Assembly (NCBI RefSeq): GCF_035594765.1
Contig: NC_085841.1
Location: forward strand, 57,395,636 to 57,459,635
Length of the DNA: 64,000 bases
DNA from: Anolis carolinensis
Taxonomy: Eukaryota
Direction: 5' to 3'
Positions 1 through 64,000 of this stretch are shown here, piece after piece (position 1 is the stretch's first letter; each line of letters opens with the position of its first letter). The position numbers were made by a program, and so were the translations under genes. The notes under the pieces are model-generated. The model was not told the origin of the DNA. It ran no database searches and worked only from the letters and a program-made list of their open reading frames with translations.

Positions 1-839
1 TGTTATAACACCATTTGAATCCCTGATCAGTCATGGGGACCCAAAAGGTGACCTTAGGCCAGTCGCATGCTGTCATCTTCAGAAAAAGAAATAGTAAACT
101 GTTGCTGAATAACCTTGCCAAGAAAAACCCATGAGCATTGTTAACAAAATTCTGGTTTTAAAATGGTGATCTATTAATTGGATTTCAATATCATTGTTCT
201 ATTTTTAGCACATTTTGTTTTATTGTTTGTAGCCTGCCTTGGGTCCCATATTGGGAGTAACACAGCATATAAATGCAATAAATAAACAGATAAATATGCC
301 TCTCTCTCACTGAAATGATAATAGCAATTCTCATTTCCTGGTGAAATTGTTTCTTGCAAAGTAAAACAAAACAGACTCCCAAAAAGCCACCTCAAGCAAA
401 ACGACTTCCATTCTCCAGACAACCGATGACACTGAATGAATATCCCAGGGATGGAGAGGGAGGGGGAGGAGAGGAGGGGAAATGGAGCTGCATAGTCTGA
501 GTGACAAAGAAAATACAAATGGATTTGATTTTTTTTTCTTTTGGGGAACTCTCTCCGTGATCAGGTGTAATTAGACATGGGATACTTTCTAATATTTTTT
601 TCATTTAAAAGGGGATGTTTGAAAGGGGTGTCTCCTGATATTTGACATTATTTCTCTTAAAGGAGACTCAAAGTGACTAACAGTTCTGAAAATAATACAA
701 TGTACAATTTAAAACTGAAAACATAAACATCAAAATAAAATTAATCATAGGAGTATTAAAATAAATAGTTAAAACCATTAAAACCCTATTAAAGTATATA
801 AACACTACTCAACAATTGGAAATTTCTTCATTCAATTGG

Positions 840-1240
840 ATGAAGTTAGGCAAAATTCAGAAATCTGTGGGTGGACAATATGAAAAATATGACTAGAAGG
901 CAATTCTCATGTGGATGAATTTTTAAATTCTAGAGCAGAATCCCTTTTATCAGAGTTAATAACATTAATTTATAGTTCCAGGGCCCTTTTCAGTTATTCT
1001 GTTAATTGGTCTAAATCCAAGGCAATGATTCTTGGAGTTCATACTCACTCCATCTAGTTTTGCCAGTGGGAATGGTGCTTCTGTTCAGAATCTATTAGAT
1101 AGTTCAGTATATTAGTTCCTCAGGATACTTTTTAAATTAAACCAAATTTATCTACATAGCTTGCTGAAATGTCTCCTGATTTAGATAGGTGGACATTGCT
1201 AAAATTAAACATAAATAGTTAGGTCAAGTGTCTTCCAATG
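840..1240 (+). mobile_element. Degenerate L1-like RT fragment
   Basis: Remnant ...FSYSVNWSKS-like motif typical of the L1 RT thumb region; many stops. Confidence 0.4.
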
Positions 1241-1413
1241 AATTTTCCACTCCTCTTCAGCATTATTATGTCCAGGCATTGGAAATACACAGCAGTAAGT
1301 ATGGAGAAGGTATGGTCCTCCAGATGTTGTTGGATACAATTCCCATAATCTCTCATCATCAAATACACCAGCTAGTGCTGATGGAGAGCCAGAGGTTCTG
1401 CACCATTATATAG

Positions 1414-1492
1414 TGTTGTTGTTTAGTCATTCAGTTGCTTCTGACTTTCATGACCTCATGGACCAGCCACGCCAGAGCTCCCTGCTGGCCAT
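1414..1492 (-). mobile_element. RTE/Bov-B-type 3' end
   Basis: gttgttgtttagtcattcagttgcttctgactttcatgacctcatggac resembles the reverse complement of a Bov-B 3' terminus with (CAA)n. Confidence 0.55.
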
Positions 1493-1962
1493 GCTGTATA
1501 GTAGTATAGTACTGTATAGTAGTCTCTTAGTATGGCTCAGTAAATAAAGTGTGTGCAAACACCATGCATAGACAACTCCACTCTTACGTTTACTGATGTG
1601 AACACAATTCATTCACCATACAAGTTTAAATTTGTCCTGGATATTGCTTCCACTCTCTCCACTCCTACGAAGGTCAGAAGCTATCTGTCTGTCTCCTTAA
1701 TTAGATTATAGGTCCATAAAATGCCAAGAGATATTTTCCCCTCATTAGAAGGCAAGTATGTGAACTATATGCAAATTTCCATAAAAGTAATAGACATTTT
1801 TAGCTGCCCTTAATTCCAATATCAATTACTCCTGACAGTCACTAGCAGAAGGTAAGTATTAATAACAACAGTTTCAGCATTTTAATGAGTCCTCCCTCCT
1901 GTTTTTTGTTTTTGTTTTTTAAAAATCAGGAATGGTCACTAGCTGTTATATCAGTCACTTAC

Positions 1963-2893
1963 TGTCAGGACCCAGGCTGCTGAGCACCAATAACCATACA
2001 CAGAGGCCAGAATCTATCTAATATCTTTATTGTGGAAATATATAAAGTTAATAAAAACAAGTGTAGAAAATAGTCCAGAAGTAGACCTTTCAGGAAAGGT
2101 CAAAATTAGTCCAAAGAAACAATGTCCAATATGAAATATTAAGGCCCAAAGTTGTAATCCAGTAACCGAAACACTCACTTTGCCAAGCAAAGTGAGGGGA
2201 GATGACAAGGTCCTTTAGTCCATGAAACTTAAGCAAGGCTAGGAAGTAAACTTGATTCTTGGAACACTAGGCTTAATTCAAGGCAACAAGAAACGAGGAG
2301 CAAGAACAGGATCCGTGGTAAATTCGTGGCGAGGTCCGGAAAGCAAGGCAAGGTCCGTGGAGCAAGGCAAGGTCCTGGGAAGCAAGGCAAGGCTGGAAAC
2401 GGGAGCAAAGGACTTGGACGCGGGAGTAGCGTAGTCCACACACAACCTACTCCCGAAGCTGACGAATTGACTCCGCAAGATTCCTACGTGGGCAAAACAC
2501 CTAAATAGGGTCTCGTTTTCCCGCCAAAGAACATTTCTCTGGGGAACCAGAACCGAAAGCCATTCTCTGTGTCCAGATGCATGACTCCCTAAAGTTTCCC
2601 ATGGGAAGCAGGCTTAATCAGCTGAATGCCTGGCAGCAATCCTAGCGCTCCTGCGAGACGCCTCCTGAGCGCTTTTCTGTTGTTTATAATAATCACGGCG
2701 AGAAAATGGGGGAGATTTCGGCTCAAGGCTTGTTTGGCAGACTTCTGGAAGGCAAATCTCCTGCAGGTGCAAGGGCTCCAATTCTGGCTGAAAAAGCTCC
2801 AATTCTGGCTGAAACGGTGGGAAACCTAAGTTTTCCTCTTCATCTGTCACAACAGTGCTAGGAACGGGACTACATGGCCCATGAGTCATCACA
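1963..2893 (-). mobile_element. Solo LTR of an LTR retroelement (copy 1)
   Basis: TG...CA termini, 5-bp TSD CTTAC/TTTAC, minus-strand AATAAA at 2031-2026. End-to-end homology with 26355-27216. Confidence 0.88.
2614..2889 (-). other. U3-located ORF in solo LTR copy 1 (91 aa from ATG, ends RRSARIAARHSAD)
   Basis: Open frame colinear with the ORF in LTR copy 2; silent-only changes in two motifs. Confidence 0.6.
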
Positions 2894-3708
2894 TTTACAG
2901 ATCAGTTGGGAGAGCTTATTTGGCAGAGATAGATATTCACAGCACTCATCGCCATTGCTGCTGCTCATCTCCATTGCTATCAATTATCTTTTCCAGAGTG
3001 TTACACACCACAAAAGCTCAGGTTTGCAGCAAGCTCAGCCTTGCCTGAAGCCTTGTTTCCCAGCTGCGTGATTTGTATTTCAGTAATACTGCCATTTAAG
3101 GAGTGGATAAGCTTTTAAAGTGAACGAAATCAGGAAACATCAGCCTCTGCCAAGCGTTTCATGGCATGCACATTGAAACTTGTAGTGACCACTTTACTCC
3201 TTGGACACACTTCAATAAAATTAGAGCGATTTAACTTTCACTGGCCTCCATAGGAGCCAAAACTACAAAAAAACAGCACAATCCCAAATATGTCTATGCA
3301 AATGCAAGTCCATCTGAATTTGTTGATGGACGACTTATCCTCAGCACCCATCCCACCCTCAGGCACTGTGAATATAGGCTTGGACCTCATGTAATATTAA
3401 ATGCTAATATCTTATTTTCATTTGGTCATCTTTTGTGATCTATGGTTTGCTCCATTGTTAGGTGTGAGTGGGCATTGTTAGGTCATTGTGGTGATTCTGG
3501 GGATTGTGGTGAAGCAAAATTTCAATGAGATTCATGAAAGGTTTTTTTTTTTTGCAGGCAAAGAAAAAAATACAATGTGCTGGCTGTATATCTACAAATA
3601 ATAATAATTCACATATTTTATATAATTCACATCGCTGGAGGGGGGATCTGATTTCTTGATAACAAAATCAGTAATAGCCTAAAGTTTTGTGTTCTCAAGA
3701 TGAAGGTA

Positions 3709-3845
3709 CAGTAGAGTCTCACTTATCCAACATTTGTTTATCCAACGTTCTGTATTATCCAAAGCAGTTTGGTGCTAAATTCATAAATACAGCAATTACT
3801 ACATAGTAATTACTGTGTATTGAACTGCTTTTTCTGTTGATTTGT
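3709..3845. mobile_element. Truncated copy of the same Tc1/mariner MITE
   Basis: TA + CAGTAGAGTCTCACTTATCCAAC left end only. Confidence 0.8.
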
Positions 3846-4300
3846 CAAAAGACATCCAAACTACCTTGCTGGAAGTGAGCTTGACAAAACCAGCATGTCC
3901 AGTATCTATTTTCCACCATGAAAACTACAATCTAATATCTCCTTTGGAGTCATGAGAGACAATTCTGAAGCAATTTTTCCATCCTTGGTGTGTTTTAGGT
4001 GCCTGTCTCCCCAACCAGAAATCAGTAGAAAAAGAAAACCCATGCTCTTTAAAGGGGCGGTAGGGCAGGGATTGATACTAAAAATACAACTCCACAAACA
4101 AAATAGAGATGGAGTCCATCTCCAAGGTCCAGTAACAGAATGGGTCTTGGAAAGTTGCCCACCTTTGGTATAAAACTTGAAATCTTTATTAACTATACTT
4201 TTATAAAGAAAGTACTTTTTCCTACTTATTACAGCATGTGGAAAGTAGTATATTGTGATTAATCATTATGACATTGAAAAGGTAACTCATTGTCTTAAGG

Positions 4301-4620
4301 CAGTAGTTATCAACCTTACAAATGCCATGACCCCTTAATACAATTCCTCATGTTGTGGTGATGGTGATGGAACTAGTAAACTTGCCACACAAACCCAACA
4401 TGCCAAACTTTGAATACTGGTGGGGTTTTGCCGGGGGGGGGGGGGGGATCGACCTCAGAGGATTTGCCATCTGTTTTCAAAAAGGAAGAGAAGGACAGGC
4501 GGAGAGATCTTCCTAAGACCATCAGAAATATGTGTTTTCTGTTGTCCTTTGGCAACCCCTCTGACATTCTCCTCATGACCCCCCCCCCAGGGGTCCCAAC
4601 CCCCAGGTTGAGAAACACTA
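4301..4620. mobile_element. Non-autonomous hAT element with SPIN/URR1-type ends
   Basis: CAGTAGTTATCAACCTT...AATACAATTCCTCATGTTGTGGTGA left end, CAGGTTGAGAAACACTA right end, degenerate 8-bp TSD TCTTAAGG/CCTTAGGG. Confidence 0.7.
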
Positions 4621-5469
4621 CCTTAGGGGGTTGTACCACTTTTCCATTACTTTTGTAACTCTGGGATGGGCAGAGCCTGCAAAGGTGAGGGGACCAGTAA
4701 AAGAAATTAGCAACCCTTCAGATTACTCATATGGAGCGCCAGCAGTTGTTATAGTTGATACAACATGTGGTTTATCAAAGCACTTTGTTTTTCTTAGTGG
4801 CTAACAGACTTTTGTGTATTTTGATGCTGTTTCTTCTGGGGCTCAAAACACGGAAAAGCCAACTTCTTGTGCCTGTCCTTCTGTTTTTACAAAGTGGAAG
4901 CCTTGAGTCTAAAGCAGGCAATTATTGCTGGTAAGCCTTTGTTATGTAAATGTCCTTGTTTCTTACATTAGCTGTAAAATGAGTGGTGAAGGTTATTTTA
5001 TAGCTGCTAATGCCTTACATGACTGCCACAGTTATAAACAAATGAAATATCATTGAGAAAGGCTAGCATGGCATTGTTTTGTTACTGTGGGCTGCATGAT
5101 ATGGATAAAAGAGTGATGCTGGAAAGGAGAGAAGCCTTGACTCAGACAATGCAGGGACAGGCAGATCAAGTAAACTGGGATCCTGCAAATGGGTTTATCA
5201 CACTCTTCTGAAAGCACATTCCTCTTCAGAAGATATCCAGAAGCACATTATGATTGGAGCTGAGCATTAGCAACCTAGAACAACCTTCAACTTGTTATTG
5301 AAGATGTTCTAAACTTATTTATTCAAGCTTCTTAAAATAATCTTTCAAAAGCAAGAAATGTCTAGTGTTTATTTCCTTTATAGCACTCTAAATTACTTAT
5401 CCTGCTATAGATTGTGCTTCTTTACTCTAAATTGGAAAGAATTCTCAAATAAATTCAATATTCAGAGAA

Positions 5470-6015
5470 ATTTTATACACTTGGAAGAGACTTCACGAGT
5501 CATCCAGTCTAACCCCTGCCATGCAGGAAGACACAATCAAAATCCTCTTAACAGATAGTCATTCAGCCTCCGTTTAAAACCCTCCAGAGAAGGAGATTCC
5601 ACCACAGTCCAAGACAATATTTTCCCTGCCAAACAGCTTTTACCATCAGGAAGATCTTTCTTAATATTTAGGTGGAATATTTTCCCCTGTAGTTTGAATA
5701 TGGAGCAGCAGAAAACAAGCTCCATCTCCAACATGATATTCTTTCAAATATTTATACATGGCTATCATGCTACCTTTTAACTTTCTCTTCTCCAGGCTAA
5801 ACACATATCCAGCTGCCATAGCTGCTCCTCATAGGGCATGGTTTACAGACTTTCTATCATTTTCGTCTCTGTGTTCCAGATTGTCAATATCCTTCTTGAA
5901 TTGTGGTGCCCAGAACTGGACATGGTATTCCAGATGAAGTCTGACCAAGGCAGAATAGAGTAGGACTATGAGCTATCTGAATCTAGGCACTATGCTACAT
6001 TGATGCAGCCCAGAG
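5470..6015 (-). mobile_element. CR1 3' fragment
   Basis: Reverse complement of a CR1 3' end (ESPSLEGFKRRL; tggtgcccagaactggacatggtattccag). Confidence 0.75.
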
Positions 6016-6029
6016 CCCACTGTCAAAGA

Positions 6030-6245
6030 GCTTTAAACATTAGGAAGAACTTTCTGATGGTGAAATGGTTGACAATGGGATATTCTGCCTCTGCTATGCT
6101 GCATCCTCTGATGGTTGAGTCATCTTTTTTGGAGATTTTAAAGCAGAGGCTAGCTGGCCAGGGGTGCTTTGATTCTGTGTTCTTCCATGTCGGGGGTTGG
6201 ACTGGATAGCCTTTATGACCTATCCCAGCACTATGATTCCATGAT
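6030..6245 (+). mobile_element. CR1 3' fragment (back-to-back with the preceding one)
   Basis: NIRKNFL..ESSFLEILKQRL motif and ctatgattccatgat tail. Confidence 0.7.
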
Positions 6246-6982
6246 CAGGTCCTCAAATGAAAACGATTATAACCAGTAACATTTCAGTTAGTCTTAAGTG
6301 CACTTAGTTCTGAGTTCCATGGCAGCCATCATCTGAAGTCAAAAAACCGCACAAGATGACTTAATAATAAAGGCAAGAAAGCTTCAGAACCTATTAAAAA
6401 CCTTAATGGTAATACACAAACATCCTATTTTGTATTATTTCCAAACAGGAAAGAAAAGCCAGAGAATACCACTTTGCTGCACCAAATGTCTTGCATAATG
6501 CTTTGAAGCAAGTAAATGGAATTACATATCGAACACTTCCCTTTCAACCTCCAGAATCTTCAGATTTGAATGTTCTCAAATCAATGTGAACCAAATTAAT
6601 CAGGAATTCAAAACCTTGTGAGCCTAGTATTAATGTAAATTAGCTTGATGGATTTTCCAGTCCACAGTGCTCACTATCCTTCTAATGGTGCTCTCTATCC
6701 CTCTAACAATGTACCCCTCTAATAATTTCAGTTTTTCTCAGCACTTTTCTTATCTTTAAAAACATCTCAGAACTTGTTGAGTAGATGCACAGGATGCAGC
6801 AAAGACTCTAAGGAATTTATTGCACCAGTCTGTCATTTTGTCACATTTATTTATTTATTTTATCCCACTTTTCTCAAAGCCACATGTTAAATCATGTTGT
6901 TTAAACAAATGGAAACATACTATTATTAGAATGATTTATTTTGCACCTCAGGACAATTGTGTAATATTGGCACATTGTTGAT

Positions 6983-7263
6983 TTTTTTTTCATATCAGGA
7001 GTGACTTGAGAAACTGCAAGTCATATTTGGTGTGAGAGAACTGGCCATCTGCAGGGATGTTGCCCAGGGGACATCCAGATGTGTTGATGTTTTTACCATC
7101 CTTGCGGGAGGCTTCTCTCATGTCCCCGCATGCAGCTGAAGCTGATAAGAGGGAGCTCTCCCCAGGTTGGATTTGAACTGGCAACCTTCAGGTCAGCAAC
7201 CCAACCTTCAAGTCAGCAGTCCTGCCAGCACAAGAGTTTCCCCCACTGCACCACCAAGGGCTC
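6983..7263 (-). mobile_element. Second tRNA-head SINE family (Anolis SINE2-like)
   Basis: Head similar to the Sauria SINE, different body; homologous to the copies at 47580, 50016 and 56718; A-rich tail. Confidence 0.8.
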
Positions 7264-9021
7264 GTGGATGTAAATCCCCATGATCAATATTCCACATAGC
7301 CTCACCTTGTACCTATGTTTAGGTTTAGGTGCACTGTGTTTTTTTCCCCTTCATTTTTTCCTATTTTGTCATAACTCCACAGTTGTACAATTCTTGCCAA
7401 ACCTTCCTCCGTTTTTCAATACGGGGGCTGCAGCAAAAGGAGACTATTGCACTGGGAAGAACAATAACAATATGGGATTAATGATAGGCTTTTCTCACCA
7501 AATTTAAAAGACAATCCAATGATGAATCAAGCACAATGTGATTATAGGACAGCTACGATGTCATGTTGTCAGCCTCATTGACAGACACTTTTATCTTGCC
7601 ACAATTGTGCTTTATAAAGGCCTCAAAAAGATTCAAGCAAACGAACACCTGTTTGTCCTGACTGTCACAATCCCCAATTATGCTACATTATACTGCTCAA
7701 AACAGTTCCTGTAAGAGGAGGGATTGTTCCTAGTTGAAGGTGAAAGTGGAGAATTGGGGACGACTATAACAGTTATAAACAGAGAAAAATGATGATTTTA
7801 GATCTCCTGCACCTTACGTTTGAAGAGGATGTTATCCTACCATTTACTGAATTACATGCATGAAATGTCTATTCCTTTGTCCCTTTAAAGGTACATATTA
7901 TGGGCTATAACTTGACGTAGCTACACTAAAAATTTTAAAAGATACATTAAAGATATACTAAAATACATTTTGAAAAGGACAGATGTTCAAAAGGGAGACA
8001 AGGTTGCTTATGTACATGCGAGTGAGCAGCTAGCTATATAGGTCACTGGGTCACTGTCTTCACAGTTATGGTGAGACATACTGTATTTCTGTTTAACTTA
8101 TATCAGTTAAATTGTATACTAGGAATTCTTTCTAAACTTGCATTTCTCTGTGTAGAAATGGAAGGCAATGAGAAGGAATGGAAATTATAATTGACACATC
8201 CAAATAGAATGCCACATTCTGCTGTCTTACTTTGGTGACACCTTTCCTCCTCAAGTGATCAAAGTGTTTGACTTTAGGACAGAGCTGTGTTCACTTCTCC
8301 ATCTCCCCCTGGACTCTGTGGGGGAGGAAAAAGCCTCCATTCTATCCAAGAAAGTTCTCATGCCAATTTTACCACAGAGCTAAGTGGTATTTTTATAATA
8401 GTTTCCTCACGCAGATGCAACATTAATAAAACAACTACAAAATGGGCAAGCAGAATAACAGGACGGTTCTTGTAATCACCCATAGCCCATGCCTAACATT
8501 TAAATTGCCTTACTGGCTAGAGAAGTCCTGATGCTACAGCAAAATGCATCTCTTTTTGCAGGTTCTGGGGAAAAATGTATTAAGATAGTAATACTAGGAT
8601 TGTACTCCTGCCAAATACTCTTCTGGAATTTTACAACTGCCCTCAAAAATGGGAAGCATGCAGATTTTTATTTTGGAAAATGTGGCAGCAGCAAGAGAAA
8701 ACAAAGATGGATGAGTAGGAATGAGGCTGAGACACTGGAGTAGCTAGGAGCAAGTCTAGGAGCCCATCTTCTCTGACCACTTAAGTTGGTGTGAAACTGG
8801 GAGAGAAGCAATTTCACTGTGCGGATGATTACATGTAAAGTTCTAGAACTGGTTGGAGTGCTTATATATACCACAGAGGCTGGCTTCCAACCAGTTCTAG
8901 AATCTGCAGTTTCAGGGCCATGAAGAAACTGAGGATTTGTTCCACCTCACTCTGCTACAATGTACAGATTGCCAGTGCCTTAGTCTCTTTATATCCTATG
9001 ACTTTGCTTAGCCCTCTAAAC

Positions 9022-9152
9022 CAGTGGTTCTCAATCTATGGGTTATCAGCTGTTTTGGCCTACAATTCCCAGAAATCCCAATTTATCAGCTGTTAGGATT
9101 TCTGGGAGTTGAAGGCCAAAACATCTGGGGACCCACAGGTTGAGAACCACTG
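9022..9152. mobile_element. Palindromic hAT MITE (about 130 bp)
   Basis: TIR CAGTGGTTCTCAA; TSD CTCTAAAC/CTTTAAAC. Confidence 0.88.
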
Positions 9153-10417
9153 CTTTAAACACTGTGCTGTCAAGGTGCCTTCAAACTGTATTTAATGGTT
9201 AATGCAACATCCCCTGAAATATTTGTTTCTGGCTCTGGACACCCACAATTATCACTAAAAGATAACATTTCAAATAGCAGCCTCATCGAAGGCCCTAAGG
9301 AGAAAATTCAATCACATACATCAAGCCACTTGGAGTACCCTTTGGAAAGATAAAATGGGGTATAAATAAATATAATAATAGTATATCAAACACTTTCTCC
9401 CTGTTTCTTCCTTCTGACCATGCTCCTCAAATGTTGTTGCTCACTGAAAATGTCTACCTTGCATGTCTATAGCATTGACTCCCATTTATGTGTTACCACG
9501 CTCTGTCAGTGAGTAATGTGTTTATATAATGTAGGTGAAAGCATTCCTTTCCTGGGTCAATTTCCTAGGGAAAGGTGAGGGCTTTTCCCCTTTTTTAAAG
9601 CCAGGTGCAATGTGTTTTGACTTTGGTTAAATTGCTGCTCATTCATTTTATTAAACCCACCGAAGCTATTACTGCTTAGGTAAAAGTTATTTCCCACTTA
9701 CAAATGCCAGATGGTAGGTCAGTGTGTGCCTTTTCCATTAAAATGGGAAAATGTTGAACAGAAAGAACAATTTCCCTTGCTGAGATTCTTGACAGCATGT
9801 TAAAGGTACTTTGACTTGCTGTTGGCTGTTTACTGCCACTCTTTTGTCCCATCAGCACATCATATTTTCTGTTATTATACTTTTATCTAATCAGCAGACC
9901 CTCTACTTGGTGAATTAAGGAATAAGGAAGTTGCTGATGTAGAAGCAGGTTCCAGAAATGCCCATTGCGGTACCATATGTGTGCCAAGCCAAGAGAGCCA
10001 GGCTTCAGCCAAGGACGGTGACTAATGCATCCTCTAATAGCTTTTGTTTCATGCTTTATAAATGGGGCAGAAAGGAAGCAATACTATGCAACGAGGAATT
10101 GGATTTGAATTCTGTGTAAACAGGAGAAGAATGTAAAATGATTACTATCCACATGTACTTCTCACCTTGTCTATTTTGCTTCTTCGCTCTTTGCCACTAG
10201 TATTCTCCTCCTTCTTTTATAAGTTGGTAATCTCATCTAAATCTTCACAAATTTCAAACTCACAAGCAAAAAGGAATGATTTCACTATTTTTCTTCTGAA
10301 AAAAGGCATTGAAAACAACTTTGTTTTTGATCTGCAGTTGAGAACATGCCAAAACAAACATACACAAACATACTCATGTGGATCTTTTTGCACAGAAGCC
10401 AGCATGCCAATACAGGA

Positions 10418-11003
10418 AAACAGCTCTGCCGGATGGTTTTTTGCGGACCCAATATCAGCTGTAAAGAAAGAGTTCTTTGTAGCATCTATTGCCGCGGCAT
10501 ATGTCCTTAGATAGGAGCATAGCCGTGTTCAGTCTGATTCATTCCGCTCCGAATGCCACACGCCCTCTAGTTCCCTCTTCTTTCGCTTCATCACTGCCAA
10601 CTCCTCGGTGAACCAAGAAGCTGGTTTAGCTCGGGTACTCGAGAGGGCACATTCTGAAGCGATCATGTCTATTGCCCTAGTCACTTCCCCATTCCAGAGA
10701 GAGACCAGAGCATCTACAGAATCACCAACCAAGGTGGCGGAAAACTCCCTAAGAGCCATCATTAATCCATCCGGATCCATAAGCCTCCTGGGGTGGACCA
10801 TTTTAATAGTTCCTCCACCCCAGCAGTGGCTAGGCAGCGCAGCCAGTCTAAACCTGATCAGGTGATGGTTGGTCCATGGCAACAGAACGATGGTAAGCTC
10901 CTCCACACCAGCACCTTCCTTCCATCCCTGGCAGAAAACCAAGTCAAGTGTGTGCCCCACTCTGTGGGTGGGACCAGATACCAGTTGGGGCAGCCCCATG
11001 GTC
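10418..11003 (-). mobile_element. Internal L2 LINE fragment (endonuclease C-terminus/linker)
   Basis: ORF 10529..11053 is colinear with ORF 62340..62852 (GHTLDLVFCQGW...KPAxWFTEELA). Confidence 0.88.
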
Positions 11004-11550
11004 ACTTCATTCTGCGCTCCATTGTTTTTCATACTACTACTGCTGCGCTGCAATTCTCTGACAGACTATAGTGCAGCGGGGTGGTCAGTACACCAACAGA
11101 ATCCCTAATTATTAGTATTATAGGAGGAAAAAGCCCTGTGCCATGAGAGCAAAAACAAGTCCCCTCTGCCAAAAAAAAGTCTTGTCAAAAAAAAAAAACT
11201 CTGATAGAGTCACCACAAGTCAGATTTAACTTGAAGATACACAACAATATACCAAAATATACTGGAAAGATATGTCAGCCTTTTGAAAAACTGGAAACAT
11301 TTTATAGCCTTCTCAAAGATTGGAAAGATTGCATTATTTTGTGGGCTACAACTGGCTGGAGGATTCTGGAAGTTATGGTCTACAAAAGTCACAAAGTATT
11401 TATTAAGTAGAATACTCAGGAATATACACTGTCTCCATGCTCATATTTTTAAGATGCATTCTCTTCAATTTTGAGAGTCGATCAAGACGTATCATGTCCA
11501 ATATCCTGTTTCTTACAATGGCCAACTAGATGCCTATTGTGCATCTAGAA

Positions 11551-12106
11551 CAGGTATGGGCAAACTAAGGCCCAGGGTCCGGATGCAGCCCCCCTGGGTG
11601 CTTACTTCAGGCCCTCCTCATTTTTCCTGTCCTCTTGGCATAAGGGTGCAGTGGCTAGCACATCCTTATGCAGAAAGGCCAATGCATGTCTTCCCCTCCT
11701 CCCAGCATAAGGATGGTGCAAACAGCCCTGTCATTATGCCAGGAGGATAGCTTGAGGAAGGCATGCAGAGGTTGAAAGACCTCTGGAGTGCTCTTTGACA
11801 TCACCTGTCTTACCCTCCTCCTGGCATAATGCTGAGAGGACAGCCCGAAGATCAAGGGAGGAGTATTGGGGCACTTGCTGCACATCTCATTTCCCTCCTG
11901 GCATAAGGATGGGGTGAACAGCCCCATCCTTATGGCAGGAGGACAACCTGAGGATGACCCAGGTCCTGCCCCACCCTCTCCCAGGCCTTTCCCCTCCTAA
12001 GTCCACCCCAGATAGCATGTGCCCAGCAGCAGCCCCTCCCAGCCCAGCCATCCTGGCTGGGCGCACAATGTGGCCCCAAGGCAAAAAAAAAGTTTGTCCA
12101 TGCCTG
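11551..12106. mobile_element. Non-autonomous hAT element (GC-rich), nested in a Harbinger-like MITE
   Basis: TIR CAGGTATGGGCAAACT/AGTTTGTCCATGCCTG; perfect TSD ATCTAGAA. Confidence 0.88.
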
Positions 12107-14679
12107 ATCTAGAATGTAACATTAATGCAGTTTGACACCTCCTGAATTATCATGACCAAATACTATGGAATCCTAGTTTGGTGAGGCATCAGTACTCTTT
12201 GGCAGCAAAAGCTCCCAGGATTCAACAGCATTGAGCCACAGCCAATAAAGTGATATCAAACTACATTGATTTTACAATATAGATGCACCCTGGATACATG
12301 ATATGAAAGCTGAATGCCAGTCCTGATGTTGCTCTTGCATTTGGTATTCTGATGTTTCTGAAACCAAATCCACAGCCATGACTACCTGATCTAGTAGTTA
12401 TACCCACACATGGAGGTCATGAGTCCCATTCATTTAGAACAAGCTAATTCTGAAGAACAATGGCAAAACATTGGGCTAAAATTTACAAAATTTAAGAATA
12501 CAAATACAAATACAACCTATAACAAAACATCATATTGAAATGTTTGTGTACAGGACCCTCCTCCAGGACATTCCCTTTCTGTCTCTCTGAGGCTCAATTT
12601 TTCATCCATTTCTTCACTTCTCATAAGTGTGTGTGTGTGTAATCCAGAGAACTTTTGCACATTGACAAACTATCATGACCCCAATATTTGCTGACACTTA
12701 TGTGTGCATATATGTGTACATGCTCTGCATTGCTCTATAAACAATGGATTTCATGTATGCCTACTGTAAATGGAAAAAGCAGTTGGTGGGGTGATTCTAT
12801 ATGCAAATATAAGTCCTATTTAGTTTATCAGGGCTTATTTCAGAACAAATTTGTACAGGATTGTGGAGGAAAGTTGATTCACAGTCCAACCACATTCCTC
12901 ATCTGAGACATTCAGCATGAAGTGTGACTTGCAGGTATTGCCTGAACATCAAACATAGCCAACTCTTTCATGTCACCTTGCGGCACTTCCAGGGCAACCT
13001 TCTCAGCAGCCAAATGGTCAGTTCAGCATTCAACAGACAGAAAATCGGCTGACAGAAAAGCAAGAGTGAACTGGTCCTTAAGCTGGGTGTGCAAGTGGAA
13101 TAGACCATGCAGTTGAGGGCCTTGAATTATTGTTGTTGTGGGCCTTCAAGTCTTTTCAAACTTATGATAACCCTAAGGCAATCCATCACAAAGGTTTTTT
13201 GGGCACAATTTCTTCAGAGAGGATTTGCCATTGCCTTCCTCTAACACCAAGAGAGTGTGATTTGCCAAAGGTCACTCAATAGTTGCAATGAAAACTATAG
13301 TTAAAAGCCAGGGACCCATCAATGGTGGGCAGGAGGCACAATTACATTATGAATGTTAATAACTGAAAATAAAGTTTCATCCCTATATTATACAAGTGAG
13401 CATGTGGTGCCACCTAGCGATCAATGTTTTATATTAGTCTCCCAAGATACATCATAAAATGAACAAAGCTCATAAATAAATGAGGAAGAAGCTGATGATG
13501 TAACACTATCCTTTACAAATTGCTGATCATGCTGATTTGAAGCCACCTGGTTATAACAGCCAGGGTTGCAAGAACTGCATGCAGCTCCTTTCATATAATA
13601 AACCAACATGCTCATTAGCTGTCTCAATGGCCGATGGAATTGAATAATAGAATTATAGAATAGGTATTAAGATATCAAGTAAAATCCACAAAATATGTTA
13701 AGCACCTCGGATAGCACTTTTAAGGCAGAACAAAAACCATTCATTGCCCTTGTGGCATAGAAGCCTCCAGTGGTCTAGCTTTTACTGCCTCTCCTCAATT
13801 ATTAATGTCCTTATGAGGCCAAATCTGTACAAACCCAGGGATTCAACTTCAGAAAGGCAGATTGGTCTAAATTCTCAGACATGTTTGATAGCAAGATCAT
13901 ATCGGTCACCTCAGTCCCTGAGGAATACAAGCGCTTTATCAAGATAGTAAAGCCCTGCTCACTGGCTTCTATACTGAGAGGCTGCAGAACACGCTACCTT
14001 CAGGGCTTGCCTACTGCTTGAAGTAGATCTTTGGATTCTGTGGGGAATTGTACAATAGTTTTAGTATCCCTCACCATGCTACAAATGGTAGAATGTCAGA
14101 GGCAAGAATCATGGCAGTAGTACCAAACTGCTGATGGCAATCACTTAAGAATGCTTTCAGAACTCCTAGGCCAGCCTTCACCAGCCTCATGTTATCCAGA
14201 TGAGTTGCTATCAGATAAGAGGCATTACAGGGCAATTAGCAGCATACAAGCTTTTCACACTCATTATCAATTAATGCTAATTAATCATTGAACAATTGTA
14301 AACCTTCTAAGCCTAAAACAAATACTTTCAAAATTTCCACTGCTGTTTACAACTGTATAACTTAAATGAATCTAAACAACAAGCAAAAAACTCCAAGGTA
14401 TAAGAGGAGCATTTAAAAAAAGTTGTGTGGTTGCATCAATGTGTGCTGACGTCTACCTGAAAACAAAGACTTGGTTAAATATTTGACTACTTTAATCAGA
14501 TTCTTGCATATTTGCAAGAGGTCTAGCTATCATCACACAATAGTATTGTTCACTCCTGTTTTTCTACATGTGCTGTGCAGAGGTTGTTGTGAAATTTTCC
14601 AAACATATTGGATGGAAAATGTGCAAATTAGAGTAAAAAAAAAAACCCAAAAGACCATAATCATGCTTATGCAATAAAC

Positions 14680-14814
14680 CAGTGGTTCTCAACCTGGAGT
14701 CCCCAGATGTTTTTGGCCTACAAATCCCAAAAATCCCAGCCATTTTACCAGCTGTTAGGATTTTTGGGAGTTGAAGGCCAAAACATCTGGGGACCCACAG
14801 GTTGAGAACCACAG
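14680..14814. mobile_element. Palindromic hAT MITE, same family
   Basis: TSD CAATAAAC/TACTAAAC. Confidence 0.88.
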
Positions 14815-15987
14815 TACTAAACACATGGTTGCACTTGTAAATGCTGTGTATGTGTATGTCCTAAAATTAAAAGAAATTACATATACCTCAACTGGGCCAA
14901 TTTTGATCTCTTCTTCTTAGCAGTATCATTTTGAGGCACATGTAAACACTCTCACTCCTCCCTTCTCTTTCTTTACCTACAGGATTTTCTTGCATGGGGA
15001 AAGCAAACTGGCCTTGTAGCTAGACTATCATCTTTGGTGATGGTTCATGTCACATGGAGTTGTGCACATCCAACTACTCATCTGCCTCTTCCCCATGATA
15101 GTTCCATCCCCTCACTATTGACAAGTAATGGGTAAAGCCTATCTATAGCTCACAGTCCTCCAACTTTTCTGTCACCGACCTTCGTGAGATGGGTCAGTAT
15201 TGCTTTTGCGCTGGCATGTCTGCAGTAAAGTGACATCATAGGGCAGGAATCTCCTCCTCTTCCCACTCATCACTATTACGAACCCATTCACTTTCCATTT
15301 TATCTTAACTTTATAATTCTATTTTCCCTTTTAAAAATGGCTAAATTGCTATGAAATACAAATAAAAATAACATGGAATAGTAGGAAGGCAGGGATGCAA
15401 GGGTATGTAAATGTACAACTGTAGGACCATGAATTATTGAATCAGTGCAATTTCACAACTGAAAAGAGGTGCAATATTGGAGGTGCTCAACCTGGTATGT
15501 ATCCATTGTCAATAACAGCAGAAGAGGTGATAAAAGGGAAAGAATGTTTCTGCTATATAGTTAGAATTAATCGAACTGAACGGAAGTATGAAGAACGGAA
15601 GTCAAGAACTTTTCTTTTGTTTTTCCCACCCCTCCCTTTTTTCTTTTCTTTTTTTCTTTTCTTTTCTTGTTGTTGCCCTCCTTCCTTCCCCCTTCCCTTT
15701 GTCCTACCCTTAAATTCCATGTTCTGTTTATTATTGTAACTTTTGAAATCCTTTTAATAAAAATATTTATTTAAAAAATGATAACAGTAGAATTCAACAC
15801 ACACAGTCTACACCTGCCATTGAATCAGTTCAGGTTATATGTGAGTGAATTGTATTTTGAATATTTTCTCATGCACACATACACAGCTGGACTGAAAAAA
15901 ACACAAAAATATTTATGTAGAAAAAAGTTTACCTTTGTTTTCTTTTAATAATTTTTACGTATGTTTAGGGACTGGGGAACTGGGGAA

Positions 15988-17680
15988 CCTAAACAAGCTG
16001 TGGTTAGGCCTATCCTGAAGAAGGCCTCTCTGGATTCGACCAACCTAGGCAATTACAGACCAATCTCTAACCTTCCATTTTTGGGCAAGGTCTTGGAGCG
16101 GGTGGTTGCCTCGCAGCTACAGGGATTCTTGGAGGATGCGGATTTTCTGGACCAATCACAGTCTGGCTTCAGGCCTGGGTTCAGTACCGAGATGGCTTTG
16201 GTCGCCTTGGTGGATGACCTCCGCAGGGAACTGGACAGGGGGAGTGTGACCCTGCTGGTTCTCTTGGACATCTCAGCGGCTTTCGATACCATCGACCATG
16301 GTATCCTTCTGGGACAGCTCTCTGGGATGGGCCTTGGGGGTACTGCACTCCAGTGGCTCCAGTCCTTCCTGGAGGGGCGTTCCCAGATGGTGAAGCTGGG
16401 GGACACCTGCTCGGACCCCTGGCCTTTGACCTGTGGGGCCCCGCAAGGTTCTATTTTGTCCCCCATGCTTTTTAACATCTACATGAAACCGCTGGGAGAG
16501 GTCATCCGGAGTTTTGGAGTGAGGTGCCATCTCTACGCGGATGACACCCAACTTTACTACTCTTTTCCACCTAAATCCAAGGAAGCCCCTCGGATTCTGA
16601 ACCAGTGCCTGGCCGCTGTGTTGGCCTGGATGAGGGTGAACAAGCTGAGACTTAATCCTGACAAGACAGAGGTCCTCCAAGTCAGTCGTATGTCTGATCA
16701 GGGTATTGGGTGGCAACCTGTGCTTGACAGGTTTGCACTCCCCCTGAAGTCTCAGGTCCGCAGCTTGGGGGTCCTCCTGGATTCGGGGCTGACGCTTGAG
16801 GCCCAGGTGTCGGCCGTGGCCGGGAGGGCCTTTGCACAATTAAAACTTGTGCGCCAGCTGCGACCATACCTCGAGAAGTCTGATCTGACTACGGTGGTCC
16901 ACGCCTTAGTTACCTCTAGACTGGATTATTGCAATGCGCTCTACGTGGGGCTGCCTTTGAAGACGGCCCGGAAATTGCAATTAGTTTAGCGCTCGGCAGC
17001 CAGGCTTTTAACAGGAGCAAACTAAAGGGCGCGTTCTACGCCTCTGTTTAAGGAGCTCCATTGGCTGCCGTTTGTTTTCCGGGCCCAATTCAAGGTGCAG
17101 GTTATCACCTACAAAGCCCTAAACGGTTTGGGACCCACCTACCTTAGAGACCGCATCTCCCCCTATGAACCTGAATGATCTCTTCACTCTTTTGGGGAGG
17201 CCCTCCTCTCGCTCCCACCACCTTCGCAGTTGCGACTGGTGGGGACGAGAGAGAGGGCCTTCTCCGCTGTGGCCCCCCGCCTCTGGAACTCACTCCCGAG
17301 GGAGATTAGACAGGCCCCCACCCTCCTTGCCTTTCGGAAAAGCCTTAAAACCTGGCTTTTCCAGAGGGCCTTCGACGACTAATTTTTGGGGGTTGATTTG
17401 TCTGCCCATTTAATTTAATTAGAGAGTGTTCTGCCATGATTATTGATACCTTGCTGAGTACTTCTGCCACGAAGCTACAGAAGCCCTCTATTTCGGCCTA
17501 GAACTGTTTTATCTCCTTGTTTTTAACATGTGATGTATGTATTGATTGTATGACTGCTTTTCATGTTTGATTTTACAATGTGTAATTTGTCACTGTTTTT
17601 ATTATTGTTGTGAGCCGCCCCGAGTCCCCTCGGGGAGATGGGGCGGGATATAAGAATACATTTATTATTATTATTATTAT
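15988..17680 (+). mobile_element. 5'-truncated L2-clade LINE with reverse transcriptase domain
   Basis: 342-aa ORF with YRPISNLPFLGK, QSGFRPG, LLDISAAFDT, GAPQGSILSP, YADD and LDYCNALYVGLP. Premature TAG at 16987. 3' (TTA)n tail. Confidence 0.93.
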
Positions 17681-18825
17681 AACTTGAGAAATGGAGGAGA
17701 AAAGAGGACTATAGCTCTGATTGCCTGCATAATTTTCTCTCTGGAAAACTGGCAACTATAATACTGTAATATTTATGACCCGCATATATAAAATGACACA
17801 TTTTTAATGGACATTAGTAGTCTTCCTATTAATAAAACTTGTGTGCAAAATACAACACTGAGAAATTAATGGATTGTACAGCTATGTCACACAACTTCTG
17901 GTAAATGGTTTAGGAGCATTTTGTTGCTACTTATTATAAACAATTCCATCTGAAAACCCAGCCAATCTCATGTAAATCATACACCTTACTTCCCCCATTC
18001 CTCTCTGCCCTCCTTTACACCTTTTTCCATCCTCTTTTTTCTAATGCCTGGTGAAAGTCAGTTTTCTTGGGTTCCCTGGTGGACTCCTACTGGTGTTTTC
18101 CATGTGATGAGATGCTGTGGTGGAGATCACTTGTCCCTTTCTTTTTTCACTGAACAGAAGCTCACCTGGGAAGAAGCTGTATATTCTTGACACTCTTGTT
18201 CAGGACTCAGTCTGAGTTCCATAATGTATTCTCAGGCAATGTGTCCAAAAACACTTCTATCACAGGGCAAAATTGATTCAAGAAACTCTTGGGGCAGGCA
18301 CAATAATTTCATTGTAGGTTTCTGTCAGGTTGGCACTAAGAGACTCTGAAATGCATGGCCCAGGAAGAAATAGGTTCTTCTGGGGTACTCAGCACATTTC
18401 TCTCCAGGGATCCCTGTGGTCTCTCCCAACTCTATGTTTCTATGAGATATGGGCTCAAATCTCCCCACTTGGTCATATAAATGCACTGAGAGAGCTTGGG
18501 TCAGCTGTATTCTTTTGGCCTCAAAGGACTGCAATGGCAAAGACAAATTTTGCCAAGAAAACCCCATGGCCACCCAAAGTTCGAAAATGATGTGCCAATT
18601 TGAACCACAACAACATTGAGACAGAAAAAGCTGTTTTCAAACATTAACATAATGAATCCTGTGTAGCCCAGTTATGTCATTTAAGAACAGTTTTGGTCTG
18701 AAACTTCTGCTGCTTACGAAGGCACATCAGAGATACTGGAATTCAATTACACAACAGCAAACTTTGGCCTTTAGAAAGTCGATAAGGAAACTTGAAATTC
18801 TAAACAAAGCTACGGTCTACGTGGT

Positions 18826-19700
18826 CATAGTCATAGAATCATAGAACTGGAAGGGGCCTTGTGAGTCATAAAGTTCAACTGCCTGTTCAGTGTAAAATCT
18901 CTAACTAAAATATCAGCAGCAGCCTCTTTTTGAAGACATTTAGGGGAAAAGACCCCATTGTAGGCAACTGATTCTGTGCTAAAGTAGTCCCACTGTCAAG
19001 AGGTTCTTTCTAATAGTTAAATGAAATCTACTCTCTTGTAACCTCAAACCATTAGACATGTTCCTATCTCTAATGCAGTAGAGAACAGCCCCTGTTCCCT
19101 CCTCTCTGTGAAAGCCCTTGAGGGATTTACAAACTACAGTCATGTCACCAGAGCCGGTCCAACAATGAGGCGAATTAAGCGGTCGCTTCGGGCGCAAAAC
19201 ATATGGGGGCACAGTCGAGACTGCTTTTTCTGTTGATTTGTTGTAAAACATGATGTTTTGGTGCTTAATTTGTAAAATCTTAATGTAATTTGATGTATAA
19301 TAGGCTTTTCCTTAATCCCTCCTTATTATCAAACATTTTTGCTTATCCAATGCTTTTATTTTTCAGTGATTGGTTTTTTTGGGGGGGGGGGGCACCAAAG
19401 TTCTGTTCGCCTACACTTGAAAAATACCTAGGACCGGCTCTGCATGTCACCCCTCAATCTCTCTTCATCAAACTGAACGTGCCTAGCTTCTTCCACCTTC
19501 CTTCATATGTTTTGTTCTCCATACCTCTGATCATCCTTCCTCCCTTCTTGGAACCTATCCATATCCTTCATAAAATGTGGTATTCAGAACTGAATGCAGT
19601 ACTCCAGGTGAGACTTGACTGGGGAGGGAACGTAGGGAATATAGGGTTACCATTACTTCCTTTGTCCTGAAAACTATGCTTCTATTAATGCAAGCTAAAA
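18826..19700 (-). mobile_element. CR1 3' fragment interrupted by a hAT element at 19149-19442
   Basis: catagtcatagaatcatagaa tail; GLRLQESRFHLTIRKNLLTV. Confidence 0.75.
19149..19442. mobile_element. Chimeric hAT element carrying a Tc1/mariner MITE fragment
   Basis: TIR CAGAGCCGGTCC/GGACCGGCTCTG; perfect TSD CATGTCAC. Confidence 0.88.
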
Positions 19701-21958
19701 TAGCACTAACCCCATAAATCTAGGGCTTTCTGAGCTTTTTTAATAGGTTTGGTTGCATCTCGAGATGGCTGTCCAAGGGTATTAGAGAAATCCTTTGGGG
19801 ATTAAAACTATCAAGGGCTACCAGTTATCCTGAGTTCCTGATTAGTGACAGTATGTCTCTTAATATATTGGTTGTTTGGGAGCATTAGTTGGATACTGGT
19901 TTTGAGTTCCCAGCCTTGCTACCCATTGGGATCTGACCCCTACAGAGTCTTGTCACTACTCTTCATCATAAGGTGTTTCCTGGGTGGGATGGGGCTGGAT
20001 GTGTCATCCCTCAATGACATGCTCACCAACACTATAAAAGGTCATCCTTAAGTATGACCATCTGGATTTTAAGGCAGGTTTTGGGGGCATTAAACATTGC
20101 AGCAATGGTTTCACAATTGCAAATGTGAATACCAAATAGTTAAGAGATTGTAAGCCTAATATATAACATTGTTCTCAATGCCTAATAGGATGATAGCCAA
20201 CATGCATGTGTGTGAGAGAAAGAAAAACTCATGGGGGGCATGTGTGTGTGTGTGTGTGTGTTGCACTCTTTCCATGATTTTAACGCAAAACCCCAAGTGT
20301 ATTTCTTCATAGCATTATTTTATGAAGCACTGTGGGATATATCAATATTGTGCAAGAACTGCACAGAAATATTCATTTTTTTCATGCAGTGAGGGCAAAA
20401 CCATGGAAATTATTTGTCTTTGCTTATTGGGATGAAATAATTATACAGTTTTAGCTGAAAGACTTCATATCAGATATTAAGAGTGGTGGCTAGGAACATA
20501 GTTCTAATATTGCGATTCTCAAAAGTTTTCAGGGTCCACCCTTGGTTATAGGTTGAAATATTTAGAGCTATATTGGAAGACTACAAGGGCAATCCATTTC
20601 AACCCCTTGGCTTGCAGGAATATATAGATCAAGCACTCCATAGAAATCTGAGATTAAATCTGACAGAAAGAATAAGGAAAGAGGGGCTGAAAACATTTTC
20701 AATCATTCTTTACATATTATATATCAAAAAGGCTAAGGCAATGTTATTATCACACTTTTTCTGTTTCTAGTATCTTATTTCATTATTGGGGTGAATCCTC
20801 AATTTATCCATGGGTCATATCAAAATCCACACTTTTGGCCCCAAAACCTGCACTCAACCTATACATGAGGTTGACTTATACTTGACTATATATGGTAATT
20901 GATCCTTAAAACATAGCCATAATCAATTTGTTTCTTTCAAATTCAAATGAGGGGAATTGTGCAAAATTAAAATTGAGTTTAATTTGCTTCCATATCATAC
21001 AGGTTTGGACATCATTTAGTCAGGGTTGCCCAAAGAACGGGAAACAACAGGCAGGAAAATAAAAACTGTATCGACATAAAGTGAAAAACAAAGTCAGTTC
21101 TTGATGGAAAATCCAGAAGAGTTAAAAATTAAGCTTCAGTTTAAGTCCTTACAAATAACTCTAGGTTCCATCTGAAATTAGGTTGGCAATTCTTCAGTTA
21201 TGGGCTCAGACTAATTTAAGTCTTGGGAAATCCCCTCAATCTGATAGCTAAAAGCTTTAGATAACAGCTGGATGACACAAATGCTTATAAAAAGGCAGAT
21301 AAACTCTTGTTCATATTTTCATTTTGGCTAAAATTGGTGCAGGGAGATTCCTTGCTCTCTATCTTCATTTTTTTTGAGGGGGGGGGGATGACACTGTGAC
21401 CCTTCCCCTCCCTGAAAGTTTCACAAGGTAAGATTCACCAACTCCTAGAGATAGTTTTAGTTGAGGCCTGGGGTACATTCACACTACATAATTATAGTAT
21501 TATTATTCTACTTTGATTGGTTTATTCCTTTCTATGGAAATTAGGAATTAAAAGTCTAATGAGAGGCATTTAGAATTTGTAGCCCGAGCACTTCAATGCC
21601 CTACTAAATTACAAAACACAGGATTTCTTAGGACACAACAATGGCAGTTAAGTGGAATAACAATGCTATGATTCAGCACTGGTGATGGGCCTCTAGATAA
21701 ATCTCATAATTTTTCTTCCACTCAATGCCCTTGAACTTCTATTCACAAGTTCTAGTTCCCTTGAAAACTGATTCCAATTTCCCTTTGGAAGAATAGAATT
21801 GGGGAGGCCCAAAATTAGCATCACATGTGTCTGATGGATCTCCAGTCGTGGGATGGACGACATATCTTTCCTTGAAGTAAATTACATGAATTACTGTGTT
21901 TTAATCGTGGATAACCCCACATGATATAACTGTTTGAATACTGGACTAGGACTCCAGG

Positions 21959-22286
21959 CAGAGCTGGCCCTAGGTATTTTTCAAGTGTAGGCGAACAGAA
22001 TTTTGGCGCCCCCCCCCAAACCAATCACTGAAAAATAAAAGTGTTGGATAAGCGAAAATGTTTGATAATAAGGAAGGATTAAGGAAAAGCCTATTAAACA
22101 TCAAATTAGATTAAGATTTTACAAATAAAGCATTAAAACATCATGTTTTACAACAAATCAACAGAAAAAGCAGTTCAATACCTTGCGGAGGCAGGCCGCA
22201 GGAGACAGGAGTTGCCTCGATGGCGCTTCCAACAAGATGGTGCCACAGGCAACTGCCTAGTTGGCCTGGTGGTTGAACTGCCTCTG
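21959..22286. mobile_element. Related chimeric hAT element, opposite orientation
   Basis: Perfect TSD ACTCCAGG; shares one end and the cargo with 19149-19442. Confidence 0.85.
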
Positions 22287-22668
22287 ACTCCAGGGTGCAT
22301 ATATGTTGTAGAATGAATGCAGTTTGACACCACTTTAACTGCCATGACTCAGTGCTATGGAATCCTGGATCTTGTTGTTTGGTGAGGCACCAGCATTCTT
22401 TGCAGAAAAGGCTAATGGACTTTAAGAACTATAACTTTCATGATTTCATAGCACAGAGCCATGGCACGATGTCAAAGCACTCAATGGCAGAGAAGACTAA
22501 AAAGAGAATGCCTCTTTAGGAATTTCCATGTCCTCCAGGGTGACTCATGGCATAATGAGACCAGAAGTGAGGTGATTTAATAACCTTCACTGCTACCTGC
22601 GGATTCACATAACCATGGTCCAGCCAGAAACAAATCCCCCATGGATACAGGAGTATTACTGTATAGGG

Positions 22669-22803
22669 CAGTGGTTCTCAACCTGTGAGTCCCCAGGTGT
22701 TTTGGCCTACAACTCCCAGAAATCCCAGTCAGTTTACCAGTTGTTAAGATTTCTGGGAGTTGAAGGCCAAAACACCTGGGCACTTACAAGCTGAGAACCA
22801 CTG
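22669..22803. mobile_element. Palindromic hAT MITE, same family
   Basis: TSD GTATAGGG/GTACAGGG. Confidence 0.88.
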
Positions 22804-23086
22804 GTACAGGGTATACAGAGTTGTTGCATCCAAATGAACACATAAAAATTAACTATCGAGCTACATTCTTGAACTGAATCACATCAGCTTAGACTAGAAT
22901 AAATACTTGTTGCAAAAGGTGTCTGGTTCAGTCTTCAGCATCTTTAACTACAACTGAGAAAAACTACTATCTCAATTTCTGGGGCATCAGACATGATCAG
23001 AGCTGGTAATAAAGACTGGATGGGCCAAGATAACTTCTTATATACCAGTAGTCATATTTGCAATAGACTGAAATTTAGTTTACTGT

Positions 23087-23406
23087 GGAGCCCCTAGTGG
23101 TGCAGTGGATTAAACCGCTGAGCTGCTGAACTTCTGACCTAAAGGTCAGTCGTTCAAATCTGGGGAGTGGGGTGAACTCCTGCTGTTAGCCCCAGCTTCT
23201 GCCAACCTAGCAGTTCGAAAACATGCCAATGTGAGTAGATCAATAGGTACCACTCATGCGGGAAGGTAATGGCACTCCATGCAGTCATGCCGGCCACATG
23301 ACCTTGGAGGCGTCTATGGACAATGCCAGCTCTTTGGCTTAGAAATGGAGATGAGTACCAATCCTCAGAGTCAGACACGACTGGACCTAATGTCAGGGAA
23401 AACCTT
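23087..23406 (+). mobile_element. Sauria SINE
   Basis: tRNA-derived head (GGTGCAGTGG A box, GTTCAAATC B box), Bov-B-related tail, TSD TTAGTTTACTGT/TTAGTTTACCGT. Confidence 0.9.
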
Positions 23407-24089
23407 AGTTTACCGTGGAACATTTTGTTCAGCATTCAAAGTCTATTTAATAGGAAAGCTGTTAAGAAATAAAGTCATGTAATGCAAAACTTCAGGTTGG
23501 TGAGCAAAGGGAGGCAGGGAGGAAGTCATACTTTCCTGGAAAGTATTACACTATTGCTGTGTCTGACATATAGGAAGGTGAGCATAAGGCTGGACACAGT
23601 CTATGATTACTGTTACATTATCATGGGGCATATTTGTTGTTGCAAAAACTGTTTTAAAAAGTATTTCTGGTAAGAGCAAAGTTAAAAATTACAATATAGC
23701 TTGTTGGGAAACAACTGCAGAACTACCACTAAGAAGATAGAAGGGTGAAGATTGGGAAGTTGCATCAAATCTGACATACCAATTATGGACTGTCATAAAT
23801 ATTGTTCATTCAAAAAAAAAAGGAGTGGAACTGTATGTAAAGAAGACATATGTTTTATCTATTGGATAAGCAGAATGTGTTCAACTGATTCTGCTTATCC
23901 AAGAATGAACTCCACTGAGAAAATAGTCATAGATATAAATTAAAATCAATTTCTGAATGTATGAATGCTACCAATTAAGATTATAACTTGAACCGTAAGT
24001 CATCAGATTTTAAGTTAAATTCTTATTTTTATTCATTGCATCTTACTTACATTTAGAATATGGCTTGAAATCAGATTGACCCTATAGAC

Positions 24090-24581
24090 CAGGGATGTCA
24101 AATTCATTTTTATCAAGGGCCACATCAACCTTATGATTGCTTTCAAAGGGCTGTTGAATGGATAGATGGAGCATTCACGGATACAGATGGCCAACTATAC
24201 TTGTTTTACATAGTGATTGGTGCCCTTTAGTTTTTACCCAGTTTGGGTCCCCATGTGTTATTGAATGACAGCTCCCATCATTTTTGATTATCTGCTATGG
24301 GGACTGTGGATAATGAGAATTGCCACCCAACAGCACTTGTGGCTCTGAGGTTGGGGAAAGATTAAAGGACATTTTAAAGTCAGACATCATATGCACAAGC
24401 CTTGTATCTATTCCAATCCCCACTATTTTGACTAAACAGAACAAACTGCGGCATTCCAGATGTTACTGTATCACAACTCCCATCAGCTGTAGTCATGATG
24501 TCTAATGATGAGGAATGCAGGAGTTGTAATCCTGCATGGCAGTCTGCATTCAGCCCGTAGGCCTTGAATTTGACACATGCG
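24090..24581. mobile_element. Older hAT/Charlie-like non-autonomous element
   Basis: CAGGGATGTCAAA...TTTGACACATGCG ends; colinear with 53292-53808. Confidence 0.7.
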
Positions 24582-26354
24582 CTGTAGGTATAGTGAACTG
24601 CAACTTACAGTATTCTGTACCAGCTTCAGAATTTCTCCTTTGAGCAGGTCAATAGTTGAACATCATTTCAGCTTGAGTCCAACTGCATCATTTGCCAAAG
24701 CATTACTTGTAGTGATCTTCTGCTATATCCCAGTACCTTGTTGAGTGGCACCCGACCTGTGAGTTTCATCTTCTGGGACTATCTGTTGTTTCATTTTGGA
24801 TTATTTCATCATAGGCTTTTCATGGTAAAAGAGTTTGCCTCCTTTTGAGCAGTACTGGCAAGTGTCAGCTATGGTGCCAGCGCCAATATCCATCAGAGAT
24901 CTTTTGCCAGTGTCACTTTCTAATACTGCTGCAGTCCAGTAGCTGTTTGCCACTTTTTAATCTGAAATCATACACACTACACAATGATAGCACTACTATC
25001 TCACTTCCAAGGCTGCATCCTACGGAATCCCAAGATTTATTGTTTGATGAGACAGCAGACATCTCTGACAAATAATTCTAGGTATCTCTCTGCATACAGG
25101 TATCCTGTATGTCCCAGGATGGAACGACCATAGTTAAAGTGGAACCACAGTGCTATATTTGTGCAGTATAAAAGGGCCAGAGGCATTTTATCCTGTCTCA
25201 TTCACAGCATTTTGGAGAAGTCCAAGAGGCATCATGTTCCACTCGTAGTTTTTTTTGTTTTTTGCTACCCAGTCTCCTATCTTTGTGGAAAATCCATTGA
25301 GCAGGAAATTATGGAAATGCTACACAATATCTTTGGACTGATTTTCTGTCATTGCCCATTCTCTTTTCCATTGTTTGATATTTTATAGTAAAATAGCTCA
25401 CGGCCAAATACTTTGTAGGTTTTGAAATGATAAATGTAGGAGCATGGATCTTTTATGAACTTTGCCAAACAGAGCATAAGAAAATACATTTCTACCTAAC
25501 CTAATGGGCTTCGAAGGGATGGATAGCTTAGGATGCAGTTAAGCATCTCAATGTACTGTAAAGCTGCCTGGATGAGCAAGAAAAAACTGAACTCTTTGCT
25601 GTTGGAAAGATGGATTTAACCTAGAAAATGGCTCTTGATGGAAAGTTCCCTTAGTGTTAAGTCATTTTATGTCAATCCCAATAAATCCAACATGGAATAG
25701 GAACCAACTTCAACCTCAGCTCACAGTTCTGATGACTAATTCCACACTCCATTTGAATCCACTGCTATTAAAGACAAAAAAGGAGAGTAGTTGTTTGCTG
25801 CTTTGTAGAGTATTTAAAACAATCATGGGAAATCAACATTTATTATATACAATAACATAAAAGCCTATAACAATGGCAGAGCAACACATGAAGAAGAAGT
25901 CACCAAGAGTTTCCTGTCTTGTGTCCAGATTAGGCCTCAATTCTGTATGGTCCAACATAGCATAGTAGTCCCACATATAAAACTATGGTACAGCTGGATA
26001 TTCCCTGACCACAGAACTGATCATAAGCTGATCCATACTTTGGGGCTGATCTGGTGTGGATTGATCTTAGGGATGGTCCACACAAGGAGTCCTCCAGCTG
26101 CTATGGATGTGGATGAAGTCCTCACTGCCCAATAGTGCTAAACTGTTTCTATCCGTCCAACAGCACTTGACGTCGCAGTGATCTCCAGACACAACACATG
26201 TCCTACCTGTCAGCAATTGCCTACAATGACATTGGCTTGGACAACAGGGAACTGAGGGAAGGGGTGGGGGAGGAATCCCCTTCTCCTCCCCCTCCTTTCC
26301 CAGAGTGTCCCAGCTGATGTCACTGCAGGTGACGGCCAAGACGTAGGGGAGGTG

Positions 26355-27216
26355 TGTGATGTCTCATGGGCCATGTAGTCCCGTTCCTAGTACTATTGTG
26401 GCAGACGAAGAGGAAAACTTGGGTTTCCCACCGATTCAGCCAGAATCGGAGCCCCGGCACCTGCAGGATGTTTGCCCTCAAGAAGTCAGCCAAACAAGCC
26501 TTGGGCAGAATTCTCCCCCGTTCTCTCGTAAGGATAATTATAATAGAGATAGAGGCGCTAGGGAGGCGAATCGCCGAAGCGCCAGAATCGCTGCCAGACA
26601 ATTAGATGATTAAACCTGTTTCCCTTGGGAAATCTTAAGGAGTCATGCATCTGGACACAGTTTGGGTTTCACTTCTTGTTCCCCAGGGAAAGTGTTCCTT
26701 GGCGGGAAAACAAGATCCTATATAGGTGTTTTACCGCAAGGAAATCCTTGCGGAGTCAATTCGTCAGCTTCAGGAGTGAGATCGTGTGTGGACTACGCTA
26801 CTCCAGTTCCTTGTTTCCAGGACCAAGTTCCAAGCCTGCCTTGTTCCCCGGACCTCGCCACGGACCTTGTTCTTGCTTCTTGCTTCTTGTTGCCTCGTAT
26901 CAAGTCTTGTTTGCCAAGAATCTAGTTTGTTTTCCAGCCTTGTTGTCAAGCTCCATTGGACTAAAGGACCTTGTCATTTCCCCACACTTTGCTCGGCAAA
27001 GTGTGTGTTTCGGTTATTGGATTATAACTTTGGACTCTAATATCACATATTGGACATTGTTTTCCTGGACTAAATTTGACCTTTCCTGAAAGGTCTACTT
27101 CTGAACTATATTCTTCACTTGTTTTTATTGACTTTATATATTCCTTTAATAAAGATATTAGATAGATTCTGGTCTCTGCGCATGGTTATTGGTGCTCTGC
27201 AGCCTGGGTCCTGACA
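26355..27216 (+). mobile_element. Solo LTR, same family (copy 2)
   Basis: TGTGATG...CTGACA termini, 5-bp TSD AGGTG/AGATG, TATATA at 26719, AATAAA at 27148. Confidence 0.88.
26359..26613 (+). other. U3-located ORF in solo LTR copy 2 (84 aa from ATG, ends RRSARIAARQLDD)
   Basis: Same start and same GAT-TAA end as copy 1; only an in-frame indel separates them. Confidence 0.6.
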
Positions 27217-27698
27217 AGATGCTGGTCAGAGCGGCAGGAGATAAGCAATAGTTGATTGACCAAAAGGGCACATATTTTGCAGCCTTATGCATGTATATAT
27301 GACTAACAAGATTCCAGTTCAAAGTTCTATGAGCATGGTAGAACAAAAAAAGGGGGACTTCTCAGTGTGACTTCTGAAGAAGCCAAGGTGACTTATCTCC
27401 AAGCTCTTACTTGGGGAGATGTAATAGTGTGTTCAGTGGGGCATGTCCCCAGACAAGTAGGTATATGATTACAGCATCAATGCTTATGTGTGTCGATGCT
27501 TGCAGGGACTTCTAATGTCTTCCAGAGGGGCTTATGTCTTCCAGAGAAATGGAGAAGGCAAACAGTTGTGGGATGGAGAGATGCAATGGTGAAAGTGGAA
27601 CCTGCGTGTGATCCTTTCTTGTTCTCTACTCAGGTGCTTTCCAACACTTTGTTTCCCTTATAAGTAGATATGAAAATGAAAACAACATGATCCTTCAT

Positions 27699-28175
27699 TG
27701 AATCATAGAATTATAGAGTTGGAAGAGACCTTGTGGGCCATCCAGTCCAACCACCTTCCAAGAAGCAGGGAAATCACATTCAAAGCATCCCTACAGATGG
27801 CCATCTAGCCTCTGCTTAAAGGCCACCAAAAAAGGAGCCTTCAACACACTCTGGGGCAGAGAGTTCCATTGCTGAACAGCTCCCACAGTTAGGAAGTTCT
27901 TCCTAATGTTCAGGTGGAATCTCCTTTCCTGTCATTTGAAGCCATTGTTCTGCATCCTTATCTCCAGAGCAACAGAAAACAAGCTTGCTCCCCCCTCCCT
28001 ATGACTCCCCCTCTCATATTTGGCCATCAGGTTTCCTCTCAGCCTTCTCTTCTGCAGGCTAAATATGCCCAGCTCTTTCCTATTTATGCAGGCCAAAATC
28101 CCATTGGGTTTTTTTTACCGCCGCATCACATTATTGGCTCATGTTTAACTTGTTGTCCACGAGGATTCCAAGATC
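27699..28175 (-). mobile_element. CR1 3' fragment
   Basis: gaatcatagaattatagagttggaagagacc terminus and CR1 3' motifs. Confidence 0.75.
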
Positions 28176-28659
28176 TTAATAAATTAAGATTCCTTGTAAT
28201 AAATTATTTCTGCTCAATGGGACCAATCCAGCCTATATTTTATGGGGCCAGTCTTTAAATATAACTCACTTACTTCACTGTGAGTGAATTTTAATTAAAC
28301 CCTGTTCCAATATAAGCTGATAAAAAGTTAAATATACTTGTTTAATGATCAGACTAGGCAAAGCCAGAATGGCTTCTGCCTGGCCAATGTACAAAAGGTA
28401 TGGCAAGGATAAAGGTGATTTAAGGGATGGGTGGGTAGGGAAGTCTACAGGAACTTCGAGGAACAAAGGAAAGGACAGATTAGACACCAAAGGTACAAAT
28501 GGGTGGCTTTGTGCCAAGGGCCAGCCAAGGGAGGGGGGCACTGTCAAAAGAGATTGTAATCTAGTGGCTTGCTGATAGCTGCTCTGGCTCAGCAATTATG
28601 GTGATGGACAGTAGTGTAGTGGTAAATGTTCACAGAATCAAGAGACCACAAGGGCCATC

Positions 28660-29135
28660 TAGAGTGTTAAGATCAGCCGGGGAGATCCTGCTCTCGGTCC
28701 TGCCGCCTTTGCAGGTGCAATTGGTGGGGTTGAGAGACAGGGCCTTCTCGGTGGTGGCCCCTCAGCTGTGGAACTCCCTCCACAGCGAGATTAGATCATA
28801 GCCCTCCCTTCTGGCATTCAAGAAACAGCTTAAAACTTGGCTGCGCAAGCAGGCATTCGATGAATGATAGCAATATGTAAGCAGCTACAGGAAACCACAG
28901 AATTGGTGCACTGTTGAAATGCCTTAATGTTTAATGTTTTATGGTAAGTTTGTTGATCTATATAGTTTTAATGAGCTAATTTATGGTTATATGTGATTGC
29001 TTTTGGACTTGTAATGTTTCTTTTATATGGTAGTGAGGCATTGAATCTTTGCCATTTTACTATGTTCTGAATTGCTTTGAGTCCCCCTAGGAGTGAGAAA
29101 AGCGGTAAATAAATGACATAAATAAATAAATAATA
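28660..29135 (+). mobile_element. L2 LINE 3' end
   Basis: RDRAFSVVAPQLWNSL motif, L2-type 3' terminus and (TAAA)n tail. Confidence 0.8.
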
Positions 29136-29199
29136 GTCTGACCCCATGACATTTCTTCCAACCTCATCCTCAAAAATGCAGACAGCTACACTTTTCATT

Positions 29200-29909
29200 C
29201 ACTGGACCAAGTTTGGCACAAATACCTGATACGCCAAATTTGAATACTGATGGGGTTGGGCAGGTTTGATTTTGTCATTTGGGATACTCTGGTTTCTCTT
29301 CAGATTGTATACATCTTTTGCCTTTTACTAAAGATTTTGTCATTTGGGTGTTGTAGTTGCTGGGATTTATAGTTCACCTATAATCAAAGAGCATTCTGAA
29401 CTCCACCAATGGTGGAATTGAACCAAACTTGACACACAGAACTCCAACAGAAAATGCTGAAAGGATTTGGTAGGCATTGACCTTGAGTTTTGGAGTTGTA
29501 GTTCACCTGCATCCAGAGAAACACTGTGGATTCCAAACAAGGATGGATCTGGACCAAACTTGGCATGAATACTCAATATGCCCAAATGTGAATGTTGGTG
29601 GAGTTTGTGGAAAATAGACCTTGACATTTGCGCGTTGTAGTTGCTGGGATTTATAGTTCACCTACGATGAAAGACCACTTGAATCCCACCGATAGAATCG
29701 GGCCAAACTTCCCACACAGAACCCCCATTATCAATGGAAAATACTGGAGGGATCTGGGAGGAATTGACAGTGATTTAGGGTAACTGTAGTTCCCCTACCT
29801 CCGGAGACCATTGTGAATTAATATGTGTTTTCTGGTGGTCTTTGGCAACCTCTCTTACACCCCCTCACGACCCCCCTAGGGGTCCTGACCCCCAGGTTGA
29901 GAAACACTG
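29200..29909. mobile_element. hAT element of the same family as 4301-4620, with internal repeats; left end missing
   Basis: Shares the right end (...ccccaggttgagaaacactg) and repeated gggatttatagttcacct units. Confidence 0.65.
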
Positions 29910-30406
29910 ATTTACAGAGTTTTCTTTCGAGTTCAGCAATTTTTTAAATCTATTCTGCAGGTAGGTCTTTTGTAAAGCCAATGGCTTTTGACCATTCAAG
30001 ATCATGACAATGAGTCATAACAGGAATAGCTCCAGTAACACCACTCTATCCTCTGAAAAATCCAGGGGAATGTTGCTTACCTGAAATGGGACAGGAGAGC
30101 CCATGGAGGGTGGCATAGGTTCTTGTGGTCCCTGCTAATCCAAATGTCCCAGGACTCTGAAACTACCTGATATCTGAGAAAGAGGAACAGTTAGGCTCGC
30201 TCCCTGTTTGCTCCTTTCGGCCTCTGGGTCTGCCAGGCAGGAGAGTGTGAAGGGAGAAAGAAGGTGTCAGTCAGGAAAGCAAAGGGAAGGCAGGCAGGGC
30301 AGCAAGAGTCTTCCCAGGAAAGGTCTGTCCTTCATCTGGATTGAGCCAGCTGGACCCCTCCCTCTGGGGCTGGCTAGATGGGGAGCCAGGAAGGGGTGTG
30401 TGTGTG

Positions 30407-30455
30407 TGACATCACCAGCCAGGCCTTTATAAAGGGGCTGCTTTCTACCCCAGTT
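30407..30455 (+). promoter_or_regulatory. Probable MAP1LC3C core promoter: CRE/ATF-like TGACATCA (30407-30414), TATA box TATAAAG (30428-30434), Inr-like CCAGTT near 30450
   Basis: Motifs are read directly about 110 bp upstream of the ATG; function is inferred from position. Confidence 0.6.
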
Positions 30456-30538
30456 AAAAAACAGGTCGCAGGCAGCTATTGCTATTGCAGTGGTGTCTTC
30501 TTCCAGGCAGCCTGCGTTTGGAGGCAGGCAAGCACACC

Positions 30539-30596
30539 ATGCAGCCTCTACAGACCTACCAGGTTGTCAGACCCTTCAAACAAAGGAAAAGTTTTG
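30539..30596 (+). CDS. MAP1LC3C: MAP1LC3C coding exon 1 (MQPLQTYQVVRPFKQRKSF+G)
   Basis: ATG in CACCATGC context. RPFKQRKS matches the LC3C N-terminus (human RPFKQRKSL). GTGAGT donor at 30597; 58 nt, phase 1. Confidence 0.95.
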
Positions 30597-30974
30597 GTGA
30601 GTTGGAGAACACTTCAAAAGAACTGCTAATCACTGGATCAATAGGGCTGCCTGTTTTATCGGAAAAGCTGTCAGTCTCCAGAGCCTTACCTGGGGGTAAT
30701 GGGATAGGGCTGACTTCTGAATTTAGGATGGTATTATCTACCATGTAGAATGAAAGCAGTGTGATTGATAGCACTTTCACTGCCATGGCTTGGTGCTGTG
30801 GAATCCCAGGAGTTGTAGTTTAGCCTTCTCTGCCAAAGGGTGCTGGTGCCTCATCTAATTGACCAGTGCTTATTCAACAGTGTAGATCAAGCATGGGCAA
30901 ACTTGGGCCCTCCCTCCAGGTGTTTTGGACTTCAACTCCCAGACTCAGCCCTCTTCCTTTCCCCCCTCAGCCAC

Positions 30975-31460
30975 TTATTACTGCCCCGATTTTCAAGTTT
31001 TTAATTCCTGGTAGCCAGATTTTGTTCATTTTCATAGTTTCCTCCTTTATGCTGAAATTGTCCACATGCTTATAGATTAAAATCGGGACAGTAAATAAAG
31101 AACAACACTCCGAAAACAGGGGAATTCCAGATATGAAACAATCAGGGCCAGCTAACATCTCCCAACAAAGGATTCCCCCAGGCATGCACAGCAGCCAGAC
31201 CTTGAAGCTGCAAGGATTTTCAATGCCAATCAAGGTGATTAATTGCAACATTCACATTTCTCCCACCCTGGACCTTCCACAGATATATAAACCTCCCTTG
31301 CCTAGTTTCCAACATACCTCAAAACCTCTGAGGATGCCTGTCATAGATGTGGGTGAAATGTCAGGAGAGAATGCTCCTGGAACATGGCCATACAGCCCGG
31401 AAAACTCACAGCAATCCATTTCTGAGATGGGTTGCTTGCTGTGAGTTTTCCGGGCTGTAT
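30975..31460 (+). mobile_element. Penelope-like element remnant (pseudo-LTR with inverted terminal pieces) in MAP1LC3C intron 1
   Basis: Inverted piece 30975-31075 encodes KHVDNFSIKEETMKMNKIWLP (GIY-YIG C-terminus-like). The forward pLTR carries a TATA-like ATATATAAA and a hammerhead motif. 25-bp perfect inverted repeat at the 3' side. Confidence 0.8.
31325..31365 (+). ncRNA. Minimal type I hammerhead ribozyme motif of Penelope (probably decayed)
   Basis: CCT-CTGAGGA-TGCCTGTCATAGATGTGGGT-GAAA-TG-TC-AGG: CUGAnGA and GAAA cores, GUC cleavage triplet, stem I CCT/AGG. Confidence 0.65.
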
Positions 31461-31604
31461 TTCTGGGATGGCAAGATTGGGGACAAGTGGACAAAATTAG
31501 TATCCTAAGGGAATCAATCCCATCAAATTTGCTTCTGTTCTGATCAGTCTGGCTAGATTTGCACGCTTAGAAAACAGTGTCGATCTTGGCTTTCTTCTGC
31601 ACAG

Positions 31605-31660
31605 CAACCAGAGTTGAAGAAGTGGCCAGCATTCGAGGGAAGTTTCCAACAAAAATCCCA
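31605..31660 (+). CDS. MAP1LC3C: MAP1LC3C coding exon 2 (ATRVEEVASIRGKFPTKIP)
   Basis: Acceptor tttcttctgcacag, donor GTAAGT. 56 nt restores the frame after exon 1. Matches human AIRQEEVAGIRAKFPNKIP. Confidence 0.95.
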
Positions 31661-31684
31661 GTAAGTATCCATAGTTTTCCCATT

Positions 31685-31696
31685 TCCTTCCTTCCT

Positions 31697-31764
<68 letters not shown>

Positions 31765-31772
31765 TTTTTTTT
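31685..31772. repeat. (TTCC)n(TTTC)n microsatellite just downstream of the exon 2 donor
   Basis: Read directly. Confidence 0.95.
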
Positions 31773-32162
31773 GCTGATTATTGATACATCAGAGGGCTTT
31801 TTTTTTTGAAAAAGAAGAAAATAATGGCTTGTTTTTATATATTCAATTAGTTGAGAATATTTCTGGCCTCAGTAGAGCCAGAAATATCCACAGATTCAAT
31901 TATTCAGGACTTCAACATATTCCAATTTCGTCCCCTCCCCCCCAAAATCTCAATTTTGTTATTTTATATAGGGATGACATTTTCTCCTAATAATAATTAA
32001 GATTGCCCTCCTGAGCATACTTCAGAATTTGGAAAAGTTACTTTGTTGAACTATAGCTTCGAGAATCCTCAGTCAGCTGGTTTATTATAAGACTATGCTG
32101 ACTTGGAGATTCTAGGAGATGTAGTCCAAAAAGGTATTTTTTCAAATTCTTATTATGCTACC

Positions 32163-32495
32163 GGAGCCCCTGGTGGTGCAACGGATTAAACCACTGAGCA
32201 GCTGAACTTGCTGACTAAGAGGTCAATGGTTTGAATCCGGGGAATGGGGTGAGCTCCCGCTGTTAGGCCCAGCTTCTGCCAACATAGCAGTTTGAAAAAA
32301 TGCAAATGTGAGTAAATCAATAGGTACGACTCTGGTGGGAAGGTAACGGCACTCCATGCAGTCATGCTGGCCACGACCTTGGAGGTATCTACGGACAATG
32401 CTGGCTCTTCGGCTTAGAAATGAAGATGAGCACCAACCCCCAGAATCGGACACAACTAGACTTAATGTCAGGGGGAAACCTTTACCTTTACCTAC
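32163..32495 (+). mobile_element. Sauria SINE in MAP1LC3C intron 2
   Basis: Full length, (ACCTTT)n tail, 13-bp TSD TTATTATGCTACC/TTATTAAGCTGCC. Confidence 0.9.
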
Positions 32496-32716
32496 TTATT
32501 AAGCTGCCAATGCAATCGTCAGGAGTAAGTTTCATTGAATTTTTATAATTTGAAAAAATACCTTTTTAAACTATATGTCCTAGAATCGCTAAGTTAGCAT
32601 AGCCAGCTGACTGAGGATTCTGGGAGCTATAGTTCAAAGAAGTAACTTTCCCAAATTCTGAAGGAGAGCTGTCCTAGTTTTTAAGCATTAATTTTATTGA
32701 GTAATTTATTTTATAA

Positions 32717-32878
<162 letters not shown>

Positions 32879-33101
32879 TGATAGGCTGTTAATCTTGTTG
32901 GCTGTTCATGCATCTGGAGTCTATTTTTTGCTACAGGACTTCTGAAAGACTTTGGAGACTATGTGATAATACCATTGCTGTTAATTCGGCACCTTTTTGC
33001 AACTTTTGCTGCCCCAGACTCTGAGGAGCAACATTTATTCTGAGGTGCTTGGCAAATTTTTCTTGCTGTATTGGAAACTGTTTCCAATGGTGCATTGAAA
33101 C

Positions 33102-33508
33102 CAGTGGTTCCCAGCCTTTTTTTGACCAGGACCCACTTTGACCAGGGACCACTTTGACCAGGGACCACTCTCCAACATTAGTACCAAAAGGGTTAGGAAT
33201 CCGTTTTTAGTCAACTTTAGATTCGGTTTGATGATTTGGGGTTCTGATTCAGAAAATTGTGTTGGATAGACCACATCAGTTCTGGTTTCTGATACAGAAC
33301 ATATGCCATCCAGTAGTCGCCATCTGCTCACCCACAGAAAACCATATTTAATAATCTAGAGCTGATGTGGTCTATCCAATGCAATGGTCAGCTCTGCAGA
33401 AATGAGCAGAAATAAAATAAAATCAATGAAGAGGAAGGAGGTTCGTGGACTGAATTTTTTGTTCTCAAAGCCCACTGCTTGGCCACTGCCCACATGTTGA
33501 CACCACTT
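33102..33508. mobile_element. hAT-like element with three subterminal TTTGACCAGGGACCAC repeats, MAP1LC3C intron 3
   Basis: CAGTGGTTCCCA left end, tandem 16-mers at about 33121-33168, degenerate right end. Confidence 0.6.
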
Positions 33509-36500
33509 TGACACAACTTTAACTGCAATAGTTCAGTGCTATGGAATCCTGTGACTTAGTTTAGTGACACACCAGCATTTTTTGACAGAGAAGGCTATAG
33601 ACCTTGTTTCTGGCAGCTAAAGTGATGTCAAATTGCAGTAGTTTTACAGTATAGTTGCATCTTAAGATTCCCCAGTTTTCAGAGAACAGTTTGCAATCTC
33701 TTTATATATTCAAGAATTATATGTATTTTGGTTTGAATGCAAGCCTTACTGTTCAAAGTATTTAAACAGAGCCTGGATGGCCATATGTCAGGGGTGCTTT
33801 GATTGTTTTTTTCTGCATGATGGGGTTGGACTGAATGTCCCTTGTAGTCTTTTCCAACTAAGGTTCTATGGTTCTATTCCCTAGCTAGGCTCCTGTGGCC
33901 CATTAGTAGATGCCAGATTTCTCTGTAAACCTTTTATCCTATAGATCTAAGGCCTGATACACTGCACAAGTATAGCTATTTTATACCACTTCAACTATCT
34001 TGCCTCTATTCTATGGAATATTGGGATCTGTTCTCTGCCAGACAGTACAGAAATTATGATGCTGTTTATTATGTTTACTATGTTTAACTTTGTTGTATGG
34101 TGTTTTTTGACAATTGAATGTTTTTTATGTTCATGTTGGAAACCGCCCTGAGTCTTCTCTGGGAGATGGAGTGGTATATAAATAAAGATTATTGTTGTTG
34201 TTGTTGTTGTTGTTACTATTATTATTATATTTTCTAGTAAAGAAGTCTAAGTATCTCCCAAAACTACAAATTCCAGTGTTCTGTATAATGGAGCCATGGC
34301 AGTTAAATGGAATAAAAGCTCCATAAATAGTGTGTTCTTAGAAGGTGCTAAAAATCCTCAATCTGGAATTATAATTTGGAAGTTACAGTTTCTTGAAAAG
34401 GGAAACACACACACAATGTTGCAGTGCTTTCTGATCCACATGTTATTAAGAACATATTGGATTTGGATCATGTGTCCAGCATACTGGGAGGTTTCTGGTC
34501 ACATCATTGTAGGTTCAGCCTGCAGCAGAGAAAAGTAATATCAGAAATGACCCTGAGTTGCAGCCTAACTACAAGGCTGGGATTAGTTTGTGTGCTATGT
34601 TTCAGCAATCTGCCCTTGATCCTAAGTGGACTGACCCGTCCTGACTTAAGCACTGTTTGCCTTCCCTGCTCAGGCCTTTTTGGGAAGGAGTGGAACACAA
34701 AAGTGGGATCTAGGATCTCTTTAAAAAATATTATTTTGGCTAATCCCTCCAAATGAGTGCTCCAGTTCCATTTTCCCCCTCTGTACATTCGTACCTTAGT
34801 AGTTAGGTAATTTTCTGCAACGTTGCTTCCCCCCCCCCCCCTTTGCAAGCAAAGCAATTTCACAGTACTTTTATTCTTCCACGTTGTATTTTCCTCCAAA
34901 GTCTGAATGTGCCTGTTTGCTACAACAGCCCCTACTCGGTTTCACTTGGATAAGAGGGAAGGCTGGAGTAACCTTATATTGCTCTACTCTCCCAACATAT
35001 TTCATATATCATTTTTTTGTAACTGGAACTTCCTGTCCTGAAACAGTAAGACTGTTGATTAGGTCTTTCTCTTATTTCATAGATCAGGGGTGAGCAATTT
35101 GTAATCCTCCAAATTATGTGGGGCTGGAAGTCCCATTCTAAACTAGCAAGAGGGTTATAGGAAATATAGTTGAATGACATCTAGAGGGGAACAGATTGGC
35201 CACATTTCATCTAAACCTTTCTGTTAATGTAAACATAGGTGATCAAGGTTCAAATACTTTCTGGGCCATGGAAAGCCACTGCATGACCTTGCCCTCAGAG
35301 AAGGACAAGAGCAAACCCCCTCTGAACACATTATGTCAAGAAAATATTGTCATAGGTTTGCTTTAGGGTCGCCATATGCTGAAAATAACTTGAAGGCACA
35401 CAACAACAACAAAACATAGGACATGAGAGATGGTCTGTGTTTGGTATTAATACACCATCTTGGCAAAAAATAGTCCAGTTAATGCTCTGACCCCAAAAGC
35501 TCCACATTCAATTATTTCTAAACTTTGCAATCTTTGTACACATCTAATACAACTTTTCCTTCCTGCACATAGTTACATACTTTTGTGGTTTGCTAAACAA
35601 TAATTTCCTAGTAATACTGGATCTAGACAGGACAGTCTAGGGATAAAAAGGATTAGAAACCTGCATCATAAACTGTTCTTTAGTCCAGTTTTTCTGCATT
35701 CATAGGAGACTATAGTTTAACAAATCCTGAAATGGTACAACACAGAAAGGTAGAGTGAAAGGAAGCAATGGATGCAAGCTCACAATACTTAATTTAATAA
35801 ACCATAATTGATTACACTTTCTTGAACCAGGATACAATATAATGCCCAGGCTTCAGCACAGAATATCTTTGTTCCTTGGAATGTATACTTGGATCAAGTA
35901 TCTACTTATTTTGTGTATTCATGCTTTCAGGTTGCTACCAATTTATTGTGATGGCAAGAAGTGCCAAGAATTTTCCTAGACAGGGAACACTTATTGCTAT
36001 TCTCTACAACATAGCCTTCCTACAGCACTAGGCATTCATTGGCTGCACTCAATACATGTACTATTTAAAATAGTACATGGAAACAACCCTCACATATTGT
36101 CCTTGCAGGAGTTCCTATCTTCAAAACTAACATATGAGGTAAATGGAGTAATCCTACTGCATATTTACTTTAGTCTTAGTAAATCTTAAGTCTTCTAAAA
36201 CACAGAAGTGAGTCTGCTGAGTTCATGCAGTTGTGCTTTTTCTGCATGGTGGGTAATGACTCAGCAGTACCTTCAGTATGCACCATTTGATTCATTGGAT
36301 CACAGGAACAACAGGCACATTCACAAATGCACAACTAGTTGCACAGTAAAACCTTTACAAGTATTTGTTACACCTCATCGTGAATGGATGCATTTAAATA
36401 GGAAAATAAAAATTTTGCTTTTATATTTACTGAAAGGCATTCCGGTCACTTAAGGGTGGTTAAAACAAATTGTCTAATCATGTGTGAGCTTTGCTACTTA

Positions 36501-36606
36501 AAACTTGAGTGTTAATTGTTTGCAAATCCAAAAGGAAAATCAGTCTAATTTGAAATATTGCTGGCCCAAAATGTTTTGCTGCCTTCTACTGGGAAGTGAG
36601 TGGTGC

Positions 36607-36736
36607 NNNNNNNNNNNNNNNNNNNNNNNNNNNNNNNNNNNNNNNNNNNNNNNNNNNNNNNNNNNNNNNNNNNNNNNNNNNNNNNNNNNNNNNNNNNNNN
36701 NNNNNNNNNNNNNNNNNNNNNNNNNNNNNNNNNNNN
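36607..36736. other. Assembly gap (130 N) in MAP1LC3C intron 3
   Basis: Run of N. Confidence 1.
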
Positions 36737-37001
36737 CTGGCAGGAAAAATATAGTAAAAATTCAAATAACTAACAATTTCCTATTCTTTAATGACACCAG
36801 CTGTCTGAAGTGTCTGATTCACTCTGTCTAATGACAGGGCCAGGTCCAATAAGTGTCTTATGGAACATGAGTCTGGTGAACTTGTTTTGACCTAGGTTAC
36901 AAATCATGTCCATTGAACTAGACATCTTTTTTCCTTTCTGCATAACATGGAAGAATATGACATATTTTAAAAATTGATTGTCTATTTCCTTTGTTACCTA
37001 G

Positions 37002-37206
37002 GAGCAGAATGGCACTGAGTAATACCCAAGCTTTCTACTTGCTAGTAAATAACAGAAGTTTAGCCAGTATGTCTCTAACTCTGGCTGAAGTATACCGAAA
37101 TTATAAAGATGAAGATGGTTTTCTGTACATGACCTATGCTTCCCAAGAAATGTTTGGAGGCTTCTTAACTATTGGCAACTGTAAGGAATGTCTCCTTAAA
37201 ACATAA
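37002..37206 (+). CDS. MAP1LC3C: MAP1LC3C coding exon 4 (SRMALSNTQAFYLLVNNRSLASMSLTLAEVYRNYKDEDGFLYMTYASQEMFG-GFLTIGNCKECLLKT*)
   Basis: Acceptor ttgttacctag. YKDEDGFLYMTYASQEMFG is the ATG8 C-terminus. Joined CDS is 426 nt (141 aa + stop), with the cleavage/lipidation Gly at 126 as in human LC3C. Confidence 0.96.
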
Positions 37207-38226
37207 ATATTATTTTGGTGACAGCTGTGGCTAGACAGCTGGGCTGTGAATCACACAACTGGCTTGAAGATGAAAAGTGGTCTGTCTAATGTGAGCTCTC
37301 CTGAAGGATTGATGACCAAGGAGTTGGCAGGACCCAACCCAAGAACCAAGCGGTGGAAGAAACTATCTTAAACAAATGACATGAATATATATTTTGTACT
37401 TGGCTGCTAGTCTGCCAAAGGAAAGTAGTGGGGATACGCTTAAGTGGTCAAATGAATTTAAATTATGTATCTGTTTTTTAAAGTATTGAAAATGGAGATG
37501 CATGAGAAGCAAATAAAGGGATTTTAAGACCAGGGAAGACAACCTGGGCAGGAATTGGCTGCTTAGCAGCTAGGAATTCTGTGAGTGCTAGACACTGCTT
37601 GGTAGTTAAACAGAGCTGTAGTTGGCTCTTCTATGAACCTGCTTTTGTTGAAGCCCTGTTCTACCTTCCTCCAAGAGGAATCCCAACAGCAGGTGTCGGT
37701 TACACTCTAAGCTTTGCAACAAGGATTGGCAACTGTGCCAGATACAGGGGCCACTTGTTTGCCCTTGAAATCTTGGGGGGGGGGGGGTTATATAAACATG
37801 GAAGGAATGGTAGATGATCAGATATTGACTTATAGTTTTGAAAAATAGTTATTTTCTGATATAAATAGCCCCCAGAGTGGAGTGGGAGGCGTTGTACTGT
37901 AACTATCCTGAGGAAAAGTTGAGATATAAATTCAATACATGAATAAAAAATACCCTGGCAAAAAGGTGATTTCTAGCTTCTGGAGGTTTCCAAAAGAGAT
38001 AATTGGCTTGGGTAAGTTGGAGGACCAGGAAAAAAACACAGGGTTGCACTTTGCTGTCTCTATTTAAGAGCAAGCAAGGCAAGCAAATAGAAATGGAACC
38101 CATTTATTCCCATATTTGTGAACTTGCTTGCTTTTCTCTATTTGTATGGAAATGAATCTTATGAAGGGGGATAAGTGCTGCAGCATGTTATAGGTACTGT
38201 ACAACCTTAAAGGCAAATCCCACTAA

Positions 38227-38260
38227 AATAAATCTAATAAAAATTTGTTTGGTGCTGAAA
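38227..38260 (+). terminator. Candidate MAP1LC3C polyadenylation signal (tandem AATAAA at 38227 and 38236)
   Basis: Double AATAAA followed by a GT/T-rich tract, with TGTA upstream. Alternative AATAAA sites occur at 37512 and 37942. Confidence 0.45.
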
Positions 38261-39794
38261 TCAGCAGATAGATTGTCCAGGAGTGCAGCTACCTCAATGG
38301 GGCTGTGATTAGAGTACAAATACATATCTAATGTCATATCTGATGTCTTGCAAAGCTTAAACTAAGAGTAAGTAAAAGGTAGCTAGGTAGCACTAGCTAC
38401 ACTTTAGTGCTGAGGCTGTAAGCCTGGAAACTCTTACAGAAACTTTATCATGATTCTGTGTTCCTGCTATTTGAACTCTGCTCTGAGCTTTAACTTAAAA
38501 TCTGTCAAAGATAAGACAACTTTATAAAGGCAAACCTTGTTTTTAGTTCAAAGTCACCCTATTGTAGCTCACAAAGTGCACGGGGATTAAAAGTTATCTA
38601 GCCTGAAATTTAAATCCTAAACCCTGCTGATTTAGGATTTAAACTCCAGTATCCTATTGTCTCTGACCATTGGCCATGTTGGCTGGGGCTGGTGGGAGTT
38701 GGAGACCAAAACATCTTAGGAGACCTGGACTCATTTTATGGCATAGTGAGGATGGGCTAAGATCAAATGCTGCAACAGTTCTGATATGACTGGGAAAGTC
38801 CCAATTAATCCGGGGTTGTCCCATTTTGTCAGGTGCTCCCAAAAGATCCTGATTTCTCCATCCTTCTCCGATTCTCCTCTTTGTCCTAAGTTGACTTTAG
38901 TTGCTGTAAACTGAGTTCAAAACTGCAAAAGTTATTTATGGTCAATTAATTCAACAGGGAGGAAAATAATCTTAGGCTCAGGCAAAAGCAAGCCGCTACA
39001 GACTCTCTCAGTTTATTTGTTCTTCTGCATCAATAGGTTTTGCATCTTGAGTATACTTGGAAGTTGCTTGGTCACATCTGTTCCAGCTTTCATTTGTGGA
39101 AGATTGGAGGCTATGCTAAGATCTGACGAAAAGAACTAGAATATGAAACACATCTTGAACCATTTTATTTTTTAAATTCTACCAGTTGTGTATCTCAAAA
39201 CCACTTTATTTTGCTGTCCTTTTTTTTTGTATGACCTGTCCTTTCTTTATCTTTGAGGAATGTGCTGTGCTGGTTTGCAAACTGATGTACATTCTTGCTT
39301 GAAAAAAGAACCGTGTTAGGAATAAGTGCTGTCTAGTCTACTCTAATGATTGTGTCTGCAAGTTGAATGAGTCTGTGTGTATGCCTGTATTGTATTTATT
39401 TTGTTGGCTTGGTTGGGGGAGGACAGCCTTGTAATTTAAACATTCAGTCATCATGCAGCTTAAAGCAACACATGTTTGGCAAGAGAAACATATAGTGACA
39501 TTGAATGATCCACAAGAGTATAGGCAGAAGATACAGCTTAGTGAAGCTGAAGAATAGATAAAACCCCAAAGAACTCCTCACTTGGAACTATCAGCTCTTA
39601 TTTTTTTTTCTGCATGAGAAGCACAAATGATGCTTTCATGATTTTTACCTCTTTTGTTGTTTCTAGAGTGGTCACTTGCAGTTTTTTCCTTTCTCATTTT
39701 GGAGCAGCACAAGAATAAAATCTATGAGGAAAATATCTTCCATGGCTCTCTGTCATCTCAATGAAGCTTGTGCTGATGGCAGGAGCCCTTAAAT

Positions 39795-39929
39795 CAGTGG
39801 TTCTCAACCTGTGTGTCCTCAGATGTTTTGGCCTTCAGCTCCCAGAAATCCTAACAGCTGGTAAACCAACTGGGATTTCTGGGAGTTGTAGGCCAAAACA
39901 CCCAGAGACCCATAGGTTGAGAACCAAGG
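39795..39929. mobile_element. Palindromic hAT MITE, same family
   Basis: Perfect TSD CCTTAAAT. Confidence 0.88.
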
Positions 39930-41527
39930 CCTTAAATGTACGTGGAAAGGGGAGAAGTGGAATCCTTTCCTATGTCCAAGTATATATGACTGCAATCTTG
40001 GATATGTGTGTGTATGTGTATGTGTGTATGTATGCATTTCTGCCTATCAAGGACACCACTATCCCAGTATGGTAATACATCTGCTCAATAAAGATATCAT
40101 TTACCTGCTAACAGTCATACATTACAGTTGTAAAACGTGTGCCAGAAGTGCCATACTCCTTGGAAGAACTGGACTGAATGGGGATGTCTACTACAAAGAA
40201 ACAGTTGGAGGAGTAACAAGATTTATTTATGGACAACCCAAATAGTACAAAGTGAAAAAACTGATTGTAAACTGCATGAAAACCTGAAAGCAAATTCAAT
40301 TTTATTTATCATTTCATGGCTCAAAGGAAATGTGGGTGTTGCAGATGTTTTGTTTAAACTGAGGCTCTTTGATATTTTTGAAGCATAAAATAGTCCCTTG
40401 AATACAGCTGGGATTTACACTCAGTTTAGCACAGCTGTTAACATTTTTTTTTTCTTTTCCAGGGTAGGCAACACAAGGTTATTTGATTTTTCCCTAAGTA
40501 GGGAATGTTAGTTACAATCAGCAGATGATCCTCACCATTTTGGAGAATTGAGAGCTCTAATTAGACTTACTGAGATTTATTTACTCCTGAGCTGACATGC
40601 CTAGATTTGCACTGTTATGGCTACATTCTCCAAAAAGAAAGACTTAATTCAAGAAGGCTATTTTTATTATAGTAACAAAGAACCTATCGGCAAAATTGAT
40701 GATAATTTCTTCTCCCAGTTTTGTTGATCATTGACAATATCTGTGATCCCACATCATGCAAATGGAGCATCATGTTGCACCCAGATAGTTCCATGTCTTA
40801 CTCACCACAGAAGAGCAGTTTCCAAGTACCCAGACTGCAACTACACAGCCATCTACTGGCTGGGAAAGAAAACCAGGCTGCATCCATTAACAAATTATGG
40901 CTGAGGAAAAAGAACTGAGTTCATTCTCCAAGATTGTCACTAGAAAACATGAGGGCAGGGTCAGCTTTCTTCCCCCAGCCGCAAAGTTGCAGCTGGTTCT
41001 GACCTGCATGGGTGCTTTGCCCCTCCCCTGGCCATACTAGATCATTATGCACATTCAAAAGCTGCCTTGGAAGGATGTTGTATTAGGAACGTTTAAAAAA
41101 ATATATACCTGTACATAACCTCAGGTTGCACATGTATATGGCATAAATAGCCTTCCAGCTAATATGTGTTGCTACTACAATCATTTGCAACTTCCTGTAA
41201 CTTCAAGAAAGATGTTCTATTTGCATTTCATTAAATTCTGCCTACTGAGTGAATCATAATTCAAAGTTATTAATACATTTATCAAAATGTTATATAAACT
41301 ACATTTGCTACATTTCAAGAGGCTGCATGCAGCCAGGAAAGAAGGGTTAGACTCCATATATTCTTAGGCTTCCAACAAATTTTGGAAGGATAAAAGTCAC
41401 TCCTCATCCCGTAGCTATGCCATGACATTGAGATGGTGGCCACAATCAATTGCACCCTAAGCTCTAATTCACTGTGAAAGAATACATGAGAGTCACCCAG
41501 TTGCCATGTACACTCGGGGAAAGGAGT

Positions 41528-42090
41528 CATCATCATCATCATCACCATCACCATCACCATCATCTTACCTGCCTCTTCTCATGGCTCAAGGCAGGTTACA
41601 ACATAGCTAAAAACACATAATCATTATATAAATACACACATAAAAATGTATTTCTACAAAATACATACATTAAAATACACAGAAAAATGATTAAAGCACA
41701 GGACCCGAGTTTAAAATTAGTGATTAAAACTGGCTGGGTAGGACTGCCAGAAGAGATAGGTCTTTAACTGTTTCTTAAATTCTGACAGCTGATCTAGCTG
41801 TTGGAGCTCTTCTAGCAGGTTGTTCCACAGTTATGATGTGGCCAATGAAAAGGTCCTCTGGGTGATGGTGGCCAGTTGGGTTCTGGCAGATAGAAGTAGC
41901 CACCCCACAGATGACATTGGGGCAGATTGTATGGGAGAAGGTGATCCCTTAGGTAACCTAGACCCAAACCATGTAGGGCTTTAAAGGTCAAAGCCAACAC
42001 TTTGTACTTTGCCCAGAAACTAATTGGCAGCCAATGGAGTGACTTTAGTATGAGTGTAATATGTTCATTCCTGGATGTTTCTGTAACCAG
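41528..42090 (-). mobile_element. L2 LINE 3' end with (GAT/GGT)n tail
   Basis: EHITLILKSLHWLPISFWAKYKVLALTFKALHG motif. Confidence 0.8.
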
Positions 42091-42351
42091 TATAAAACAC
42101 CATTCACTCCTTCCTCTATACGGATATATCACCTCAGTTTCTGTATATACTGAATTAAAAATAACAATACAGGGACAAACAAACAACCCAAACCAAAAAA
42201 AGGAAAAATACAAAAGATAAATTATAAGACATGAATAAAACAACACTTAACACACAATCAATGAGTGTATTCCCAGTTGATCAGGCCAATCACTTGGCTA
42301 GTCCAGCAGCATCCTACTCCCAAAAGGAGATTGCCTTGCAACTAACTAGAT

Positions 42352-42485
42352 CAGTGGTTCTCAACCTGTGGGTCCACAGATATTTTGGCTTCAATTCCCA
42401 GAAATCCTAACAGCTGGTAAACTGGGTGGGATTTCTGGGAGTTGTAGGCCAAAACATCTGGGGACCCACAGGTTGAGAACCACTG
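42352..42485. mobile_element. Palindromic hAT MITE, same family
   Basis: Perfect TSD AACTAGAT. Confidence 0.9.
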
Positions 42486-44246
42486 AACTAGATGGTTCTG
42501 GGTAGCCCTCTCACTAGTGCCCAGACTTCCAGCTGGCTCTCTCACCACCACCTTGAGCAACCAGTATCCACCCAATGAGCTGATTTTCTACAAACATACA
42601 ACACAATGTATGTAATGGAACTACAACATCTATGGATTATGGTATCCATGGGGCTGTTGGAACCAAACCACAGGCGATCCTAAGGACCAACTGGACTGAT
42701 AATGTGGAAAGAGATAATACAGGAGAAGGCTATAGACCTTCCACACTACCCAGTTATACACAATGATTCTGCTTTGTCATTGCAACATCCTTGTTAATCT
42801 TGGGTATTTATTTGGCACTAGAGCTCTTTAGTTGAGAGTTCTAATAGGCACCCCTCCCCAAAAATAGCACATCCTATATTCCATAGGATAGAACCACAGC
42901 AATTAAACAAGAATCATAGTGCTATAGTTGTAAATTGTGAAAGGTTTTGTTCAGGCCTTCTACTTACCTCTCTGCAGCCTTGCAATAACAGCAGCAGTAT
43001 TTGTTGTGTACCTTCAAGTCATTTCTGACTTATGGCAACCCTAGGGCAATCCTATCATGAAGCTTCTAAGCATGAAGGTGTGGGTTTCCCTGATATCCTG
43101 AGTCATAGCCCAACACCCAAACAACTCAGGGAACAGGAAATCTTGAGTACAGCACCTTCTGCCACTTTCTGAGATAATTGGCCAAGAAACCAGGCATCTA
43201 CTTTGCTCCAGAGATTCAGAATTATTCTGTTGAAAATCTTATCTCTCTCCTTCTTTTGATAATCTTTACCCATTGTGTGACTCTTAAGATTCGATTCTAA
43301 GGATGGGGAAGCCCACCAACTTTTCCCTTCAAAGCATTCAAGGGAAGGACAGGGTTGAAGTCCTGTCTACTCTCAGTTTAGATTTTATATACACAAAGTG
43401 AGTGAAAATAAACTCCGTACAAATGCTTATGTTGTAGACAATTCAATACTGCCTTCATATGGATGGATCTTAACTGCATACTTTGGTATGTGCATTAGAC
43501 ATCTGGAAAAGGTGGAGCATAACCACCAGGTTGATGAGGCCATATGCCAAATTCATCTTCACAGAAAATTTCATTGGCATTCCTTATGCCAATAATATAC
43601 ACCCATTGTATTTTGTCACTTACTATTTCTAAGAAATCTTTAGAATAACTTTATCTGTGACCTTCTATGTATGTTCAGGAAGTATAGAAAGACCTTATGC
43701 AGGTACCAATGCATACAAGAAAATTTCACATATGTCCAGTACCTTGTAATGCTTGCTAAACATATGTTCAGATATTCATATGTGTAGCAGGATTGGTTCC
43801 AAATTTAACAGTTATTTGATTGGTATTCCTGCCCTTAGAGGAATTTGTTTTCAGATAAAGTGGTTATTCAAATCACTCCCACCACATTTTGGATGAAGAA
43901 CATTCTAAGCAGCATTTATTTCCCAGAATTGTTAGGTATTAGTCATTAACAAAAATACACACATCTGTTAGCAGGAGTGCAGAAACAGCCCTTTTATCAG
44001 AGTGGAGCCCAATTGCACTCCATATCTAGACTTTCCGTGGTAAGCTAAACATCAAGAAATAAATCTCATTGCTCTAAAATACAGCTACACTTTATGTTCT
44101 GTTCTTATGGTTTTTTAAAGCCAATTGTATTGTTTTAATCTATTTCTGTAAATCGCTCCGAGCCGAATTGGGAGTAGCGGTATACAAGTCCAGTAAATAA
44201 ATAAATAAATAAATAAGCCTGCCAGAATCTTCACAAACAACTAGAG

Positions 44247-45281
44247 TGGAGTTTCCAAACTTTTCATTTTGGTGACACACTTTCTAGACATGCATTCTTT
44301 GGTGTCACAATAATGCAGTTTCCTAGCAAACTGGAGGCTAACCCAACTGCTAATAAGAGTTTCGTACAATAGATTCTATTCTATTCTATTCTATTCTATT
44401 CTATTCTATTCTATTCTATTCTATTCTATTCTATTCTATTATCTGAATAAATGAGGTGTGGACATTTTCCCTTTACACTTCTTATGTGCTACGGTTGATT
44501 CTTCTGTATCTTCCTCTATAGCCGCACCATGTGGTCCATCACAAACATCATTGTCAACAGATGTTCTTTTCTTAAAATTACCACAACGAAGTCAACGAAT
44601 TCAGCCAATTATAAAAGGTATAATTGAGTTGAACAGCACAATCACTCCACTCAATCAACAAATTGTGCAAATTATAAAAGTTATAATTAACTTGAACAGC
44701 ACAAGCACTTCTTTAGTGATTTAATCTCTCTAGAGGTTTTAAAGCAGTGACTGGATGCCCAGGAGTGCTTTAATTGTGCCTTCCTGCCTGGCTGAAATGG
44801 GTTGGACAAGATGCCCTTTTGTGGGACTCTTTCTAACTCTAGTGAAATATAGACTAGTACTGTCTTGTTCTCTGGAGATTTTTGAACAGATCTGAATAGC
44901 TGCCTGTTGGGAGGGCTTTGACTGTATCTTCCTGCCTGGGTGAAGGAGGTTTGACTAGATGCCCTTTGAAGGTTTCTTCTAATATTGTGCTTCCCTTCCC
45001 ATTATAGATCCCCCTGAACTCCTCTTCATCCCTGCTCTCCTACTCTTCTTCTCTCCCCTCCCCCCCACCTCCTGGCCTGAGCTACTGTTTGGGATGCTGC
45101 TATCATCAAGGGTGAGGCCCAGGCACTGCGAGGAAGGATGATAAGGAGGAGGAGGAGCATGGCAGGGCAACCTTTGTTTGTGGGGGCAGCAAGGACAGTG
45201 GGCAGTATTTTTTCACATGAGACACCCAGGGACTTCAGGTGACACACTAGTGTGTCATGACACACAGTTTGCAAAGTTCTG
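44247..45281. mobile_element. Composite hAT element containing (ATTCT)n and two CR1 3' fragments
   Basis: Ends match the shorter element at 55215-55482; TSD AACTAGAG/AACTAGGG. Confidence 0.65.
44372..44440. repeat. (ATTCT)n microsatellite
   Basis: Read directly. Confidence 0.95.
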
Positions 45282-45659
45282 AACTAGGGAATAATTATTA
45301 CCCTAAAAGCAAATGAGTTTGGTCCAAAGCCTCAGTATACTAGCTTCCTTTTTTCCTTCATTCTCATAAAAGGAGCAGTTCAAGTTCATAGAGGACGAGT
45401 ATGCTTGAAAAACAGTTAATATTAATATTTATTATTATAAAAATACTTGCCATTTTCTAGCTAATGCTTAAATGTGCTTCAGTCTCTATAAGCAGATTGT
45501 CAGCTTGAAGGCACATACATGTTCTCAAAGAGTCCTGTGCCAACACTCAACACCATATTGATCCTATTATCTATGTTAGCATATATTGTACTATTTTTAA
45601 ATATATATATATATTCAAAGTTTTCTTATTTAACACACACACACACACACATATATATA

Positions 45660-46060
45660 ATAGGTAAAATAAGTAGGGAAAAAGGAGGGAGGGAAGGAAA
45701 AGGGAAATGGAATGGAAATGAAGGTGAGGATAGTAGGGTGGGATGGATAGGAAATTGTCTTGGCTTCCCAATCTTATTCTTTGTGTTATCTTCATCCTTA
45801 ACACCTAAGTCCATTTATTTCTTGGTTATATTATTCCCTCTTTCCTTTATTTATAGATCTGAGTCCTTCATTCATTTCTTCTTATTATTATTTTAATAGT
45901 CTGTTTCGCTCTATTGCAAAATCATATATTCCTGAAACAATTTCCAATCTGTTGGAGTCACAGGTCTCCCTGTGTTATCTTTCAATAAAAAGTCAACCTG
46001 TCCATGTCCATTATTTCCCATACTTTGTCTTGCCAATGGTCATTAGTTGGTATTTCATCC
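45660..46060 (-). mobile_element. L1-like 3' end fragment
   Basis: Minus strand resembles an L1 ORF2 C-terminus followed by a pyrimidine-rich 3' UTR; boundaries approximate. Confidence 0.5.
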
Positions 46061-46671
46061 AATTTCCATATATTGTACTATCTTTACCTGCACTGCTAGC
46101 CTCCTATTATAAGGGTGGTGTAGCATAGCTACTGCACAGCCCTGAAATTATTTACATTTGACTGTCCTAAGATATGATCATAGACATTGATCATTTCCTT
46201 CAGCATCCAAAAGATCTCATTGTTCATTCCTAAAAAGCAATTGGAATCTCTCCCTTTATATATAGGTTTGCTCCCTTAATTCATTTCATAGTGTATTACT
46301 GGCCTCTTGGAACACTTTAACACAGGGGTTGGTAAATTGCAGCTCATGGTTTGCGTGCAACCCCCAAACCCTATTTTTGTGGCTCTCAAAGGCCTCCAGG
46401 CTCCAAAGCTTTTCAGCCTCATCCCCTCTATTTTTTTTTTAAGAAATGTATGATTTCCCCTACAGGCACACAGAAGGCCCCCAGACATGTGAAAAATTTC
46501 AAAATATTTCCATTTGGCAGTAACAGTTTTGCTTTGTTTTTTTTGCACAAAATGTGTTCCTTATCAGTCTTTTACAAGTTGATACCGATATGGCTCAAAA
46601 CTGATTTACAAATAGTCTTTGGAGTAATTTCAGTAAAGCGTGCAATTGGTTTCCTAAACATAAATATCATA

Positions 46672-47070
46672 CAGACAGTCCCCAAGTTACAAACATCCAA
46701 CTTACAAACAACTCATAGTTAAGAACGGGGGTGGGAGAAATCTACCCCAGGAAGGGAAAATCACTCCTGAAAAAATTATCATGGGGAAAAGATGTCTCCA
46801 CTGAAGAATCCTTGTTTCAAAAACAAGCCAAATTTTCCAAAATACAATGATTACAGGGACAGAAAGTGAGGTGAAATCTCCAGAAGATGGGCACAGACAG
46901 TAAAACAAACACCAGAGGGTGTTAACCCTTCCCTATGATATCCAAAGCTATATATATAAATATTTGACTGGAGTTACACTTTTAAAATGTACCTGCTCCA
47001 ACTTACATACAAATTCAACTTAAAAACAAACATACAGAACTTATCTTGTTCGTAACTTGGGGACTGCCTG
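46672..47070. mobile_element. Tigger-like Tc1/mariner non-autonomous element
   Basis: TIR CAGRCAGTCCCCAAGTTAC; TA on both sides. Confidence 0.85.
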
Positions 47071-47579
47071 TATTTACACTAATCTACTGCCCATCTCTTT
47101 TTTTGGCTAAACTACGTTGCCAAAACTGAGGTGTGCATCAGATTCAGTGCTGCATTAGAACTGAGCCCATAAACTCACCTGCACAAAAAGGCTGGAGGAA
47201 CCCAGAACTCTAGAGGTTGGACAGGGAAGTGGGGCCACGAAGAGTGTGCCAAGTGGTGGTGGCTGCCCCAGGGCTCCATGGCACTCAGAAGAGGAGGAGA
47301 GCCCAGCTGGAGACCCAGTTATTCCTGCCGCCTTCTGGGTGGTGCTCAGGGTCTTTCACTCAGTTCCATTTGATTCCCAACTGACCTCATTCATGAGGCC
47401 TTTACAACCTCCCCCTCAGTTGAGAATCATGGCCTGATGGAGGGGCTGCATGGCTTCCCAAACGGCCTCATTCATGCTGTCTGCTTCCTATACCTGTGCT
47501 ATTCAGCGCATTACATTCATGGACAAATTCATTTTTTGTAATCTCCACCTTCTAAATTGAGGTGCACAGTGCATTAGAT

Positions 47580-47864
47580 TTTTTTTCTTGTCAGGAGCAA
47601 CTTGAGAAACTGCAAGTTGCTTCTGGTATGAGAGAATTGGCTGTCTGCAAGAACGTTACCCAGGAGACGCCAGTATGTTTTGATGTTTTACCATTCTTGT
47701 GGGTGGCTTCTCTCATGTCCCTGCATAGGGAGCTTGAGCTGATAGAGGGAGCTCATCTGCACTCTCTGCAGATTCAAACTGGCAAACTTCAGGTCAGCAA
47801 CCCAACCTTCAGATCTGCAGTCCTGCCAGCACAAGGGTTTAACCCACTGCACCACCGGGGGCTT
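47580..47864 (-). mobile_element. Anolis SINE2-like SINE
   Basis: Homologous to 6983-7263. Confidence 0.8.
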
Positions 47865-48968
47865 CATTACATCAGATGACACATTATATTTGAGTAAATA
47901 TGGGTAATGTGGTTAGTATTAGCCCTCTGGAAATTTCTAGAATAAGAGCCTGTACATACAAATACACCATTGAGAAGTGCTTCTCTCTGTTAAACATAGA
48001 TTAAACACAGGGATTACAAGGGAGACGTGCTCATTGAACGACACTCCAATCTCTAGTTACACAGATTAGTTTGTATTGAGTTTAGTACACAAACAAGGAG
48101 GCTTTACTATAATCCCTTTTGCTCTGCTTTAGGTGTCAGTTGTACAACACTTGTGTGTTCATCCAGTAAGTAAATTAAGAAGCCAAAGGACAAATAGCAG
48201 GAATTCCAAATCATTAGCAACCTCTGTATTGTGAATCTCTTAGTAAATGACATGATGCTCCCTTATTGCCATTTGGGGGGGGGGGGGATCATTAGGAAGG
48301 ATAAGGTGTTATGTCAGCAGCAGATTTTGGCTGTCATGATAAGAAAACCAGCTCTTTGCTCTTTACTTGTGTTCCTGCTGATAGGGGGATAAAAGATTAC
48401 TTTGGCATTGCCAGCCTCATAGGTCAGTATAGCTGTGGTGGCTTTAGGCATTCTAAACCTTGACTTTGGTTAGTGGGAACATTCTTTGCTCCTCTTTATT
48501 AAATAACAAAATGTCTGCTTCTGATTACGTAAAACAGAGATATTGCTGGATTGCCTGGGATGATATTTGGTTCATCCACTGTGGGTTTTTTTTATTAACC
48601 TGGAGCAAGTGTCCACTCCTGTCCACTGATCTACTACATTCTGTATACTCTGATTCCAAGGAGAATGTGGTAAATATATGGTGTGTTTTATAGCTATACT
48701 GTTCTCACAGAAGCCTCCAGAATGGAGGAAGACTATGGGGAGCACTGTAAAGGATGGACACAAACCCACTTCCTTTTCTTCCAGTAAAAAGAATGATAAA
48801 AGATTAGTTGATCTCGCCTGTTTCCTCAGAAATAAATCTGATTTGTTTTTTTGGGCAAATATACCTATTATTTCTCTTTTACATATGCATGTCACTTCCT
48901 TCAGACTTTCATCCAGGTTTCTTTGCTCACCTGGATATAGAGTGCTGGAAACAGAAGTAACTTTAGAG

Positions 48969-49284
48969 CACTGCTCCTTAAAATGCGGGTCTCAGCCCCA
49001 AATGGGATCCCCATAGCTCGGTGTTAGGATCCTGAAAAACTGGCTACAGCAAAAACTTTCTGTGCAGTGGCTGTTTCAGATATTTACATGAATCTATTGT
49101 GCAATGTTTACAATGGACTCTGCAGAAGATGCTTCATAAAAAGAAAAATCAAGTCTGCCTAGCAAGCTTTGCACATGCATAATTGTTTTATTTTATACCT
49201 TTTTTATATATCTATATACCTGGGATCATGCAAAGATTTCTTGGCCCAAAAGGGGTCAGGAATGAAAAAGTTCAAGAAGCCCTG
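48969..49284. mobile_element. hAT non-autonomous element
   Basis: Perfect 8-bp TSD CTTTAGAG; degenerate CA..TG TIRs. Confidence 0.7.
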
Positions 49285-49399
49285 CTTTAGAGCAGCCTTC
49301 TGCAATCAGTGAAGAGTTTCCAGATCTCAGATCCTGCCCTCTGTTCTCTGATTATGTATTAAGGCAAGGACGAAGAATCACTGGTTTAAAAAGTATTTG

Positions 49400-49900
49400 C
49401 ATGTAGAATAATAGACTTGGAAGGGACACAAACACAATTCTAGTCAACCCCCACCCCACCCCCGGATCATAAAGGAATACATAGTGAAAGCACTCCTGAA
49501 AGAGAGCCAACCAACCTTTGTTAAAGACCTCCAAAGAAGGAGAGTCTTGCATACTTCAGAGCAATTTATTCCACAACTGTTCTTGCAGCCATGAAGTTCT
49601 TCCAAATCCTTTCTCCCACCCTCTCTCCCTCCCTTACTGCTGTCCTTGCTTGTCATTTGAAAACATAGGTTCATGCTCCAATCTGTGGTGCATCAGAAAA
49701 CAAGCCGCCTTGAGTCTCCCTCGGGGTAGATAAAGGCAGGATATAAATATTGTAAATAAATAATTAAAAAGCTAGCTCCATGTTCTACATGACATCTCTT
49801 CCAATATCTAAAGATGACTATCCTGTCTCCTTTCAAGTCTTCTTTTTTGTAAGTTAAACATACCCAGTGTCCTCAATCATCCCTTATAGGTCTAGGTTAT
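49400..49900 (-). mobile_element. CR1 3' fragment with an inserted L2 tail (about 49700-49765)
   Basis: DSPSLEVF motif; tagaataatagacttggaagggac terminus. Confidence 0.65.
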
Positions 49901-50010
49901 GAATATTCCTCATTTATTAGATTTGGGTTTTGTTTGCTTTTTACTTTAACATCGCAATCTCTTCAACTGTGGTTGATACTAAATGTAGGCTGCTTAATGA
50001 CATATCCAAG

Positions 50011-50015
<5 letters not shown>

Positions 50016-50042
<27 letters not shown>

Positions 50043-50294
50043 CAGGAGCAACTGGAGTTGCTTCTGGAGTGAGAGAATTGGCCGTCTGCAAGGATGTTGT
50101 CCAGGGGACACCCGGATGTTTTGATGTTTTACCATCCTTGTGGGAGGCTTCTCTCATGTCCCTGCATGGAACTGGAGCTGATAGAGGGGGCTCATCCTCA
50201 CTCTCCCCAGGTGGGATTCGAACCTGGCAGGCTTCAGGTCAGCAACCCAACCTTCAAGTCACAAGGCTTTTATCTCCTAGGCCACTGGAGGCTC
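50016..50294 (-). mobile_element. Anolis SINE2-like SINE with (CA)n tail
   Basis: Homologous to 6983-7263; (TG)n at 50016-50042. Confidence 0.8.
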
Positions 50295-50326
50295 CATCCA
50301 GGCTCATATTATGTGACATTATAAGG

Positions 50327-50879
50327 CAGTCATGGGCAAACATTGGGCGCTTACCTCAACCCTCCTAATATTCCCTGTCCTCTTGGCATAAGGACATAGC
50401 ACCCTGCCCTCTGGATCACTCTCAGCCACTGCATGCCTCACCCTCCTCCTGGCATAAGGACGGTGCCAGGAGGAGCGTGTTATGCCAGAAAGACAGCTTG
50501 AGGATGCCTCGAAGAAGGCACGAACTGGCTGAGAGCCCTCTGGAGCACTCTCAGCCACTACCTGTCTCGCCCTCCTCCCAGCATAATGCCGAGAGGACAG
50601 CTCGAGGATTAGGGGAGGAGAATGGGGAGGAGGATCGGGGAAGTCGCCACATGTATTGCTTCCCCGCATAAAGATGGGGCGAGGAGCCCTGTCTGTATGC
50701 CAGGAGGACAACCTGAGGTTGACCTAGGCTCTGCCCCCTCATGGCCCTACCCACTCCTGAGCCCTCCCCCTTCCAGGTCTGCCAAGGCCAGCATGTGCCC
50801 GGCCCTCCTCCCTACTGGCCCAGCCCTTCTGGCCAAGCCCACAAAGCGGCCCCAAAGCAAAAAGGTTTTCCCATGTCTG
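50327..50879. mobile_element. Non-autonomous hAT element, same family as 11551-12106
   Basis: TIRs, perfect TSD TTATAAGG and shared internal modules. Confidence 0.88.
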
Positions 50880-51475
50880 TTATAAGGTGTTATTCCCAGA
50901 TCTCAGTTTTTGTGTGGATATCTCAGCACTAGATATTATCTGCATATTCTAGAGTACAGCTCCCATCACCTATAGTTGTATTGCATCTTAAGGGTACCCA
51001 GTTGGAGGAGATTGTTTTAGAGCAATCTGAACACATGCTCAAAGTAATCGCGTTTTTCATTGGGTATATTTCCTTGACTTTAGGAAATGTATGAACCCAA
51101 TGACATCAATTTCAAGAAGCTTGCTTAAAATTCCAAAACAAGGACTGGGGCATGTTTTGCTGAGCTGTATAAAACAGTTAATATTTTACATGGTAACTGC
51201 TTATATAGCAGATTTGTGAGTGACACAAGATATCTAATCTCTTCTCAGCTAAGCATTGAAAAACTAGTCTAGTACTATTCCACTGATGGATCTGTTATTT
51301 GCAATATCTTTTCAACAAATTGTCAGTACAATTCAGATGTTTCATGCAATTTTATGAGCCCAAGTTTGCTTGCATCACTTCCATTTCTTTTGAAAAATTG
51401 CTCTCTACTTCGTAATTCTTAAACTTATAGCATTGTATGAATTTTAATCTGCAAATCAGTATTTACAAATACAGT

Positions 51476-52629
51476 AAAGAGAATTCTAAAACAAGGCCAG
51501 TGATAATGGAGGAGAAATTTCCTAAAAACCTAAAAAATGTGATGGATAAGGAATTGAAAAGGAAGAAATTGGACAAAATTGGAAGTTGGATGGAACAAAT
51601 AAAGGAGAAAAACAACATAAAGGGAATCCTAGGTGACTTAAATATATCATGGCTCCATTGCGTCCAACTGGACCAATGGTTCCAAAATTCGCAAAGAAAG
51701 AGCTCGGGGGAAAGAGAACAAAATTTGAAAATATAATATTAAAAGAACAGACTAAAGAAGAAAATGAGTATCCGAAAGGGATAACCAGTATGATATATAA
51801 AATATTAATAGAGATTAAAGGAGGGAGTAAAGGGATATTAACAAGGGAAATATGGGAGGAAGAACTGGGAATAAAAGTAGGAGAAAGAAATTGGGAAAAA
51901 TTATGGAAAGCAAGACATCTCAAAAACCTATAAATTAGAATAAAAGAAAACTACCATAAGATAGTATGGAAATGGTATTTGACCCCGACTAAGATACATA
52001 ATATGGATAAGAGCTGCTCAGAAAAACGTTGGAGGGGTTGTCAAGAAAGGGGGACGTATATTCATATGTGGTGGGAATGTAAATATGTACAGAGGTTTTG
52101 GGGAAAGATTATAGTAGAGATAGAAAGTATTATGAAGAAAAAAAAACAATACAAACCCGACAACTATGCTATTATCTATTTATAATACAGATGAATGGAA
52201 AGAAAATGAAAAGAATTTGTTAACAATGTTGTTAATGGCTGCAAGGTTATTTATAGCAGGAAATGGGAAAGGAGAGGTGGAAATTAAAACAGAAGAATGG
52301 TACAAGGAAATTTGGAAATTAGCAATAAATGACAAATTAACATGTAATTTAAATGTTTAAAAAGGCCTAAGGAAGAAAATTGATTTTGAAAGTATATGGA
52401 AGAAATTTATCGAAGAAATATTAAGGAGAGAAGATGGGAACCAACCCCCACCAGAAGTAATGAGGTTCTGGTGGGAATATAAAGAAATGGTGAAGGGGAG
52501 CACAACAGGTAGCACACTGAGGGAAGAAAAAGAATTAATTGTATGAATTGTAATGATTTTTCTTTTTCTTGTAACTGAATGAATATAAATGTAATAAAAA
52601 TTTATTCCCCCCCCCCCCCCCCCAAAAAA
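51476..52629 (+). mobile_element. 5'-truncated L1-clade LINE (ORF2 C-terminus, 3' UTR, poly-A)
   Basis: Degenerate CCHC knuckle region (WRGCQERGTYIHMWWEC), A-rich sense strand, AATAAA plus tail, 9-bp TSD AAATACAGT (51467-75 / 52630-38). Confidence 0.85.
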
Positions 52630-53291
52630 AAATACAGTTTAATCTTCCAAAGAAAAGGGCCAGGTAAAGTTATCAAGAGAATGTGAATGAGGCAAATTGA
52701 AGAGTTCTAAGTTTTTTCACTCTTTGCAATGCTAAAAATTTGGGGACTGGAGGAAAAATTCATTTGGGAACCAGAATTCATATATGAGATAACATACCCT
52801 CATTTCCTACCCTACAACTTGGGGAAGCAGTTTTAATCAGAAGGTGCAAACATGGTTTGACTTACACTCTTGCTTTTTAAAATAAGGGGGCAAAATATAA
52901 CGTAATCATTGGCTTAATAGGGGAATGACAGTGAGCGGACGTGGGCAGGACCAAGTTGTACATTGTAAGTTCAAACTCCATCTCAACCATCCACAAAACA
53001 AATAAAGCCAAGAAACCCTTAAGCACACTTTGATACCATATTTTCCTTTATCATTGTCACACTGCATCTTCGATTATAGCCAGCTGAAACCTAAATACCA
53101 AATGTACACTTATTTTCTTCAATAGCCCACCGAGAGAGGCCATTTAACCAATACTTGAAGTTTCAATACACATTCTGGAATTATTCCCTATATATTGAGG
53201 AATTCAATCTATGTATGCTAGTTATGGAGCCAATCCAGCTCCATGCAGGAGGACAAGGTCTACTGGGGTTTGGTTCCAGGACCCCTTATGG

Positions 53292-53808
53292 CAAATGGGC
53301 CAAAGTCATTTTCATTGAGGGCCACAGCAGCCTCATGGTTACCTTCAAAGGGCTCTTGAATCAATGGATGGATTGTCTATTAATTTTTTGACATAGTTAT
53401 TGGTGCTTTTTATCCAATTTGAGTCCAATTTGGATAAAAAGTTTTTCCCTTGAATATTAATGAATGACAATTCTCATCACTTTTGATAATCCACCGGGTA
53501 GACTGGGGATAATGGGAATTCCAACCCTACAGCACTTGTGACTCTAATGTTAGGGAAGAGTAAAGGACATTTTAAAGTTAGACATATATCATATCCACAA
53601 GCCATGTATCTCAATTCAAACCCCATTATCCTAACTAAACTGAACAAACTGCAGCCTTCCAAATTTTACTGTATCATAAATCTCATCAGTTTTGGTCATG
53701 ATGTCTAATGATGAGGAATACAGGAATTATAGTCTAGTATCTGGACCACCACATAAAATGACAGGAAGGATCAAATTCAGCCCAGAGGTCTTGAGTTTGA
53801 CTCATGTG
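53292..53808. mobile_element. Second copy of the 24090-24581 hAT family
   Basis: End-to-end similarity, e.g. taaaggacattttaaagt and gtcatgatgtctaatgatgaggaat. Confidence 0.7.
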
Positions 53809-55214
53809 TGCTATGGTGAACTATCATTATATACAACATGGAGTAAAATGGCAAAATCAAGGACCCCTGTGAAAATGGAAAAACCAAGGTTTTTTTTTTT
53901 TAATTCAGAGAGCACTTCTCTAGCCATTTGTAGATCTTCCAGTGGGACTTGATCATCAATTTCTGCCAACAAATTCCTAAAAAAATTATCCCTAGAAATC
54001 GTTAGGTCCTTCGGTACTACTCTATGGTCATCCTCTGGCAGAAGTTGATCGCAGTGTCATGCTGGAGGATCTAGAGCTTCCTGAACAGAACATTTTATTC
54101 AGCTCCACGAATAACCAAATTGGCAGACATGAAACCTGCATATGTAGAGGTCTGACTGAATTTTCAAATGGTGGATGCGGAATCTGTGGATATGGAGGGC
54201 TGACTATTGGCAGTCTTTGGGGAACCTTGAGGTGCACATTCAGTAGTCATGGGATGCATCAGAGATAATGGACTGAAGAGCCTAGAGCCCTGAACAGATC
54301 ATTTGTAATATCTATATTGCAAGCTCCAGAGTCTATAACAAACCATGACCATTTCTTGCCTTCTCTATACTTCTTTCTCTTTTCATTCTACACCCATGAA
54401 TGTGCTTCTATGTCATTTCTTCATTTGGAAAAGAAATGTATTATCGGTTGACTGCATGTCAGACACAGGAAACCAAGAGCAATTCAGCCATGAACCACAG
54501 AACCCCTTGAAATTATATCATGCACAGTGCCCCGTCTAAAGATGGATGTGTTCTCTGCTTCTGACCTTGGCAAACTTGCTTTCTAATCCAAGCGAAATAT
54601 TAATGTGTGTCTTGAAACCTTGACCATCCTGCTTGATATTAGACACAACACACCCTCCAGCTGAGTGGTGATTAAGTTTTGGGCCCTTTTGCCAAGCTCC
54701 AGGTCGCTTAGCAACTACAACCATCTTCTAAGAGTGGCCAATCTTGAAAAGTGCCAGGCTTGCTGAAAACAAATTACCTCACTCTTCGCCGTATTGACTC
54801 TTCTAAGCAAAAGGCCATGTTGAAGAAACTATGTATCTGTTCTGAATAAAAATGGCAATTTTAATACTTTGCACATATAAATAGGAGAATACAATTTAAC
54901 CCGAACAGGATATTTTAAAAAGACAACACAAAATGAAATTTTCCTGGCCTGTGCAAAGAAAGAACAAAAACAAAATACAGGTCCTGGTAGATTTTTAAAA
55001 ATTTTTAATTTTCTTTCCCCTATGGAAGGAGGTTTGTGTTGACATGGTTATTGTTTTTCATCTACCCGTCTTTTGTTCTCATAACAGGCCTGTGAGGTAG
55101 GTTGAATTGAGAAGCAGTGATGACCCCAAAGTCACCTGTAACCATTGCAAGGAAACAGACATTGGACTCAGAACCAAGTAAGGCATTTTTCCTTGTTCCA
55201 AGGACACAACTAGA

Positions 55215-55482
55215 CAGAGCTTTCCAACCATTTCAAGTTGGTAACATACTTTTTAGACATGTGTTATTTTGCAACAGTCATTTAGTTTTACGTGCAAATG
55301 AGAGGTTAATTTCTAATAAGAGATGTGGACTCATATATTACATGTAATAATGAAATCTATGGGGACACAACATATCTCATGAACACATTCTGTGCAGAGG
55401 TTTCTAGTTGCATTTGTGTGACACACCTACACACTGCAGCCAACACACTAATGTGTCGCAATACACAGTTTGGAAAGCTCTG
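55215..55482. mobile_element. hAT-like MITE
   Basis: TIR CAGAGCTTTCCAA/TTGGAAAGCTCTG. Confidence 0.7.
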
Positions 55483-56717
55483 CTTCAGGAGTTGATGGAC
55501 TTTTATGCCATTCATATTGAATTTGCAATTAGCCCAGTAATAGCCAGAGCAATAGTGCCTAGTAAAAGGCAAATTGAGAAATTCCTATCAACTTATAAGA
55601 TATTACGATACCAAAATTCCACAAGACAGCTCAGCTTTTCTATGAAATATGCAATATGAAGGAACAAGGCAATGCATTCATTTTCTTCAAATTAGATAGT
55701 GAGAGAAACACACAACTGTGTTTCACATCTAATGTTGCTTTTAATAAATAAGGAATTGATGTTCCATACAGGAGTGGAGCCTGATCCAGGCAAAGTCTAT
55801 GGAGTTCTTTTCTCAGCCCTGAGGAAAACTATTCATTATTATTCATCCAAGAGATTTGGTCTTCACTTCTTGATCTACTGGGTCACCCAGAACAACACTA
55901 AATTGCCTTTCCCCACCAAGAGTAAAATCCACAAGAATAAAAATTGGCATGAGTTTCAACAGCTATTTTAATTCATTATCTAGATTGCAAAGGAAGACAA
56001 AATCAAGCAATTTATATTCATATTTGATATTTTACTTATTTATGTATGATGTCAGCAATGAATTAGTTGAAAAGAGCTTGTCACAGAGGTTGTCAGAGTT
56101 GGACTATGTCTAGTTGTGTAAACATAGGGAGTTGTGCAGAGAGAGACTTTGGGGAAAAAAAAGATGGATCTACATGCTACCATCCCATTATTTCTGTCTC
56201 CTATCATGCAGCCCAGACAGAGGGTTTGAGAACAAGCATCTGGCTTCTGAATGGTTTGGACCAGAGGGAAGACAGGCTTTCGTCCAAATTGCTATGCCTT
56301 ACCTGGTCGTCCATCTAGCTTTGTGTGTGGGGAGACTGAAAACTACTCAATGGTTTGGAACAGGAATGTTACGGAACAGCCAGGAACAACTCATTTAAAT
56401 ATTGGGAGATCCTGGTGTGGATTGCCCCAGCAGATGCTCCCTGTTCTTTTTCTTCTGTAAAAAGAGACTCTGCTTTTTATTAAAGCAGATAAAATAGTGA
56501 GCTTAACCCCATTTTATCAATAGAATAAAGTGCAAAGGAGAGAATTTGGCCATTTATGCATTCAGCAAATAGTGTATTTCCTCAAATCTAAAATACACTT
56601 TTCCCACATATAAACATCTCTAAAAATGGGGTGATTCCTAAAATTGTGGGTGCCCTGCTTTTTTACTTCTGGTGATACTGAAATTAGTGTGTGTCTTTAC
56701 AATTGATGGCAACTTAG

Positions 56718-56962
56718 AATCTGTGGTGCAATGGGTTAACCCTTGTGTCTGCAGGACTGCTGACCTGAAGGTTGCCAGTTCTAATTCGGGGAGAGCGTGG
56801 GTGAGCTCCCTCTGTCAGCTCCAGCTCCCTATGCGGGAACATGAGAGAAGCCTCCCACAAGGATGGTAAAATATCAAACACCTGGGCGTCTCCTGGGCAA
56901 CGTCCTTGCAGACAGGCAATTCTCTCACACCAGTTTCTCAAGCCGCTCCTGACACAAAAAAA
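56718..56962 (+). mobile_element. Anolis SINE2-like SINE
   Basis: Homologous family; flanking TAGAATC repeat. Confidence 0.78.
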
Positions 56963-57159
56963 CCCCTAGAATCAAAAAAATACAGTACTTTTTAATGATG
57001 ATAATAAAAGCTGATGTGAATATTTAAGTAAAGAGTTTTCCTAGGTAGAAAAGTAATGAGAACCAGATTTTGTATGCCTGCCTCACAGAATATTTTCCTG
57101 CCACAGTCAGGTTTCTCACCACTCATTAATAATTTAATTTTGAGGCAAGGCCGGCCAAA

Positions 57160-57929
57160 CTGCATCCCAGAATATTGAAGGGAATTGCCGACATATTCAC
57201 ACAATCACTTGCTATCATTTTTGAGAAATCTTAGAGAAAGGCTTCTGTCCTAGCTGATGCTCTTCAACATCTTTATCAATGTTTTAGAATCTTTAACAAA
57301 TTGTTAAATCTTTAACAAATTAGTTAACAACATAAAATTGGAAGTGGCAGCTAACACATTGGAACAAAATTCAAAAAGACCTTGATGAACCAGAAGCTGG
57401 GCTGACTTAATAAAATAAAACATAACAGAGACAAATGTACATGTAAAAGAATTTAGGACACAAAAATAAAATCCACAGCTTCAGCAGTACTACAAGTGAA
57501 AAAGCCTTTGAGATTTTTTGTTGATCATAAGTTAAACATGAGCCAGCATTGCCATGCTGCAGAAAAGGAAACAAATGCTATCTTAGCCTGCATTTGATAG
57601 ATCCATAGTTTCTAAATCAAAGAAAGCAATAGTTACACTATATTTTGCACTGGCCATTACACATCTGGAGTACTGCCTTTTGTTCTGGGTGCTTTGTTTA
57701 AAGGACATAGACAAGTTGGAGCAGGTTCAGAGAAAGGCAGCAAGGGCAAGAGAAATGGAAAGAAAAAATACGAGAGGTTGAAGGAGCTGGGCATGTTGAA
57801 CTTAAGTCAAGTGATTGAGGGGTGTTATGATCACACTCTTTAAACACCAGAAACAGGGTGCTGGCTTGTTTGCTGTTGGCAAGGGTAGAACTAGAGCAGC
57901 TCTGAGTCCCCTTGGGGAGATAGGGCGGG

Positions 57930-57967
<38 letters not shown>

Positions 57968-58210
57968 TAACTCGGTCTAATGGTTTTCTGTTATAGGATA
58001 CTAAATTTCAACTGAACATTACAAGGAATGCTTTGACACAGGAGTGGTTTGGCAATGGAACCAATTGGCTAGGAAGATGGTAAGGTTACCTTCTTTGGAC
58101 GTCTTCAAAATGAGGCTGGAGAGCTGCATACCAAGGGTGCTCTCACTGGAGATCCTGCATTAGGGAGACTGACCTGATGGCTTCATTCCAGCTCTATGAT
58201 TCTGATTCTG
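57160..58210 (+). mobile_element. Old CR1 LINE 3' portion with a nested L2 tail/(GTA)n at about 57895-57966
   Basis: CR1-type ...LNMSQ..A..K.NAIL.CI and HLEYC..FW motifs; ends in CTATGATTCTGATTCT. Confidence 0.8.
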
Positions 58211-58445
58211 TGTACAAACAGTTACAAATAGAAATTGTATGTCTAGATAGCTACAATTCCCCCTTGCATGAGGATGAGCATTCTTCAAATTAGTTTTCAA
58301 TTTTTCAGGAAACACTGTAGTGGCACAAGATGCTAATTGAACAAAAGCCTTGGTAAGTTTTCCAGAATGTAAATTAATTATTCTGATCTAAGTGTCCAAT
58401 CCTATGCAGATTAGGTTAGAAAACTAGTAAAATGGCTCAGCATAA

Positions 58446-58720
58446 AGATAAAGGGTTTCCCCTGGTATTGCGTCTAGTTGTGTCAAATTCTGGGGTGGGT
58501 GTGGGGGTGGGTGCGCTCATCTCCATTTCTAAGCCGAAGAGCCAGAGTTGTCCGTATACATCTTCAAGGTCATGTGGCCAGCATGTTTTCGAATTGCTAG
58601 ATTGGCAGAAAATGGGACTAACAGCGGGATCTCACCCTACTCCCTGGATTCAAACCACCAACCTTTTAGTCAGCAAGTTCACCACCTCAGTGGTTTAACC
58701 TACTGCGCCACCAGGGGCCC
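58446..58720 (-). mobile_element. Sauria SINE with internal deletion
   Basis: Reverse complement of the 23087 and 32163 copies. Confidence 0.85.
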
Positions 58721-58888
58721 AGCATATACCAGAGCTAGCAGTTGCTGGTAACATTTATGTCTGATGTTTCAGTTCTGAATTATTCCAGGTTGCAGTGGAA
58801 ACATTTAAGATGTTTCTTTTGCAACACCTTCATTTGATGGTATGACTTCATTTGAATTAATATAATTATGCTGTACAAACATCAACTA

Positions 58889-59205
58889 CAGTAGAACCTC
58901 ACTTATCCAAGACTCGCTTATCCAAGGTTCTGGATTATGCATTTTGTAGTCAATGTTTTCAATATATTGTGATATTTTGGTGCTAAATTCGTAAATACAG
59001 TAATTACAACATAACATTATTGCGTATTGAACTACTTTTTCTGTCAAATTTGTTGTATAACATGATGTTTTGGTACTTAATTTGTAAAATCATAACCTAA
59101 TTTGATGTTTAGAAGGCTTTTTCTTAATCCCTCCTTATTGTCCAAGATATTCGCTTATCCAAGGTTCTGCCGGCCCGTTTAGCTTGAATAAGTGAAACTC
59201 TACTG
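58889..59205. mobile_element. Tc1/mariner MITE, same family
   Basis: TIRs and TA TSD; colinear with 59704-60021. Confidence 0.88.
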
Positions 59206-59703
59206 TATGTTGTTTAATGGGCTATAGCAGTTGACCAGTCATAATCTTACCATGTCTTAGAAATCATGGGTATCTGTAGTACTTATACATGGAAGCTATA
59301 TATTACTTCTGATAGGCTCAATTCATTGTTATTTTTAAAGCCTGAATGAATTATTGATATTGACACTCAGCTGTCAAAAATGTTGTTTCCCAACTCCTCA
59401 CCAAATAATTACATGCATCTGAGCCTAGGCTTGTACACATCTGTCAAGTTCTTGTCCCTGTAACAGTTGGGTGAACAGGCTGTTCACTAAAAGGTTTGGC
59501 ATAATTGGTTGTAAGAAGAGAACATCAAACAAAATACACTTTTGTTCATATCAACCCATGGCAAGTTAAGCCAACCAAATGCATTGGTCAGAATTCTAAT
59601 TGGAAAAATCTTATTAATATAGATTTGCATTGAATGAAGTCTTTTAATAGAATTTGTAATCCTGAGCCATTTAAATTAAGTGGTTTCTTCCTCTTAACAG
59701 ATA

Positions 59704-60021
59704 CAGTAGAGTCTCACTTATCCAACACTCACTTATCCAATGTTCTGGATTATCCAACACATTTTTGTAGTCAATGTTTTCAATGCATTGTGATATTTTG
59801 GTGCTAAATTCATAAATACAGTAATTACTACATAGCATTAATGTGTAACTAGTTTTTCTGTCAAATTTGTTGTATAACATGATGTTTTGGTGCTTAATTT
59901 GTAAAATCATAACCTATTTTGATGTTTAATAGGCTTTTTCTAATCTCTCCTTATTATCCAACATATTTGCTTATCCAATGTTCTGCCGGCCCGTTTATGT
60001 TGGATAAGTGAGACTCTACTG
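59704..60021. mobile_element. Tc1/mariner (Tigger/pogo-like) MITE
   Basis: Perfect TIR CAGTAGAGTCTCACTTATCCAAC; TA TSD. Confidence 0.9.
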
Positions 60022-60036
60022 TACATACCTATGTAA

Positions 60037-60175
60037 AGCTCCTTCCACACAGCTATATAAAATCCACATGGAACTGAATTATATGGCAGTGTGGACTCAG
60101 ATAACCCAGTTCAAAGCAGATATTGTGGATTATCTGCCTTGATATTCTGGTTTATATGGCTGTGTGGAAGAGCCC
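60037..60175. mobile_element. Harbinger-like MITE
   Basis: Inverted ends CTTCCACACAGCTATATA/TATATGGCTGTGTGGAAG. Confidence 0.55.
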
Positions 60176-60204
60176 AAAGAGGCTTGACAGAAGGGCTCTA
60201 AAGA

Positions 60205-62811
60205 ATTTATTTATTTATTTATTACATCACTTCTACCCCGCCCTTCTCACCCATCAGGGGACTCAGGGTGGCTTAGAATATAAACATACACATCAAAAAA
60301 CAGTTTTCATCAAATTTAAAAATCCATCAAGATTAAAAATTACAATAAAATTAAGAATATACATTAAAATATACATAATTATACATTTAAATATACATTT
60401 AAGGTGCTTTCCATGTCCAGATGGGGTCTGTCAGTAGGTCATATATTCATATCTCATTTTTGCTGCTACTCGTGCTGAAATGCCTGGTCCCATAACCATG
60501 TTTTTGTTCTCTTTCAGAAAGACAGGAGGGAGGGAGCCAGCCTGACTTCAATGGGGAGAGTATTCCATAGGCGGGGAGTCACTACTAAAAAGGCCCTGTC
60601 TCTCGTCCCTGCCAGCCGCACCTGTGAGGCTGACGGGACCGCGAGCAGGGCCTCATCTGATGATCTTAAGCTTCGAGGTGGGTCGTAGCGGGAGACATGT
60701 TCGGACAGATAAGCTGGGACGGAACCGTTAGAGCTTTATAGGTTAAAGCCAGCACCTTGAATTGTGCTCGGTAGCTAATCAGCAGCCAGTGGAGCTTGTG
60801 TAACAGAGGAGTGGTACGCTCCCTGTACGCCGCTCCAGTTATTAACCTGGCAGCCTCCCGTTGGACTAATTGAAGCTTCTGAACAGTCTTCAAAGGCAGC
60901 CCCACGTAGAGTGCGTTGCAGTAGTCTAAACGGGATGTAACAAGAGAGTGGACCACCGTGGCCAAGTCCAGCTTCCCAAGGTATGGTCGCAGCTGGCACA
61001 CAAGTTTTAATTGTGCGAAGGCTCCCCTAGCCACCGCTGAGACTTGGGGTTCCAGGCTCAATGATAAGTCTAGGATCAACCCCAGAATGCGCACCTGGGC
61101 CTTCAGGGGGAGTGTGACCCCATCCAGCACAGGCTATAACCCTATACCCTGTTCAGTCTTCCGACTGACCAGGAGGACCTCTGTCTTGTCTGGATTCAAT
61201 TTCAATTTGTTGGCCCTCATCCAGTCCGACACAGCGGCCAAGCACCGGTTCAGGACCTGAACAGCCTCCTTAGTGACAGGTGGAAAGGAGTGACAGAGCT
61301 GGACATCATCTGCGTACAGATGACACCGGACCCCGAAACTCCTGATGATCTCTCCCAGCAGCTTCATGTAGATGTTAAACACCATGGGAGACAATACAGA
61401 GCCCTGCGGGACCCCACAAGTCAACGGTTGTGGGGTCGAGCAGGCATCCCCCAATGACACCATCTGGGACCGACCCTCCAGGAATGAGTGGAGCCACTGC
61501 AAAACAGTACCTCCAAGTCCCATTCCCGCAAGGCGTCCCAGAAGGATACCGTGATTGACGGTATCGAAGGCCGTTGAGAGGTCCAGCAGAACCAGCAGGG
61601 AAACACTACCCCTGTCCAGTTCCCGGCAAAGACCATCGACTAAGGTGACCAAGGCTGTCTCGGTACCATGCCCCGGCCTAAAGCCAGACTGTGCCGGATC
61701 CAGAAAATCAGTGTCAACCAAGAATCCCTGGAGCTGCAAAGCAACCACATGTTCCAAGACCTTGCCCAAATAGGGGAGATTGGAAATAGGCCGAAAGTTT
61801 CTGAATTGAGTGGGATCCAATTATGGCTTTTTCAACAGCAGCTTGATCACAGCCATTTTTAGGCTCGCTGGAAACTTGCCCTCCCGAAGGGAGGCATTCA
61901 CCATCACCTTCACCCACTCGGCCAAACCCCCTCTGGCTTCTCTCACCAGCCAGGATGGGCAGGGGTCCAGGATGCATGTGGTCGGTCTCGCCTCTCCAGG
62001 GATCTTGTCCACATCCTCGAGCTCAACCAATTGAAATGAATCCAACAAAACAGGACAAGCAGGTGCACTCGTTACATCCTGAGAGACTGCCGTTAATATG
62101 GTGTCAAAGTTGGAGCGGATCAGAGCGACTTTGTCCGCAAAGAACCGAGCAAATGCTTCACAGCGGGCTGCCGAGTTATCAGGGCTCCCACCTTGATTGG
62201 TGGGAGTTAACAACTCTCTGATGACACAGAACAGCGCCGCTGGACAGTTCTGTGCGGATGCAATATTGGCCGCAAGGTGGACTCTCCTTGTGGCTTTGAT
62301 TGCTGCGGCATATGCCCTAAGATAGGAGCCTAGCCATGTTCAGTCTGACTCGTTATACTCTGATCGCCACACGCACTCTAGTTCCGTCTTCTTTTGCTTC
62401 ATCGCTGCCAGCTCCTCAGTAAACCAAGGAGCTGGTTTAGCTCGGTTACTCGAGAGGGGACGCTCCGGAGTGATCGTGTCTATTGCCCTAGTCATCTCTC
62501 CATTCCAGAAAGAGACCAGAGCATCAACAGGATCACCTGCTGAGGAGGCGGGAAATTCCCCAAGAGCCGTCAGGAATCCTTCTGGATCCATAAGTCTCCT
62601 GGAGCGGACCATTTTAACAGGTCCACCACCCCTGCAGAGGTTGGGGGGCGCAGTAAGTCTAAACCTGATCAGGTGATGGTCGGTCCATGGCAACGGAGCG
62701 ATGGTGAGCTCCTCCACACTGCCACCTTTCTTCCATCCCTGACAGAAGACCAAGTCCAGTGTGTGTCCCGCACTGTGGGTGGGGCCTGTTACTAATTGGG
62801 ACAGCCCCATG
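60205..62811 (-). mobile_element. 5'-truncated L2-clade LINE (end of APE endonuclease, linker, RT; frameshifted)
   Basis: ORF pieces with GHTLDLVF/WTDHHLI, LDPCPSWL, GVPQGSVLSP, YADD and LHWLL. (TAAA)n tail at 60205-60222. Confidence 0.93.
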
Positions 62812-62996
62812 CATGCATGCTCATACCTTTTCCTCCAGATTTTTTGCCCCATTCAGAACTAGAATTTTTCATTAAAAAACCAAGATTTTGTATTCTTCAT
62901 CTTGCATCTTTCCCATATTTTTTCCAAACTGTATTTGATTTTGCTTTCTCACATGTAAGTAGTAACAGCCAAGCACCACATTTGTATCAAAACAAT

Positions 62997-63002
62997 TTTA
63001 TT
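62997..63002 (-). terminator. Candidate EXO1 poly(A) signal AATAAA
   Basis: TTTATT on the + strand about 170 nt past the EXO1 stop. Confidence 0.45.
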
Positions 63003-63170
63003 CAAGTAGGTATTCAACAAGATTTGATGAAACTGCAATTCATATATAGCTCATAACCAAACAAATACAAATTTTACTTTGCTTTTTGTGTTTAGGAACA
63101 ATTAATCCAAATTTGTTCAGACATTACTTCTGCTGATGATTATAAAATTGTTCAAATCTGCAGTAGGAGT

Positions 63171-63315
63171 TCACTGAAATATCTTCCGCTGTACATGACT
63201 GAATTCAAGTTTATTAAACGTACCATCATCTGTGTCAGGAGTGAGCTGAATGTTGCTATCTTTGACTGGAGACAATGGCTCTGTTTTTTTACAAGAGGGT
63301 AGTTTTTGAGAATCC
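63171..63315 (-). CDS. EXO1: EXO1 (exonuclease 1) last coding exon (xDSQKLPSCKKTEPLSPVKDSNIQLTPDTDDGTFNKLEFSHVQRKIFQ*)
   Basis: Minus-strand acceptor ttttctttcattttgcag. Translation matches the human EXO1 C-terminus DSEKLPPCKKPLSPVRDNIQLTP...VQRAIFQ. TGA at 63173-63171. Expected synteny with MAP1LC3C. No further exon was recognised in the last 700 bp of the window. Confidence 0.93.
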
Positions 63316-64000
63316 CTGCAAAATGAAAGAAAACACCCAGGAATAAAGTTGTGTACAGTTCAAATTGAGTTCAGTACCACTCTGATTTTTAAAAGGAAAT
63401 CATTTATCCTTTATTTAGCATAGTAGTGAGCCGAAAACTGCAGCTGTTTAATTCTTACTTTGAACAGAAATGTGCCCCATGTCAATTACCAAAAATGGGT
63501 AAATCCTGCACTGCTTCTACTACCAGCATTTGAAAGTATGTCTACTACTAATAGCAAAATGGAAGGCCAGCAATTCAGTGGTAAGGCATAGGTTTTACAT
63601 GCAGCAGGTTCCATGACACTATGAGCCCAAGTAAACATAAAAAATACTTTTGTATAATAATCAGTGACCAGGGGAAACAAAATCTGTTCTGAGGCAAATA
63701 TTTCTAGCAACCCATATAAATGAGAAACTCTTGAATATCTGCTTATTCTTCTTATAACTTTCCCTGCTGAGTAGAGACGAACCAGTTCAAACTGCCCTTA
63801 TCAACCTTAGAGCCTCTGAGAATGCCAACATGCATGTGCTAAAAGCTACAGTAACAATCATGTGAGAGAAAAACATTAAGAGTGTGTGTGTGCGGACAAA
63901 TACCATCTATCTTTTCAATGGGATCAGATACAAATTAAATATGATTGTTCAATATGTAAATAAAATAACTTAAAATTTAGATGAATTGAGTGATTATTTG

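Follow-up and report, generated by a model that had tools for sequence, protein, structure and literature searches.

Introduction

An HMGN-type motif has been shown to function in only a few proteins, namely HMGN (RRSARLSA), Dsup (RRSSRLTS), and Dot5 (RRSARIAT). Cryo-EM resolves residues 22-26 of HMGN2 (RRSAR) at the acidic patch, where R23 and R26 serve as anchors, and the RRSSR segment of Dsup binds the nucleosome similarly (PMC12487698). Yeast Dot5 binds the acidic patch via RRSARIAT, and a change of R6, R7, or R10 abolishes binding (PMC13347269). Short chromatin-tethering arginine-anchor peptides are also present in KSHV LANA (anchor residues M6, R7, L8, and R9), HCMV IE1, the foamy virus Gag CBS, and MLV p12, and herpesvirus and foamy virus proteins tether genomes through the acidic patch (PMC9040877). 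These viral tethers are Gag products or herpesvirus proteins with other motifs, none of them located on an integrase or encoded by an LTR, and the word retrotransposon does not occur in that review (PMC9040877).

For retrotransposons, there is a precedent for the capture of a chromatin reader (PMC6673714), and in the plant CRM group A, the coding sequence extends into the 3' LTR and carries a targeting domain (PMC3059260). In the Tf1/sushi V-clade (Sushi-ichi, Amn-ichi, -ni, and -san), an SH3/GPY-F domain and a chromodomain follow the integrase, the PBS is complementary to the LTR of the element itself, the TSD is 5 bp, and AATAAA lies near the LTR end (PMC6317226, PMC3601003).

Here, we analyze a stretch of 64,000 nucleotides from Anolis carolinensis (the window) with two LTRs of an element that has all of these V-clade features in common, but adds an acidic U3-encoded tail of 84-97 amino acids ending RRSxR[IL]A. 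The core of this ending, R-R-S-x-R-[IL] with three essential arginines, is common to HMGN, Dsup, and Dot5, but in the lizard it is found on a retrotransposon integrase with no other HMGN features, and nucleosome binding is predicted from sequence. As in CRM group A, coding sequence reaches into the 3' LTR. However, in that group a CR motif with an unknown partner replaces the chromodomain (PMC3059260), whereas the lizard motif sits behind an intact chromodomain, the copies are dispersed instead of centromeric, and the host is a lizard and not a plant. The lizard element is not a CRM member, and only the layout is common to both.

Results

Two solo LTRs in the window belong to a young, abundant chromovirus

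Copy A (26355..27216, plus strand; 862 bp, TGTGATG...CCTGACA) and copy B (1963..2893, minus strand; 931 bp) represent subfamilies A and B of the element, respectively. Because the 5-bp TSDs of the two LTRs differ, each pair having one mismatch (AGGTG/AGATG and GTAAA/GTAAG), and no gag or pol matches were found elsewhere in the window, both copies are solo LTRs, confirming the claim of the preliminary description that they were inserted independently. Among 60 LTR loci, the TSD was a perfect 5 bp in 28, had one mismatch in four, and was missing in one; 14 loci belonged to longer elements, and 13 were without an end that could be found. The window also contains LINE reverse transcriptase/endonuclease fragments, recognized by ORF content and repeats (15961-17413, 60728-61977, 10474-11032, and 62285-62852), and many short interspersed repeats, all of which are ordinary.

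Searches of the genome DNA with both LTRs returned 3321 and 3011 candidates, and the 40 that were scored for each were 98-100% identical. LTR pairs ~5.4 kb apart among the genome matches correspond to elements of 6.3 kb, and the LTR pairs within single elements differ at 2-7 sites, indicating that the family is young. Elements with an internal region have gag first and pol in the -1 frame. Pfam analysis of the pol frame of locus L031 identified PR, RT, RH, IN, SH3_Tf2-1, and Chromo, with the PR-RT-RH-IN order of a chromovirus pol, and the chromodomain (PF00385, E 1.3e-8) spans residues 1208-1256 of 1367, at the integrase C-terminus. In an alignment, the three cage aromatics, F (EEFEV), W (YLIDW), and F/Y (VGF/VGY), are present at what we take to be the cage positions of HP1; by these residues it is a type I chromodomain, predicted to read methyl-lysine. 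The window LTRs belong to a young, very abundant Ty3/Gypsy chromovirus of the Tf1/sushi type. Database proteins matching the element are labelled Anolis carolinensis, and in an integrase-chromodomain tree, whose rows do not include named Sushi-ichi or Amn reference elements, it is placed among squamate, amphibian, and fish chromoviruses. Copies of subfamilies A and B are dispersed along chromosome arms.

In copy A, a TATA-like box, CTATATAGG, is found at 26718..26726 (plus strand), 3' of the ORF, its function being presumed from sequence, and an AATAAA polyadenylation signal is found at 27148..27153 (plus strand), close to the LTR 3' end. The PBS, TTGACTCCGC, lies directly after the 5' LTR in four of five elements examined and pairs with GCGGAGTCAA (26750..26759 in copy A, plus strand), ~30 nt past the TATA-like box, with a duplex energy of -18.2 kcal/mol in two elements. 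As the complement of this PBS, GCGGAGTCAA is predicted to be both the self-primer and the RNA 5' end. In the Tf1/sushi group, self-priming is likewise described as relying on a PBS that is complementary to the 5' end of the element's own RNA and not to a tRNA (PMC6317226).

The U3 open reading frame encodes the C-terminal tail of Pol

The ORFs of copy A (26359..26613, plus strand; 84 aa) and copy B (2614..2889, minus strand; 91 aa) both begin with an ATG at LTR nucleotide 5, end at GAT-TAA, and are situated upstream of the TATA-like box, as previously stated in the preliminary description. The greater length of the copy B ORF derives from one 21-nt in-frame duplication. The predicted RNA start is 3' of the ORF, which would place the ORF within U3 and confine it to the 3' terminus of the element RNA.

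In elements with an internal region, the Pol frame proceeds from the chromodomain across a linker of 21 aa, within which the PPT lies, and into the LTR ORF, in frame and to the same stop, with 1283 (L031), 547 (L032), and 199 (L065) open codons upstream of the LTR ATG; of seven loci, these are the three for which both LTR ends were located by script. In addition, 40 loci were taken from 150 chromodomain hits for varied, mostly long, open frames, with the tail ignored in the choice, and these included 28 of family 1 with a 3' LTR, 11 of other families, and one in which no PPT was found. Pol was in frame with the LTR ORF in 25 of the 28 family-1 loci and broken at the PPT in the other three. The motif was found near the ORF end in 26 of the 28 (three with one of the first two arginines changed), and the LTR ORF was truncated in two. 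It is near certain that the ORF represents the last 84-97 residues of Pol, read through the PPT into the 3' LTR, with copies A and B holding the last 84 and 91 codons, and that it is no separate gene. The preliminary description had proposed a chromatin-tethering LTR peptide, either as an accessory protein or as the Pol/integrase tail; the in-frame read-through and the upstream domains place it on Pol, and a stand-alone protein is disfavoured. The chromodomain adjoins the tail upstream on the same integrase, which lay beyond what could be seen from the window.

The 84-aa tail by itself had no match in Pfam or among PDB sequences. Contigs of four sequencing runs, none of which is recorded as RNA and which carry no information on expression, had no joint with splice-like ends into the LTR ORF. 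We also noted that in loci L094, L096, L103, and L176 the frame is broken at the PPT G-run, uncoupling the tail from pol, which may be decay or an assembly error in the homopolymer. A database gene model for a cation-transporting ATPase (P0004) has this LTR peptide fused at its C-terminus, likely an annotation artefact, and at G000:C1:5980548-5980917 (L058, L162), a subfamily-B LTR is apparently inserted in a family-2 LTR, just downstream of its motif.

The terminal motif is under purifying selection

Three blocks stand out in the copy A ORF (all plus strand): the acidic ADEEENLGF (26401..26427), retained as D/E-rich-[LMF]GF across family-1 lineages; SPPFSR (26512..26529), the PxF of which is retained in most lineages; and the HMGN-like RRSARIAAR (26572..26598; 2655-2629 in copy B), a predicted arginine anchor. 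The earlier counts for copies A and B proved exact, with six nucleotide differences in five codons of RRSARIAAR, all silent, and three differences in SPPFSR, all silent, followed by a K/R exchange. The binomial p for this silent excess is 0.0004 for the motif and 0.026 for SPPFSR, for blocks picked post hoc. Over the whole ORF, this pair alone gives a pN/pS of 0.63 (p = 0.10), which is not significant, and over codons 1-51 it gives 1.15. Constraint on the ORF is visible across lineages, not in the A/B pair alone.

For the analysis across lineages, 26 copies with ORFs of 78-105 aa were clustered at 93%, yielding 18 lineages with one real copy each; two copies were dropped. Pairwise values are not independent, and the resulting figures are descriptive: dN/dS of the LTR ORF was 0.33 in the Pol frame compared to 0.96 and 1.37 in the other sense frames, so that only the Pol frame is well below 1 among these, and it was 0.51 in the antisense frame that shares third positions with the Pol frame. 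In the 150 nt after the stop, dN/dS was 0.77-0.94 in all six frames. At the motif, dN/dS was 0.12 (pS 0.65, pN 0.15), indicating purifying selection as the preliminary description had supposed. For the region upstream, an earlier run in which the copies kept all had the motif gave 0.16 for SH3, 0.11 for the chromodomain, and 0.72 for the linker plus PPT. Indels in multiples of three made up 25 of 64 inside the ORF and 62 of 307 outside (p = 0.002), which is the expected direction but noisy and of little weight.

The motif resembles the nucleosome anchor of HMGN proteins

The motif reads RRSLRIA in eight and RRSARIA in four of 17 aligned lineages, with RWSLRIA, RWSARIA, RRSTRLA, RRSARIS, and RRSARLA in one each. 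R1, S3, and R5 are invariant, R2 is present in 15 lineages, position 4 is free, and position 6 is Ile or Leu. The likeness to HMGN claimed in the preliminary description held up and is reinforced by Dot5 RRSARIAT (PMC13347269), with which RRSARIAA of the window is identical at seven of eight residues. The RRSxR core is present with its three essential arginines, and the residues that are constant in the lizard elements, the arginines and the serine, are those that matter in HMGN2 and Dot5. Position 7 is Ala in the lizard compared to Ser/Thr in HMGN and Dsup; Dot5 also has Ala. Genome-wide, a degenerate RRSxRIAA[KR] pattern had 15,621 matches compared to 0 for a reversed control, and a second pattern with a TCN serine had 997 compared to 112.

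Some observations are less favorable to an anchor. Half of the lineages have RRSLRI, not RRSAR, which counts against this reading. AlphaFold2, with a seven-sequence alignment, gave a mean pLDDT of 38, and the motif region, the sole part above pLDDT 60, was helical; a predicted helix at the motif likewise counts against an anchor, given that HMGN and Dsup are bound as short segments. Prediction of a complex between the last 37 residues and the genome's own H2A/H2B scored 0.02, which is no evidence for or against binding, and AlphaFold 3 likewise fails on HMGN2 (PMC12487698).

The motif is the sole element common to otherwise dissimilar tails

In family 2 (L099; ~44-68% Pol identity), Pol extends into the LTR as an acidic linker that is unrelated and has the ending RRRSARLAARNAAE, and the motif serine is encoded by TCA instead of AGY. 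In family 3, also a chromovirus (L176), solo LTRs end RRS[LVI]RIA, and a Podarcis Pol ends RRSARLKA. The motif frame is the same relative to the LTR start in all three anole families. The linkers of family 1, 2, 3, and Podarcis tails do not align, and RRSxR[IL] is their sole common element. Among 245 database proteins with a recognizable chromodomain, R[RK]SxR[ILV] was found downstream of this domain in 10 (four Anolis, five Podarcis, and one unnamed), although many of the 245 are spliced gene-model chimeras or incomplete, and absence of the motif is weak evidence. RRSxR is absent from the Rhineura (P0129) and Vipera (P0135) tails, which are long and acidic with a basic end.

An integrase-chromodomain tree of 40 rows, from which two rows were dropped for lack of an anchor and in which two were under half filled, places the three anole families in one group (98/91) and unites this group with Podarcis, Python, Pituophis, and Rhineura (96/98). 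A tail-less anole clade is placed elsewhere. It seems that the long tail is characteristic of a single squamate branch, part of which has retained the motif, with no donor or order of events implied.

This second chromovirus clade comprises 10 loci (L068, L069, L080, L083, L092, L097, L102, and L104-L106) with ~45% Pol identity and 240-bp LTRs that are 99.6-100% identical in three elements. It has the chromodomain but lacks the acidic RRSxR tail, and represents a natural negative control. Chromoviruses in general can thus replicate without such a tail, as this clade does in the same genome, and its thriving counts against the anchor.

Several other sequences with related endings were observed. 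In further, older LTR-like families (L163, L170, L174, and L175), whose internal regions were not found, P[TSA]F[LV]E is followed in the same frame by the ending RRS[AST]RLA. P0164, which is nearest to frog elements, runs only 10 residues into what is presumed to be the LTR and terminates in RRSARIAARV; it is a single sequence, and among 38 hits, no relative bears the motif. P0282 has a chromodomain and carries the label Salmonella, but is probably a contaminant; it ends RLRSGR, like what we take to be the LANA anchor. In fish chromovirus Pol (for example, P0005, P0090, P0118, and P0123), RGRP, presumably an AT-hook-like core, occurs right after the chromodomain; among the 245 proteins, none has both RGRP and RRSxR. 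The fish relatives differ from the lizard element in that their read-through extends only ~15-25 residues into the LTR, ending SP[EVA][FY], which resembles the PxF block in tails of the lizard elements.

LTRs of family 3 (start TGTTGTGGTTCAG; L148-L164, L123, L171, and L176) crowd at chromosome ends. All 32 best hits on six large contigs were within 15 Mb of an end, compared to three of 36 for subfamily A and five of 35 for subfamily B, with 11.5% expected; these are top-scoring hits only, eight of 40 hits on small contigs were left out, and the query itself is near an end.

Alternative explanations

Two alternatives concern whether the ORF acts as part of Pol at all. It could also, or mainly, encode a stand-alone accessory protein translated from the LTR ATG, as with MMTV sag, from solo LTRs or a subgenomic RNA. 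An ATG at nucleotide 5, seen in 16 of 17 lineages as well as in the two window copies, would suit such a protein, as would the thousands of LTR copies, but this ATG lies within the LTR terminus recognized by the integrase (TGTGATG), precedes the predicted RNA start by ~390 nt, and is missing from lineage L103 of family 1 and from families 2 and 3. The ORF is continuous with pol and has no conserved start of its own, and we regard a stand-alone product as highly improbable. That the read-through is neutral, with conservation stemming from promoter DNA elements in U3, would agree with the window pair, which shows no significant constraint over the whole ORF. However, this reading is largely refuted by the persistence of the amino acids at a motif pS of 0.65, by a dN/dS well below 1 only in the Pol frame among sense frames, and by the switch in serine codon family between element families.

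The remaining alternatives accept the Pol C-terminus but assign it a different function. The motif could serve as an NLS, as a basic patch for general DNA binding, or as a kinase site instead of an acidic-patch anchor. The last 35 tail residues are basic, with 8-9 K/R, the motif-less acidic tails of Rhineura and Vipera, which end in basic runs, fit a looser basic function of this kind, and RGRP directly after the chromodomain is found in fish relatives (45 of 245 proteins). Nevertheless, the invariant Ser3 and Arg5 and the Ile/Leu6, with position 4 free, exceed the needs of an NLS, an anchor Arg is never replaced by Lys in 17 lineages, and the pattern agrees with the residues that matter in HMGN2 and Dot5, so we view this possibility as unlikely. 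It is less probable still that the tail binds another host chromatin factor via a C-terminal helix, the acidic-[LMF]GF block, or both, loosely like the TIMs that LEDGF-type domains read. An acidic linker and, optionally, FxGF are features of TIMs (PMC9987994), the predicted helix covers the motif, and a D/E-rich-[LMF]GF block is found in family 1 with a DDEGGFGF-like one in family 3. On the other hand, the first Phe of FxGF is missing from the block, neither family 2 nor Podarcis has the block at all, and only RRSxR[IL] is common to all four groups. Measured against the TND-interacting motif, a helix with an acidic linker and, for LEDGF/HRP2, FxGF, the tail does not qualify.

Discussion

On balance, we favor the interpretation that pol read-through places an integrase tail in U3 whose terminal RRSxR[IL]A would dock on the H2A/H2B acidic patch as a nucleosome tether, and, judged by itself, the role of the motif as an acidic-patch anchor is probable. 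An integrase with two chromatin contacts, the chromodomain and an arginine anchor, would be the most economical reading. The tail would be translated from the 3' copy of U3 on the genomic RNA and would stay on the integrase after translation, with the long acidic, Pro-rich linker possibly acting as a flexible leash. The chromodomain has all three cage aromatics and may read a methylated H3 tail; with the motif simultaneously holding on to the face of the nucleosome, the result would be a two-point hold, and RRSxR[IL]A on the acidic patch would thereby tether the integration complex to nucleosomes. In solo LTRs such as those in the window, the tail coding sequence would be a passenger, with no expression predicted.

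The element family is probably already catalogued, and its read-through into the LTR may already have been noted. In the titles and abstract openings covered by our literature searches, we found no description of an HMGN-like motif or of such a tail in a retrotransposon. Eight residues would fit both homology through capture of the motif and convergence.

A broader and more doubtful idea is that in vertebrate chromoviruses the start of U3 serves as an exchangeable slot for chromatin-gripping peptides behind the chromodomain, HMGN-like in lizards, AT-hook-like RGRP adjacent to it in fish, and LANA-like LRSGR in P0282, so that the integrase would be a two-point reader whose tail helps set insertion sites, with the end bias of family 3 as a possible example. 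For such questions, a single genome provides natural comparisons, with families that have different tails, one tail-less clade, and one family at chromosome ends. The Pol tail accounts for ~15,000 sites in the Anolis carolinensis genome that encode the same nonapeptide, and a motif under purifying selection at the integrase end, next to a chromodomain, would offer a short, testable peptide for the access of vertebrate chromoviruses to chromatin. If the proposed docking is true, acidic-patch tethering would extend from viruses to LTR retrotransposons.
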